In this document: one piece after another, positions 1 to 64,000 of the stretch
How the letters are laid out: each line of letters begins with the position of its first letter
Position numbering within the stretch: the first letter of the stretch is position 1
IMG/VR virus record: IMGVR_UViG_3300028048_001497
Location: 110,541-174,540 of that record
DNA from: a virus
Lineage: Duplodnaviria > Caudoviricetes
Length of the DNA: 64,000 nucleotides
Direction: 5' to 3' (one strand)
Program-made: the position numbers and the translations under genes
Notes under the pieces: model-generated
What the model saw: only the letters and a program-made list of their open reading frames with translations
Told to the model about the DNA's origin: nothing
Databases searched by the model: none

Positions 1-1
1 A

Positions 2-2395
2 AAAGCATTTACAAATCCAAGAAAAACACGTAGATTTGCAAAATTAAGACAACAATTAAAAGAACATAAAAAACTAACTAGAAGAAAGTTTCAAAAATAT
101 CAAAGAGAACGTAAATTATATGTGCAACAAATAAAAAAAGCGAGAGCAATACAAAAGCATAATCAAATAATTCGAGCAAGAATACAAGCTAAAAGAAAAC
201 TTGCTAGAGAAAAACTTGCACAACATTTGAAATGGTCAAAAAGATTTAAATATGCAAAACGTAGTGGCTTGTTAGCAATTGGAGCTGCGTTTTTAACAAG
301 TTTATTTGATAAAGATGTAAGAAATAGTACTATTGGTTCTATTGATGCAGGTTTAGCAGGTGCTTTTATTGGTGGTGCTTTAGGTGGTACAAAAGGAGCT
401 ATGCTTGGTGGTGCAATTGGAGCAGGTGCGTCTGAATTGTTACAGACAAATGATGAAAAAGCAAGTCAAGCATTGGCGAGTGAAATGAAACAAGAAGCAG
501 AAATGCAGAAAGATGATAGTTTAGCAGGTCTAGTTCTTGATTCACCATCTAAAAAACAAACAGAAACGCAACAATATAAAGCTAGTCATGCAGATGAACA
601 ATCTAAAAAACAATCAAAACAATTTAATCAATATGTTAATTACAAAAAAGCAGAAACAGAAGCATATAACAAAGAAAAAGAAATGGAAATACAACGTAAA
701 ACCATTGATGATTCATCTGAAATGATTAATGCGACAAATGATTTGTATACACAAGAAAAACGTCAAAGTTTAGAATCTCATGGTATTCAATGGGGACAAG
801 TTGCAACTCATGAAAAACAAATTTGGCAAACAACTTATGAAAATTTCTTAGCAGTTTATCAAGATAGAAAAATGGCATTGGAAATGGCTGCGAAAGCACT
901 CATAGCTTGTAAGAGTATGGGTGGCGGTAGTGGAATAAATGGTGCTCCAACATCATTTGTTGAATATGGTAATAGAATGTTACAAAGTGCTCCACCAGAA
1001 ATACGTCAAATGATAAAAAATGCGCATGATAAATATCCAAATGTTCCTGAGTTTGTTATTGCGGCAATTGCCGCACATGAAAGCGGATTTCAAAATGTAA
1101 TGAATGGTCAAGGCTCTGGTGCAACAGGTATGATGCAAATAATGCCTGGTACAGCCGCAGGTGTTGGATATGGAGATACAGATAGATTACTTCATGACCC
1201 ACAATATAATTTAATGGCAGGTACAGCATATGTAAGCACTTTAGCATCTAATTATGATTCATGGGCAAAAACTATAGCTGCATATAGTTTAGGTGGTGGA
1301 GCGATTGATGGTTTAATTAAAAAATATGGAAATGATTGGTATAGACATTTGGAAGAAGCAGATGAAGCGTCAGGTGTACCTGGTCAAACAACAAATTATT
1401 TAAAAAGTTTGGGATTAATGGATGAAAATGGAAATTTAAAACCTGAAAATGCAAGTTCCGTATCTATATCTCCTAGTGTGTCTAGTCCTCCAGGCGCAGA
1501 ATATAGTGGGGATTTAGGTGTTGATTTTTCTCATTTAAGATGGAGTGGATTCGTAGCAGAAAAAGGATGGGACCATAGTTATGATGCACATGCAAATTCT
1601 GCACAATATATTGCCATGGATATTGGTAGATTAACTCCAAAAGCGAAACAAAGATTAAATGCATTAACACAATTATATGCAAAATATAGTAATGGTGGAA
1701 CATTAGAATGGAACGTAGCTACATTAGGGCATGACCCTGGTACGGCACATACTACAGGAAGAAAAATTGATATTGCTAGTGGTGGAGTTAATGAAGAAGC
1801 ACTAATTAAAGCAGGTAATGAAGCTCATGTTGGTGTAGATAGAGAAGACCCTTATCACTATGATTTGTTATTAGAAGGTACAGGTTCAAATCATTTGGGA
1901 CCAGTTATAACAGAAAGATTTTCTTGGGATGATGCAAATTCAAATGGTGATTCAGGAGCAAATCCAAAATTAAATCTTAATTTGAATCTTGAAGATATAA
2001 AACCAAAAACATTAAAAGAACAATGGGATGACAGTTGGAAAGCGTATAAAAAAGCAGTTCATAATGGTAAAGCAAAGCATGGTGCTCTAGTTAATGGTGT
2101 TTATATTGATACATCAAAACCATATCAATCTATTGAAGCAATAGGAAAAGAAATAAGAGAAAAAAATAGAAAACAATGGGGTGGATTGGAGGATTATGTA
2201 AAAGAAAAAGATAAACAAAGTAATTTTAATGGAATAAAACAACAACAAGAAGTATTAGACCATGAAGATATTCAAATGAAACTAACCAGAGAACAAATGG
2301 ATTCAAATCAAATTGTTAATTTTGTTAAGGATGTTAAAGACGCTTTAAGTGCTTTGTATGAACCATCAGGCTTTAATGTAGCTTGTGTTGTATAA
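2..2395 (+). CDS. Tape-measure-like tail protein with lytic transglycosylase (SLT) and M15/LAS-like peptidase domains (5' truncated by window)
   Basis: Frame is open from nt 2. SLT motifs AIAAHESG, GATGMMQIMPGTA, YNLMAGTAY, AAYSLG; H-x6-D...H motif (AHTTGRKID...EDPYHYD); C-terminal segment paralogous to 3378..9452. Confidence 0.75.
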   Translation, partial: KAFTNPRKTRRFAKLRQQLKEHKKLTRRKFQKYQRERKLYVQQIKKARAIQKHNQIIRARIQAKRKLAREKLAQHLKWSKRFKYAKRSGLLAIGAAFLTSLFDKDVRNSTIGSIDAGLAGAFIGGALGGTKGAMLGGAIGAGASELLQTNDEKASQALASEMKQEAEMQKDDSLAGLVLDSPSKKQTETQQYKASHADEQSKKQSKQFNQYVNYKKAETEAYNKEKEMEIQRKTIDDSSEMINATNDLYTQEKRQSLESHGIQWGQVATHEKQIWQTTYENFLAVYQDRKMALEMAAKALIACKSMGGGSGINGAPTSFVEYGNRMLQSAPPEIRQMIKNAHDKYPNVPEFVIAAIAAHESGFQNVMNGQGSGATGMMQIMPGTAAGVGYGDTDRLLHDPQYNLMAGTAYVSTLASNYDSWAKTIAAYSLGGGAIDGLIKKYGNDWYRHLEEADEASGVPGQTTNYLKSLGLMDENGNLKPENASSVSISPSVSSPPGAEYSGDLGVDFSHLRWSGFVAEKGWDHSYDAHANSAQYIAMDIGRLTPKAKQRLNALTQLYAKYSNGGTLEWNVATLGHDPGTAHTTGRKIDIASGGVNEEALIKAGNEAHVGVDREDPYHYDLLLEGTGSNHLGPVITERFSWDDANSNGDSGANPKLNLNLNLEDIKPKTLKEQWDDSWKAYKKAVHNGKAKHGALVNGVYIDTSKPYQSIEAIGKEIREKNRKQWGGLEDYVKEKDKQSNFNGIKQQQEVLDHEDIQMKLTREQMDSNQIVNFVKDVKDALSALYEPSGFNVACVV

Positions 2396-2404
2396 AAATT
2401 TTAT

Positions 2405-2779
2405 CGTAAGATAAGACCCCCACTTCTAAGCTACGAGGTAGCCGTTAGGCTACCGAGTAACGAAAGTGGGGGATGACTAATACTAACTCTTGACTATTTT
2501 TACAAATAGTGATACAATTAAATCAAAGGAGGTAAAACAAAATGCTAAAAGCGTACAAATTCAAATATCTTGAATGAAGGTAAAAGGCTACTAAAAGTAG
2601 CCTAAACCATATAAAAACTGTACCGTAGGGCTTACGGAATCAGTATAAAACTAAGCCTATGGAGATTGTGTAAGACGTAAAAATGTATGGCTACGCCATA
2701 CCTCATGCGGTTTCACCGCATACGCTACGGTCTGAGAAGTAGGAATCCCCCCACCTCTTTAGGTGGGGGAGGATGTCAA
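2405..2779 (+). mobile_element. Non-autonomous IS200/IS605 (tnpB/IS1341-type) mini-element, copy 1: tnpB internally deleted, omegaRNA region retained
   Basis: Follows TTTAT. Left-end hairpin ccccactt...aagtgggg; SD+ATG 2542 gives MLKAYKF (TnpB N-terminus) joined to NILNEGKRLLKVA* (TnpB C-terminus, other frame); right end ggaatccccccacctctttaggtgggggaggatgTCAA; near-identical to 33004..33378. Confidence 0.85.
2490..2518 (+). promoter_or_regulatory. sigmaA-type promoter inside mini-element copy 1
   Basis: TTGACT-N17-TACAAT with extended TG; conserved in copy 2. Confidence 0.7.
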
Positions 2780-2799
2780 TTGATATAATATTTCCAATA
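2580..2799 (+). ncRNA. Putative TnpB omegaRNA (reRNA) scaffold plus flank-derived guide, copy 1 (boundaries approximate)
   Basis: Hairpin-rich region from the tnpB 3' end to the TCAA right end; guide would begin TTGATATAATATTTCC. Confidence 0.65.
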
Positions 2800-2864
2800 A
2801 AATTATCTATATTTTAATTAGATGATAAAAATTTTTCATAATAGGAAGGATTTGACATAATATT

Positions 2865-3275
2865 ATGGCAACTAAAAATAAAAATGATAAATTGATTTCT
2901 GAAATGCTTGCAGATTTGATTGACCCCAGTGAGGAAACAGAAGTTGTAGAAAAGTATGGTAAGAAATGGGCTATGCGTCCGATTTCTTCACAGGAATATC
3001 TTGAAGCATTAAAGGAAAGTCAGAGTTATAATAAAGATGATTTAACTCGTATGTTCGGTATGCAGATTAGTATTCTTAAACATGCTTTGGTTTCTGTAAA
3101 CGATTTGGTTCTTACAGATGAACAAAAGACAAAGGTTCTAAATGCAATTAGTCCTGCCGTTCTTACAACATTGTATAATGAGTTTGAAGTTATTCGTCAT
3201 AAGAATGATGATGAAATTTCAAAGATTGAAAATGCTTCAGCAGAAAAAACAAAAAATGACACAATTGATGCTTAA
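2865..3275 (+). CDS. Probable tail assembly chaperone
   Basis: 136-aa acidic protein immediately upstream of the tape measure gene; RBS ggaagga. Confidence 0.6.
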   Translation: MATKNKNDKLISEMLADLIDPSEETEVVEKYGKKWAMRPISSQEYLEALKESQSYNKDDLTRMFGMQISILKHALVSVNDLVLTDEQKTKVLNAISPAVLTTLYNEFEVIRHKNDDEISKIENASAEKTKNDTIDA

Positions 3276-3288
3276 CAATTTTTAATAA

Positions 3289-3325
3289 AAAAGTGGTTCT
3301 ACTTGAATAGAACCACTTTTATTTT
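3289..3325 (+). terminator. Intrinsic terminator
   Basis: aaaagtggttcta/tagaaccactttt stem plus T tract. Confidence 0.7.
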
Positions 3326-3377
3326 GTATTTTTTTTATAGGTATTATACGAAAAATAGAAGTTGGTGAGATTAAATA

Positions 3378-6300
3378 ATGGCTGAACAGATTGTTACATT
3401 ATCTGATACACAGATAGAACAAACAAAAGAAAAGTTTGAAAAACTTACAAAAGAAATTAATCATTTTAATGAACAATTAAATACATTAGTACAAAAATCT
3501 TTTGATAACAATAAATTCCAAGAATTATCGGTTGTAATTGAAAAAGTAGCACAGATGAAAAACAATCAGCAGGAATTTATGGATTTGTTGATGTCTGATT
3601 TGTCAGATAAAAGTTTACAACCATTATATGATGGATTAATCAATCAACGTAATATAGCTTTAACTATTATTTCTAGGATTGGCAAAATTAATGAAAAATC
3701 ATCAAAGAGTTTAGACGATTTTACAAAGAATGTTGTTGATACATTAACAAAAATTTCTGATGATTTTGCTAAAAACGTTGAAGATACAACAGATGTAATT
3801 CAAAATTTATCTTCTAATTTTAAAACAAAAGAAGATAAAATTTTAATAGACAGAAAAGTTTTTTTGAATACAATGCTACAAATGTATTCAGATTTAAAAC
3901 AAGTTGATATTGCAAAACTTGATGCTTTAACAAATCTTAATGAAGAAGCAGCTAATAAAGTTATTAATAGATATTCTGGTCAGTCAAAAGCTAAATTAAC
4001 CAATTTAATTAAGCGTGTTACAGAAGAAGTTAATCAAACTGTTCGAGATAATACTGTTACAGATGGTTCTTTAAGTTTACTTGCACAAATAAAAGAAATT
4101 CGAGAATTAAATATTAATAATTCAGGTGACGTTAGAGACGTAACTAGAATGAGTAATATTTTGACTCGTTTAGCAGATGTTAATAAAGACAATCTGGAAC
4201 AAAGAAAAAATGGATTACTTAGTTCTGTTTCATCTGGTAATTTTTCTGATTTTGCAAAAATAGATAAATTTGTTACATTATCTACAGAAAAAGCAACCAA
4301 AAATATGCAAGAAATTGTATCTATGAGTGAATCCATTAGTAATAGTAATCCTGATAATCCAACTGTTGCAAAAATAAATAATGATAAAATAGTACCACAA
4401 ATTCAAACTTTGATAGAAGATGTTTATAAAGCAAATTCGGAAGTTTTAACCTCTGCTATAACAGAATTTGGCAATCAATTTGACGAAGAAGCACATGGTA
4501 ATGATGAAACTCATTATAATAATGTTCAAGCATTAAATTTGTCTAATGCTTTTACTATGTCAAGAACATCAAATTATAATAATTTCCGTTTTAATAATGC
4601 TTTCAATGGCATGTTTTCTTCTGATACAGAATTAAATCAATTATACAACAATTATAACAGAAGTACATATGTCTATAATAATGAGATTAAAAGTATATTA
4701 AGTAATGAAGAAAACACATCAAAAAAATATGGTATAGATAAAAATGATTTATTGTTGAATGATATAAAATCAGGGAGATTATCTTACGGATTAGGGAGTA
4801 GCAATCAAAATCTAATACAATTATCTCACGAATTTAATCAACGTAAATTATCTGGAGCAAATAAACATGATGAAGAAACTGCTAAAGACATGAGTAAGAT
4901 GTTGGCAGAAGCTATTCATCAAACGTATCAACAGATATATGTTACTTCTCGTTTTGACCCAGATTCTAAATTATTAAAAACATTAAAAGAACAAGCAAAA
5001 CAATTAGAAGAAGAAAAAAATGATTTAGACGAAAGTATCAAGAACAAAGAACTGCAAAAACACCATAGTTTATTTAAAGATATAAAAAGTGTAGCAGGAT
5101 TTTTTGGTAAAGCACTTGCTTTAATGGGGCTAGGTGGACTATTTTCTATTCATAGTTGGATGGATAAGATTAAAAATAGAGCCAATGCTAATGGTGAAAT
5201 GTTGTATAACAACTATTTAGCAAATGCTTCTATTGGTGCTCCCATGTCTCAAAATGCGAATGAACTTGTATTTGGATTGGGACAAAATCTTTATACTGCT
5301 TCTTATGGACAAATAGATTTTGGTGTTCCATCAGCATTTTATAGAAGTTTAGCTGGTTCTATATTAGGTGGTCAAGGTGGACAAAAAGCAAGTGATTTAA
5401 TGAATTTTACACGTGCTTTTGTTGTACCGTCACAATTATATGGAATTGATGCAGGTACATTTTCACAAGGGATAAATGCGTTTTATTACGAAAATCGCAT
5501 GTCTGCAAAAGAAACGATTGGTATGATGTATCGTGTTATGGCAGACGCTAAAAAAGCACAAATACCAATTAATCAATACATGAATCTTATTTCGCAGATG
5601 GTAACTCAATATAGAACATTAGGTTATAACGGAAAACAAACTGTTGATAACATGAGTTACATGATTGCAGAAGGTTATCGTGCAGAAGATGCAAAATCTT
5701 TTATTGGACAGATGTATGATGCACAACAAAACTTTTCTGCAAATTTATATAATTCTGTCTATTCTGTTATTGGCGGTGGCGCGGATAACATGTGGCAGGG
5801 TATGTATGCTAATTTAAAAACTGTAGATAGATTTGGTAATCCATATAAAGATAGACAAAAATATGTTGGTTCTCAAATGTTAGCTAAATTGCATATGGTT
5901 ACAGATATGTTTGACAATCCTATTATGAAACAATTTGGTGCATATCAGGTAACTAAAGGAATGGGTTTGAATATGAAAAATTCAGATGCTATTCTATATG
6001 CGATAGAAGATGGTGATGAATCAAAACTTGAAACACTTTTTGAAGGAGCACAACAAGACGAATTAAGCAAAAATCAAGCTGCAACAGAAGCTACTAAAGG
6101 TTTCACGCAGGAATTACAACAAGCGTCTAGCTTATTGTCAGAAACACAAAAGAATAAAGCAGAAATGATGGCTTCTGCTAATAAATTATCTGATAATTTT
6201 GTTGGTCATGGACAAGCTATGCAACAATTTGAACAGATAGCAGAAGAAGGTATCAATAAAGTAGAGCAGGTAATGGAGCAATTAATTGCTTTGGTTGGAC

Positions 6301-9300
6301 AAATACCTGATTTAATAAAAAAATCCCCATTATTATCACAAGCATTTATGTTTGTAGGCCAACATCCATTTTTAACATTGGCAGGTGGTTTGGTAGGATG
6401 GTCATTATTAAAAAATGGTGCTAAACACGTTTTTAATTTTGCAAAAGAAAAAGCATTTGGTCATTGGAATGATGTAAAACATAAAGATGTAACAGACGAA
6501 GTTAAAGAAACTACACCGTCTGAAACAAAAACATTAAAAGAAGAAACCCCAAAATTAAACAATAATAAAGGTTTCTTTAATAATATGAAATCCAGATTAG
6601 CGGATTGGAAACCAAAGTCATTTAATAGTAAATCATTATCTAGTTTAACAAAGAAAATCCCACATAAGGGATTGATGGGTGTTGTTGGAACAGGTATGAC
6701 ATTAGGGGCTATGTTATTGGGAAGTTCTTCTAGTGCTTCTGCAAATCCTTCTGAACAGGGGGACGAGAATCAATCAGAAGAACAAGATGATGAACAAAGC
6801 ATAAATTCTATGTATATTATGTTCAAAACTGGTAATTCAAAAGTTACTTTCTATAACAAAGACGGTAAATTAATTGATGTAACAGGAAGAACAGGCATTG
6901 AATCGTGGTTAATGCAAAATGGATTTAGTTTGTTTAGTGCATTAACTGTTGCTACTGCTGCAGGTGCTAGTGGAAAATTTGCATATGACAAACTTAAACA
7001 GTTTAAAGAAGCAAAATTTCCAAAATTTCCTAGTGTAAAAATGCCAAAAGAAATATCTGAAAAAGATATACAAAATACAGAAAAATTAGCTAATCCATCA
7101 ACAAAACCATCAATGCTAGATGCAACTCTTACTTTTTTGGGTTTAAAACCGGGTTCTGAAAAAGGTAAACCAAAAGGAAAAGAAAAATTATCTGAAAAAG
7201 AAAAAGTACCAAAAGAAAGTAATTGGTCTAAATGGGGTGGAAGATTATTTAATTTCCTTACTGTTGCTGGTTCAGTTGGTAGTGAATTATTATCTGATGA
7301 TGATAGAACAACAGGACAAAAAGTTGTAGCAGGTGGAATAGAAGCAGGTACGGAATTAGCTACATATAAAGTTTTGGATAAAACAGTAGGTAGAATACCG
7401 TATATTGGCAAACCATTAGCTTTATTATTGCCTTTTGCTGATTCTTTATCAGGTACTAATATAATGTCTAAAATATCAGAAAAAGCAAAGGCATTTGCAG
7501 GTGTACAGGCTAAATATAAATCTGGTAATGAAATGTTCCTTGATGCAATGAATAATCAAACAGGAATGACAGGTGCAAGTTTTGAGAAATTAATTCATTC
7601 TGAAACTGCGCAAGGTAATTATTTTAGAAGTTATTTATCTGCAAACGGTATTGAATATGACAAATTAAATGAACAAGAAAAATTATTCTTTAAATTGCAG
7701 ATGGATGAATTAGCATTTGTGCAACAAAGTGTTGCTAAAGTTCTTGCATTAGCTATTATTGCATTAAAAAATGCACAAATATCAGGTAATTTTAATTTAA
7801 ATGATGATGACGATTCTATCTTTAAAAAAGATGGAAAGAAATTAAAAGATGATATTATTCAAAAAATAAAACAAGATGCTCAAGATTCATTTCCAGAAGG
7901 TGGTCATGATTTTGAGAATATTAATCAAGCTGCACATTTTGTAAAATATGGTCAACGTTTATATGAAAAATTAAACGATGAAGGGTATGATTCTGAAAAA
8001 TTAAATCAATTAGCAAGTGCGATTACTTATGCTAAATATAGCGTTTGGGCTATGAATGGTTTTCAAGATTATGATTTGGATTATTATGGAACAACATGGA
8101 CAATTACGAACCCATATGAAGATGATTCTTCTGATAGAACTGAAAGCGAAGATATTGCAGATACCACCTATTCTGGAGGTATAACACCGGTACTTAAAGA
8201 AATTTGGGATAGGTGTCATGGAAAATCTTCGGAAGAAATATCTCGTGAACAAGCTCAAAAAATTAAAGAAGATTTACAAGAACAGTATGGCGAAACAATT
8301 GCAGAACAAATATCAAGTGGATATAATAATTTAATTTTTGCTGGTTGGGTTGGTCCTGTAAAAAAACAATATATGACTGAATATGCACAAGAAAAAATGG
8401 AAAATCCTGATAATATGGAAGATGATACACAACAAAATTCAAATCAAGCTCCAGATTTTTCAAATGCGAATGCTGGAGCATATGCAAGTATGGTAGAACA
8501 AGCTAAAATGATTTCTCAATTAACTGGTTTACCAGCAGATATAATATTTGCGCAATTAGCATTTGAAACAGGTCAAAATCCATCTGATATGGCATATTCT
8601 GATAAAATTCATAATTATGGTGGGACTACTGTTGATATGGGGCATGGAAAAAATGATAGTGGCTTTGGTATTTATGTAAACAATAAAGAGGGCGCAGAAG
8701 CATATGTAAAAGGTACAGTCCCAGTTAGAGACCAATTACCACAATTAAAGGAAGCAATCGCACAAGGCGATTTGAAAAAATATGTACATTTATTAAAATA
8801 TGGTATGGAAGAGTCTGGTAAAGGAAATTATCAATATTTTACTGGCGATGAAAATGAATATTTAAATGGTATAATGTCTTATTTATCATTAGCTCATAAA
8901 TTAGGATTGAATGGTGTAACACCTAATGGTACATTTAATTTTTCAAATTATACTCCTAGAACTTTAAAAGAACAAAGTGATAAAGCATGGGAAGATTATA
9001 GAAAAGCAGTTGGGAATGGAAAAAAAATAAGCGGTTATTTGGTCAATGGTATTTACATTGATACAAGTAGGCAATATCAATCTGTTGAAGAACAAGGTAA
9101 AAAATTACGTGAAGCTATGAGGGATGGTTCTTATTATACAGACCCACAAAAAGTATATCAAGAATTAGACGAACTAAACAAGAAAAATGCAAAGAAAATT
9201 GTTGAAGATACTAATACTCAAATCAAAAAACAACAAGAAAGTCAAAAACAAATACAAGAAATGGCAAAAAAAGAAGCAGATGCAAAAAAACAACAACAGG

Positions 9301-9452
9301 AACAAGAAAATAAAGATAAGACTGTTTGTAGTTTGTCTGTTATGGGTACATTAAAACAAGGAATAGAATTAGAACAAGTATTAGATGTTATTAAAGCTAT
9401 TGCGCAAGCAGACGGATTTAATACTGATACGAAAATGGTTCAACAGGGGTAA
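3378..9452 (+). CDS. Tape measure protein with C-terminal GH73/FlgJ-like glucosaminidase domain
   Basis: 2024 aa, helical with hydrophobic Gly/Ala segments; IIFAQLAFETG...HNYGG...YFTGDENEY motif; follows the chaperone. Confidence 0.8.
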   Translation: MAEQIVTLSDTQIEQTKEKFEKLTKEINHFNEQLNTLVQKSFDNNKFQELSVVIEKVAQMKNNQQEFMDLLMSDLSDKSLQPLYDGLINQRNIALTIISRIGKINEKSSKSLDDFTKNVVDTLTKISDDFAKNVEDTTDVIQNLSSNFKTKEDKILIDRKVFLNTMLQMYSDLKQVDIAKLDALTNLNEEAANKVINRYSGQSKAKLTNLIKRVTEEVNQTVRDNTVTDGSLSLLAQIKEIRELNINNSGDVRDVTRMSNILTRLADVNKDNLEQRKNGLLSSVSSGNFSDFAKIDKFVTLSTEKATKNMQEIVSMSESISNSNPDNPTVAKINNDKIVPQIQTLIEDVYKANSEVLTSAITEFGNQFDEEAHGNDETHYNNVQALNLSNAFTMSRTSNYNNFRFNNAFNGMFSSDTELNQLYNNYNRSTYVYNNEIKSILSNEENTSKKYGIDKNDLLLNDIKSGRLSYGLGSSNQNLIQLSHEFNQRKLSGANKHDEETAKDMSKMLAEAIHQTYQQIYVTSRFDPDSKLLKTLKEQAKQLEEEKNDLDESIKNKELQKHHSLFKDIKSVAGFFGKALALMGLGGLFSIHSWMDKIKNRANANGEMLYNNYLANASIGAPMSQNANELVFGLGQNLYTASYGQIDFGVPSAFYRSLAGSILGGQGGQKASDLMNFTRAFVVPSQLYGIDAGTFSQGINAFYYENRMSAKETIGMMYRVMADAKKAQIPINQYMNLISQMVTQYRTLGYNGKQTVDNMSYMIAEGYRAEDAKSFIGQMYDAQQNFSANLYNSVYSVIGGGADNMWQGMYANLKTVDRFGNPYKDRQKYVGSQMLAKLHMVTDMFDNPIMKQFGAYQVTKGMGLNMKNSDAILYAIEDGDESKLETLFEGAQQDELSKNQAATEATKGFTQELQQASSLLSETQKNKAEMMASANKLSDNFVGHGQAMQQFEQIAEEGINKVEQVMEQLIALVGQIPDLIKKSPLLSQAFMFVGQHPFLTLAGGLVGWSLLKNGAKHVFNFAKEKAFGHWNDVKHKDVTDEVKETTPSETKTLKEETPKLNNNKGFFNNMKSRLADWKPKSFNSKSLSSLTKKIPHKGLMGVVGTGMTLGAMLLGSSSSASANPSEQGDENQSEEQDDEQSINSMYIMFKTGNSKVTFYNKDGKLIDVTGRTGIESWLMQNGFSLFSALTVATAAGASGKFAYDKLKQFKEAKFPKFPSVKMPKEISEKDIQNTEKLANPSTKPSMLDATLTFLGLKPGSEKGKPKGKEKLSEKEKVPKESNWSKWGGRLFNFLTVAGSVGSELLSDDDRTTGQKVVAGGIEAGTELATYKVLDKTVGRIPYIGKPLALLLPFADSLSGTNIMSKISEKAKAFAGVQAKYKSGNEMFLDAMNNQTGMTGASFEKLIHSETAQGNYFRSYLSANGIEYDKLNEQEKLFFKLQMDELAFVQQSVAKVLALAIIALKNAQISGNFNLNDDDDSIFKKDGKKLKDDIIQKIKQDAQDSFPEGGHDFENINQAAHFVKYGQRLYEKLNDEGYDSEKLNQLASAITYAKYSVWAMNGFQDYDLDYYGTTWTITNPYEDDSSDRTESEDIADTTYSGGITPVLKEIWDRCHGKSSEEISREQAQKIKEDLQEQYGETIAEQISSGYNNLIFAGWVGPVKKQYMTEYAQEKMENPDNMEDDTQQNSNQAPDFSNANAGAYASMVEQAKMISQLTGLPADIIFAQLAFETGQNPSDMAYSDKIHNYGGTTVDMGHGKNDSGFGIYVNNKEGAEAYVKGTVPVRDQLPQLKEAIAQGDLKKYVHLLKYGMEESGKGNYQYFTGDENEYLNGIMSYLSLAHKLGLNGVTPNGTFNFSNYTPRTLKEQSDKAWEDYRKAVGNGKKISGYLVNGIYIDTSRQYQSVEEQGKKLREAMRDGSYYTDPQKVYQELDELNKKNAKKIVEDTNTQIKKQQESQKQIQEMAKKEADAKKQQQEQENKDKTVCSLSVMGTLKQGIELEQVLDVIKAIAQADGFNTDTKMVQQG

Positions 9453-9500
9453 TCATTATTTTAATAATGATTACTTTTATTTTTTTATTAGAGAAACTTT

Positions 9501-11705
9501 ATGGTGGTGAATAAAATGGCAATTATGGTTGGCGGAGGTTTTGGTGGTTTTCAATCGTCTAGTTCTGGTACTACATTTAGTGGTGGTAGTGGTTTGGGGC
9601 GAGATTTACAATCCCCAATAGATTCAATAGATTCTTCTACAACAGGGACTACATTTTCAGGAGGGGCTACATTTCCAAGTAAAAGTAATGATGGTACATC
9701 TACATCATCAACAGGAATAACAAGTCACCCTGGTAGTGAAAGAGTTTGGAAAACAGTAGGTACTGCGGTTTTAAGTGGTGTATTAGGTAAACAATTTAAT
9801 AAAGTTATAGGAAAATTAACAGGCCAAAAACAACAAGACTATAGTATGGAAGGTGCGCCTATTGATATACCAGGTACATTGATGGGTAATTTAAAAAATG
9901 TACAAGGTACAAAAACATATTTAAATAATTATGCTCGTTATAATAATTATTTAACATGTAATTTGGGTATGGCACAAATGGCTTCTGATAGATATATGTC
10001 TATTAAAGAACGTATACCTATGTCTTTTGAATATTATGAAACTCCAAAAAAGAAAAAAGAAGTTGTTATGTATATTAACCCTGAAAACATGACAATTAGT
10101 ACATCAAAAATAAAACAGAAAGTTATTACTCGTGGAGGAATATATTTTCATCATTACGGTGATGATGTATGGAGTATGAAATTGTCAGGTACAGTTGGTT
10201 ATGCGCAAATGCGTGGTATAGAAGCGTTGGAAGAAATATATTTTCATTCAGGGGCATTATTAAAATATAACCATATTGCGGTAGATACAGTACATACGAA
10301 CAAAATTACATCTGCCACAAGCAGTTCTATTAGTGATAGATTAGAAGAATTAAGAAAAACTGGGCCAATAGGTAATTATCTTGCAAAAGTAATTGGTACT
10401 GCTACAGATGCTTTAGGGTATACACAAGGTAAAGATGGGAAATCGGATAATAGCTTAGTTACCAAATTAGGTAAGCATGGTGGTCTATTGGGTAAAATTT
10501 TCAATAATAAAAAATCTAGTGAACAAAGCGGTAAAGAATTATTTGCTTGTTTAGCTAATTCTAGTAAAAATTTACAAGATGGTATTAACAATAAAGCTAA
10601 ACGTAAAAAAGCTGGTGGTATTTCTCGAAAAGAAGTACAAGAATTAATGGCAGTAGGCTCATTAATTACAGGTAAACCAACACAACAAAAGGCTATGTTT
10701 AATAGTATTTTTGCTAATCTAAAAAATACTATGGGTAACTTTTGTAGTAAAAGTATATTAGGCGCAATAGCAGCAGATATGACCGAAACATTAAGTACAG
10801 GTAAATCTTCTAATCAAAAGATGATGGATTTAATGGGTTTATTAAATAGTGGAACAAAAGATTTTTTCCAAAGCACATTAGATGTATTAACAGGACATGG
10901 TTCAGATACAGATACAGGTACTTCTATTGCTCCTTCATCTGCAATTAATGGTAATTATTATTCATTTGATATAAATTCTCGTATGGATTTAAATAATGTG
11001 GTTAGAACAGTTGCTTCTTATGGCGCAGACCATACTATTGATAAAAAACAGGCATATGAACAGTATAAAGATTTAGAGGGAGAATTGACAGACCGATATC
11101 GCCCACGTCAAATTATTATGTATTTTGATGATAGAGTATATATTGGTCATTTTGATAGTTTTAACTATAGCAGAAAAGCTACGACACCATTAATTTATTA
11201 TGATATGACTTTTACTATTACGAGACAAATTAAAATTACACCAAAATCATTGTATAAGAATAAGAATAAATCTTCTTTAGGCGATTTGCTAGGAATGATG
11301 GTAGCAGGACAAGTATTTGGCGGATTTGGTGATGGAACAGATACAGGTTCTTCATCGAATAATAAAAAAGATAGAAAAAAAGACAATAGTAAAGGTTCTT
11401 CTTCTACTACTACTAAAACTGGAACAAAATCTTCTAGTGGAATAGATTATAAAGATTCTGCTTATGATAGTATTTATGAATATGAGAAAAATGCACAATA
11501 TTATGAAGCACATGGCGAAACATCAAGAGCAGGGATTTATCATGAAATGGCACACCAACAAGCTATGTTAAAAGGTAATGGATTGAATTATTCTAGGTCA
11601 AATGTAAATACTGCTGAAAAATTGGTTGATGATGTAATGAGAGGACATGGTGAACCAAGAAGCTATGACTTAAAAATTAAAGAAAGTAAAATTCATGAAG
11701 ATTAA
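9501..11705 (+). CDS. Tail tube-initiator-like / baseplate-proximal structural protein (start possibly 9516)
   Basis: Lies after the TMP; YINPENMTIS...ITRGG and YIGHFDSFNY...YDMTFTI segments split by a low-complexity insert. Confidence 0.5.
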   Translation: MVVNKMAIMVGGGFGGFQSSSSGTTFSGGSGLGRDLQSPIDSIDSSTTGTTFSGGATFPSKSNDGTSTSSTGITSHPGSERVWKTVGTAVLSGVLGKQFNKVIGKLTGQKQQDYSMEGAPIDIPGTLMGNLKNVQGTKTYLNNYARYNNYLTCNLGMAQMASDRYMSIKERIPMSFEYYETPKKKKEVVMYINPENMTISTSKIKQKVITRGGIYFHHYGDDVWSMKLSGTVGYAQMRGIEALEEIYFHSGALLKYNHIAVDTVHTNKITSATSSSISDRLEELRKTGPIGNYLAKVIGTATDALGYTQGKDGKSDNSLVTKLGKHGGLLGKIFNNKKSSEQSGKELFACLANSSKNLQDGINNKAKRKKAGGISRKEVQELMAVGSLITGKPTQQKAMFNSIFANLKNTMGNFCSKSILGAIAADMTETLSTGKSSNQKMMDLMGLLNSGTKDFFQSTLDVLTGHGSDTDTGTSIAPSSAINGNYYSFDINSRMDLNNVVRTVASYGADHTIDKKQAYEQYKDLEGELTDRYRPRQIIMYFDDRVYIGHFDSFNYSRKATTPLIYYDMTFTITRQIKITPKSLYKNKNKSSLGDLLGMMVAGQVFGGFGDGTDTGSSSNNKKDRKKDNSKGSSSTTTKTGTKSSSGIDYKDSAYDSIYEYEKNAQYYEAHGETSRAGIYHEMAHQQAMLKGNGLNYSRSNVNTAEKLVDDVMRGHGEPRSYDLKIKESKIHED

Positions 11706-11799
11706 TAACAATATAGAAAGAAGTATATTATTAATGTTAAAAGTACATAATAATTTTTATCAAAGCAAAATAATATTAGTTGGAAAGTGGTGAAAATAA

Positions 11800-14700
11800 T
11801 TGAGTTCTACAAATGACACACAAAATGCATCTGAAAATTCAAAACAAGAAGCTACGGCAAAACAAAAAGATGCTAACACACAATCATCAACACCTGATAG
11901 TACTGTAAAATCACAAACTAACGGTGATGGAGATTATAATGCTGCTAAAAATGGCGGTACTCATTCTACAGGTAATTACTATTCTAATGGTAATTTAGAA
12001 ATGAGTGTTGGTAGAGACATTTTAGATGGCTCTACATTTAAAAAATACGAACACCCTGAACGTCTTGTTGGGACACAATTACAATATCGCAATAACGGTA
12101 ATATGAAAGTTATCAACTTCAAGCAAGATTATGTTGTTTTAATAAGAAAAAAGTTGTATTATGCTGCAAATTCTGTTATGAATATGAAAACAAATGCGCA
12201 TGTGCAGGATGGATATTATGTTCGTAGTTATAAGTTGGATAATTGGATAAACCTTAGAACCAATATTAGTATTAGTGGCACACCGGGAAATTGTCAAATT
12301 TCTCTAAAGGGTGGAGAAAAAGTGTTATGTTGGGAAGAAATGTCAGTAACAAATTATGGTGTACCTGTTGTAACACAAGATTATAATGGTATGGTAAGTG
12401 ATGAATTTCCTGATAATACAGCTCAAATAAAAGATGTAGCTAATAATGTTGATATGACATCAAAGGTTAAAGACAATTCAGAAAATATTCAAAATAAAGA
12501 AGATACAGGTAATAAAAATACACAAGCTACTACAAATGCAGAAAAGGCTAAATTAGCAGAAAAAGCAGTAGATGAAGCAAAAGGTAAAGCATATAATGTA
12601 GAAACTCCACAGAATTTAGATGATAATCACACATGGACTTCTGAACTATCCGAAGATGGTACTTTTAGAACAATTTATATAAAAAGCAAAAAACCGAATG
12701 AACAAGGTAAATATGAAGAACAAACAATTGAATTACCTGTTGGTACGTCAAAAGAACCAAATGGCTCAAATGGTGATGTAACATTAAATAACTTAGAGTC
12801 TGGTTATAAAATAGCAGAAAAATGTGACTGGGAACCAATGGATGAAGTCTGGATTTATGGTAAATCAAATTTTGAACGTGATGCTAGTGGTGATTTCAAA
12901 ATGAACCAAATATTTTTTGGTTACATTGATACAGTTACAAAATCCCATCAAGCAGGTAAAACGGCTGGTTGTACCATTGAAATTTCTGCTACAGACCAAT
13001 TGAAATTATTAGATTTGTCTTATATGACAACAAATCCGTCTATGACACCTGGTGCTAGTGGTGCTACAGGTTTGGATTTGCGTTATTCAAATCAAGATGA
13101 AAAACATTTTGGTACATTTGAAATTTTTAATCCATTTGCAGTTACACAGTTAATGGGATTGAATTGTGACGCTTCTACGGCTTCAGAAGCACAAAAAGCA
13201 GTATTGCGTAGTGCATGGCGTTACTTTACATTAACAAATGTTTTTGCAGGTAAGCCTGTTTGTGAGATTATTAAAACGCTATGCCTAGATGCAGGTATAC
13301 CACCCTGGTATTTACGTGATAGACTTGAACCAATTAAATTTCCTCCATTTACATATTCATTTAAACAAGCAGATTCTAAGTCTTTATTTAATGGACAAAT
13401 GATGAAACGTTTGAATGAATGTAATGCTGCTGCAAGAAAATTAATGTTGGAATTTTTCGCTGATGAAAAAGGTAATATTGTTTTAAAATGCCCGAACTAT
13501 GCTTTAGGCGTTAATTCCAAGCCTGCAAATAATATGGGACTAGAAAGCTCTACTTTACTAATTAACAAAATAGATGTTGATAAGATAGAACCATATTATG
13601 CAGTAACAACAGGAGATACTTATGCAACAGATAATTTAAATGGTTTAACTTCTGACCAAAAAGCTAGAATTAAATATTTAAAAGCAAATTGCAATAACGT
13701 GGAACAAGTAAAACAATATTACAGAATTAGTTCTTTGGAAAAATTAACTAATATTACAGGTGATACGAAAAAAGCATCTTCTGCTTTGTCAGCAATAGAT
13801 AAAAAACTATCTACGAATGAAGCAAAAACGGAACTTGCTTTTGTTAATAGTACTACCTCCTATAATAACACATATGGTAAAGCACTAGGGACAAAATCTA
13901 TAGTTACTTATACTGTAAAACCTGGTGATACCTTTACAACTATAGCAAAAGCTAATTTAGGTAATGAAGATGGATGGGCAGATATATATGAACAAGCGAA
14001 AGAACAATTTGCTAATGACCCAACAGTAAATATTAAAGATAAAGATGATTGTCAAGCTATATATGGAAAGGTATTAAAGATAGAACTAAATCGCAGATAT
14101 GGAAATAATGGATATATTAGTAAGAGTGCGCAAAGTTTAAGTGAATCCTTATCTAAGAAATATGGTAATGATACAACCACATGGATGAATCAAGCGCAGG
14201 AAGAAGATAAAAATAACCAAGAAGAAATGAATAAGATTATGAGTGGAAAATCTGCTCAATATACAGAGAAAGTTCGTAAGCAATATTCAGGTACATTATC
14301 TGAAATGACAGACGCTTTAATTCCCGAAATACCACAAGAGTTTATTACATCATTCTCCTTAACTGATACAGATAAGAATATTTATAACATGTATGAAGTC
14401 AATATAGAGGGGGATTTTGGTGTATTTGATAAAGGTGGTCCACTTCAAAAGATTTCACGTGTATTCCCTGATATAGCGTCTATGATACGATTTGGTTGCA
14501 GACCATCACCGAATGTATATACTGTTCCATATATGGGTAACAAAGAAAATGCTCATCTATTAGGATTTATGTTATCTGCTCAATCATTAGCTAGAAGAAA
14601 TTCAGGTTCTTTATCTATGATAGAAGATTCTTTTATTCATGTAGGCGACCCAATTCGTTTCTTTGCCTATGATGAACACCCTGACGTTCCATTACAAGAA

Positions 14701-17274
14701 CAATTAGGTGACGCAGTAGTGGACAATTCCGTATTAAATGAAATGTCTATGAAGAAAGATAAAGGATTAGTTTCTGAAAAATCATTAGAAGTAGTAGAGA
14801 GAGAACATTATGGTGAATTAAATCAAGAATTTGAGTCGGAGCAACAAAACGAAAAAGAAATACAAAAGAATAAAAAAGCGACCGATGAAAAAAATAGTCA
14901 TGATAATAGAAAACCAGAAGATTTGGCAAAAGAAGCAGATAAAGTACAAGGAACAGGAGTAAAGAAAGATACAAACAAAGACGATGGCAAAGTACATATT
15001 ACCTTTGAAAAAGGTGATGCATTAAATCTATCTACAACTTCTACATCAACGAAAAAGACGTATGAATTTGCTCCAGCTTCAAAAGTAGCTATGAAAACGG
15101 ATGCACAATCCATTTATTACGTAGAATCAGTATCTCGTAGTATAAGCGCACAAGGTTCTTCTACCATGACACTAAGTTTAAGTTGTGGTAGAATGATGGG
15201 TAAACCTAGTGTAATGGATTATATGTTACTGTTATATAAAACATATTTTGACCCCGCATTGGGTTTTTGTGCAGATATTACAGAGATTAATGATTTAAGA
15301 TATAAGTACAATGGAAAAACCAAAACATATCAAATACAATCTTCTGATTCATTAATGACAATTGCATATAAAGAATACGCATTAAAAGGTGAATATCAGG
15401 ACGCTTATACGGCGCAACAATTAAACGATGCAACAAAAACAGTAGAAAATGATGAAAGTGCAGAATATCCTTATTCACTAAAAAATCTTTGTAATGAAGA
15501 AAAATGTAGTCAATTAAAAATAGATGGATTAACTCATTTTGAAAAAGAAGGAGTACAGTCTATTAATCTAATTGATTTCATTGATTTGTTTAAACGTATA
15601 AAAGATTATTCACAAGATAAATTCACAAATTTAACGAGTATTCAATATGGACGTTTTGTTGGTTCAAATCCTGACGATGCAAATGATTATACACTAATGT
15701 TTAATTTCATTGTATTTTATTTTGATGGTAATCCAACAGAGTGGTCTTGTGTAAGAACAGGGTTTAATGGATTAGTTGGTTCAAATGGTAAACCAGGTGA
15801 ATGGTTATATCAGAAAAAAGATGATGTGCATGATATGTTCAAAGATACATATCATATGCTACCAAACCATACATCTATATCAGGTGCAGAAGTTTTTGAT
15901 TATTGGGTAGAAGCACAATGGTTGACGAATTTAAAAACGCAAGTATCACAACCGACAATAGGAGATAATAGAGATTTTTATATTACATCATGGAATAAAA
16001 ATATAAGAGACGATATTATACAAGAAGCGGTAGCAATAAGTAAAGGCTCATTAGATATTAACAATATAGAAGTTAAAAAAGCAACAGAAGGACAAAGAAA
16101 AATTGAAGAATTGCATCATGCTATTATTGCCTTAAATGTAGATAAATTTGGTAATACATTAAATATTAATTTAACACAATTTGATGGTACTTTAATGCAA
16201 CACGTAGGTGAAACAATTGTTATTCCGAATGAAATTATATTAGATGGTGAATCGAAAAAAGAAATACCTGCGGAAAAAACAGAAACAGTATCAGATTCAG
16301 ATATTACTGATGAAGAAAAAGCTAAATTTGGTGATGACGTTAAAAAATTCCATATGATAAGAAATGGTAAATATGTTACTAGATATGAAGGTAGCAAAAT
16401 GATTGCGCAGTACACATTTGCGGATGATGGATATAATGATAAATTATGTGTAGAACCAAAATGTCAAACAAATCTAGGCTTGTTAGATGCTTATGAAAAA
16501 GAACAAACTCCTAGAAGTAAAGATGGTAAAACTTGTTATCAGTCGCAATTGTCAAAACTTGTTACTATGAAAGATGGAAATCAATGTAGAGTTGTAGTAG
16601 TACAATATTGTTCTGATAAACAAGGACAAAATATTAATGAAGATTATAGTAAATGTTATTTCGGTATTAATGGTGTAGCAAAAGAATGTGAATTACAAGA
16701 TAAAAGCACAGGAAAAGGTGTTACGTTTGGAAAGGTTGTAAGTACAGTTTCTACTTATGGTCAAGGTGGAAATAATAATATTGATAAACTGTTAAAAGAA
16801 TCAACAGAATTTACTATAAAAGGAAATAATATATTAACGTTTACTGAAGATGGTAGTGGAAAAATAGATGATAATGTTGAAACAACATCGAATAATACAA
16901 AGAGCACTAAAAAAACAAAAAATAAAAAATCTAAGAAAGAAAAATCAGATAACAATAAATCTACAAAAGGAAAAGAAAACACTATGCAGCCACTTTCTCA
17001 AAACAATGAAACTGCCAATGTAAATAATAAAAAAGAAGATTATAGAGAAGAAAGTAAAAAAGTATTAGGCGAAGCCGTAAAAGATAATCCCGATTTATTA
17101 AGTTCTCAAAAAGTAGGAACAAAAGCAAAAACATACAAAGAATTTAGTGCTAAACATTATAAAGAATGTTATGAATCACAAAAGAAGAATTCACCAAATT
17201 CTCCAGATAGAATTATACAATATCATGCAGAACGTGCATGTAAAGTGATGTATTATAGTCAAAAGAAACGATAA
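11800..17274 (+). CDS. Baseplate hub-like protein with LysM domain(s)
   Basis: 1824 aa; hub-like motifs (IFFGYIDTV, EFFADEKGNIVLK, YYVESVSRSI); LysM YTVKPGDTFTTIAK and a second LysM-like TYQIQSSDSLMTIA. Confidence 0.65.
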   Translation: MSSTNDTQNASENSKQEATAKQKDANTQSSTPDSTVKSQTNGDGDYNAAKNGGTHSTGNYYSNGNLEMSVGRDILDGSTFKKYEHPERLVGTQLQYRNNGNMKVINFKQDYVVLIRKKLYYAANSVMNMKTNAHVQDGYYVRSYKLDNWINLRTNISISGTPGNCQISLKGGEKVLCWEEMSVTNYGVPVVTQDYNGMVSDEFPDNTAQIKDVANNVDMTSKVKDNSENIQNKEDTGNKNTQATTNAEKAKLAEKAVDEAKGKAYNVETPQNLDDNHTWTSELSEDGTFRTIYIKSKKPNEQGKYEEQTIELPVGTSKEPNGSNGDVTLNNLESGYKIAEKCDWEPMDEVWIYGKSNFERDASGDFKMNQIFFGYIDTVTKSHQAGKTAGCTIEISATDQLKLLDLSYMTTNPSMTPGASGATGLDLRYSNQDEKHFGTFEIFNPFAVTQLMGLNCDASTASEAQKAVLRSAWRYFTLTNVFAGKPVCEIIKTLCLDAGIPPWYLRDRLEPIKFPPFTYSFKQADSKSLFNGQMMKRLNECNAAARKLMLEFFADEKGNIVLKCPNYALGVNSKPANNMGLESSTLLINKIDVDKIEPYYAVTTGDTYATDNLNGLTSDQKARIKYLKANCNNVEQVKQYYRISSLEKLTNITGDTKKASSALSAIDKKLSTNEAKTELAFVNSTTSYNNTYGKALGTKSIVTYTVKPGDTFTTIAKANLGNEDGWADIYEQAKEQFANDPTVNIKDKDDCQAIYGKVLKIELNRRYGNNGYISKSAQSLSESLSKKYGNDTTTWMNQAQEEDKNNQEEMNKIMSGKSAQYTEKVRKQYSGTLSEMTDALIPEIPQEFITSFSLTDTDKNIYNMYEVNIEGDFGVFDKGGPLQKISRVFPDIASMIRFGCRPSPNVYTVPYMGNKENAHLLGFMLSAQSLARRNSGSLSMIEDSFIHVGDPIRFFAYDEHPDVPLQEQLGDAVVDNSVLNEMSMKKDKGLVSEKSLEVVEREHYGELNQEFESEQQNEKEIQKNKKATDEKNSHDNRKPEDLAKEADKVQGTGVKKDTNKDDGKVHITFEKGDALNLSTTSTSTKKTYEFAPASKVAMKTDAQSIYYVESVSRSISAQGSSTMTLSLSCGRMMGKPSVMDYMLLLYKTYFDPALGFCADITEINDLRYKYNGKTKTYQIQSSDSLMTIAYKEYALKGEYQDAYTAQQLNDATKTVENDESAEYPYSLKNLCNEEKCSQLKIDGLTHFEKEGVQSINLIDFIDLFKRIKDYSQDKFTNLTSIQYGRFVGSNPDDANDYTLMFNFIVFYFDGNPTEWSCVRTGFNGLVGSNGKPGEWLYQKKDDVHDMFKDTYHMLPNHTSISGAEVFDYWVEAQWLTNLKTQVSQPTIGDNRDFYITSWNKNIRDDIIQEAVAISKGSLDINNIEVKKATEGQRKIEELHHAIIALNVDKFGNTLNINLTQFDGTLMQHVGETIVIPNEIILDGESKKEIPAEKTETVSDSDITDEEKAKFGDDVKKFHMIRNGKYVTRYEGSKMIAQYTFADDGYNDKLCVEPKCQTNLGLLDAYEKEQTPRSKDGKTCYQSQLSKLVTMKDGNQCRVVVVQYCSDKQGQNINEDYSKCYFGINGVAKECELQDKSTGKGVTFGKVVSTVSTYGQGGNNNIDKLLKESTEFTIKGNNILTFTEDGSGKIDDNVETTSNNTKSTKKTKNKKSKKEKSDNNKSTKGKENTMQPLSQNNETANVNNKKEDYREESKKVLGEAVKDNPDLLSSQKVGTKAKTYKEFSAKHYKECYESQKKNSPNSPDRIIQYHAERACKVMYYSQKKR

Positions 17275-17300
17275 AAATATATTTCATATGGTGATGTAAA

Positions 17301-17534
17301 TTGAATATATATGTAAGTTATTTTCAAAAAATGAAAAGTGGAAATCTTTCAGAAACATTATCTACTGCAAAGAAAGCATTAAATGGAATAAAAAATGCTA
17401 AAGGGTTAATTTCTAATGCAAAGGGTGCATTAAAAGGAGCAGTAAAAAATAAAGTAAATGATATGAAAAAGCAAAAAATAAATCAATTGAAAAGTGGTGC
17501 ATTGAAAAAGATAAAATCGAAAACAAAGAGGTGA
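17301..17534 (+). CDS. Small Lys-rich hypothetical protein
   Basis: 77 aa, GGTGA RBS with TTG start, operonic; resembles 18554..19273. Confidence 0.55.
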   Translation: MNIYVSYFQKMKSGNLSETLSTAKKALNGIKNAKGLISNAKGALKGAVKNKVNDMKKQKINQLKSGALKKIKSKTKR

Positions 17535-17540
17535 TGTAAT

Positions 17541-18542
17541 ATGTCAACGTGGCAAAAAGATGAAAATGGTCACGAATATAGGGTTAATGCAAATGGTACG
17601 TGGACGTATAATCCACGAACAACATCTGTAGATTATATCCATCAAAGAGCACAAAAGATAAGACAACAACAAAAAAGTTTAGCAACAATAATATCTGGAA
17701 CAACAAATGGTACTGTAAAAAACACATCAAGTAATATTGGAACAACGGCAAAACAGGCAACGCAAAAAGCAACACAAGTATCACAAACACTTCAAGGAGT
17801 TACAAGTAATGTTGGGAAGGTACGAGAAGAAGTAACCGATGCTGTTGCAGATGCTAATAAGAAAATAGACGGTGTAAAAGATAAAGCAGAGAAAGCAACA
17901 AATCAATTAAATAAATTAAAGAATAAAGCTGCTGGTCTAAAAGGTTTATCAGGGTTATCAGGATTATTCGGTGCAGTAGCAGGAAATTTGCTTATTTCTA
18001 AAATGATGGGCAAAATGGGTGAAATACCCGCAGGTAAATTGATTGGGCAAATTGCTAATATTGCAACTTTAGCAAAAGCAATAAGTGAAGTAATTAAATT
18101 ACAAAACAAAGCAACTACACCAAATAATACGAAAGCAGTAGATAAAGATGGTAATGAAATAGAAAAGTCTAGCGGTGAAGGTTCAACAGATAGTAGTGAT
18201 GAATCGAGTACTGGAGATAAAACATCTTCTATAAAAAACAAAGGCTATTTACCTACAAAAGAAATGATTGGTATTATGGGTAATCCTGAAAAAACAAAAC
18301 AAATGGAACAAGCTGATATATATACAAAATGCGCTGAAAATTGTACAAAGGCAGGGCAAATACATCAAGCGAATATATACAAAAAAATGGCTTTATCTTC
18401 ATCTATGCTTGCCACTACTGGGAAATATTTATTTAATAAAGATACTGTATCAAATGCAGAACAACGAATTACAGAATATAAAAAATATAAAGAAGATAAA
18501 GAACAAGCATGGAAAGAATTTCAAAAAGGATATGGCAAATAA
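17541..18542 (+). CDS. Hypothetical virion-module protein sharing a C-terminal motif with 9501..11705
   Basis: 333 aa, GAGGTGA RBS. Confidence 0.65.
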   Translation: MSTWQKDENGHEYRVNANGTWTYNPRTTSVDYIHQRAQKIRQQQKSLATIISGTTNGTVKNTSSNIGTTAKQATQKATQVSQTLQGVTSNVGKVREEVTDAVADANKKIDGVKDKAEKATNQLNKLKNKAAGLKGLSGLSGLFGAVAGNLLISKMMGKMGEIPAGKLIGQIANIATLAKAISEVIKLQNKATTPNNTKAVDKDGNEIEKSSGEGSTDSSDESSTGDKTSSIKNKGYLPTKEMIGIMGNPEKTKQMEQADIYTKCAENCTKAGQIHQANIYKKMALSSSMLATTGKYLFNKDTVSNAEQRITEYKKYKEDKEQAWKEFQKGYGK

Positions 18543-18553
18543 GGTGATGATAA

Positions 18554-19273
18554 ATGTCGAGTGTAGTATCAAAAGCAAAAAATGTAAAGGATAAAGTTGA
18601 TAATATAAAGGACAAAGCAAATGCAGTAAAGAATTTAAAAAATGGATTAAAAAATGGTAGTGCAATAAAAGGTGCTTTAGGTGGTGCTTTATCAAAAGCT
18701 ACAGGTAGTTTGGGTGTAGTAACTGAATTATCAGATTATGCAAAAGGTGAAGCAACAAATCCTGTCAATGCGTTAAAAAATAGTAGTTTGGTAAAACAAA
18801 TGCAGAATAATAATGATGCTATTGTTCAACAATCTACAGGTGCTAGTACAAATTCTGACGTTTCTGGTGCAGGAAAATCTAGTTTAAAAGATAAATTACT
18901 TGGAAAAGTAAAGGGTGCTATTAAAAGTAAAGCAGATAGTATTGGTGGTAAATTAGCAAATAAAATTGTTAATAAAGCCATAGGTAAAATAGCAGGTAAA
19001 AGTGGAATAGCAGGAATGGCTATTGGTGCTATTGCAGGTGGAGCAACAAAAAAATTAGGTAGTTCCATAAGCGGATTTATTAAAGGTGGAGGAAAAAAGA
19101 TTAATACCAAACAACTTGCAAATACTTTAAAACAAACCAAAGGAATTGGTTCTAATAGTGCAAAATCTGTTGCTACAAAAGGTTTACAACAAATAGCTAA
19201 AAAAGTAAGTGGTGCTACAACAACAAGTAAAACGATACAGGATTATGTTAAAAATCATACTAAATGCTATTAA
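18554..19273 (+). CDS. Lys/Gly/Ala-rich hypothetical protein
   Basis: 239 aa, AGGTGA RBS, glycine-zipper-like GMAIGAIAGG. Confidence 0.65.
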   Translation: MSSVVSKAKNVKDKVDNIKDKANAVKNLKNGLKNGSAIKGALGGALSKATGSLGVVTELSDYAKGEATNPVNALKNSSLVKQMQNNNDAIVQQSTGASTNSDVSGAGKSSLKDKLLGKVKGAIKSKADSIGGKLANKIVNKAIGKIAGKSGIAGMAIGAIAGGATKKLGSSISGFIKGGGKKINTKQLANTLKQTKGIGSNSAKSVATKGLQQIAKKVSGATTTSKTIQDYVKNHTKCY

Positions 19274-19344
19274 AATTTAATGTTAATATAAATATACCAA
19301 CAAGTTTGGTATATTTTTTTATTAGATGAAAAAGAAGGGGGATT

Positions 19345-20310
19345 TTGTTAATGGCGTTTCAATTAACAGATACAGATTTGCAAAATTATAGTGATAATCA
19401 AAATAATTTACAAATTCAAGATGTAGAAGCACCAAAGCCATATGCTACTTATGCAGTTTCAGCTTCAAAAAATCAGTTAGATAAATATTATGATATACAA
19501 ATTCGTGTAGCTCAAATAGATTACCCAGGTAATGAAGTAATTAGTCCTTTTACACGTGACCCAACAAATGTAACAGGTATTGTAAATGATATAGAGAAAA
19601 AAGTTTGTTTGAGAATTAATGATATAAATATGGGTGTTGCGGATTCTGTTGGTTCTACAGGAGTACAGGAACGAAAAACGAGTTATAATGTAACACAAAG
19701 AAATATTTCACAAGTTACGAATACAGATTCAATTCCGAATATACCATTAACATTTCCTTTTATTTTTACCAGTCCGTCTAATTGGTGTGGATTTAATTTT
19801 TTACCACCAGCAGGATGTAAAGTGTTAGTCGGATTTGGTAAACAGAATATGCCATATATATTAGGTTATTTAGCAGAAAATGTAAAAGTAATATCACCTG
19901 TGTTATCTCCAGGTGAGATAATGATAAAAGGAATAGGGAATAATTACATTTATTGGAGTAGAGACGGTGTACTAACTCTTTATGCAGGTGCAGAAGAAGG
20001 AGAGTTAGATAAGAACGATTACACAAAAGAATTAACTAATAAAGAAACTGCTTCTTGTTCGATTGTATTAAATGCAAATCAAGGAGAAATTGTTTTTTCA
20101 ACGAATAATTCACAAATGAGATTAAATTCACAAGGAATTAATATGGCTTATGCAAGTGGTAGTAATGTTTCATCGTTTAATATAGCTGAAGGTATTTCTT
20201 CTGATACGACAGGCAACATTTCTCGTACAAGTGCTAGTGCAACAACAAATACACCTAAAAATTCTGATAATACTGGTGCAAAATCAAAGGTGAATGAATT
20301 ATGTCGATAG
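19345..20310 (+). CDS. Baseplate spike (gpV/gp5 OB-fold-like) protein
   Basis: LPPAGCKVLVGF...PYILG and LSPGEIMIK motifs; lies before gp25/J. Confidence 0.6.
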   Translation: MLMAFQLTDTDLQNYSDNQNNLQIQDVEAPKPYATYAVSASKNQLDKYYDIQIRVAQIDYPGNEVISPFTRDPTNVTGIVNDIEKKVCLRINDINMGVADSVGSTGVQERKTSYNVTQRNISQVTNTDSIPNIPLTFPFIFTSPSNWCGFNFLPPAGCKVLVGFGKQNMPYILGYLAENVKVISPVLSPGEIMIKGIGNNYIYWSRDGVLTLYAGAEEGELDKNDYTKELTNKETASCSIVLNANQGEIVFSTNNSQMRLNSQGINMAYASGSNVSSFNIAEGISSDTTGNISRTSASATTNTPKNSDNTGAKSKVNELCR

Positions 20311-20786
20311 ATGCGGAAATTTTTACAATGTGTGACCATTATACAGGAGGGAAACAATATGCTCCTGAAAAATGTCCGAAATGTGGTGGTGTAGGGTATT
20401 ATTATGATATATCCTACGATAATCAAGGACAAGCGAAATTGGTTACAGGAACGGTTAAATTACAACAAGAAGTATTAAAAATTATTAATGATGAAAAAGG
20501 CAATAATATATTCTTTGAACGTTGGGGTTCGGAATTACATAATTTAATTGGTACGAAGAAAACAAAACTAACAAATTCAAAAGTACAAATGATGATTATC
20601 ACTTCATTAGAATATTTACAATTGTTACAAAATCAAGAAAACAATTTATATAAAAATATGTCACAGGATGAAATTCTGTTAGGGATAAAAGATATAAATG
20701 TTGATGATTATACTGTTGGTTTTGATGTATCTGTAACAATAGAAAACCAATCGAATGAAATACTGAATCAAACAGTCTTACTGTGA
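20301..20786 (+). CDS. Baseplate wedge subunit, gp25/W-like, with N-terminal Cys cluster
   Basis: KLQQEVLKII...GNNIFFERWGSELHNLIG motif; upstream of baseplate J. Confidence 0.7.
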   Translation: MSIDAEIFTMCDHYTGGKQYAPEKCPKCGGVGYYYDISYDNQGQAKLVTGTVKLQQEVLKIINDEKGNNIFFERWGSELHNLIGTKKTKLTNSKVQMMIITSLEYLQLLQNQENNLYKNMSQDEILLGIKDINVDDYTVGFDVSVTIENQSNEILNQTVLL

Positions 20787-20803
20787 AAGTTGGTGTAATA
20801 TAA

Positions 20804-22780
20804 TTGATAAAACAAAGAACATTTGAAGAAATAGAACAATCTATTAGAAATAATATTAACGATAGAGACGAAAGAGTGGATTCAAAACCAGGTACATTCG
20901 TATCTGATGTATTCGTACAACCTGAAGCAGATGAATTAGCATCTGCTTATATAGATATGAAAATTCTTGAAATAAATCAATCTATCAATACTGCATCGGG
21001 CTATAATTTAGACCGTTTAGGAATGAATTATTTTACATATCGTATGGCAGGAGAAAAAGCCCAAGCTCGTGTAAGATTTTATATTTCCAAATCGGATAAA
21101 TTGAATTTAAAAGTAGATGATTTACCAGAAGAGATATATATTCCTTTAGGATTTCAAGTAGCCACGGAAGGTTCTTTAACAACAGACCAAATTGTTTTTA
21201 CAACAACGGAATCTGCGTATATGACACAACAACAAATGTATGATAGTGCTTTAATTGATGAAGGAACTGGATATAAATATATTGAACTTCCTGTTACGTG
21301 TGAAGCAAAAGGTTCAGGTGGTAATGTAGAAGCTGGTGCCATTACCGCTATGTATGATGATACAATAGATGGTATTGTCGCAGTTAGTAATCCATTATCT
21401 GCTACAGGTGGTAAAGACACAGAATCAGATGAATCCTTAAAAGTAAGAATAATGCTTGCAGTATTGGGAGCTTCTATTTGCACAAAAAATGGTTATTTAA
21501 AATGGGCGATACAAAAAGATAATGTGAATGACGTAACAGTAATTGGTGCAGGAGATAATTTAATGTTCCGTGATGGTGGATTTATCAATGCATCAGGCTC
21601 TTATTCTTATGGCAGGGGTGGCATGGTTGATATTTGGGTTCGTGGAGAAATGCCACAACAATATGTATTGCAATACAGTATTACCGATAGTTATAAAACA
21701 GGTAAAGGTTTGTCAGGAGATTATGAAGGTATTGCTTGCCATGATATTGTTTTGCCAAACCAGCCTGTATTAAATATTGTTTCTATAAAATCACTTAATA
21801 CAGATTATGTGTTTGAAAACGCAGATAATTACGGAATAGAATATGGTTATGATAGTCATTCTATGCTAACAAGAACATATTATAAAGATATTTTGTGGGA
21901 TTTTGGAGTAACGGAATCATTTACTGATACAGATTATTATCCAATGGATGTTATTGACGAAACAGAAGTCGCTATTTTAAAGAAACAAGTAAATCAAGCA
22001 TTACTTGATTTAACTGATAAAATGGAAAATGTTAGAGAATCTTTAAATTGGTATCTCGCTGATTACGAAGATTTAAATTCTTATGATGTAACGCCAATGT
22101 TTCGTAAGGTAAGAATTAATAAAACGGTATATAAAGTGGTTGCCGTTGATAAACGATTAAACGGTAGAACTTTTATTAAGAAAAAGAATAAAATATATCT
22201 TAGAGTGTATCAAGAACCTGATTATGTATTAGTTCCTACTCCATATTCCGAAGAAGATAAATCAAAGTCTCAAATGGGTAAAGATATGGGCGGTTCTATA
22301 TATGCAACGGATTGTATTCAATGGACAAATACAGGAAAGTCTAAATTACAATCAGGAGATACATTGATTATTACATATTCAACGAATAATCTAATTCGTT
22401 TTTTACAAGATGAAATGGATGGTATGAGAATATTAACGGCTGATATATTATTACGTCAAGCAAAGCGTGTAGATGTTCAAGTATCTATGAATGTTAATAT
22501 TGATGGTACGTTTAATGCCAATATTGTTCGTAATATGGTATCTACTGCTATTAGTACATATATTAATTCTATGCAACGAATGGGTTCTAGTATTGAAGAT
22601 TCCGAGTTGGTTACACTAGCTCGTGGGTTGGAAGGTGTTACTCACATTGATATAGATAATGTTACATTATGTAAAACAGGACAAGAAGATGTAAGTGAAA
22701 TTGAATTAGAAGCAAATGAATATTTCAATTTGAAAGATTTGTTCTTGACAATAACAAGCAAAGGTTCGGTTGATTCTTAA
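20804..22780 (+). CDS. Baseplate J-like protein
   Basis: TASGYNLDRLG, GSGGNVEAGAIT, NPLSATGGKDTESDESLKVR, GGMVDIWV. Confidence 0.85.
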   Translation: MIKQRTFEEIEQSIRNNINDRDERVDSKPGTFVSDVFVQPEADELASAYIDMKILEINQSINTASGYNLDRLGMNYFTYRMAGEKAQARVRFYISKSDKLNLKVDDLPEEIYIPLGFQVATEGSLTTDQIVFTTTESAYMTQQQMYDSALIDEGTGYKYIELPVTCEAKGSGGNVEAGAITAMYDDTIDGIVAVSNPLSATGGKDTESDESLKVRIMLAVLGASICTKNGYLKWAIQKDNVNDVTVIGAGDNLMFRDGGFINASGSYSYGRGGMVDIWVRGEMPQQYVLQYSITDSYKTGKGLSGDYEGIACHDIVLPNQPVLNIVSIKSLNTDYVFENADNYGIEYGYDSHSMLTRTYYKDILWDFGVTESFTDTDYYPMDVIDETEVAILKKQVNQALLDLTDKMENVRESLNWYLADYEDLNSYDVTPMFRKVRINKTVYKVVAVDKRLNGRTFIKKKNKIYLRVYQEPDYVLVPTPYSEEDKSKSQMGKDMGGSIYATDCIQWTNTGKSKLQSGDTLIITYSTNNLIRFLQDEMDGMRILTADILLRQAKRVDVQVSMNVNIDGTFNANIVRNMVSTAISTYINSMQRMGSSIEDSELVTLARGLEGVTHIDIDNVTLCKTGQEDVSEIELEANEYFNLKDLFLTITSKGSVDS

Positions 22781-22801
22781 TTATGAAGGGTTGGGATTAT
22801 A

Positions 22802-25800
22802 TTGAAAACAGGTATTAGATTTACTTGTTTGAAAAATGGAGATAATTTATTAGGTCAGAATTGGGAATACAAAAATAAAACTGGCGTAGATGCAGTTAAA
22901 GAAAAACTCAACACTCTTTTTTATCTTACAGATGATTTAAGTGTTGACTATATTATTGATACATTACAATTAGGTAAAGGTTCTGCAAATGATTTATATT
23001 TACCGAATACAGGTATTAATGGCGATTTGTGGTCAATTACCGAAAGAATGGAACAATATGAAAAATTATCTTCACAGTATAACAAACAATTAGTTATTGA
23101 ATTAGAGTTCCCAACTTATGTAACTGAATATAATTATCAACAGTATGCTCAATATGCAGTAGATGTTATTCATAAATTTTCATTTGTCAAATATTGGCAA
23201 ATAATGACAACTCCTGAAGAAATTGATAAGGCAACAAATGCGTATAAATGTCCACCTGGTGTATATGTGCAATTGATAAAATATATTTATGAGATTGTAC
23301 ATACAAATGACCCAACAATGCATATTGGTGGCCCAGGTTGTTTTAGTGCAGTTGTTGACTATATAAATAGTGCTTATAAAAATGCAGATAAGCAAGTGTT
23401 CCATACAGGATGGCTTGCAGAAGCAACAGGTGAATTATATGGTACAAATCCTGCTTATGATAATACAGAAAAAGCAGGTTTCTTACCTTACATAGATTTC
23501 TTTGCTTTTCAGGGAGATATGAGTACAGGTAAGTTTACCTATGAAAATTTTTATTTTGATGTACAGAAATTAAAAACAGGATTAGTTGCACAGGCAAATC
23601 GTTCAGGTATTACTTTTGATGTTCCATTTGTTTCAACAAAACAAGGTCATATGGCAGATGATAAATCAAAACAAGACCTTGAATTACAGGCTTATCGTGA
23701 TTTAAAAGAGTATATGATTGATTTCGTATCGGATGTTGTACCTTTTAAAGCACAATTAATTGATGAATATTTCGATGAAAAAGATAAGAATACACAAAAA
23801 AATGTATATGGCATTTTATATTATTATGTAAATAATGCTTATAAACCTGCGTATCAACAATTTCAATTTATTTTAAATAAATTAAAAGATTATCATACAA
23901 TTTTAAAAGATGAAATAATGATAAAAGCAAAACGCCCTTATGATGATTTAGAGGGTGATGTGCAGAGTGTTATGTTCTTGAATGATAATAAGGATAAAGT
24001 ACTTACAGTAATTTATCCGACAGTAGAACGTAATGTTAATATAGGCAATACAACTTTTTCAACGGTTACATTAACACCTGCGTTAAATCGAACGGTTTAT
24101 TTACCGAATGGAAATTCTGTTAGTTTGGTAAATCCAACAGATGTTAATTTTAAAAATTACGATTTTATTGTTGTTGAAGAAAACATTGTTGTTAGTACAA
24201 TTAACAAAGAAGAACTCCAAGCGAATGTTGAACTAAAATTAAAATTTTATAATACATACATTAAACGTTTATTGAAAATGGTCCCAGATGATTATAATAA
24301 GGAAGTATATGATACAAACTTTTATAATCTGCTAAGAGCGGTTGGTATTGAATTTGGTGATATGCGATATGAAATGAAAATATTGCAAGATAACTATTAT
24401 TTGTCTACTGCTCATGGGGATGCCATTTATAATAATTTTGGTGCATTAATCGGTGTTCGTTGGAAGAAAAAATGGTCAGAAGAACAATATAGAACTGCTG
24501 TATCAGGTATTATAGATGCTTTGTTGCATGGTTCAAATAAACCATCTATCCAAAAAGCAATTAAGGCTTATACAGGATATGATGTAAAAATTTATGAATT
24601 GTTCGAGGATTATGACCATTATGGTATTCCAAAAGAAGAAAATTGGGATAATCAATATCGTTTTACGGTTGAAGTACAAAAAGATATTGATGATGATTTA
24701 GATGTTTCCGATGCATATGATGATGTTAAAGAAGTATTAGATTTAACAAAACCCGCTCATACATTACCAATTATTATGATTGTCTTAGTTGGTAAAGAAG
24801 ATTATAGAGATTGGTATAAACAAAAATATGGCATAGATTTTAGTCAATCAGATAAATTCAATAGTGAATTGATGAAATTCAATGAAAGTAATCGTTTTGG
24901 TTGGAAGTCTTTAGGTTATGATTGGGTATTAGAACATGATAGTTCTAATTTCAAAAAAGTAAATGGTGTATTCCCGATTGCTCCTAGATATACCATGTAT
25001 GATAGGTATAAATTAGATTATACACAATGGTATAAACAAAAATATAAAAAACCTGTAGATATATTAGATGCAGAATTAATTTCATGGTATCAAGATAAAT
25101 ATGATAGAAAAACATTAGATACTATGAAATCTCTAATTGAATTAGAATTTTCTGAAGCTAAATTCGGTATAAAACCAACGGCAACAGAATGGATATTAAA
25201 AACAAATGGTGGATTTTTATATGATGATAAAGGACATATCATTGGTTCAGAATATCGTAAAACCATGTCACATAGATATGGATTTAAATTTGCATTAAAA
25301 GATGATATGTGGCTATTATATGAGTATTTTGGAAAAGAAAAATATAAAGAAGTTAAAGAGACACAATTGTTCGCAGAATTAACAATTCATTTAAAAGAAA
25401 AGTATGCGAAACCTATAGAACAATATAACGCTCATTTGGAATCATCATATCAAGAATTAAAATTCGGATTAGTACCGAATTATAATAAAACTGCTATGAC
25501 TTATCAAAAAAATCCACGAAATAGATTGAATCGGTTGGTTGACCATAGCAGATATGCGGTAAAAAATCGCTTATATGATGGAGATATTTCAGAATCCCTG
25601 ACATTTAATGAAAATGTAAAAAATCCAAGTAGTAATTTAATAATTACAAATAGTAAAAAATTTAAGGAAAAAATAAATAAGCCAACAGATAGTTTTTTTA
25701 CTGTAAATCAAGAGCATACATATTCTGAAAATAAATTTAAATCTCCGACAGAAAGTGCAACGATTGAAATGTTCAAATTTGTATCTGGTGTAAAAACAAT

Positions 25801-25822
25801 AATTAGAACAGAAAGTGTGTGA
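22802..25822 (+). CDS. Glycoside-hydrolase-fold domain fused to baseplate gpI-like domain
   Basis: N-half resembles a clan-A TIM barrel (VKYWQI, HIGGPG, YIDFFAF); middle resembles gpI (LSTAHGDAIYNNFG, EEQYR, LTKPAHT); follows J. Confidence 0.55.
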   Translation: MKTGIRFTCLKNGDNLLGQNWEYKNKTGVDAVKEKLNTLFYLTDDLSVDYIIDTLQLGKGSANDLYLPNTGINGDLWSITERMEQYEKLSSQYNKQLVIELEFPTYVTEYNYQQYAQYAVDVIHKFSFVKYWQIMTTPEEIDKATNAYKCPPGVYVQLIKYIYEIVHTNDPTMHIGGPGCFSAVVDYINSAYKNADKQVFHTGWLAEATGELYGTNPAYDNTEKAGFLPYIDFFAFQGDMSTGKFTYENFYFDVQKLKTGLVAQANRSGITFDVPFVSTKQGHMADDKSKQDLELQAYRDLKEYMIDFVSDVVPFKAQLIDEYFDEKDKNTQKNVYGILYYYVNNAYKPAYQQFQFILNKLKDYHTILKDEIMIKAKRPYDDLEGDVQSVMFLNDNKDKVLTVIYPTVERNVNIGNTTFSTVTLTPALNRTVYLPNGNSVSLVNPTDVNFKNYDFIVVEENIVVSTINKEELQANVELKLKFYNTYIKRLLKMVPDDYNKEVYDTNFYNLLRAVGIEFGDMRYEMKILQDNYYLSTAHGDAIYNNFGALIGVRWKKKWSEEQYRTAVSGIIDALLHGSNKPSIQKAIKAYTGYDVKIYELFEDYDHYGIPKEENWDNQYRFTVEVQKDIDDDLDVSDAYDDVKEVLDLTKPAHTLPIIMIVLVGKEDYRDWYKQKYGIDFSQSDKFNSELMKFNESNRFGWKSLGYDWVLEHDSSNFKKVNGVFPIAPRYTMYDRYKLDYTQWYKQKYKKPVDILDAELISWYQDKYDRKTLDTMKSLIELEFSEAKFGIKPTATEWILKTNGGFLYDDKGHIIGSEYRKTMSHRYGFKFALKDDMWLLYEYFGKEKYKEVKETQLFAELTIHLKEKYAKPIEQYNAHLESSYQELKFGLVPNYNKTAMTYQKNPRNRLNRLVDHSRYAVKNRLYDGDISESLTFNENVKNPSSNLIITNSKKFKEKINKPTDSFFTVNQEHTYSENKFKSPTESATIEMFKFVSGVKTIIRTESV

Positions 25823-26489
25823 TTATAGAATGTACATTTTATTTGACATGGGTCAAGATTATGCCAGTTCGTATTCTTCGGAAATAAAACCATTTACAAC
25901 AGGAATTAAAATAGATGATATATCAGGTTTAACAAAAGAAATTGAGAAAACAAAATATATTAATAAAACAAAAAACGGAAAACAATTATATGTTGATAAA
26001 TTTGGTATGCCAACAACGGATAGTAGAGACGCAGAACCAATGCAAGAAAAAGTTGTTGCGAAGGAAACAATAGATTTTGCACATTATCCGAACGAATTTA
26101 ATAAAATAGATGTAATGAAATATAAACAAAAATTCTTGATGGAAGAAAATAAAGCAGATAAAGTTTTGATGTATGAATTTGATATTTACAAATTTATTGA
26201 TAAAGAAAAATCAGAAAACATACAACTTCTTCAAGACGATGTGGAATTATTTCAAAAAGGTTTTTTAAAAACAAATCCAATTTCTGTAGATGGATATAAA
26301 ACATTTTCTATATTAGTCGATTCAGAAGATAAAGTAGAAAGTTATTATTCTTATGACGGAGAAAATTATGTAAAAGCGAAGAAATCAAATCCTATTGTGG
26401 ATAATGTGAAAGAAATCTATATTGGATTTAAAAATAAATTAGAAAGTGACAATATGGTATATGGCTACCAAATTTTATTGAAGTGTTAA
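25815..26489 (+). CDS. Hypothetical protein
   Basis: 224-aa operonic ORF. Confidence 0.6.
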   Translation: MCDYRMYILFDMGQDYASSYSSEIKPFTTGIKIDDISGLTKEIEKTKYINKTKNGKQLYVDKFGMPTTDSRDAEPMQEKVVAKETIDFAHYPNEFNKIDVMKYKQKFLMEENKADKVLMYEFDIYKFIDKEKSENIQLLQDDVELFQKGFLKTNPISVDGYKTFSILVDSEDKVESYYSYDGENYVKAKKSNPIVDNVKEIYIGFKNKLESDNMVYGYQILLKC

Positions 26490-26556
26490 GCTATATTCCG
26501 TATAGTTTAAGTTATTATTTATTTAGAGAAATAAAACGAAAGGAATTGGTAGTTGT

Positions 26557-28545
26557 ATGGCAAACGGTCCTTTAGCAGATTATAATCCAACATTTGCGCA
26601 ACCAATAAAAGGTTCATATCAAGATGATACACATTTTGTTGCATTAAATGTTGGAACAGATGCGTATGTTACAGAACGCGAAGTAAATGAACTACAATGG
26701 ATTCAAACAGAAAAAACTGCCGAGGCATTAAGACAAATTGCTTATAGTGGCGTACTTACAATAGATGATGAAAGTAATTTAAAGAAATGTTTTAAAATTG
26801 TTAATAATGATAAAAATCATTTAAATGGATTTGAATTACCTCCATTTGATACCATTTGTAATGGTTATTTAACACATCACGAATATTATGACGGAACAGG
26901 TAAAAAGAATATTCCTATTCGTTTACCTAATCCACCAATTACAGGATTTAGACACGATTTTGTTTATATTGAATTTTGGTTCGCAGAATTAAAAGAAAAT
27001 GATAAAGTACCTAAATTTGGATATAACATGAATAATCCAATGAAGTACAATATTATTGATGAACGTATTCAAGATGAAACGTCTCGCCGTATTCAGTTAC
27101 AATGGACAATTTCACACTATGAAGATTACGATGATTTGTGCGATAAAGGATTTATTAAACCAAATGGTCAACCAAATGAGAAAATTCATCCATTAGCACA
27201 GACAGGTTATTTAGATATGACATCTTATTATAAACCTGTTGATTATGACCCATATTTATATCGTGCGGGTAATGGATTATCTGCAAATCAGAAAATCCAT
27301 ACAGTAGATGGATATATTTACGCCATTCCATTGTTTAATATTTTTAGACGTAATAATGATACATATTCTGCTGCGGTAAATCCTTATGGTGGCCCAGATT
27401 ATGTAGCAGGTAAAACAATAGCAAATAATCGTCCTGATAAAAAATATTCTAATATTATTTATACAGATGATATAAAAGATTTACGTCATTTATCTCCAAT
27501 GAGTGAAAAACAATATAATAAGATTTATATTACACTTACAGAGCATTACAATAATATGACAATTTTACGTAACAAACTCTTGAATATGACAGAACAGTAT
27601 GTCAATGAAAGAGATATGTTACGTAATTATGACATTGATTTACCTTCTATTCATGATAAAGAAATTTATGGATTAGAAATGTATCATCAATGGGGATTAA
27701 CAAATGGTGCAGGATTTGACCCATTAGACCAAGATAGAAAAATTGTTTATAAAAAGCACGTTAAATATTATGTAGGTCAAAGATTGAAAGGCAAGAATTA
27801 TTGTGTTCTTCCTACATTGATTGATTATGATGCCGAAGATGCAGGTTCATTAGGTGATTATTATATTCAAAAAACATCTAATAAATTTAGATTTTATAAT
27901 ACAGGTGCTAAAAACTTGCGCATGAATTTTGAAGCCCTTTTTGTTGATAATGATATGGTTAGAAGTGGCGTGGCAGAATTTAGCGGTATGGATGGCACTC
28001 CTATTAATATGCCATTTAAATTAGACCCTGATAGATATTTTGTGCAGATTACACCAATAGATAATACTAATGGTAGAAATGGTGAAATTTTTGTTAAATT
28101 TGTTGAAAAGCAGATTTATGTATATAATACAGGGTTGACCACTAGCACAATAACAGGTTCAGTTACTTTTACAACAGGAAATAAATTCCAATGGGTAGTA
28201 ATTGATATGCAACATAAAGGTTGGAAGAACATAGATAGAGTTTTGATTAACCTAAATGGACATGATGGTGTTCAGGTCGCTTCTAATGAATATGGAGAAA
28301 AATATCGCTTAACATTAGGCACTCCAATTATTGATTCATCTATGTCAATTGAACAAGGTTCTATTGGTGAAACATTTGCAGATGTAGATGAAGATAATTT
28401 GTTTACTGTATATAATACAGGTACAACAGGCGCGCAAGTACAATGTTTAATCTTTGATGATGTAGAATATGTTGACTTTTATGATACAATAAAAGTAACA
28501 CAAGTTGTTGATGCAGACGATATTAGAAACATTGTTACAAAATAA
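26557..28545 (+). CDS. Baseplate/tail-fibre protein, N-terminal domain paralogous to 29346..32981
   Basis: Shared motifs E.NE.Q.IQ, VY.E.WF, DET.RR, YIYA.P.F...RRN; repeated YNTG modules in the C-terminal part. Confidence 0.6.
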   Translation: MANGPLADYNPTFAQPIKGSYQDDTHFVALNVGTDAYVTEREVNELQWIQTEKTAEALRQIAYSGVLTIDDESNLKKCFKIVNNDKNHLNGFELPPFDTICNGYLTHHEYYDGTGKKNIPIRLPNPPITGFRHDFVYIEFWFAELKENDKVPKFGYNMNNPMKYNIIDERIQDETSRRIQLQWTISHYEDYDDLCDKGFIKPNGQPNEKIHPLAQTGYLDMTSYYKPVDYDPYLYRAGNGLSANQKIHTVDGYIYAIPLFNIFRRNNDTYSAAVNPYGGPDYVAGKTIANNRPDKKYSNIIYTDDIKDLRHLSPMSEKQYNKIYITLTEHYNNMTILRNKLLNMTEQYVNERDMLRNYDIDLPSIHDKEIYGLEMYHQWGLTNGAGFDPLDQDRKIVYKKHVKYYVGQRLKGKNYCVLPTLIDYDAEDAGSLGDYYIQKTSNKFRFYNTGAKNLRMNFEALFVDNDMVRSGVAEFSGMDGTPINMPFKLDPDRYFVQITPIDNTNGRNGEIFVKFVEKQIYVYNTGLTTSTITGSVTFTTGNKFQWVVIDMQHKGWKNIDRVLINLNGHDGVQVASNEYGEKYRLTLGTPIIDSSMSIEQGSIGETFADVDEDNLFTVYNTGTTGAQVQCLIFDDVEYVDFYDTIKVTQVVDADDIRNIVTK

Positions 28546-28560
28546 AAGGAGAATATAATA

Positions 28561-29211
28561 ATGAATCTTAATGAATTATATAGAAAGCCAATTAAAGGAC
28601 AAATCAAGATGATTGCTCATAAGGGTGGTCATTTTGAACACGGTAAATTAGTTGGTGGAGAAATTGTTGATACAGAAACAATTCAGAATTTAATTGTTAA
28701 TAGTGCTTCTGTTTTGATGGCAGAAAGAATGGCTCCAGGTGCTATTACAGGCAGTAACAATCCTGCTTTCCAAGGTAACTTTGCTACAAAAGGTTTGCAG
28801 TATCTTGCTCTAGGCGTTGGTATTCTTAAAGATAGAACTAAACCTTATGATGAAAAGACAAACAATGTAGATAGAAATCAATGGGATTTACAAGACCCGC
28901 CAACAGAAACATTAACAGAAACTAAACTTGTTGGTGAATTTTATCGTAAGCGTTTTACAAACTGGTGTTTTGTTGATTTAGCAGGAAATGAAACAAATAA
29001 AGCTACAAATATTCTTAAATTGACAACTACATTCTTAGAGAATGAAGCAAATGGTCCTATCACAGAAATGGGTATTTATGGTGGAGACGCGCAAGAATGG
29101 AACGCTGGTAAAGGAAAAGATACAGGTATTCTTTTCAATCTAAAGAGACTGAAAGTATGGAATAAAACTAGTGAAAGTCGGCTCACAATAGTATGGACTA
29201 TAACGTTCTAA
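28561..29211 (+). CDS. Baseplate/tail-collar fibre attachment protein
   Basis: NLIVN, YLALGVG, EANGPITEMGIYGG, LTIVWTITF motifs typical of myophage baseplate proteins. Confidence 0.65.
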   Translation: MNLNELYRKPIKGQIKMIAHKGGHFEHGKLVGGEIVDTETIQNLIVNSASVLMAERMAPGAITGSNNPAFQGNFATKGLQYLALGVGILKDRTKPYDEKTNNVDRNQWDLQDPPTETLTETKLVGEFYRKRFTNWCFVDLAGNETNKATNILKLTTTFLENEANGPITEMGIYGGDAQEWNAGKGKDTGILFNLKRLKVWNKTSESRLTIVWTITF

Positions 29212-29226
29212 TACAAAACAATATAC

Positions 29227-29260
29227 AAAAAAGAGAGAATAACAAATTCTCTCTTTTTTT
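29227..29260 (+). terminator. Intrinsic terminator
   Basis: aaaagagagaat/attctctctttt plus T tract. Confidence 0.7.
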
Positions 29261-29345
29261 AATTTTTTTGTTTTGCGATAAAAGAATTGTATATATCTAT
29301 TTAAATATTAGATGATAAAATTTTTCTAAAAGGAGAGGAAATACT

Positions 29346-32300
29346 TTGGAAAATTTCGAGAAGTTCTCCAATTACGATAAACGTTCAAGTTATCAACAAG
29401 TTCGTTTTGGACATGATAAACCAATTCTTGAAACAGAACTCAATGAAATGCAACAAATCCAAGATAATATGCGTACAGAAGTCGTTCGTAGACATATTTT
29501 TAGTGGATTTACAGAATTGGTAAAAAAAGAATTTACAGGCGAACCGATTATATATAATCCAACAGAAAATGGTTTAACATTAGAGAATAAAATAGCTATT
29601 GCTCCATTTAAAGCCAATATACTAGGATATACTTTAAATGGTGAAGGTAATTTTACTTATGATAAGCATGACAATTATATTCTAGTGGATTTAGGTGAAT
29701 CAGCTAAAGATAGTGAAAAGGATTCATTAGTATATCTTGAAGTATGGTTTGAAGTCGTAAAAGGAACAGACTCTGCATTAAAATACGGTTATATTAACGG
29801 AGATACAATTGGAACTCCCGCAAAAGATAGTCGTGTTGGTGATGAAACTACACGCAGACTTTCTATGCTTTGGACGGTACGTGTAGCGAATGAAGTAGAT
29901 TTTGATAAATATCCAGAAGGTTTAGGATATACAGATATATTTAATTTTTCTCACGTATTTGCAAAAGCGAATGGACAATTAAGCAAATTAGAAAATGTCA
30001 ATATATCTTTCTGCGAAGCAACAAATGATATTTTTAGAAATGAAGATTTTCATAATGATAAAAATTTGTATGTAGCAGGTAGACCAACATATGAAATAAA
30101 TTCTTCTACACTATATGGTAAATATATTTATGCGTTACCAATGTTCCGTATTAGAAGAAGAAATACAACATCATATTCTTTACGTAATTTTAATGGTTCT
30201 GTTTCTTATAATCAAATGGTAGTTAATAATAATAGTGCAGTAACAGGCGATTTGTTAGCAGGATATAGACCTGATAGACTAGCTTATGATGTTATTGATA
30301 CATCAGATATTGTTGATATAAGAAAATCTGTTAGCTATTCAGATTATAATGAGAATAGTATGGCAGATAATACAATTAAACAATTGTTTGATAGCACTTT
30401 ACAAACAAAAGAACCAAAGAAAATGCGCCGTGTACAAATTGGTAATAAAACATTACCATATAATGATGTAGAAAATGTAAGTTTCGTTGTTTTATTTGAT
30501 AAAACATTAAAAGATATAAAACCGCAAAACTCTTTAGCTACGGATAATACTTCTATTCGTTATGAAGATTCTGTTTGCAATATGGGTGCAGTTATAGATG
30601 GTTCTAATTATGTGCTATATGATATACAAAATTCGTTGAATCAGAAAAACGGGACATTAGATTTTTATTTTAAACCAAATTGGAACGGTTGTGACGAAGA
30701 AGTATATAATCAGATTGTTTGTATAAAAAATTCTAGCCAACAACCAATTATGCTATTAGAGAAAAAAGGCTTACAATTACTTTTAACAAAGGTATATGAT
30801 TATGATGCAACGAAAAAAGTGGTAAAAGATGGTGCTACGGCAATCGTTGATTTGTCTAATACTTTGTTAAAGCAAAACCAAAATTATCATTTCCGTATTT
30901 CATGGACAGATAAAGCCATGCCTATTAATGGTATGATGTATTTGTATATCAATGGTAGATTGGTAGCGAAAGTAGAAACATACAAGACAAAAGATGTAGC
31001 GAAATGGTTAATCATTGGTGGAGAAAAAAATTCTGCTAGAGGATTTGTTATAAGTGATTTGATTGGCTATAAAAAGAATTTTGAAATATTAGTTATGCAA
31101 GGTTCTTCTTATGGATATGCTAAAAACAATTTCTGGCCTATGTTACCAAAAGATTTTGTTTATGGCGATACCTTGTTATTACCTGGTTTTAATGGTTTAA
31201 CAACAAATTTTGGTGATAATGCTTATACACAGAGACAAGTAACAATGGAATTATCTCCTAGTGCTAATTTAACCAATGGTAAGCATTTTAAATTCCATGT
31301 ATCTTCTGATAAACGTATTCTTAGCATAGATAAAGTTTACAATTATGAAAATGAAAAACTTTATACTTATCAAACGAATTATACTGTATTTATTAATGGT
31401 ATTGCTACAAATAATCAAGCGGGGCAAACAATTTATTATGGAAATGATGTAGATATAGTATTCCAAACGGCTTATGCGTCTGTAAACAAAATTGTTGTTG
31501 AAGCTACAATACAGTTAAACACAGGTTGTGGCGGTCAAGATTGCCCGACAGAAATTTTAAGCGCAGGATTTATGGCTTATGATGATGAAGCAGACAATTT
31601 TGATTATAAATTAAATTGTATTAATGAAGTATCATTTAATGCAGAAGGAGCTATGCCTAGACAAGTTCCGTGGTTGAAGCCTAGAAAAGTTAATGGTGAA
31701 GAAGATAAAGCGTATGATATTTCTAATAAAGTTAGAACGGAAAATCAATGCTATGCTAGATTGATATATTATAATATGTCAGGTAATGGTACAACTGAAT
31801 ATCAGATTCCAATGTCTGTTTATGGATATGATGTAATTGGCGTTATCGGTTGTAGTTCTATTGGTTCAATAGATTATGTATACAGAACGCCGTCTAGTAT
31901 TCCTGATGAACCGGAAAAATATATTACAGTTGTTCTGAAAAAAGCATTGTTGGTTGGTGAAACAATTACATTTACCTTGGCTATGGCAGGATATTCCTTT
32001 GATTATGATTTAAATTCAAAAACTATTTGTACGAATATGTATCAATGCAAGAATTTGGTATTCTTTGCAGATGGTAAAAAGTCTGTATTTACGAAACCAT
32101 GTATGTCAAACACGAATGAAGTTATGCACGGTGGAATTTTGAAATCTGTATTTTCTGTATTGGAATTAAAATCAGATGGAACAACAAAAAATGTATATCA
32201 ATGTTATGAAGATAGTCAAGTGTTCTATGATGAAGATGGTGAACCAACAGACAAAAAGCGTTTGAATACACACACTATTTCTGTTTCAGGTTTCAATACA

Positions 32301-32981
32301 CCATTTATTACAGTTAATACAGGAAATATATTACCAAAAGGAACCAGAATTGAAGTGCCGATTATGACAACATATCAGCCATTACAGAGTGAAATTCTTT
32401 CTATTTGGTATAATTATATTCCATATCAAGGAACAATGGATAAAGGTATTCAGACAGTTAAACGTATTACTGATTGGCAATATTTTATTACAACATTAGG
32501 TACAGGTAAAAATAATACAGAAGAAATTAAAAAGAATATTATTAATAATCTTCCTGGTGGTTTAGTAAGAGGATATGAGATAGACAATAAAGATATTGTG
32601 TTGTCTAGCATTAATGCTCATATGAAAAATTCTTTATCTAATATTAATAAAAAAATGGTATTTGTAAATCATGCTATGATAGATAAAAATAAAGAATTTT
32701 GTAATTTGGCAACAGAATATAAATTACATAAGAATTGTTCCAATTATCAAGATGGTAAATTAGTATTTAAAAACGTTGATTTTAGTTTGTATTTTGATGA
32801 ATGTGCAACGCCTATTTCTAAATATGTTGGTGCTTATTGTGTTGTTGTTACAAATACAGGCGAAATCATGGTATTGGTAATTGGTAATTTTGATGAAGCA
32901 TCTACTGTTATTAATCATTTAACAAGTGTATATGGTGATTTGTATCGCATTGAAGGTAGACCAACAACAGTTAGAAATTAA
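29346..32981 (+). CDS. Large baseplate/receptor-binding protein with LamG/ConA-like domain
   Basis: GTLDFYFKPNW...YHFRISW...LYINGRLV lectin-like motif; N-terminus paralogous to 26557..28545. Confidence 0.6.
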   Translation: MENFEKFSNYDKRSSYQQVRFGHDKPILETELNEMQQIQDNMRTEVVRRHIFSGFTELVKKEFTGEPIIYNPTENGLTLENKIAIAPFKANILGYTLNGEGNFTYDKHDNYILVDLGESAKDSEKDSLVYLEVWFEVVKGTDSALKYGYINGDTIGTPAKDSRVGDETTRRLSMLWTVRVANEVDFDKYPEGLGYTDIFNFSHVFAKANGQLSKLENVNISFCEATNDIFRNEDFHNDKNLYVAGRPTYEINSSTLYGKYIYALPMFRIRRRNTTSYSLRNFNGSVSYNQMVVNNNSAVTGDLLAGYRPDRLAYDVIDTSDIVDIRKSVSYSDYNENSMADNTIKQLFDSTLQTKEPKKMRRVQIGNKTLPYNDVENVSFVVLFDKTLKDIKPQNSLATDNTSIRYEDSVCNMGAVIDGSNYVLYDIQNSLNQKNGTLDFYFKPNWNGCDEEVYNQIVCIKNSSQQPIMLLEKKGLQLLLTKVYDYDATKKVVKDGATAIVDLSNTLLKQNQNYHFRISWTDKAMPINGMMYLYINGRLVAKVETYKTKDVAKWLIIGGEKNSARGFVISDLIGYKKNFEILVMQGSSYGYAKNNFWPMLPKDFVYGDTLLLPGFNGLTTNFGDNAYTQRQVTMELSPSANLTNGKHFKFHVSSDKRILSIDKVYNYENEKLYTYQTNYTVFINGIATNNQAGQTIYYGNDVDIVFQTAYASVNKIVVEATIQLNTGCGGQDCPTEILSAGFMAYDDEADNFDYKLNCINEVSFNAEGAMPRQVPWLKPRKVNGEEDKAYDISNKVRTENQCYARLIYYNMSGNGTTEYQIPMSVYGYDVIGVIGCSSIGSIDYVYRTPSSIPDEPEKYITVVLKKALLVGETITFTLAMAGYSFDYDLNSKTICTNMYQCKNLVFFADGKKSVFTKPCMSNTNEVMHGGILKSVFSVLELKSDGTTKNVYQCYEDSQVFYDEDGEPTDKKRLNTHTISVSGFNTPFITVNTGNILPKGTRIEVPIMTTYQPLQSEILSIWYNYIPYQGTMDKGIQTVKRITDWQYFITTLGTGKNNTEEIKKNIINNLPGGLVRGYEIDNKDIVLSSINAHMKNSLSNINKKMVFVNHAMIDKNKEFCNLATEYKLHKNCSNYQDGKLVFKNVDFSLYFDECATPISKYVGAYCVVVTNTGEIMVLVIGNFDEASTVINHLTSVYGDLYRIEGRPTTVRN

Positions 32982-33003
32982 TTGTTGACAAAACAGTTTT
33001 TAT

Positions 33004-33378
33004 CGTAAGAGAATACCCCCCCACTTCTAAGCTACGAGGTAGCCGTTAGGCTACCGAGTAACGAAAGTGGGGGATGACTAATACTAACTCTTGACTATTT
33101 TCGCAAATAGTGATACAATTAAATCAAAGGAGGTAAAACAAAATGCTAAAAGCATACAAATTCAAATATCTTGAAAGAGGGTAAAAGGCTACTTTTGGTA
33201 GCCTAAACCATAAAAAACTGTACCGTAGGGCTTACGGAATCAGTATAAAACTAAGCCTATGGAGATTGTGTAAGACGTAAAAAGGTATGGCTACGCCATA
33301 CCTCATGCGGTTTCACCGCATACGCTACGGTCTGAGAAGTAGGAATCCCCCACCTCTTTAGGTGGGGGAGGATGTCAA
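33004..33378 (+). mobile_element. Non-autonomous IS200/IS605 mini-element, copy 2
   Basis: 375-nt near-identical repeat of 2405..2779; preceded by TTTAT, ends TCAA; ATG 33143 gives MLKAYKFKYLERG*. Confidence 0.85.
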
Positions 33379-33398
33379 CCTATATAATAAAGATACTA
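33180..33398 (+). ncRNA. Putative TnpB omegaRNA scaffold plus guide, copy 2 (boundaries approximate)
   Basis: As copy 1; guide would begin CCTATATAATAAAGAT. Confidence 0.65.
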
Positions 33399-33519
33399 TA
33401 AAATGTATTATTCAGGACTAATCGTTAAACATCCAAAAACATACGCAAGTATGTTTAAATGTGAATAAAATACACTTTTGTACACATTTGTATATGTTTT
33501 TAGAAGGAGGATAAGAATT

Positions 33520-33777
33520 ATGGCTTTTGCAGATAATAACAATTCACTCTATGAAAATTCAATGAAGCAGTCAGATGTCAAGGAAACAAAGTTTTCTCTC
33601 CTAGAAAACAAGAAAAGTGGTAAGCTAACTGCAAGTATTCGTGACTTCAAACATACAGAAGGGTATGATGGTCCTACTCGTAATGGTATGATGCTACAGA
33701 TGAATACAGTAGAAGATGTAGAGAAATATCAGAAAGCATTTAATGACTTCTTTGAAAAAGTTAAAGAGTTTTTCTGA
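33520..33777 (+). CDS. PC4-like ssDNA-binding protein
   Basis: AGGAGG RBS with ATG 33520; SIRDF...GPTRNGMML matches the PC4 pattern. Confidence 0.6.
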   Translation: MAFADNNNSLYENSMKQSDVKETKFSLLENKKSGKLTASIRDFKHTEGYDGPTRNGMMLQMNTVEDVEKYQKAFNDFFEKVKEFF

Positions 33778-33784
33778 AATATTG

Positions 33785-33815
33785 AGGTCAAAGGCAATTT
33801 GCTTTTGACCTTTTC
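33785..33815 (+). terminator. Intrinsic terminator
   Basis: aggtcaaaggca/tgcttttgacct plus T tract. Confidence 0.6.
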
Positions 33816-33833
33816 TATTTAAGGGGTTCTAAT

Positions 33834-34211
33834 ATGCCTAGACGTAAATTAACAGAAGAAGAAAAAAGACAAAAATGGAAAAAACAAATGTGTGAAAAAA
33901 TCCTTAATAATGAAGAATTAACGATTACACAAGTTGCTAAATTAGTTCAAAAGAAATCTGTTACTATTCGCAAGTGGGAACAGTTAGGAATTGTGCATAA
34001 GCCTAGGATTGTAAATAAAGTCCGTAGATATAATGTAAAAGAATTATGCACTTTTATGCATGATTTGTTGCAGTATAATTGGACATATAAAACAATAGAT
34101 ATGGAAATGATACAACAGATAGCGGATTATTTGGATTCCATTATTGCATTACAACCAAAGAAACGTATTATTAAAAAAGACCCATATTCTTTCGATGGGG
34201 ATTTGTATTGA
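33834..34211 (+). CDS. MerR-type HTH DNA-binding protein
   Basis: LTITQVAKLVQKKSVTIRKWEQLGIVHKPR...RRY. Confidence 0.75.
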   Translation: MPRRKLTEEEKRQKWKKQMCEKILNNEELTITQVAKLVQKKSVTIRKWEQLGIVHKPRIVNKVRRYNVKELCTFMHDLLQYNWTYKTIDMEMIQQIADYLDSIIALQPKKRIIKKDPYSFDGDLY

Positions 34212-34221
34212 GGTGAATAAG

Positions 34222-36111
34222 GTGGTACAACTTGATTTAGATAATGTATATCTAAAAATCACAGGATTGACAAAAGAACAAGAAATTAAATTATGGAATG
34301 AATTGTCGTTCGGTATTCAAATTTATGGTGTACCTGAAATCAGGTATCGTCATTTGTTCAATCGTAAGACAAAAAAGACATACGCAGGATTATTTGATTA
34401 TGTCAAAGACTTCTTTGATACGAACGAGATAGATTATAAATTAAATGATAATCGTGTAAAGCCTGAACAAAATGCTAATTTTCAATTGGTAGATTATATT
34501 GATAGTGATAAAAAAGTTCCTTTAAAATTAAGACCTTATCAACAGGATATTGTTGATAAGTGCAGAGAACGTGAGGTAATACAAGCCTGTACTGGAGCGG
34601 GAAAAACCTTAATGATGGCTGCTTGTATTGCTAAATTCAATGTAAAACCTGTATGTATTTTTGCAGATAAAATTGGATTATGTATGCAATTAAAACAAGA
34701 AATGGAAAAGTTTCTTGGAGTAGAAGTTGGTTTGGTTGGTGATGGGGTAGAAGATTATAAAGACATTACTGTAATTTCTACACAATCAGCAGATGATAAC
34801 TATATCAAAGACGCAAAAATGTGTTTGTGGGATGAATGTTTGCCATATGATACAGAAATTTTGTTAGAAAATAGAACCTGTATGAAAATTGGTGACATTG
34901 TAAAACAAAAACAAATGGTAAATGTATGGACATATAATGTTTATACACATCAATTTGAAGTCAAACCAATTATTGACTTTGGCGTTACAGATATTGGAAC
35001 AAAGAAAATATTAAAGTTAAATATTAAACGTAATGATGGAAAAAATATTGTTTTACATTGTACAGATAATCATAAAGTTTTTATTAAAAACAAAAATGAT
35101 TATGTTCGAGCAGATTGTTTAAATATTGGCGATAAAGTTGTTGTTGGAACAGTTGAAGCATTAATATTGAAACAATATGAAGGTACGATTGACAATATTG
35201 AAGTAGATAATTCTAATGCAGAGAATTATGTATATGATTTAACTGTTGCAGACAATCATAATTTTATTGCTAACGGTGTATTGGTATCAAATTGTCACCA
35301 TATACCTGCCCAGACAATTACTACAATTGCAAATAAATGTAAAAATGCTTATTATAGAATTGGTGTATCGGCAACACCTTGGCGTGATGCAGGTGATGAT
35401 TTGCTTATCGAAGCAGTTCTTAATAAGAAAAAAGACGCAGTTATTACCGCTTCTATGTTAATTGAAAAGGGATATTTGGTAAAACCAGAAATTTATTTTG
35501 TTCCAATAAAGCAGGTTTTTAAAGGGAAAAATTATCAAGATATATACAATAAAGCTATCGTGGAAAATACAGATAGAAATAAAATTGTAGCTAAAATTGC
35601 TTACAATATGTATATACGTGATAAACACATCTTAGTTTTATATAAAAATATTAAGCACGGAGAAATTTTACGTGATAGAATTACTAAGAAGATTGGTGAA
35701 AAAGCTAAATCATTTACTGTTACAAATCCTAAAAATAATCAAGATGTAACCATTCGTGTACATAATGTTGAAATGTTGTCTGGTAACGATGATACATTAA
35801 AACGTCTTGCGGTATTTAAAGCAGTTAAAGAAGGATTTTGCCGTTGTTTAATTGCATCAACGATTGCAGATGAAGGATTAGATTTGCCAATTCTTGATAC
35901 ATTGATTTTGGCAGGTGGAGGAAAATCTTCTACTAGGGCTTTTCAACGTATCGGTCGTGTGATAAGATTATATAAAGGAAAAACAAAAGGAATAGTATTT
36001 GATTTTACGGATTATACGCCTATGTTGCGTAGACATTCTCGTAATCGTCAGAAATATTATTCACAAGAACCGTTATGGGACATCCATAAATTCAATGTAA
36101 ATCCTGATTAA
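34222..36111 (+). CDS. SF2 DExH helicase (UvsW/XPB-like) containing a mini-intein
   Basis: LRPYQ, TGAGKT, DE[intein]CH, SATP, EGLDLP, QRIGRVIR; likely GTG start 34222 after GAGGTGA. Confidence 0.9.
   Translation: MVQLDLDNVYLKITGLTKEQEIKLWNELSFGIQIYGVPEIRYRHLFNRKTKKTYAGLFDYVKDFFDTNEIDYKLNDNRVKPEQNANFQLVDYIDSDKKVPLKLRPYQQDIVDKCREREVIQACTGAGKTLMMAACIAKFNVKPVCIFADKIGLCMQLKQEMEKFLGVEVGLVGDGVEDYKDITVISTQSADDNYIKDAKMCLWDECLPYDTEILLENRTCMKIGDIVKQKQMVNVWTYNVYTHQFEVKPIIDFGVTDIGTKKILKLNIKRNDGKNIVLHCTDNHKVFIKNKNDYVRADCLNIGDKVVVGTVEALILKQYEGTIDNIEVDNSNAENYVYDLTVADNHNFIANGVLVSNCHHIPAQTITTIANKCKNAYYRIGVSATPWRDAGDDLLIEAVLNKKKDAVITASMLIEKGYLVKPEIYFVPIKQVFKGKNYQDIYNKAIVENTDRNKIVAKIAYNMYIRDKHILVLYKNIKHGEILRDRITKKIGEKAKSFTVTNPKNNQDVTIRVHNVEMLSGNDDTLKRLAVFKAVKEGFCRCLIASTIADEGLDLPILDTLILAGGGKSSTRAFQRIGRVIRLYKGKTKGIVFDFTDYTPMLRRHSRNRQKYYSQEPLWDIHKFNVNPD
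34837..35292 (+). mobile_element. Mini-intein (152 aa, no endonuclease) in the helicase Walker B motif
   Basis: Starts CLPYDTEI, block B CTDNHKV, ends VYDLTVADNHNFIANGVLVSN followed by Cys; removal restores DECH. Confidence 0.92.
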
Positions 36112-36130
36112 GATTTGGAGTGAGAACGAT

Positions 36131-37381
36131 ATGACTCAGAATGATTCTGTTTGCTTGTTCTGTGGCAAACAATTCAAATCGGCAATAGCTATGAAGAATC
36201 ATATTCAAAAGACAGAAGAACCTAAGCATCAACTTTTGTCTTTTGTGTACAACGAGTTAAAAATCAAATGTAAAGAATTAAATTTATATGTTGATAAATA
36301 TCGTGATTTTTTTGATAAGGTGACAGAAGAAACTCTTTCGGTGAGTAAAGAGAAATTATTGAATAAAATCAAAGCAGATATTCAATTAGAAAAAGATAAA
36401 AAACTTGCAGAGAAGCAAAAAGAAAAAGAACAGAGAGTTTTGCAAAGACATTTAAATGATATGAAACGTCTTGCAGAATTAGAAGAAGAACGAAACATAA
36501 AAAAACGTTTGGAAAAAGACATGTTTAGTTCTATGCCAATAGAAGATAGACCAAAGTCTATTGTAGAAGAATTTTATACCATGATACACAGTCGTTGTTA
36601 TAATTATGCAATTGAGGTGCAATTAGTTAAATCTTTATATACAAAGCAAAAATTTGATGCTAAAATGGTTCATTTTATTATTGAATATTTGGCTAAAATT
36701 GGTTGTCAAAATTTGCGTGGTTTAAATTACAAACTTAATGAAGCAGTTGAATTTAAGCACAATATGGATTTAATTAAAGTAGAGAATACAGTTCCACATT
36801 TGATTAAATATTTTTATAAACAATCTCATATGAGAATGAATGTAAAAACATTTATGAAAGAAGTAAATTGTATTCAATCTTCTATGATGGCAAATCAACT
36901 TTCTATTCAACAAGTAAAAAATGTTTTGGATGGAATGATTAAAAAAAAGGTTAAAGTTTTGATTTGGTTCGATAGTTATGTATCAGAGTTTTCTAATATT
37001 GAACAATCTATAGACCCGATTCATACTTGTACAAATGAACGCGAAATCAAAATGAACGTAAAAGAAGTCCTAAAAGGTAATTTGACAGTAGATAAAATTA
37101 GCAAACGCATTAAATCCGATTGTATCAAAAAAATTAATCAAATCTTTATGTCAGGGAAATTTGATGATAAATATAACTATTTGGAATGGGCATATAAAAT
37201 TCATCTTCCCTTAACAAAAGAAATGGTTGATTTTGCCAATGAACATAATAAAGAACGTTGCAGTCGTTTTGACATTTGGGGGCAAAAAATGCTTAGTTCC
37301 AATAGTGACGTAATGAAACGCAAATATGATAATGTGATTAACTCGTACAAAGAGTGGTTGTCAAAACTCCCGAATCTGTAA
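36131..37381 (+). CDS. C2H2 zinc-finger protein, possible replication initiator
   Basis: CLFCGKQF...MKNHIQ; directly upstream of loader and helicase. Confidence 0.5.
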   Translation: MTQNDSVCLFCGKQFKSAIAMKNHIQKTEEPKHQLLSFVYNELKIKCKELNLYVDKYRDFFDKVTEETLSVSKEKLLNKIKADIQLEKDKKLAEKQKEKEQRVLQRHLNDMKRLAELEEERNIKKRLEKDMFSSMPIEDRPKSIVEEFYTMIHSRCYNYAIEVQLVKSLYTKQKFDAKMVHFIIEYLAKIGCQNLRGLNYKLNEAVEFKHNMDLIKVENTVPHLIKYFYKQSHMRMNVKTFMKEVNCIQSSMMANQLSIQQVKNVLDGMIKKKVKVLIWFDSYVSEFSNIEQSIDPIHTCTNEREIKMNVKEVLKGNLTVDKISKRIKSDCIKKINQIFMSGKFDDKYNYLEWAYKIHLPLTKEMVDFANEHNKERCSRFDIWGQKMLSSNSDVMKRKYDNVINSYKEWLSKLPNL

Positions 37382-37427
37382 TATAATAGATTCAAAACAA
37401 TGTTAGATGTAAGGGAGATAAACAACC

Positions 37428-38201
37428 ATGTTACTTACAAAAGAAGAAAAAGACTTAGAAGAACAGAAAAACCGTAGACGCATTGTGGATAAATGTGAAT
37501 TGTGTCATGGTACAGGGTTCATTTCTAAGGTAGATGAACATGGGTATGAACAATCATATCCATGTTCTTGTATTAAGAAAGTAAAACGTAATGTAAAATT
37601 ACTAGATTGGGGTATTCCTAGAAAGTTCTTGTCTGATAAATGGGATTTGGAGTTTATCAAAGAAAAAAACTTTTATGAACCTGTGAAAAATTATATTGAT
37701 AATTTTCAAGATAATTATGATGAAGGTCGGGGATTGTTTTTATATGGCCCACAAGGTAGAGGAAAAACAACGATTGAAAGTATTATTGCAAAACACGTTG
37801 TAGAAAAAATAAACCCTGATTCATTTAAAAAAAGAAGCACATTTAATGTGGCTTTCGCTATGTATGATGATTTGGTAAAATGCCAGTTCGATAAAGCAAA
37901 TCAAGACAAAATGAAAATTTTCATTTATAAGTCTGATTTACTTATTATTGACAATGTTGGTAACGAGGTTGGTAAGAATGATAATCAATTCTCTCAAAGA
38001 TTCTTGGAAATGATTTTGAGAAAACGTGATAATGATTGCTTGCCAACGATTATTTCATCAAATTATACCATAGATGAAATGGGAAAAGAGTATAATAATG
38101 ATATAAGAGATTTTCTCATTCAAAACAATGAAATTATTAGTGTTTTAGGAGATAACCATCGAACAGAAAATTATACTCAAAATGACGATTTCGACTTTTG
38201 A
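37428..38201 (+). CDS. DnaC/IstB-like AAA+ helicase loader
   Basis: CxxC...CxC, Walker A GPQGRGKT, Walker B LLIIDNVG, PTIISSN. Confidence 0.85.
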   Translation: MLLTKEEKDLEEQKNRRRIVDKCELCHGTGFISKVDEHGYEQSYPCSCIKKVKRNVKLLDWGIPRKFLSDKWDLEFIKEKNFYEPVKNYIDNFQDNYDEGRGLFLYGPQGRGKTTIESIIAKHVVEKINPDSFKKRSTFNVAFAMYDDLVKCQFDKANQDKMKIFIYKSDLLIIDNVGNEVGKNDNQFSQRFLEMILRKRDNDCLPTIISSNYTIDEMGKEYNNDIRDFLIQNNEIISVLGDNHRTENYTQNDDFDF

Positions 38202-38219
38202 TAAGAAGGAGCTTTTATA

Positions 38220-39581
38220 GTGGAAGATAATAAAACACTTGAATTGGAGAAAAAGTTCCTAGCATATGTTTTATCCGATAATGAATATATTGGAGAATCT
38301 ATTGCTAGAATGGATAAAACATATTTTAAATATATTAATAATATTTATCGTATGATAATTGGTTATTATGATACGTATAAAAAACCAATAACAGAAGATG
38401 CAATTAATACAAAACTAAGTAGTATGAAAAAACTTAGTGAAGATGAACGCATTAAAATCAAAACTTTGATTGCGGAAAGTAAAGATTATCAGATTTCTGA
38501 TATTGGCGAATTTAAATTTCTTGAAGATGAAATTATCGGTCAATATAAACGTAGGAAGTTTATTAAGATTGCAGATAAGGTTATTGGTAATAATCCAAAC
38601 GAACTATCAGATGATGAATTAAAAGATTTAAATCATACAGTACAACAACTTTTGGTTGATATTAATAGCACAGACTATGATATAGAAAAAGAAGGTACTG
38701 TAGAAGATGATGCAGATGAACGTCTAAAAGACTATCTTCATATCAAAGAACATCCTGAAGATATAAAATTAGTTAAAACTGGTTTCAAACATATAGATGA
38801 AGCCATTGTTGGTTGGGGATATGGTTCAGAAAACATTGTTTGTGGTCGTAAAGGTGACGGCAAATCAACAATGTTACTTAATTTAGGATATTATCTTTGG
38901 AAACAGAATAAAAATGTTTTATTTTATTCTTTGGAAATTGATAAGAAACAGTATGAGAGACGTTGGGATGCTAGAGCTGCGCTTGTTTCTAGTAAAGGAT
39001 TGAAAAGCGGACAATTAAATGAACAGGAAGAACAAACATATAAAGAATATATCCAAAATTTGAAAAACCATAAAGACATGTTTAACAATACTGTTGGTAG
39101 TGTATATATCGTTGATTGTCCTTCTAATGTAACACCTTCTTTCGTTTCTGCAAAAACAGAAGAAATTGAAAAGAAAGCAGGTGTTGTATATGATGTAGTC
39201 ATTGTTGATTACATGGGGATTATGAATCCAAATAATCCAACAGGTGTTATTCGTGATGATTTAGGTGCTATTGCACTTGATTTAAAACGCTTTGCACGCG
39301 AACAAAATAAAATTTTATTTACGGCGGTTCAAATGAACCGTAGTGGTAAGAAAGATTTAGAACAAAAGAACGGTCATGCAGATACGGATGCTATTGCTAA
39401 TAGTGATGCTATAGCAGACCACGCAGACAATGTATTTATTGTTCGTTCGTTAGATTCTGATACTGCTTTGGTTGAATCTGCAAAAACTCGTGATGGTAGT
39501 TCTTTTAGTTTTCATATTCAAAAGAAATATGATAAAATGCAAATGGTAGAGATTGATGATAGTGAATGGGAAAATTTATAA
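38220..39581 (+). CDS. dnaB: DnaB-like replicative helicase
   Basis: GRKGDGKST, YSLE, VIVDY, AVQMNR, K.RDG. Confidence 0.85.
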   Translation: MEDNKTLELEKKFLAYVLSDNEYIGESIARMDKTYFKYINNIYRMIIGYYDTYKKPITEDAINTKLSSMKKLSEDERIKIKTLIAESKDYQISDIGEFKFLEDEIIGQYKRRKFIKIADKVIGNNPNELSDDELKDLNHTVQQLLVDINSTDYDIEKEGTVEDDADERLKDYLHIKEHPEDIKLVKTGFKHIDEAIVGWGYGSENIVCGRKGDGKSTMLLNLGYYLWKQNKNVLFYSLEIDKKQYERRWDARAALVSSKGLKSGQLNEQEEQTYKEYIQNLKNHKDMFNNTVGSVYIVDCPSNVTPSFVSAKTEEIEKKAGVVYDVVIVDYMGIMNPNNPTGVIRDDLGAIALDLKRFAREQNKILFTAVQMNRSGKKDLEQKNGHADTDAIANSDAIADHADNVFIVRSLDSDTALVESAKTRDGSSFSFHIQKKYDKMQMVEIDDSEWENL

Positions 39582-39627
39582 TTATGAGAAAAAATTTAAC
39601 ATTTTCCTTTTTCTATAGGTAAAAAAT

Positions 39628-40182
39628 ATGAGTATTGGAATTTATAAAATAGAAAACTTAGTAAATCATAAAATGTATATTGGACAAAGTATTAATATTG
39701 AACGAAGATTTCGTGAACACAGATATGCTTTAAAACATCACAAACATCATAATCCATTATTGCAACAAGACTATAATAATGGACATAAATTTTCATATCA
39801 AATTGTAGAAATTTGCCACGTTCATGAATTAAACGAAAAAGAAAAAGTTTGGATAAGTTTTTATCGTTCTAATATTATTGGCTATAACTATGATAATGGT
39901 GGAATAGTAAATAAAAAGTATACAAATAAATTTAATGCTTGGTTTAAAAATCATGATAATAATAGTAAAAAAATAGCAAAAACAAAAAGCAAATACAACG
40001 AGGAAATTATAAATAAGGCTAAACTAGCTTTGTTTATGGACATGAATAAACACGATATTGTAACTATGCTAAATGTTGAATATGATTATATTCGTAGACT
40101 AATTCATCGTAATATGAAATATGCAGATAGTATTTTGCCACAATTAAATGATTATATTAAAAATTATCGTAAAAAATTTTAA
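39628..40182 (+). CDS. Free-standing GIY-YIG homing endonuclease
   Basis: GIYKIEN...YIGQS...RRFREH...E...GYN. Confidence 0.9.
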   Translation: MSIGIYKIENLVNHKMYIGQSINIERRFREHRYALKHHKHHNPLLQQDYNNGHKFSYQIVEICHVHELNEKEKVWISFYRSNIIGYNYDNGGIVNKKYTNKFNAWFKNHDNNSKKIAKTKSKYNEEIINKAKLALFMDMNKHDIVTMLNVEYDYIRRLIHRNMKYADSILPQLNDYIKNYRKKF

Positions 40183-40194
40183 CAGGTAAATAAT

Positions 40195-40848
40195 ATGAAA
40201 GATTTTACATGGGAAACAGATAAAGAAGATTTACAATTCAAAAGAGATTTCCTAGACAAAAAGATTGATGGAGTAAAATATATAAAATCACTTATAAAAG
40301 TAAAAAAAGTAGGTAATATATACACTGCCTTATGTCCTTTTCATAATGAAAAGACGGAATCTTTGAGAATTTATCCTGAAGGATTTAAAAATTCGGATGG
40401 AAAAGCACAAGACCATACATCTTGGTTTTGTTTTGGTTGTAAAAAAGGTGGAGACGTTGTTAAATTTGAAGAATTGTTCTTTGATTTAGATAACGCAGAA
40501 GAAGCCTGTAGTTCATTATCTAGGAAATTTCATTTAGAATATTCGGGTGACAATGAGTTATCCGAATTACAATCAAAACTAGATTCAATAAAAAGAACAA
40601 GTGAAAGTGTTATGTCTTTACAAGAGATAAATTTCATTTGTTCCATTACTTGTAGGAATTATTTGCAATTTGTACTTAATAATTATCCTAATTTATTCGA
40701 TGAAGAATATAATAAGATACAAAGTGTGTATCAAAAATTAGATGAACACCTTTTGAAAGTAAATGCCCATCAAGCGAAAAATTTTATTAAATTAACACAA
40801 AATACAATAAAAAATTACAAAAAACGCTTGACATCATTGAAATCATAG
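40195..40848 (+). CDS. CHC2 zinc-finger (primase N-terminal) protein lacking TOPRIM
   Basis: CPFHNEKTES...WFCFGCKKGGD; only 217 aa. Confidence 0.8.
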   Translation: MKDFTWETDKEDLQFKRDFLDKKIDGVKYIKSLIKVKKVGNIYTALCPFHNEKTESLRIYPEGFKNSDGKAQDHTSWFCFGCKKGGDVVKFEELFFDLDNAEEACSSLSRKFHLEYSGDNELSELQSKLDSIKRTSESVMSLQEINFICSITCRNYLQFVLNNYPNLFDEEYNKIQSVYQKLDEHLLKVNAHQAKNFIKLTQNTIKNYKKRLTSLKS

Positions 40849-40856
40849 GGTATAAT
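40828..40856 (+). promoter_or_regulatory. Consensus sigmaA promoter upstream of HU
   Basis: TTGACA-N17-TATAAT. Confidence 0.8.
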
Positions 40857-40914
40857 CATACATGTAAAAAAGAGAAATTCAATTCTCGTAAAAAAACAAA
40901 AGGAGTTATGTATT

Positions 40915-41190
40915 ATGACTAAGAATGATTTTGTAAACGCCGTTAAGGAAAAAGCTGATATTACGAAGCAGTCTGCGGAGGATATTTCAAAGGCAGTATT
41001 CGATGTTATTAGCGAATCCGTTGCCAATGGTGAGAAGGTTGCTATCCCTGGTTTTGGTACGTTCGAGGTTGTTGAGCGTGCAGCTCGTAAGGGTCGCAAT
41101 CCAAAGACAGGCGAAGAAATTGATATTCCTGCTTCTAAGGCGGTTAAGTTCAAGGTCGCAAAGGCATTTAAGGAAACTGTTAATGCCTAA
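40915..41190 (+). CDS. hup: HU family DNA-binding protein
   Basis: GFGTFEVVERAARKGRNPKTGEEIDIPA. Confidence 0.95.
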   Translation: MTKNDFVNAVKEKADITKQSAEDISKAVFDVISESVANGEKVAIPGFGTFEVVERAARKGRNPKTGEEIDIPASKAVKFKVAKAFKETVNA

Positions 41191-41215
41191 AATTTAAAAG
41201 AACCTCTATTTAATT

Positions 41216-41253
41216 AAAGAGCCTCTACTTAATTTAAGTAGAGGCTCTTTTTT
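41216..41253 (+). terminator. Intrinsic terminator
   Basis: aaagagcctctactt/aagtagaggctcttt plus T tract. Confidence 0.8.
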
Positions 41254-41284
41254 ATTGAAAATTTCAAAATTTTATTTAAAACTG

Positions 41285-41313
41285 TTGACAAATAAGAATA
41301 TATCTGCTATAAT
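41285..41313 (+). promoter_or_regulatory. Consensus sigmaA promoter
   Basis: TTGACA-N17-TATAAT with extended TG. Confidence 0.8.
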
Positions 41314-41366
41314 GTAATTAAAGATAAAGAGATAAACGAAATAATTATAGAAGGGAATGTTTAAAA

Positions 41367-42146
41367 ATGGCAAGTTTGATTTTAATGGCTATTGGTGCAG
41401 TACTTGTTTTTATTGCACTTTTTGGTTTTTTCTCTTATGCTATTGGTATTATTGGTATGTTTCTTCTCGCAATTCTGCGTGTAGTGTGTGGCTCTTTGTA
41501 TCATACGTTTAATAAGTCTCGTATTAGTTCTAACGTATTGGAATTGGATAGGGATAAACGTATTGCAAAAGAAAATGCAGAAAAAGCAAAGAAAGAAGCT
41601 AAAAAAGCTAAAAGTTTAAAAGAAGCTAATGACCGTTTGGTTTATTCTACGACAAAACAGGTAAACGACCTTAAAATTCGTTATCCGCTTGCTGATGCTT
41701 ATCTGTTTGACGAGTTTGTTACTGCTTTTACTAGCAGAACGGTGAAAGAAGCAAATCAGATTAAAGAACTTATCAAAGAACAACATAATGCACGTTTACA
41801 GGAAAATGTGTCGTACAACAAAGATAGCAAATATACTTTGGATGAAGTTGTATTTTTTGATAAGATGGATGAAGATAGTGCTTATGATATTGTTTGCACC
41901 ATTTATAAACATCAGTTGGATTATATTTTTCTTGCGAATAACAAACTTACAGACGTGAAAGTTATGTATACATCGAAGAATCCAGTCGTTGTAAAACAGA
42001 TGATGCAAAATATGATTAGTAAAGCGAATGAAAACGCGAATAATAATCGTATTCAGAAAGAGCGTAAGAATAAGACTTTGAGTACGGTAGATATTAATGA
42101 TATTATTGCTTATACGTTGAATGAAATGAATGGTAAAAAGGATTAA
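41367..42146 (+). CDS. Membrane-anchored hypothetical protein
   Basis: About 40 hydrophobic N-terminal residues followed by a coiled coil. Confidence 0.7.
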   Translation: MASLILMAIGAVLVFIALFGFFSYAIGIIGMFLLAILRVVCGSLYHTFNKSRISSNVLELDRDKRIAKENAEKAKKEAKKAKSLKEANDRLVYSTTKQVNDLKIRYPLADAYLFDEFVTAFTSRTVKEANQIKELIKEQHNARLQENVSYNKDSKYTLDEVVFFDKMDEDSAYDIVCTIYKHQLDYIFLANNKLTDVKVMYTSKNPVVVKQMMQNMISKANENANNNRIQKERKNKTLSTVDINDIIAYTLNEMNGKKD

Positions 42147-42278
42147 GCATACAGGAAAATTTAATAAAAAGCTAGTGGTGTAAAGAACGAATAATACAGT
42201 AAACAAATATTATATACAGTTTACTGTATTATTTTTTTGATGAACGTTATTGTACTTTTTTAAAATTAATTATATTAG

Positions 42279-42566
42279 GTGATTAATGTGAAGAAACATG
42301 AAATAGCAAAAAAGATTGCTAACCGTATGGACGGTTTAACATTACAACAGATTGAGGATTGTGTAGATTGCTTTTTTGAAGTATTAACAGAAGCACTTGC
42401 AGAGGGAGATTCCTTTAATCAGAAGAATTTTGGTACATTTAAATGCGTAGACCGCGCTCCACGTAAAGGACGTAACCCACAGACACGTGAAGTAGTAGAT
42501 ATTCCTGCAACGAGAGCGTTAAAGGTTGTTGTATCAAAGAGCTTAAAAGATACGCTAAACAAGTAA
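42279..42566 (+). CDS. Second HU/IHF family protein (start possibly GTG 42288)
   Basis: NFGTFKCVDRAPRKGRNPQTREVVDIPA. Confidence 0.9.
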   Translation: MINVKKHEIAKKIANRMDGLTLQQIEDCVDCFFEVLTEALAEGDSFNQKNFGTFKCVDRAPRKGRNPQTREVVDIPATRALKVVVSKSLKDTLNK

Positions 42567-42724
42567 AATATTCAAAGACATATCATATAAATGGTATGTC
42601 TTTTTAGTTATGCAAATTGCAGATATGACAATAGAATAAATCTATGTTATTATTGAGAAATAATAAAAATTACAGAATTGAGGTGAAAAAGGTAGGTGTG
42701 AAAACATAATTTTTATTATTTTGT

Positions 42725-43117
42725 ATGAGGAATGTTTTCCCCTACAAATTTAAAATGAATAGTTCAAGATTTTTTGATGAAGAAGTGTTAGCTTGCCCGC
42801 ATTGTGGTTGGCAACCAGATAATGGGATTAGTCGTAAATTATTAAGATTTTTAGATAAATTACAAAAGCAAATAGATGAACCACTAAGCATAGCTTGTTG
42901 TGCTAGATGTGAAGAATACAATGATTTGGTTCATGGTTATGAAGATAGCTACCATATCAAGGGAAAAGCAGTTGATATTAATGTTCCTGATGATATGTAT
43001 ATAGATGAATTTGCCGATATTTGCGAAGAATGTGGTGCAGAAGGGATTGTTTTAAAGTATGATGAAAATATTGTACACGTGGATATGCGTGGACAAAAGA
43101 AACGTTACGAAGAATAA
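42725..43117 (+). CDS. Peptidase M15 family zinc peptidase
   Basis: RCEEYN...SYHIKGKAVDI...VHVDMR. Confidence 0.85.
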   Translation: MRNVFPYKFKMNSSRFFDEEVLACPHCGWQPDNGISRKLLRFLDKLQKQIDEPLSIACCARCEEYNDLVHGYEDSYHIKGKAVDINVPDDMYIDEFADICEECGAEGIVLKYDENIVHVDMRGQKKRYEE

Positions 43118-43224
43118 TCAATAGACCGTTATATCAATGCGATATGACGGTTTTTTGTTATATTAAAATGATTTTGAAGTATAATATAGTTTAGATTGAT
43201 AAAATTTGTTGGAGGAATTAAATT

Positions 43225-43560
43225 ATGAGCGTTCAGACATATTCAACAATGATAGTACCCAATTATAATGCAATTCAGTATTTTGATAATGTACCAAATA
43301 GTAAAAAATTCAAAATTTATACAGATAAAGAAAAAGAAGTACAAGGAAAATGTGTAACTTTTTTTGATGATAACAAAGGCGATGCACAAGAAATTATAAA
43401 AAATGCCAGTCAAATTTTAGATGCATTAGATAAAAAAGAAAACATTAATATTTTTAATGAACAAGGCGTAGAATATACATTTGAAACAGAAAGAAAATTA
43501 TATTTCTATGCAAAAAATGTAGAACATCCATTTAAAATTTATGTTGACATTGAAATTTAA
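43225..43560 (+). CDS. Hypothetical protein
   Basis: 111 aa, GGAGG RBS. Confidence 0.7.
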   Translation: MSVQTYSTMIVPNYNAIQYFDNVPNSKKFKIYTDKEKEVQGKCVTFFDDNKGDAQEIIKNASQILDALDKKENINIFNEQGVEYTFETERKLYFYAKNVEHPFKIYVDIEI

Positions 43561-43561
43561 T

Positions 43562-43590
43562 TTGACTATTTTTTAAAAATGGGATATGAT
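43562..43590 (+). promoter_or_regulatory. sigmaA promoter of the gyrB unit
   Basis: TTGACT-N17-TATGAT. Confidence 0.7.
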
Positions 43591-43621
43591 ATAGATATAA
43601 ATATTGGAAGGAGAAAACCAT

Positions 43622-43687
43622 ATGAGTGATACCTTAAAAGTAAATAATGATTATGGTGTAAATAATGATTATGAGGTTGTAATATGA
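43622..43687 (+). pseudogene. Remnant original gyrB 5' end (21-aa mini-ORF)
   Basis: AAGGAG RBS; MSDTLKVNNDYGVN resembles the GyrB start MSNKELQVNNRYGVN; stop overlaps the endonuclease ATG (ATGA). Confidence 0.7.
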
Positions 43688-44685
43688 TAATCACTAAAAT
43701 TGTAACAAAAAGCTGGAATCCAAAAAACAAAAATTATTTTATTGATAAAGGCTATTCGTTTACAAAGATGTTTGATAAAATTAAAGTTAAAGTAAATGAT
43801 TTGCCAAATAGTGATAAAAGTATAGTTGATTGTGAATGTAACCAATGCCATAAACATTTTATAACTAAATATTATCGAGTTTATAATAATTGTTTATGTC
43901 AACAATGTAAAACAAAGATAACATATCAAAAAAAGTATGGTACAGACCATCCTATGAAGAATAAACAATTTAAGAAAAAATTTGATAAATGTATTAAAGA
44001 TAAATATGGTGTTGAAAATGTTTTTCAATTAGATTGTGTTAAAGAAAAAATTACAAAAACGCTAATTAACAAATATGGTGTAGAACATCCATTACAAAAC
44101 AAAAATATTTTAGAAAAAGAAAAGCAAACTAATCAGAAAAAATATGGTGTTGATTTTATAATGCAAAATTCTGAAATGTTTAATAAATCTAAATCAACGT
44201 GTAAAAAACATTATAATGTTGATTCTCCATTAAAAAATAAAGATATTTTAAATAAACAAAGAAATACTATAAAAAATGGTTCTAAATATCAAAAATTAAT
44301 TTGTCAATGGACAAATGGATTGTTTGATTATAAATTTTATCAGTATAAATTAGATATTGCTTTACTAGAAACAAAAACTGATATTGAATATGATGGTGGT
44401 GGGCATGATTTAGAAATTCAATTAAAGGGAAGTAGTTTACATGAATTTAAAATTAAAGAAAATGAACGCAATACTTTTTTAAACAAACACGGATGGAATG
44501 TTATTAGAATTGTATCTAAACATGACCGCTACATTAATAAAAACGATTTGCTTTTTTTAATTCATATTTTAATTAACAAAAATATTAAATTAAGTATAAT
44601 TAATATTGACAATGAAACTGTTGAATTTAATAATAAAACATTTTCATTTAACGATGTGTTGTTTAAAGGAGATAACAATGTCTAA
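43684..44685 (+). CDS. Putative free-standing homing endonuclease (KYG repeats plus Vsr/DUF559-like nuclease domain)
   Basis: Cys cluster; repeated KYGVE(N/H)P units; LDIA...IEYDGGGH...RN.FL...GWNVIRI. Confidence 0.75.
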   Translation: MIITKIVTKSWNPKNKNYFIDKGYSFTKMFDKIKVKVNDLPNSDKSIVDCECNQCHKHFITKYYRVYNNCLCQQCKTKITYQKKYGTDHPMKNKQFKKKFDKCIKDKYGVENVFQLDCVKEKITKTLINKYGVEHPLQNKNILEKEKQTNQKKYGVDFIMQNSEMFNKSKSTCKKHYNVDSPLKNKDILNKQRNTIKNGSKYQKLICQWTNGLFDYKFYQYKLDIALLETKTDIEYDGGGHDLEIQLKGSSLHEFKIKENERNTFLNKHGWNVIRIVSKHDRYINKNDLLFLIHILINKNIKLSIINIDNETVEFNNKTFSFNDVLFKGDNNV

Positions 44686-46439
44686 TAAAGAGTTACAAGT
44701 AAATAACAGATATGGTGTAAACCAAATTAAAATGTTGAAAGGTCTTGAAGCTGTAAGATGTAGAGCTTCTATGTACATTGGTTCTACGTCACAGTCAGGC
44801 ATTGACCAACTTGTATATGAAATCATTGATAACTCTATTGATGAATTTGTAGCAGGTTGGGGTAATGAAGTAGATGTACACGTATATAAAGATTGTTCTG
44901 TAAAAGTTGTAGACCACGGCAGAGGTATTCCTGTTGGTAAAAGTGAAACGTTTAAAGACGAAGATGGTAATCCGATTGATACTTTGACAGGTATTCTTAC
45001 AAATCTTCATGCAGGTGGTAAGTTTACATCTGATGGATACAAATGTTCATCGGGATTGCACGGCGTTGGAAGTACATGTGTCAATGCATTATCTGATTCG
45101 TTTGACGTAATTGTTAAACGTGATGGATATACATGGCATCAACATTTTAGCGAAGGTAATCCAACAACGGAAGTTGAAAAACTTGAACCAACTAAAGAAA
45201 CAGGAACAATAATTAAATATCATCCTGATAAAAAGATTTTTAAATTAACATTACAACCTAGTGAACACATTAAACATCGTTTAAGTGAATTAGCTTCACT
45301 TAATGCAGGATTGAAAATTAATTATATTAATGAATTAACAGGAGATAATATTTCCTATCATTTTGAAGATGGCATTACAGGATATACACTTCATATGATA
45401 GGTGATAAACAGAGATTGTATGATACTCCTTTTTCATTTGAAGATACATATGAAGAAGAAAATGGTCATGCAATTATGTGTGATATTTCATTTATCCACG
45501 ATGATGAAACAGAACCTAATTCAAAACTAAAAAGTTTTGCAAATAACATTAATACTTATGAAGGTGGTTATCATCTTCAAGGTTTTAAAAACGGTTATAA
45601 AGATTGCATTAATAATTATGGCATCGAACGAAAACTTATTAAAGAACCTATTGAAATGCAATATTTAATGGATGGTTTATATGCAACTATTTCTATTAAA
45701 CTTTATCAACCGGAATTTGAAGGCCAAACAAAAACTAAATTAGGAAATAAAGAAGCCCAAGATGCAGTTGATTTTGTTATTCATAAATACTTTGAAAAAA
45801 TTACAAAGCAAAAAAGCAAAAAAGAAATTCTTGATGCTATTGTAAATAGAGCAATCAAAGTAAAAGAAGCAGAATTAAATGCAAGAAAAGCTAGAGCAAT
45901 TAGTCGAAAGTCTAAAAAACTTATGAAAACTAGTTTACCTGGTAAACTAGCAGATTGTTCTAATAAAAATGGATATACAGAATTGTGGATGTGCGAAGGT
46001 GATTCCGCAGCAGGAAGTATGAAAGAAGGACGAGAACGTTCATATCAAGCAGTATTAGGATTAAGAGGTAAAATTCTTAATGTTAATAAGGCAGATATGA
46101 GTAAAATACTTGCTTCTGATACAATCAAAGGTATCGTTGCTTCTATTGGAGGTGGAATTGGGAAAACATTTAATTTGGATGATGTACGATATGATAAGAT
46201 AATTATTGGCACAGATGCGGATGTGGACGGTGAGCATATAAGAACTCTAGTTCTTACATTGTTCTATTATTATATGCCAAAACTTATCGAATCGGGTCGT
46301 GTATATTCTGCACAACCACCACTTTATAGAATTATTAAAAAGAATAACGAATCTGTATATTTATTAAGTGATTCAGAACTAAAAGAATATCGTAAAAAAC
46401 ATAAAGGTGAATCATATCAAGTAAACCGATTCAAAGGGT
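44678..46439 (+). CDS. gyrB: Type IIA topoisomerase subunit B, exon 1
   Basis: EIIDNSIDE, DHGRGIP, LHAGGKF, EGDSA, LRGKILN, TDADVDG; ends RFKG at the intron; AAGGAG RBS with ATG 44678. Confidence 0.95.
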
Positions 46440-47442
46440 GAGCGAAAAACTTGGCCCTCACAGATTTTTCTATTTATCAGCAGGGTACACAATATAATGG
46501 TTGTGTGCTAACGGAACGAGCCTGACCGTGTAATGACGAAGGTAAGCCCGTGGGAACGATTATATTTTTTCATTTTCACTTTATTTTACTTTTGAAGGTG
46601 GGGTGAAGTGAAATGAAAACAGGTGTATATAAAATAACAAACATTATAAATAAACAGTGCTATGTTGGAATTTCGTTAAATATTTTTAAACGTTGGAATA
46701 CACATATTAATAATGTATATAATGATAATTGTCCTGAAAGTGACAAAGCATTGTATAAAGCCATGAGAAAATATGGTATTGAAAATTTTACTTTCCAAAT
46801 TATTGAATTTTGTTCTGAAAATGAATTGCAACAAAAAGAAATTCAATGGATAAATCACTTCAATTCTTACAAAGATGGTTATAATGAAACTGTTGGTGGA
46901 GACATTGGTGGTTTTGAGAGGGGTGGAGATTTACATCCCAATCACAAATTAACTATTGAAGATGTTGTTGATATTCGTATGCGCTATGGCAAACTTGAAC
47001 GAAAAAAAACGGTATATGAATTATATAGGAATAAAATTGGTAAAAGTGGTTTTGATAAAATTTGGAATGGCGAAACTTGGAAAAATGTTATGATGGAAGT
47101 TTATACTAAAGAAAACAAACAACATCATAAAATTAATACAGGAAATTTGGGAGCTACAAATGGTAGAGCCTTGCTGACTGTAGAACAAGTAAAAGATATT
47201 AGACAGCGAAAACGAAATGGTGAGAGTATCAAAACGGTGTTACACGACTACAAAGATGTTGTATCACAAAAATATTTATATAATGTTTGGAATGAATATA
47301 CTTGGAAAGAAATATAATTGACCTGTATCGACTATCCCTCGGAAGGGGAGTAGGGGTGCTATTGATACGTACCTCGAAAAGGTCTGACGGCTAGTAGCCG
47401 TTAAGAGATAGTCAGTGCTTATAGAAATATAAGGTAAACACG
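46440..47442 (+). mobile_element. Group I intron in gyrB
   Basis: 5' splice site after U with P1 (agggU/Gcccu); P3 cagatttttc/gaaaaggtctg; P7 gactat/atagtc; terminal G; splicing restores KGLGEM. Confidence 0.93.
46613..47317 (+). CDS. Intron-encoded GIY-YIG homing endonuclease
   Basis: GVYKITN...YVGIS...GYN; two C-terminal LT.E.V.DIR HTH-like repeats. Confidence 0.9.
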   Translation: MKTGVYKITNIINKQCYVGISLNIFKRWNTHINNVYNDNCPESDKALYKAMRKYGIENFTFQIIEFCSENELQQKEIQWINHFNSYKDGYNETVGGDIGGFERGGDLHPNHKLTIEDVVDIRMRYGKLERKKTVYELYRNKIGKSGFDKIWNGETWKNVMMEVYTKENKQHHKINTGNLGATNGRALLTVEQVKDIRQRKRNGESIKTVLHDYKDVVSQKYLYNVWNEYTWKEI

Positions 47443-47633
47443 TAGGTGAAATGAATCCTGAACAATTAAAAGAAACAACAATGGATATTCATAATAGAAC
47501 ATTACGTAGAATTACACTTGAAGATGCCAAAGAAGTAGCAGAACTTTTTGAGACATTGATGGGTAAAGATGTAACAAAACGCAAACAATTTATTGAAGCA
47601 AATTCTGATATGGTGGATTTGGAAGCACTATAA
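47443..47633 (+). CDS. gyrB: Type IIA topoisomerase subunit B, exon 2
   Basis: (L)GEMNPEQLKETTM...LMG...RKQFI is the GyrB C-terminus. Confidence 0.93.
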
Positions 47634-47637
47634 AACT

Positions 47638-47671
47638 AAGGATAAGAGTAAAAATTACTCTTATCCTTTTT
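47638..47671 (+). terminator. Intrinsic terminator
   Basis: aaggataagagtaa/ttactcttatcctt plus T tract. Confidence 0.75.
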
Positions 47672-47749
47672 ATACAATAAATTAAGTGTTATTTTAAGAT
47701 GTTTTAATTATTTTATATATAGAATAATAAATAAGGACGGTAGTAACAA

Positions 47750-48283
47750 ATGGCTGAGTTATGGATTGCTATGGATATAGATGATGAATATGCAAAAAAT
47801 CAATTAGCTTATTATCAAACTGTTTTAAAGGGTTATACTCATGGAGATTGGTGTGACCCTAATGATTTTCATATTACATTAGATTATATCGGTGAAAACG
47901 AAGATGATTTTGAAAAAGTAGTAGATGCTATGAAAATCTATGAAAAAGAAACGGATTTATATAATCAATATGTTTTTGGTAATAATGTTGGTCGTTTTGA
48001 TGGCGGTGCTATGTGGATAGGTGTAGATGATAGTTTTAAATTATATCAGATACATTATCGTATAGAGGAATTATTAAAACAGGTTGGTTATCAAAAAGCT
48101 CCTAGCAAATTTCCTAATTATACACCACATATTACTATGGCTTTTAATACACCTAAAATGGATTTTTCTGTAAAAATGAGTAAAGTGCCGATTCCTGTTA
48201 CGAATATTACTTTATGGAACTCATTTAAAGTAAATGGACAATATGTAGATAATTTTTTATATAAAATTAATTTGACGAAATGA
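47750..48283 (+). CDS. 2H phosphoesterase (LigT/ThpR-like)
   Basis: Two HxT motifs, FHITL and PHITM. Confidence 0.85.
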   Translation: MAELWIAMDIDDEYAKNQLAYYQTVLKGYTHGDWCDPNDFHITLDYIGENEDDFEKVVDAMKIYEKETDLYNQYVFGNNVGRFDGGAMWIGVDDSFKLYQIHYRIEELLKQVGYQKAPSKFPNYTPHITMAFNTPKMDFSVKMSKVPIPVTNITLWNSFKVNGQYVDNFLYKINLTK

Positions 48284-48296
48284 AAGAAGATTTATT

Positions 48297-48497
48297 ATGA
48301 ATCAAGAATTGACTAGAAGTAAACATAAGCATGAGTATAGTAATGCAGGATTATACAATTGTCCTCATTGTCAACATATGTTTGAAGGAGAACAAGCATT
48401 ACATGATATTTGTGCTAATTGTATGGGTGGAGACAAATATTTGGAGAAACCATTAACGGATTTTGAAAAATTATTTAATCGTTTACAACGGAATTAA
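48297..48497 (+). CDS. Small Zn-binding hypothetical protein
   Basis: CPHC...CANC. Confidence 0.55.
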   Translation: MNQELTRSKHKHEYSNAGLYNCPHCQHMFEGEQALHDICANCMGGDKYLEKPLTDFEKLFNRLQRN

Positions 48498-48604
48498 AAG
48501 GAAGTTATAGCACTTCCTTTTTTTCACAAATAATTTTTAGTTGACGATTTTATTCTTTTTGTGCTACAATATTGCTAAACAAAGAATGGAGGATAATATA
48601 GATT

Positions 48605-50989
48605 ATGGCAAAAAAACAAAAAGAAGATATAGAATCTTTGGTCGCAGAAGAAAATATTATTGATTGTGATTTAAGAGACGAATTGCCACGTTCATACATG
48701 GATTATACTATGTTATCTATTATTGGACGTGCTTTGCCTGATATTCGTGATGGATTAAAACCTGTTCAACGTAGAATTTTATATTGTTGCAAAGAAAAAG
48801 GCTATGATAGCAATAAGCAATATATTAAGAACGCTAAAATTAGTGGTGACGTAATGGGTAATTATCATCCACACAGTTCTTGTTATGGTACAGTTGCTAA
48901 TATGGCTCAACCGTGGGTATATCGTTATCCACTTATTGACTTTCATGGGAACGTTGGTTCAATTGATGGTGATTCACCTGCAAGTGAACGTTATACCGAA
49001 GGACGTTTAGCTAAAACGTCTTATGCAATTTTAGAAGATGTGTTAGATAAGCATTGTGTAGAATTTAGGGATAATTATTCTGAAACATTAAAAGAACCAG
49101 TTATTTTACCAGGTCTATTTCCTAATTTTTTAGCAAACGGTTGTCCAAATGCTATTGCAGTAGGTTATACATCTTGTGTTCCATCACATAATCTAAATGA
49201 AGTATGTGACGGTATCATTTATGCAATTAAGCATAAAGATTTTACGCTAGATGATATTTTAAAGATTATTAAAGGACCAGATTTCCCTTATGGTGGTATG
49301 ATGCTTAAAAAAGGTATCAAATCACTTTATGAAACAGGCGAAGGTTCTTTATCTTTTAGAGCTAATTACAAAATTGAAAATAATGCAGAAAATGGTAATC
49401 CACAGATTGTATTTACAGATATGCCACCGTTTTCTGATAAACCAAAACTGATTGAAAAAATCCATGATATGATTATGGAGAAAACATTGCCTAGAACAAT
49501 TAGTGTTCGTGATGAATCTAAAGGCTTAGATATTCGTATTGTTATTGAATGTCAAAAAACTGCTAATATTCCATTACTTATCAAGGATTTGTATGAAAAA
49601 ACCAAGTTACAGGCTAATGCTTCTTTCCATATGAGAGGTGTATTGGATAAGGAATTAAAATTAGTTACTCTAGTTGATTATATCAATACATATATTGATT
49701 TTAGAAAAGAAGTATTGAAGAATCGTTATTCTTATTTAGTAGAAGCTGATAGCAAAAAATTAAATATTCAAAAAGGTTTGGCTAAGGTTATTGATGATAT
49801 TAAAACGGCAGTTAATATCATTATTGATAGTGAAACCGTTGATGACGCAAAAACCAAATTGACCAAAAAATATGATTTGAACGAAGAACAGGTAGTCTAT
49901 ATTTTAGACCAAAAAACTCGTTCTTTGGTTCATAAAGATAGAGAAGTTATTTTTAAGAAGATTAAAGAGCTTGAAGATAATATTTCTCAATATCAGACAT
50001 ATTTGAATGATGATTCTGCTATGGAACAACTTATGGTAGACCAGCTAGAAGGGCTAAAGAAAGACTTTGGTGATAAACGCAGGACAACCATCGTATCTAG
50101 CTTTGAAAGTGATTCTACGTCCATACATGGAGTTTCAGAGGATGTTTATGCAGTTCTTTATGCCAATGGTAAGGTCAATGTATACGAAGAAGATGAATAT
50201 CAGAAATTCGTTGATGATAAATCATACAAAGACCGTACAAATCTGTTTGCACAAGCTATGAAAGTAAAACGTTCAGATGATTTGCTTATTATTCGTAAAA
50301 CAGGCATTGTGGAACGTGTTCCTATGAACAGTTTGCAATACAACAATATGAAGTTTGATGATGCCATCAATTTCATTGTCTTTGACGCTAATTCAAACAA
50401 AGTATTGATTTCTGTTCTGAAAAATGGTATGGTAAAGAAAACGCTTGTTAATAAGATGAAGTTTAGAATTAATAATCCAACGCAGATTATTAAGGGAATG
50501 GATTCTGAAATTATTCTTAATAAGCTAGTGAACGATGAAAAAGATGAAACAATTACATTGGCAACAAATAATGGTTGCATTGGTCGTTTTAGCGTTAATT
50601 CATTCGTTGCTACTGCAAGCGGAGCTAAAGCTATGCCAACGTGCAAGTTAGAAGATGGAGATTTTGTTGTTGATTGTAAAATTAGTAATGCTAGTGAAGA
50701 TGCAAATAACAAAATTCTTCTTATCTTTAATTGGGCAAATGATACGTTGGGTTATAAAGTAATGAACCTGTCTGATATGTTGGTAAAAGGAAGAACTGCT
50801 AGGGCATTGAATTATGTTCCTAGTAAGAAATTCAAAAACTTACTTCATATTTACATTTCAAATGGCGAGTTTAAACTTTTGAATAATAAAAATAAAGAAT
50901 ATGTTTTTGATAAATACGAAGTATTTAAACGAGCAGAAAAAGGTTCTGATTTCCATAAAACAATTACTCCAACAAACTTTGTTAATTAA
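48605..50989 (+). CDS. gyrA: Type IIA topoisomerase subunit A
   Basis: RALPDIRDGLKPVQRR, YHPH, catalytic ERYTE, GPDFP; degenerate pinwheel C-terminal domain. Confidence 0.92.
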   Translation: MAKKQKEDIESLVAEENIIDCDLRDELPRSYMDYTMLSIIGRALPDIRDGLKPVQRRILYCCKEKGYDSNKQYIKNAKISGDVMGNYHPHSSCYGTVANMAQPWVYRYPLIDFHGNVGSIDGDSPASERYTEGRLAKTSYAILEDVLDKHCVEFRDNYSETLKEPVILPGLFPNFLANGCPNAIAVGYTSCVPSHNLNEVCDGIIYAIKHKDFTLDDILKIIKGPDFPYGGMMLKKGIKSLYETGEGSLSFRANYKIENNAENGNPQIVFTDMPPFSDKPKLIEKIHDMIMEKTLPRTISVRDESKGLDIRIVIECQKTANIPLLIKDLYEKTKLQANASFHMRGVLDKELKLVTLVDYINTYIDFRKEVLKNRYSYLVEADSKKLNIQKGLAKVIDDIKTAVNIIIDSETVDDAKTKLTKKYDLNEEQVVYILDQKTRSLVHKDREVIFKKIKELEDNISQYQTYLNDDSAMEQLMVDQLEGLKKDFGDKRRTTIVSSFESDSTSIHGVSEDVYAVLYANGKVNVYEEDEYQKFVDDKSYKDRTNLFAQAMKVKRSDDLLIIRKTGIVERVPMNSLQYNNMKFDDAINFIVFDANSNKVLISVLKNGMVKKTLVNKMKFRINNPTQIIKGMDSEIILNKLVNDEKDETITLATNNGCIGRFSVNSFVATASGAKAMPTCKLEDGDFVVDCKISNASEDANNKILLIFNWANDTLGYKVMNLSDMLVKGRTARALNYVPSKKFKNLLHIYISNGEFKLLNNKNKEYVFDKYEVFKRAEKGSDFHKTITPTNFVN

Positions 50990-51038
50990 AATTTAATGAT
51001 ATACCGTACTAAAAAACAGTACGGTATATTTTTCTAGT

Positions 51039-51067
51039 TTGACATAAAATTGATTTTAAGATATAAT
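51039..51067 (+). promoter_or_regulatory. Consensus sigmaA promoter upstream of clpX
   Basis: TTGACA-N17-TATAAT. Confidence 0.8.
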
Positions 51068-51134
51068 GAATGTAGAGAGATATTTCATAGGTAGAGAAAT
51101 ATTCAAATGTATAAAATAGGTAGGTGCAAGTTCT

Positions 51135-59997: not shown

Positions 59998-60780
59998 TTG
60001 GAAAATGACGATTATATATTTTACAACAATGATTGTTTCGTAGATGGAATTAAACCAATTTATAATGAAAAAAGTTTTAATCAAGAAACGTGCGTATTAT
60101 ATCAAGAAAATAAAATTGTTGAAATGACGGAACAAGAAAAACTTGATATGATACAAAATGAACAGAAAAGAAAAAAGCACAAACCAACAATAGAAGAAGC
60201 CGTAAGCGATTTTAGAAATGGTTGTCAAGAAGCCTTTGATTATGTGTATGAATATTATAAACCAAAAATAAATTATATGGTTTTTTCAAAAGCAGAAAAA
60301 GGTAAAGAAGAAGAAATGTTTTCTGATATTACCATGCAACTGTTTCAATGTATGCAAAAATATAAATTCGGTTCGATTAAATTTAATACATTTTTTTGGC
60401 GTTGTGCGCAAAATGTAGTTGGAATACATTTTACTGCACAGACAACACAAAAACGGAATAATATTTATGGTTATATTCCAATAGATGCAAAGGTAAATAA
60501 TAAAAAAGGCGAAGGTTCTCTTATTCAAGATATAATTGAAGATAGACATGCAACGGATTATTTTCACCAAGTTGAATTTGAATGTTCTTTGAATAAATGC
60601 GTTTTGCCTAAATTTTCAGATAATAAAGATAAAATTATTATTAAAATGTTGGCAAAAGGATATATGATAAAAGATATATGCAAAGAATTGAATATTACAT
60701 CATCAGGTGTTCATCTTCGGATAAAAAAGATAAGAGAAAAATTAAATTATGATGACTTTAAAAAATTATTAAAGCATTAA
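59998..60780 (+). CDS. Phage sigma-70 family sigma factor
   Basis: Region 2-like (AFDYVYEYYKP...KFNTFFWRCAQN) and region 4 HTH (GYMIKDICKELNITSSGVHLRIKKIREKL). Confidence 0.8.
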   Translation: MENDDYIFYNNDCFVDGIKPIYNEKSFNQETCVLYQENKIVEMTEQEKLDMIQNEQKRKKHKPTIEEAVSDFRNGCQEAFDYVYEYYKPKINYMVFSKAEKGKEEEMFSDITMQLFQCMQKYKFGSIKFNTFFWRCAQNVVGIHFTAQTTQKRNNIYGYIPIDAKVNNKKGEGSLIQDIIEDRHATDYFHQVEFECSLNKCVLPKFSDNKDKIIIKMLAKGYMIKDICKELNITSSGVHLRIKKIREKLNYDDFKKLLKH

Positions 60781-60812
60781 AAAAAGAGGTACTAAATTGT
60801 ACCTCTTTTTTT
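60780..60812. terminator. Bidirectional terminator
   Basis: aaaaaagaggtac/gtacctctttttt between convergent genes. Confidence 0.8.
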
Positions 60813-60813
60813 G

Positions 60814-63705
60814 TTATAATAGATATACATACATTTCCTTTTCAGGGTCACGATTTACAAATAGTGTTATTCTAAACGTATCATTGATAACTCTTGTGGA
60901 AGGAATGTACAAATTAATCTTTGTACCTAATTCATCACAATTGTATTTGATAATGTCAAGATATGTTGGCAAATCAGTTGGATGATGGTCTTGAACAACT
61001 TCTAATGTAATTTTCGTTGTGGTTAATGTAACATCTTCACTCTTAACACTTATATTCGTTGGTATTCTGCTTTCAGCAGGTTGTACAACAAATATAGATG
61101 TTGGTAAGTTCGTATTTGGATTCACTTCTAATGTTGTTGGATAATCAACCCAATCAACGTTCTTAGGAGTATGATAATACGTGACTGTAATAGAAGGTTT
61201 AGCCATATCTCCTAGTTTGGTTTGCATTGAAGATATTTCCATAATGCTAGTAGATTTCTTATTACGTTTCTCAATCTCTAAATAGTAGCTACGTACTGTA
61301 GATGTGAGATTTTCAAAATCTAACAAGTCTTTTGTAATATCTATATTCAATCTACCTGTCTTAGAAGGAGCTTTAACTTCTGTAATGTAAGCTAGTTTCT
61401 TGACTTTTTCAAACTTAGTATAATTAATTGTATTTTCAGACCAGTTATTACTGATAGAATATACTTTAATTATATCTCCTGTTTGTAGAGCAGATTCAAC
61501 GTTCAAATGCAATATTGCCTTTTGAACTGTCTGATACCCATAATATTGTGCATCTTTCTTGTCTCTATCAATATTGAGTTCTGCAAAGTCGAAACCTAAC
61601 AATGTGCTAATGACATCATATTTCTTTGTATTACCAATTACAATTCTAGGTTTTTGTCCAAAATTCATTAGACGTTTCATGTTATAAATGTACGAATCTT
61701 TCGTAGCAAATATACGTTTCTTCGCCAATTGTGGTAATCCAATCTTTGCATGAGCTTTGATAACAGGAGCAATTCGTTCAGTAGAAACAAACATATCCGT
61801 TCTAATCTGATTAATATTTGGTATTGCTAAGAATGTGTACAAATCATTTGGAACTTTATTAATAATTGTAATATTGTTTTCAAATGAGCCACGTCCATTA
61901 ACAAACATATTAATTGGTAAATTAGAAGAACCGCTATATGTTACTTCAAGCGTTGTTTCTTTGTCAACCATTACTCTGTGACTAAATACGCTTGTAGCTT
62001 TTAATTGTTTGAATACTTTAATTACATTAAGTGCCGTTGGCAATTCGTTTTTACTTGTTCTCTTTACTGTTAATGTTGTCTTTAAATCTTTTGGTCTACC
62101 TTCAATGGCAAACATTTCTGCAACAGTTTCTAGTTTTGCAGGAGTAGAAATAACATTCATATAAATAGGAATAAAATCTCTGTCTGTATTACATACAGTT
62201 AAAGTAATTGGAATTGTTTTTTCATTTACATAATGTTTATATGGCGTTATATATCCTGTAGTTTGTAACTTAGCTTTTCTATTAACAACAAGTGTTGTTG
62301 GCAAGAGATATGTTTCATGTCCAATAACGTCTATTGTTGTTGGCAATACTTTTGTAATGTCTTTATGAATAATATTTGCAATTGATTCAAAGAAATATTT
62401 ATTAACAACATACATTTCCATTGGAATTTGTTGTTTAATAGGATTAAAGACATTTAATGTAATTGGTAATATTGTGTCATCATAATAATGATATTTGCTA
62501 AACGAAACAATTTGTTCAAAAGAATAATGTGGATTATCAACAGTTAAAGTAATTGGTAAATTATTATTGATATAATTTTTAACATTTAATAAAATATTAA
62601 TTCCGTTTTTATTTTGTGGAATTGGAATAATATCTAAGCTAATAGGTAGATTACTATTCTTATCGGATTTATTATTCCATCCAATTACTTGCATATTTGT
62701 TGGCAATTGATTATTTTCTTTTTGTTGAACAAGTAATTTAATATAAGTGGTTATATTATCACAAATTCGTTTAACTATTAATGTAGTTGGTAAATTACTA
62801 CGTTCTACACGTTGTACATTAATTTTAGTTGGCAAAGATTTTTTATCATCAACCGTAACTGCAACAACTAATTTTGTTTTTAATTTAGTAGCTTCATATA
62901 CTGATACTGTCATAGTAACAGGTAGTTTGGTTTCTTCTGTTACTTTAACAATAATATCTGTTTTGCGTTGTGTAATTTCTTTACGTTGTACAACAAAATC
63001 TTTGATTTCAAAATCTAAATAACCAAAACGCTTAACGATTAAATTAATTGGTATTCCACGTTCTTTATTAATAACAGATAAGTTTGTTTTTAAATCAGTA
63101 CGAGAATAAACCGTCATATCTGTTTTAATATCTTGTTTGTCGTGTCTACATACTGTTAAATCTGTTGGTAAATCCGTTGCGTTATTTTGTTGTACTGTTA
63201 ATGTAAGTGGTTTATCAAATAATTTTCTAGGTAGAACGTTGAAGCCAATGTTAAATCCATTATTATATCCAATATGAATACTTTCATTATCAGGGTAATT
63301 ACCAACATTGAGTTCGTTAATTTTAACCAATCTATGATTTTTGATTTCATATTCAAAATTCTTTAATTTATCATAGATATTAAAATAATAATTATATATA
63401 CCATCAGGAACGTCCGTATTTAATTTTAACCCTTTTCTAGCACCAGTATCACTACTCATACTCTGTGTTACATCCAAAGGATAATCATCAGGGTATAACG
63501 GTTCATTCTTAATAGTTTTCCAATATCCTAGTGAAGCGAACCAAGTTATTTCTGTGGCTTCGGAAGGTTTATATTCAGCACCCATATCGACAAATACAGT
63601 ATTATCTGTTTGATTAAAGGAATAAAAATTCATATAAGTTGAATTTTCATAGAACATTAACCTATAGCCCTTATATTGCAAAGAGAGTGCGTTCATATAA
63701 CGCAT
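60814..63705 (-). CDS. Repeat-rich structural protein with DNRLRE/CBM96-like domain; probably the 3' part of a frameshifted longer gene
   Basis: Many LPT.L.V repeats; KDSYIY...NFG...LLGFD...AILHL...W.ENTI.Y...KPSITVTY; frame stays open upstream to the A8 tract. Confidence 0.65.
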   Translation of the reverse strand: MRYMNALSLQYKGYRLMFYENSTYMNFYSFNQTDNTVFVDMGAEYKPSEATEITWFASLGYWKTIKNEPLYPDDYPLDVTQSMSSDTGARKGLKLNTDVPDGIYNYYFNIYDKLKNFEYEIKNHRLVKINELNVGNYPDNESIHIGYNNGFNIGFNVLPRKLFDKPLTLTVQQNNATDLPTDLTVCRHDKQDIKTDMTVYSRTDLKTNLSVINKERGIPINLIVKRFGYLDFEIKDFVVQRKEITQRKTDIIVKVTEETKLPVTMTVSVYEATKLKTKLVVAVTVDDKKSLPTKINVQRVERSNLPTTLIVKRICDNITTYIKLLVQQKENNQLPTNMQVIGWNNKSDKNSNLPISLDIIPIPQNKNGINILLNVKNYINNNLPITLTVDNPHYSFEQIVSFSKYHYYDDTILPITLNVFNPIKQQIPMEMYVVNKYFFESIANIIHKDITKVLPTTIDVIGHETYLLPTTLVVNRKAKLQTTGYITPYKHYVNEKTIPITLTVCNTDRDFIPIYMNVISTPAKLETVAEMFAIEGRPKDLKTTLTVKRTSKNELPTALNVIKVFKQLKATSVFSHRVMVDKETTLEVTYSGSSNLPINMFVNGRGSFENNITIINKVPNDLYTFLAIPNINQIRTDMFVSTERIAPVIKAHAKIGLPQLAKKRIFATKDSYIYNMKRLMNFGQKPRIVIGNTKKYDVISTLLGFDFAELNIDRDKKDAQYYGYQTVQKAILHLNVESALQTGDIIKVYSISNNWSENTINYTKFEKVKKLAYITEVKAPSKTGRLNIDITKDLLDFENLTSTVRSYYLEIEKRNKKSTSIMEISSMQTKLGDMAKPSITVTYYHTPKNVDWVDYPTTLEVNPNTNLPTSIFVVQPAESRIPTNISVKSEDVTLTTTKITLEVVQDHHPTDLPTYLDIIKYNCDELGTKINLYIPSTRVINDTFRITLFVNRDPEKEMYVYLL

Positions 63706-63785
63706 ATATAAACGGTTATATTCGGCACTCTCTTTATCTACATCTGTTAGTGCAATATAAGCATCAGAACGTAACTGGTCGAGTA

Positions 63786-63998
63786 TTAGATACTGATTTT
63801 TTTTCTGATACTATTTAAGAAATTGTCAGCCGCTTTTTCATAAATAGCAAGTTTTGTTTCTGCATAGGATTCACCTGAAACAACTTTGCTATCATATGTC
63901 TTTGTAGCTTCATTTAATTCAGTTAAAGCATCATCTAATTTTTTAACATCGGCATCGTAAGCGTCTTTGTTATCGTAGTTTTCTACATCATTAACGCT
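63786..63998 (-). CDS. Partial ORF entering from the window edge; joins 60814..63705 by a -1 shift
   Basis: SVNDVENYDNKDAYDADVKK...FLNSIRKKISI*. Confidence 0.6.
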   Translation of the reverse strand, partial: SVNDVENYDNKDAYDADVKKLDDALTELNEATKTYDSKVVSGESYAETKLAIYEKAADNFLNSIRKKISI

Positions 63999-64000
63999 AT

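Follow-up and report, generated by a model that had tools for sequence, protein, structure and literature searches.

What is a 375-nt element without a protein gene doing directly in front of a -10 box in a large phage genome, and does the same box in the same register behind a second copy mean that the element's predicted guide RNA is aimed at promoters? The DNA in question belongs to a 174,540-bp IMG/VR virus record of 29% G+C (35% complete according to CheckV), and the window analysed here is its last 64 kb; plain positions refer to the window, and those marked G000:C1 to the whole record. A sequence-only reading of the first copy had suggested that it could be a guide-expression cassette working in trans with a TnpB, or with a nuclease-dead TldR-like protein, on promoters of the form TTTAT-N4-TATAAT. 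Here, we trace both copies to their parent element, their relatives and their unoccupied insertion sites. The two repeats are non-autonomous, protein-less derivatives of a TnpB-only IS200/IS605-family insertion sequence in a large bovine-gut phage.

Copy 1 is a tnpB-deleted IS200/IS605-family mini-element of the PATE/MITE type at positions 2405-2779 (375 nt, + strand), read directly from the sequence and compared with a full-length element elsewhere in the record. It is preceded by the target/TAM motif TTTAT (2400-2404, with TTAT as its core) and ends in TCAA (2776-2779), after which comes a 16-nt flank, TTGATATAATATTTCC (2780-2795, + strand), that is the predicted template of the guide. The left end (LE) has a subterminal hairpin, CCCCCACTTC...GAAAGTGGGGG (2417-2472), kept in all mini-elements, with the tetranucleotide AAGA (2413-2416) on its 5′ side, and the right end (RE) comprises GAAT (2743-2746), a hairpin (2747-2769) and TCAA as the cleavage site. 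The hairpins at both ends are imperfect and subterminal, there are no terminal inverted repeats, and both hairpins are conserved in all copies.

Between the ends lies a promoter, TTGACT (2490-2495)-N17-TACAAT (2513-2518), that matches the consensus at 10 of 12 positions and has a TG ahead of its -10 hexamer, followed by the tnpB ribosome-binding site (RBS) GGAGG (2528-2532) and a stub open reading frame, MLKAYKFKYLE plus a stop codon (2542-2577, with its ATG at 2542). The deletion junction is near 2561-2564, and what was the C-terminus of TnpB, NILNEGKRLLKVA plus stop (2564-2605), is in a frame that differs from that of the stub. The omegaRNA scaffold region (2576-2779), supported by a 17-member alignment and its covariation, runs from the last tnpB codons through RE. 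All of these features are on the + strand, and each of those listed in the sequence-only reading (ends, promoter, RBS, omegaRNA region, the MLKAYKF stub and the C-terminus in another frame) was recovered when positions 2100-3100 were read again.

Copy 2 (33004-33378, + strand) is also 375 nt long, is 96% identical to copy 1 and has the same deletion junction; both copies carry both ends, the TTGACT-N17-TACAAT promoter, the RBS, a stub of 11-13 codons and the full omegaRNA region. Its predicted guide-template flank is CCTATATAATAAAGAT (33379-33394, + strand). Both junctions of copy 1 are bridged without difference by contigs from two independent bovine-gut DNA runs, and the insertion is therefore real and not an assembly artefact. 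The joint expected from precise excision (2404 to 2780) was not seen in contigs of four sequencing runs; a joint from 2181 to 2841 is present in two DNA runs and probably derives from a diverged relative. Differences in depth between parts of the region and parts uncovered in the RNA runs are not interpretable from contigs and were left unused. To the left of copy 1 is a gene (122-2395) whose 757-aa product has an SLT lytic transglycosylase domain, and to its right a 136-aa open reading frame and then a 2024-aa protein that has no Pfam or PHROG match (3378-9452 region).

The parent is present in the same record. A full-length element at G000:C1:91929-93353 (minus strand; positions 1030-2454 of locus L005), approximately 17.2-18.6 kb before the start of the window, is 90% identical to the mini-element in LE and 93% identical in RE. 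Its gene, which begins MLKAYKFRLYPNEEQ, encodes a 370-aa TnpB with Pfam domains OrfB_IS605, Cas12f1-like_TNB and HTH_OrfB_IS605, and residues 3-363 of this protein align full length with ISDra2 TnpB (E 9e-84). The D-E-D triad is intact, in motifs GIDLG, IAIENL and HDRDINA, and both CxxC pairs (CSSC...CPKC) are there, such that a cognate, intact-looking TnpB is available in trans, as had been supposed from copy 1. The element sits antisense in a + strand open reading frame with repeated Cys-rich 'YGGRGI' modules, and taking out its 1425 bp reopens a 299-aa frame. Another boundary, next to a TTTAT 22 nt further out and giving a 292-aa frame, is less likely, because both the LE alignment and the pairing of tetranucleotide and target oppose it.

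This full-length copy is preceded by TTAA and not by TTAT, and its left tetranucleotide is AAGT where AAGA, AATA or AAAA is found elsewhere. The LE tetranucleotide and the target pair through their fourth bases in both settings – A with TTAT in the mini-elements and T with TTAA in the full-length copy – and the joint change to AAGT and TTAA fits the pairing rule of IS608. Because the full-length copy follows TTAA, the TAM preference of the resident TnpB may not suit the mini-elements at TTAT. The motif TTTAT itself, which the sequence-only reading had named as target and TAM, is borne out in its core: TTAT precedes all eight mini-element copies, and also the three or four full-length relatives that have a left end of this type, among them L012, L024 and L023b.

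Three further TnpB genes are present in the record (G000:C1:1388-2623, 39593-40810 and 98454-99575). One of them, TnpB-2 (373 aa), is 48% identical to the cognate TnpB, keeps its D-E-D residues and has its own related omegaRNA that ends in GTGTCAA; TnpB-3 also has an intact D-E-D triad. TnpB-4 (G000:C1:1388-2623, 411 aa) reads VVGYNK where the canonical RuvC-II Glu would be, has lost the cysteines of the zinc finger, and from its sequence could have a rearranged site or be inactive; it is only about 22% identical to the cognate TnpB over a short stretch, and no link between it and the mini-element omegaRNA was found. A profile search of the 174 kb with the omegaRNA region returned the three copies and the related RNA of TnpB-2, and nothing else. 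The search for a parental tnpB and tnpA was answered in part: the tnpB is in the record and a Y1 TnpA (PF01797) was not found in its 174,540 bp, 35% complete as it is. Genes for such a transposase do occur in related phages (records G004 and G005), where an autonomous element with both tnpA and tnpB has a left hairpin like that of the mini-elements. The window also holds an OMEGA element of a second kind, with a HEARO RNA (57476-57705; Rfam RF02033, 124.6 bits) that runs into a 434-aa IscB-like open reading frame with RRXRR and HNH domains (57687-58991). A 24-nt core taken from the RNA region had no match among GTDB genomes, and the closest bacterial TnpBs, all from Bacillota, are at most 50% identical over their full length and are accompanied by no close DNA match with the element, so that they point to no particular host.

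The same 24-nt core, used as a probe, led to 13 metagenome loci and three viral contigs, which were sorted by reading and by BLAST comparison with the mini-element and with the full-length copy. Full-length relatives are L012, L013, L014, L021, L024, L032, L033 and a second element in L023/L027, and six other loci from the metagenome scans are mini-elements or truncated. The deletion junctions of the mini-elements are of at least three types. Type A, with the deletion after MLKAYKF, is shared by copies 1 and 2, L023/L027 and L026; type B (L025 and L030) has RBS AAAGGAGG joined to AAAGAAGGTAAAAGG near the tnpB stop; and in type C (L022) the deletion runs from just past the -10 hexamer directly to the first conserved hairpin, so that the promoter is fused to that hairpin almost directly. 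Whatever its junction, every mini-element has kept a promoter of the form TTGAYT-N17-YACRAT together with a 3′ region of 177 nt or more. L029 is a 5′-truncated remnant of 152 nt with only the right part, and is surely dead.

The type A junction is identical in the two copies of this phage, in L023/L027 and in L026, at flanks that are all different, and within this lineage identity falls to approximately 85% between contigs with the helices still paired. An internal deletion thus removed nearly all of tnpB and left LE, promoter, RBS, the structured 3′ omegaRNA region and RE, and the resulting mini-element was afterwards copied into two or more TTAT positions of the phage genome, with the same lineage found at other places in other contigs. 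A mini-element and a full-length copy share a genome in this phage and also in contig Ga0256405_10001949 (L022/L027).

How precise losses of tnpB could recur is suggested by a near-repeat in the full-length copy (L005), where the RBS, AAAGGAGGTGAAAC, resembles AAAGAAGGTAAAAG just before the tnpB stop; the RBS sequence AAAGGAGGTRAAAC likewise resembles AAAGAAGGTAAAAG. The type B mini-elements L025 and L030 are the exact product of recombination between these near-repeats, and the element is in this sense predisposed to a precise loss of its gene. Retention of the omegaRNA in independent deletions may for this reason reflect A-rich microhomology in part, and not selection.

INPHARED phages gave a single partial match of 64 nt; exact scans of IMG/VR gave no match for a 35-nt omegaRNA core and, for the end of RE, only a solo hairpin in L010 (IMGVR_UViG_3300032007_001757, 4738-4779). 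This hairpin is a perfect palindrome of 42 nt in which the terminal 32 nt of RE are contained (TTGACATCCTCCCCCACC TCTTT AGGTGGGGGAGGATGTCAA), with the rest of the element absent. When flanks were compared with the fetched loci by tblastx, only the element itself matched.

An alignment of 17 family members (A2) supports a conserved RNA structure of 45 consensus pairs, with 96.6% of cells paired. Compensatory two-sided changes occur at 17 of the 45 pairs, as against 5.7 +/- 1.7 in shuffled alignments (none of 500 shuffles reaches 17) and 1-7 covarying pairs in a control with the register slid. The conserved RNA overlaps the last tnpB codons, ends exactly at TCAA and is whole in the mini-elements, and by its position this 3′ RNA is the predicted TnpB omegaRNA. 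Rfam has no family that matches the region under either gathering or permissive thresholds (HEARO, elsewhere in the window, being the one match), and the assignment accordingly draws on position and on TnpB homology. Contigs from RNA libraries of two runs, from two studies, span 2750-2980, from the RE hairpin across the junction and into the downstream gene; they show neither ends nor strand nor TnpB binding, and the libraries may contain DNA. On the minus strand of copy 1 there are three terminator-like sites with a hairpin and a T-run (2585-2701), and a 700-nt scan gave five such sites against 0.3 expected; they arise because an A-run precedes each omegaRNA hairpin. Antisense transcription entering the element might stop there.

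What the -10 box means is best read from the insertion sites themselves. The right flank of copy 1, TTGA-TATAAT (2780-2789), contains an extended -10 element, TGnTATAAT (TG at 2781-2782, TATAAT at 2784-2789), of the downstream gene's promoter, and that of copy 2 reads CCTA-TATAAT in the same register, as the sequence-only reading had observed of both flanks. At copy 2 a promoter is split, with its -35 hexamer TTGACA (32985-32990) and the first 13 spacer nucleotides, ending in the TAM TTTAT (32999-33003), to the left (32985-33003, + strand) and its -10 hexamer TATAAT (33383-33388) to the right. Virtual removal of the copy joins TTGACA, a 17-nt spacer and TATAAT into a perfect consensus promoter, of which this strand has about a dozen more, upstream of a replication module (helicase and helicase loader). 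Between copy 2 and the downstream gene is also a leader of approximately 100 nt, ggactaatcgtta...tttttagaaggagg (33416-33510), that is missing at the same locus of the sister phage G005, although G005 has it upstream of other genes, as does G006 in two cases; this may be a small 5′ leader of a mobile or regulatory kind.

Both sites are found empty in relatives. The site of copy 1 is unoccupied in L080 and L081 (281-kb record, 98% complete), where the sequence reads ...AAAAATTAT/TTCATATAATAATATC... (a slash marking the insertion point), i.e. ATTAT/TTCATATAATAATATC, upstream of an 85%-identical homologue of the gene downstream of copy 1; the stretch homologous to 2400-2404 and what follows it is ATTAT/TTCATATAAT. 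The site of copy 2 is unoccupied in L082, which has TTGACA-aattttgaTTTAT/CTTA-TATAAT, i.e. TTGACA-N8-TTTAT/CTTA-TATAAT, and thus an intact homologue of the promoter, TTGACA-aattttgatttatctta-TATAAT, ahead of the small gene and the replication module that also follow copy 2. These sites were located through the neighbouring genes, exact IMG/VR scans with the exact empty sites of copies 1 and 2 having had no match. In all of them TTAT is joined straight to the right flank, scarless and with no target-site duplication, and the boundaries of both copies are therefore exact.

Both mini-elements, then, lie inside native promoters of the sigma-70 type, 4 nt upstream of the -10 box, and in each case the TATAAT behind the element is ancestral, belonging to a native promoter as its -10 box; its presence in the predicted guides is a by-product of landing in promoters. 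The relatives' empty sites match the guides at 12 of 16 and 13 of 16 positions, with two mismatches each within the first 12 nt, which makes cutting of those particular sister phages doubtful.

Insertion in or beside promoters recurs in the family in other registers. L025 is at a -35 hexamer (TTTAT/TGACA...N17...TATAAT), L030 has TATAAT at +2, L014 is just behind a -10 hexamer, and a further copy at a loose contig end (TTGACAAAATCCTTTAT/) is promoter-associated in yet another register. A rough ORF call puts the coding share of this phage at approximately 93%, which leaves AT-rich promoter DNA between genes as the place where insertions at TTAT are tolerated, and one may speculate that easy melting of such DNA also favours a single-strand transposase. 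On the + strand of the record with the elements taken out there are 109 intergenic TTTAT sites, of which three are followed by N4-TATAAT, and the mini-elements occupy two of these three; the chance of this is naively about 5e-4, or about 0.02 when conditioned on the first site; the coincidence of register is real, but the sample is small. The third such promoter (G000:C1:39351-39395; TTGCAC-N17-TATAAT), whose TTTAT is unoccupied, is followed after approximately 10 nt by the TnpB-3 element. Of the five IS605-type insertions in the fragment, three are therefore in or beside promoters.

These observations are best joined if the mini-elements are guide-only elements of the PATE type that a Y1 TnpA mobilises in trans and that the resident TnpB, likewise in trans, probably maintains or spreads, a reading to which we give a probability of about 0.62. 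A TnpA supplied from elsewhere would move the mini-element to TTAT sites; transcription from the element's own promoter would then pass through the scaffold into the flank, making the mini-element's own right flank the guide. The resident TnpB would load this RNA and cut TTTAT plus flank, which is the empty allele as it would arise after excision or be brought in by co-infecting relatives that have no insertion, and recombinational repair would restore or spread the mini-element. Read-through from the element promoter probably also replaces the promoter activity that the insertion disrupted.

The proposal from which this analysis started is that the guides were selected to read the -10 box, and that TnpB or a dead TldR-like protein binds TTTAT-N4-TATAAT promoters in general, for control or exclusion. 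It takes its appeal from TATAATA at +5 to +11 in both copies and from the two occupied sites of three among 109, as well as from TldRs, which do target promoter elements, are defined by the loss of at least two catalytic residues and have a TAM-proximal seed of about 6 nt (PMC10705468); TnpB-4, lacking its canonical RuvC-II Glu and zinc-finger cysteines, might seem a partner for it. When right flanks were tabulated, TATAAT at +5 to +10 was found in none of the 15 other family members (none of six mini or truncated loci and none of nine full-length relatives), and the flanks are unrelated to each other. Agreement between the two guides is limited to positions 4-11; positions 1-3, next to the TAM and within a seed of TldR length, all differ. 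A search with TTTAT plus guide that allowed up to three mismatches found, in the record and the fetched loci, no site besides the element's own disrupted one, and the best other site in the record has four mismatches. The cognate TnpB has all three catalytic residues, against a nuclease-dead partner, and TnpB-4 is both distant from it and unlinked to the omegaRNA. Since TATAAT is moreover ancestral at both sites, as the empty sites show, we reject targeting of promoters by a TldR-like system and consider it very improbable that the guides were selected for the box they contain.

Two other accounts deserve more weight, the larger part of it going to inert relics. The mini-elements might be ordinary TnpA-moved MITEs that have no guide function left, and in which the omegaRNA survives through its overlap with RE and through A-rich microhomology. 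Junctions of types B and C do lie in A-rich near-repeats, the L029 remnant and the solo RE hairpin of L010 demonstrate that decay occurs, and no excision joint was seen in the mapped contigs. Ends of the TnpA type require subterminal hairpins only, as established for IS608, and more than that is retained here: each of the seven distinct mini-elements has its promoter and a structured 3′ part of 177 nt or more, helices remain paired in a junction A lineage that has diverged to approximately 85% identity, and a matching TnpB is in the same genome both here and in Ga0256405_10001949. We therefore judge loss of all guide function unlikely. It is improbable, in turn, that the element is in the first place a co-opted mobile promoter or switch, whose outward promoter drives the downstream module or whose reversible excision toggles a strong native promoter, with guide function secondary. 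Several features would suit such a role, in that copy 2 splits a perfect TTGACA-N17-TATAAT promoter upstream of the helicase and helicase-loader module, all mini-elements with a recognisable downstream gene share the direction of that gene, the element has no terminator-like site on its + strand and three on its minus strand, and the RNA-library contigs cross RE into the downstream gene. However, the native promoter (12 of 12 consensus positions) is better than that of the element (10 of 12) and is intact in a relative, co-orientation is expected anyway with 139 of 147 genes on one strand (rough ORF call), and the same mini-element family occurs at unrelated places in other contigs. One way in which the element could have rescued a retained -10 box, by RE supplying a new -35 hexamer, is ruled out by the sequence 17 nt upstream, AGGTGG.

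If the mini-elements are indeed guide-only elements served by the resident TnpB, they might in addition be extra guide cassettes that give one phage TnpB several homing specificities, such that co-infecting sisters without the insertions are cut at the promoters of the tail and replication modules and are converted or excluded. This we put forward tentatively, as a possibility that we think more likely false than true. Were it correct, it would be an RNA-guided analogue of the marker exclusion effected by homing endonucleases, played out between large rumen phages, and guide-only derivatives would keep forming through the near-repeat that the RBS shares with the 3′ end of tnpB. Should the guides act in trans, a modular homing system with several guides would be at work in large phages, and inheritance among phages that co-infect could be biased by it. 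The locus is a clean natural example of an RNA-guided transposon that sheds its nuclease gene and keeps a predicted, promoter-driven guide RNA, one for which the parent, deletion variants of several independent origins and empty sites in sister phages are known together. It also offers a compact natural design of promoter plus scaffold, as well as a caution, in that the -10 box in a 'guide', striking as it looks when two flanks show it, is fully explicable by the history of the insertion sites.

IS608 of Helicobacter pylori is the mechanistic model for IS200/IS605 ends, and the mini-elements follow it closely. GAAT stands 5′ of the RE hairpin and the cleavage site is TCAA exactly as in IS608, a tetranucleotide of the form AA-N-N stands 5′ of the LE hairpin, and insertion is 3′ of TTA-N with no duplication. 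The target differs, being TTAT or TTAA here and TTAC in IS608, with the fourth base of the left tetranucleotide changed to match, and there is no tnpA in the mini-element or in the 174-kb record. With ISDra2 TnpB and its reRNA (PDB 8H1J, 8EXA) the system shares full-length TnpB homology, the D-E-D triad, an RNA that overlaps the tnpB 3′ end and runs to RE, and a 5-nt T-rich TAM equal to the transposon target; this TAM is TTTAT (with TTAT as its core) here and TTGAT in ISDra2, the protein has 370 aa as against 408, and the mini-elements are without one.

Like the TldR systems (PMC10705468), these are phage-borne, TnpB-derived guide RNAs whose targets would overlap -10 or -35 elements. TldRs, however, are fixed beside the gene that they serve, whereas the elements described here are mobile cassettes with both ends whose cognate TnpB has kept D-E-D, and their overlap with promoters is explained by the insertion site.

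The closest counterparts are the PATE-like IS605 mini-elements of Geobacillus stearothermophilus, which 'often encode omegaRNAs' that need TnpB in trans and which were described by Meers et al. 2023 (PMC10055086) together with a demonstration of the role of TnpB in homing and retention; the term PATE (palindrome-associated transposable element) was first used in Haloquadratum (PMC3119063). Both groups have both ends and no protein gene, their omegaRNAs would have to rely on the TnpB of another element, and a TnpA acting in trans is the mobilising enzyme, presumably so for the phage elements; omegaRNA-bearing PATE-like mini-elements as such are already known (PMC10055086). The differences are in setting and in history: those of Geobacillus are in a bacterial chromosome and those described here in large bovine-gut phage genomes, where all deletion variants retain the promoter of tnpB, two copies are inside phage promoters, at least three deletion junctions are independent, and empty sites are present in sister phages. 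What is new is therefore the phage setting, the independent deletions that have all kept promoter and RNA, the near-repeat within the parent element that favours such deletions, and the paired occupied and empty promoter sites.

Follow-up and report, generated by a model that had tools for sequence, protein, structure and literature searches.

Elements of the IS200/IS605 family excise without a scar, and TnpB homes on the donor joint (PMC10055086). PATEs often encode omegaRNAs that must act in trans (Meers et al., PMC10055086), and TTTAT is the documented TAM of one such nuclease, the TnpB2 of ISGst2 (PMC10055086). For phages, non-restorative homing has been treated in general terms in a review (PMC13565253). 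Here we describe a copy of such an element inside a consensus promoter of a large phage, together with the parent element, the empty sites of relatives, and further insertions of the same family.

The window, i.e. the whole stretch of DNA analysed (64,000 nucleotides), comprises bases 110541-174540 of a 174.5-kb IMG/VR virus record (G000), which has a G+C content of 29% and an estimated completeness of 35%. Relatives with the same PC4-like gene extend up to 416-504 kb, indicating that the source is a giant phage; its coding density is 92%. The window contains three perfect TTGACA-N16-18-TATAAT sites, compared with 0.18 expected, an excess that is not due to chance. The whole record contains eight perfect sites, all of them on the + strand and all with a 17-nt spacer; the one at 98.4 kb lies within a further tnpB element, as its internal promoter. 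The excess of perfect sites indicates that the phage plainly uses host sigma-70-type promoters, and that the promoter reconstructed below belongs to the same class.

Insertion site within a phage promoter

The features that define the insertion are as follows.

32985..32990, + strand: −35 hexamer TTGACA of the split phage promoter, with intact homologous promoters in L030 and L031
32999..33003, + strand: TTTAT target, the left cleavage site and predicted TnpB TAM, located in the flank outside the element and also present in the L030 empty site
33004..33378, + strand: mini-element copy 2, a 375-nt non-autonomous IS200/IS605 element (PATE)
33383..33388, + strand: −10 hexamer TATAAT of the split promoter, without a −35 partner when the site is filled
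33520..33777, + strand: 85-aa gene with a PC4/Pur-alpha-like fold, the first gene downstream
2405..2779, + strand: mini-element copy 1, 96% identical to copy 2, located after TTTAT and 4 nt before TGATATAAT

The −35 hexamer is followed by 13 nt, the last bases of which are TTTAT. The element ends in TCAA (GATGTCAA) and is followed by CCTA and then by the −10 hexamer. In-silico deletion of 33004..33378 produces an exact TTGACA-N17-TATAAT, and the reconstructed empty junction reads ...CAGTTTTTAT/CCTATATAAT... (the slash marks the junction here and below). The earlier note had claimed that removal of this segment joins the two hexamers with a 17-nt spacer and that the join fixes both ends of the element. 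The sequence confirms the former, and the ends are fixed in addition by copy 1, the full-length copy, further copies, and the empty sites of relatives.

Related loci were fetched via the downstream 85-aa gene. The homologous upstream ORF of L030 (96% protein identity) precedes an insert-free TTGACA-N17-TATAAT, in which the spacer reads ...GATTTAT/CTTA ahead of the −10 box and TTTAT is in the same register as in the window. In L031 (81% identity), a TTGACA-N18-TATAAT is located at the same place, directly after the homologous upstream ORF. The reconstructed promoter thus has an uninterrupted counterpart in each of the two closest relatives, verifying that the split site is a real consensus promoter; the distant relatives L032 and L033 have another arrangement, from which this promoter is absent. 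The claim thereby withstands the check set in the earlier note, for which an empty site unlike the reconstructed promoter would have counted against it. Comparison of the filled allele with the empty allele (L030, TTTAT/CTTA) reveals no target-site duplication, and in 10 of 12 copies the left end directly follows (T)TTAT. About 12 further copies share both boundaries, including the GATGTCAA right end, amid unrelated flanks. By these alignments, the element is placed 3′ of TTTAT, without duplication of the target, in the spacer of a real sigma-70-type consensus promoter ahead of the 85-aa gene.

Both G001 and G002 are empty at the copy 2 site, and the filled allele was seen only in the source lineage; exact searches of IMG/VR with the reconstructed empty site and the unique right flank yielded no same-species contig. 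Because the relatives are empty and the copies are 94-97% identical, the copy 2 insertion is evidently recent and lineage-specific.

The homology of copies 1 and 2 stops at the same bases. The copy 1 site is empty in G001, where it reads ...AAATTAT/TTCA-TATAAT, and both minis of the window share the landing site TTAT-NNNA-TATAATA. If the boundaries were mis-set, or the join a coincidence, the element would include the TATAAT that follows TCAA, and the promoter obtained by joining the flanks would be spurious, a reading for which one could cite the 8 identical bases (ATATAATA) that follow TCAA in both minis after a 3-nt gap. However, the full-length copy and more than 20 other copies diverge after TCAA, and the relatives have TATAAT at both empty sites without any element. 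These observations rule out TATAAT as part of the element and make an artefact extremely improbable; the −10 boxes beside both minis are, on this comparison, evidently the phage's own.

Anatomy, parent copy and mobility

The mini-element comprises the following parts.

33018..33073, + strand: left-end subterminal hairpin, stem CCCCCAC...GTGGGGG with a nested hairpin (DNA fold z = -3.9)
33091..33119, + strand: the element's own promoter, TTGACT-N17-TACAAT with a TG extension, which reads towards the PC4-like gene and is kept in full-length and mini copies
33143..33184, + strand: tnpB stub of 13 codons behind its RBS, identified by comparison with the parent 370-aa tnpB
33163..33378, + strand: predicted omegaRNA scaffold region, from the tnpB 3′ end through the right end, defined by covariation and RNA fold
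33346..33369, + strand: right-end hairpin CCCCCACC...GGTGGGGG, followed by AGGATG
33375-33378, + strand: TCAA, the right cleavage site

The left-end compound hairpin is 56 nt long. The hairpins at both ends share the CCCCCAC/GTGGGGG stem and are subterminal and imperfect, and terminal inverted repeats are absent. The tnpB stub consists of the first seven codons (MLKAYKF) and then continues across the deletion junction at ~33162/33163, out of frame, to a stop. On the 3′ side of the junction, the final bases of tnpB lead into ~190 nt of non-coding sequence and then into the right-end hairpin. The terminal 18-mer GGTGGGGGAGGATGTCAA is found in 24 IMG/VR contigs, with different bases after TCAA in each.

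In a 15-copy alignment of the omegaRNA region, 11 of 48 predicted pairs show compensatory changes, e.g. GCGG with CCGC versus GTGA with TCAC, and CCGTA with TACGG versus CCGCA with TGCGG; compared with shuffled sequence, the RNA fold of the region has a z of -6.65. An Rfam search of the element returned none at the gathering threshold, only weak matches to HgcC (E = 0.016) and CRISPR-DR9, and a BLAST search against INPHARED phages returned one partial match. The segment 33163..33378 thus has the features expected of an omegaRNA scaffold, with expression and processing inferred. The hairpin ends, fixed left target, lack of duplication and TCAA right end bear out the earlier assignment of the insert to the IS200/IS605 type, and the consensus match and the covariation-supported scaffold agree with its prediction of an internal promoter and an omegaRNA. 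The element keeps both ends, lacks a transposase or nuclease gene, and occurs in several copies at different sites; by its structure it is an IS200/IS605 derivative and a PATE in the sense of Meers et al.

A full-length copy, with the same ends around a 370-aa ORF, is located on the minus strand of the record at ~91.9-93.4 kb, outside the window and ~50 kb upstream of copy 2 in the same phage. The encoded protein (L005:604-1716(-)) matches the Pfam families HTH_OrfB_IS605, OrfB_IS605 and Cas12f1-like_TNB, and ISDra2 TnpB structures (8bf8/8exa/8h1j) align with it along its entire length (E = 9e-84). Its RuvC-type motifs DLGIK, IAxExL and HDRDxNA line up with a close designed relative of the parent TnpB. 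The Pfam domains and the ISDra2 alignment together identify the RuvC motifs and zinc ribbon of a TnpB, and we infer nuclease activity for the parent copy. Comparison of the parent with the minis points to an origin of the mini by internal deletion from this tnpB-only element. The full-length copy is flanked on the left by TTAAA rather than TTTAT, which leaves some doubt as to whether parent and minis have compatible TAMs.

Three further observations concern the parent copy. The base 5′ of its left hairpin is T, while most of the compared copies have A. The copy (L005 ~430-1853) lies antisense within a multi-domain gene with repeats of the FGxLTV...RWLCxC...GGRGI type. It also replaces 425 nt that are present in G001 (L034:232-656), which indicates an adjacent deletion between two TTTTTAAA-type sites; since the 425 nt next to the insertion are missing from G000, G001 is uninformative on the left boundary of the parent.

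Further family members were sought by exact-word scans of IMG/VR and one metagenome series. Minis at two unrelated sites (L042 and L043) have the same deletion junction as those of the window, ACAAATT/CAAATATCTT, which brings the total to four sites. A second junction type (L041 and L045) lies between a 13-nt near-repeat at the RBS and the tnpB 3′ end, and a third is found in L038. The existence of several junction types, one of them at four sites, indicates that minis arose several times and that at least one lineage moved. Clostridia of the rumen and gut (Butyrivibrio, Sharpea, Acetitomaculum) widely carry the core motif of the omegaRNA, mostly in a subfamily with different ends; this subfamily, the right end of which finishes in TTCAC, was left out of the insertion-site statistics.

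Y1 TnpA (PF01797) has no match in the 174.5-kb record, which is 35% complete. A TnpA was found in one relative only (G001), as part of an element whose left-end hairpin differs from that of the minis. A cognate TnpA encoded by the host is possible. As the search turned up no cognate TnpA, mobility and excision in the present-day phage are putative. The G001 element (G001:C1 ~14.8-17.1 kb, L034/L184) is of another IS605 type, encodes a 158-aa Y1 TnpA and a 543-aa TnpB-like ORF, and has inserted into the gene next to the one that, in G000, contains the parent copy.

Two sites carry unusual repeats. At L041, the left flank of the mini (~6345-6378 in element orientation) contains the direct repeat GAATGAATAATTTTATC and GAATGAATAATTTTAT/CGT, which looks like a duplication of the target region beside the left end. 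In G001, a relative without minis, a perfect 42-nt palindrome, TTGACATCCTCCCCCACC-TCTTTA-GGTGGGGGAGGATGTCAA, is located ~3.8 kb upstream of the PC4-like gene (G001:C1:61026-61067, L185/L035). Its right half equals the last 33 nt of the mini-element, and the palindrome could be a right-end relic or a recruited hairpin.

The phage is heavily colonised by OMEGA elements, with four TnpB-type ORFs, an IscB, two minis and a solo left end. The four TnpB-type ORFs (open frames of 372-414 aa) are outside the window, at ~1.5, 39.7, 92.2 and 99.4 kb of G000:C1, and the one at 98.4-99.6 kb stands behind a perfect consensus promoter. A complete IscB system at 57476-58991 (+) represents a second OMEGA nuclease type in the same phage, consisting of a HEARO RNA (Rfam RF02033, 124.6 bits, 57476-57705) followed by a 434-aa ORF with RRXRR and HNH domains (57687-58991). 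At ~52362-52500 (+) lies the solo left end and promoter of a second IS605 family: TTTTTAT, a hairpin CCCCGCCC...GGGCTGGGG, and then TTGATA-N17-TATAAT-ATAAACAAAA. Almost the same sequence precedes tnpB in L050, whereas here there is no tnpB behind it.

Association of the family with promoters

To survey the family, we took 12 independent insertions with both junctions defined, joined their flanks, and sought a junction-spanning promoter. The promoter-associated insertions are as follows.

Window copy 2: split in the spacer of a 12/12 promoter
L041: split in the −35 hexamer (T/TGACA) of a 12/12 promoter
L040: split in the −10 hexamer (TAT/AAT) of a 12/12 promoter
L037: TTGAAA-N17-TAT/AAA, a 10/12 promoter, with the geometry of L040 and unrelated flanking genes
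L036: 8 nt after a perfect promoter
Copy 1 and L045: abutting TATAAT boxes

Perfect promoters are thus split in three of the 12 insertions (copy 2, L041 and L040), each cut at a different position. All promoter-associated insertions are co-oriented with the flanking genes. The remaining five of the 12 are outside promoters, and the junctions range from −35 to ~+2. With the elements in place, a perfect promoter is straddled at 0 of 1963 TTTAT sites in G000 and at 1 of 1146 in the fetched loci. In a second null, the elements were deleted in silico and the split promoters were counted as available sites, giving 2 of 2711 TTTAT sites, 10 of 6625 TTAT sites, and at most 9 of 972 among sites outside ORFs. 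Across the null models, the probability of three or more perfect promoters among 12 ranges from 9e-8 to 2e-4, and that of four or more at 10/12 or better is ~1e-3 to 5e-3. The excess of insertions in consensus promoters is large, despite the test being small (n=12) and post hoc.

Such an excess could arise from active targeting, e.g. of single-stranded non-template DNA at busy AT-rich promoters, which would make this a promoter-homing element of giant phages. The three perfect splits and the one 10/12 split, all co-oriented, with a probability of at most 2e-4 even against non-ORF TTAT sites, would fit this proposal, as would the shared TTAT-NNNA-TATAATA site of the two window minis. However, five insertions elsewhere and junctions spread from −35 to ~+2 argue against one melted target, and selection acting on a promoter-bearing element in a 92%-coding phage predicts the same pattern; furthermore, a literature search found no paper reporting such targeting for IS200/IS605. 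We therefore regard active targeting as rather unlikely, and we favour selection over mechanistic targeting as the cause of the excess: a co-oriented element with a strong constitutive promoter and no terminator does no harm chiefly where a promoter of that kind was already in place.

In a broader version, the family would be a lineage specialised on consensus sigma-70 promoters of giant phages that lands there, or survives nowhere else, in the direction of transcription, substitutes its own promoter, and spreads through co-infecting phages by omegaRNA-guided cutting of the allele with the intact promoter. This version is unlikely; were it true, the element would act as a promoter-replacing gene drive, and excision could also re-tune early gene expression.

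As far as the present data show, the element in itself is a PATE of the ordinary sort and adds one more member to a known class. What is new here, and worth following up, is the promoter excess of the family, of which our literature search on IS200/IS605 insertions found no report. Should a larger census bear out the enrichment, promoters of large phages would be regularly turned over by IS605/TnpB elements with guides automatically aimed at competitors' promoters, which would bear on phage-phage competition and on the recruitment of TnpB guides for transcription control. The locus also provides a clean natural filled/empty pair, in which the remnant of an RNA-guided-nuclease transposon sits in a phage promoter while the nuclease gene resides elsewhere in the virus.

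The filled state and probable retention of the insertion

Two additional features bear on the filled state.

33379..33394, + strand: predicted 16-nt guide CCTATATAATAAAGAT, which includes the −10 box, deduced from the TnpB/omegaRNA architecture (PMC10055086)
33784..33822, + strand: intrinsic terminator with a 13-bp stem, directly after the PC4-like gene

In the filled allele, the old −35 TTGACA and GAGAAT in the left end (33009-33014) form a 10/12 hybrid promoter with an 18-nt spacer, and the internal promoter of the element is a 10/12 consensus with a TG extension, promoter strengths being expressed here as consensus matches only. The right end offers no −35-like partner to the orphan TATAAT (33383-33388), and no + strand terminator was found inside the element. 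With two promoter candidates and no internal terminator, the 85-aa gene is most likely still transcribed, behind a leader of more than 400 nt that would contain the complete omegaRNA.

The AF2 model of the 85-aa protein (pLDDT 89.8) has four strands and a C-terminal helix, and its best Foldseek matches are Pur-alpha, the phage T5 PC4 homologue 4bg7, and PC4 (TM 0.5-0.63, weak E-values); searches of Pfam and PHROG gave no match. The model thus suggests that the "PC4-like" label holds at the level of the fold only. Beyond the terminator are a MerR-like gene, an intein-containing helicase, an AAA ATPase and a DnaB-like helicase. The intein-containing gene (34144-36111, +) encodes a ResIII/Helicase_C helicase with an intein splicing domain at residues ~240-383. 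The earlier description of the split site as the promoter of the replication module is overstated, because with the strong terminator right after the PC4-like gene, control of the module would need read-through.

The earlier note further proposed an excision-controlled switch. On this reading, scarless excision by TnpA would restore the strong promoter, and the phage would thereby regulate the PC4-like gene or the replication module. By the known logic of the family, excision would be scarless (PMC10055086); it would rebuild the perfect TTGACA-N17-TATAAT, and the filled allele alters both the 5′ leader and the identity of the promoter. However, the filled allele is young and confined to one lineage, with empty relatives and nearly identical copies; TnpA was not found in the 174.5-kb record, and that of G001 belongs to an element with another left-end hairpin. 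TnpB and the omegaRNA would presumably eliminate the ON (empty) allele, two promoter candidates and no terminator are present in the filled state, and the terminator behind the 85-aa gene limits the reach of any control. We consider a switch highly improbable, and the regulatory-switch idea is unsupported.

Taken as a whole, the locus is probably best explained by a recent PATE insertion that is kept and spread by TnpB homing while the gene is still transcribed, with the promoter excess as part of the same explanation. Transcription of the 85-aa gene would start at the TTGACT-N17-TACAAT of the element and at the hybrid promoter, and would run through the omegaRNA into the gene. The same transcript would supply the omegaRNA, with the flank after TCAA as guide. 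Specifically, the guide CCTATATAATAAAGAT beside a TTTAT TAM would match the restored promoter, and TnpB provided in trans by the parent copy may cut genome copies or co-infecting sister phages in which TTTAT adjoins the guide flank, the cut target being the restored promoter allele. The break would be repaired from the filled copy, which would be abundant in the replicating phage pool. The insertion would thereby be kept and spread to co-infecting sisters, with no toggling and no stable second state. As for its position, a co-oriented strong promoter without a terminator would be tolerated mainly where such a promoter had stood. We also considered whether copy 1 could have given rise to copy 2 by guide-directed homing and rejected this, as the guide matches at no more than 8 of its 16 positions and the three nearest the TAM are all mismatches.

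Among known systems, the ISGst PATEs of Geobacillus stearothermophilus are alike in having hairpin ends, no protein gene, a retained omegaRNA and TnpB in trans, and ISGst2 is alike in its TTTAT TAM and target (PMC10055086). In contrast to the ISGst PATEs, the element described here resides in a giant phage, keeps the tnpB promoter, RBS and first codons, and sits inside a consensus promoter. TldR proteins, nuclease-dead TnpB-derived repressors that bind promoters, likewise involve a TnpB-family guide complementary to promoter DNA (PMC10705468). Unlike TldR, however, the TnpB here keeps its RuvC motifs, the guide fits the promoter only through the element having landed there, and the filled allele has no TAM next to the target.

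The resemblance to ISDra2 of Deinococcus radiodurans extends from the parent TnpB, which aligns end to end, to the omegaRNA, which spans the tnpB 3′ end and the right end and takes its guide from the flank. The TAM of ISDra2 is TTGAT, whereas the TAM predicted here is TTTAT, and the element here is tnpB-only, without tnpA. IS608 of Helicobacter pylori shares insertion 3′ of a short target, the lack of duplication, and subterminal hairpins; as here, TCAA forms the last bases of its right end and GAAT lies immediately 5′ of the hairpin at that end. It differs in its TTAC target and in carrying tnpA. Finally, the homing endonuclease genes and mobile introns of T4-like phages are alike in the predicted cutting of the element-free co-infecting allele and in copying by recombination, but here recognition would be by an RNA guide and a TAM rather than by a protein, and the insertion lies in a promoter rather than in a gene.
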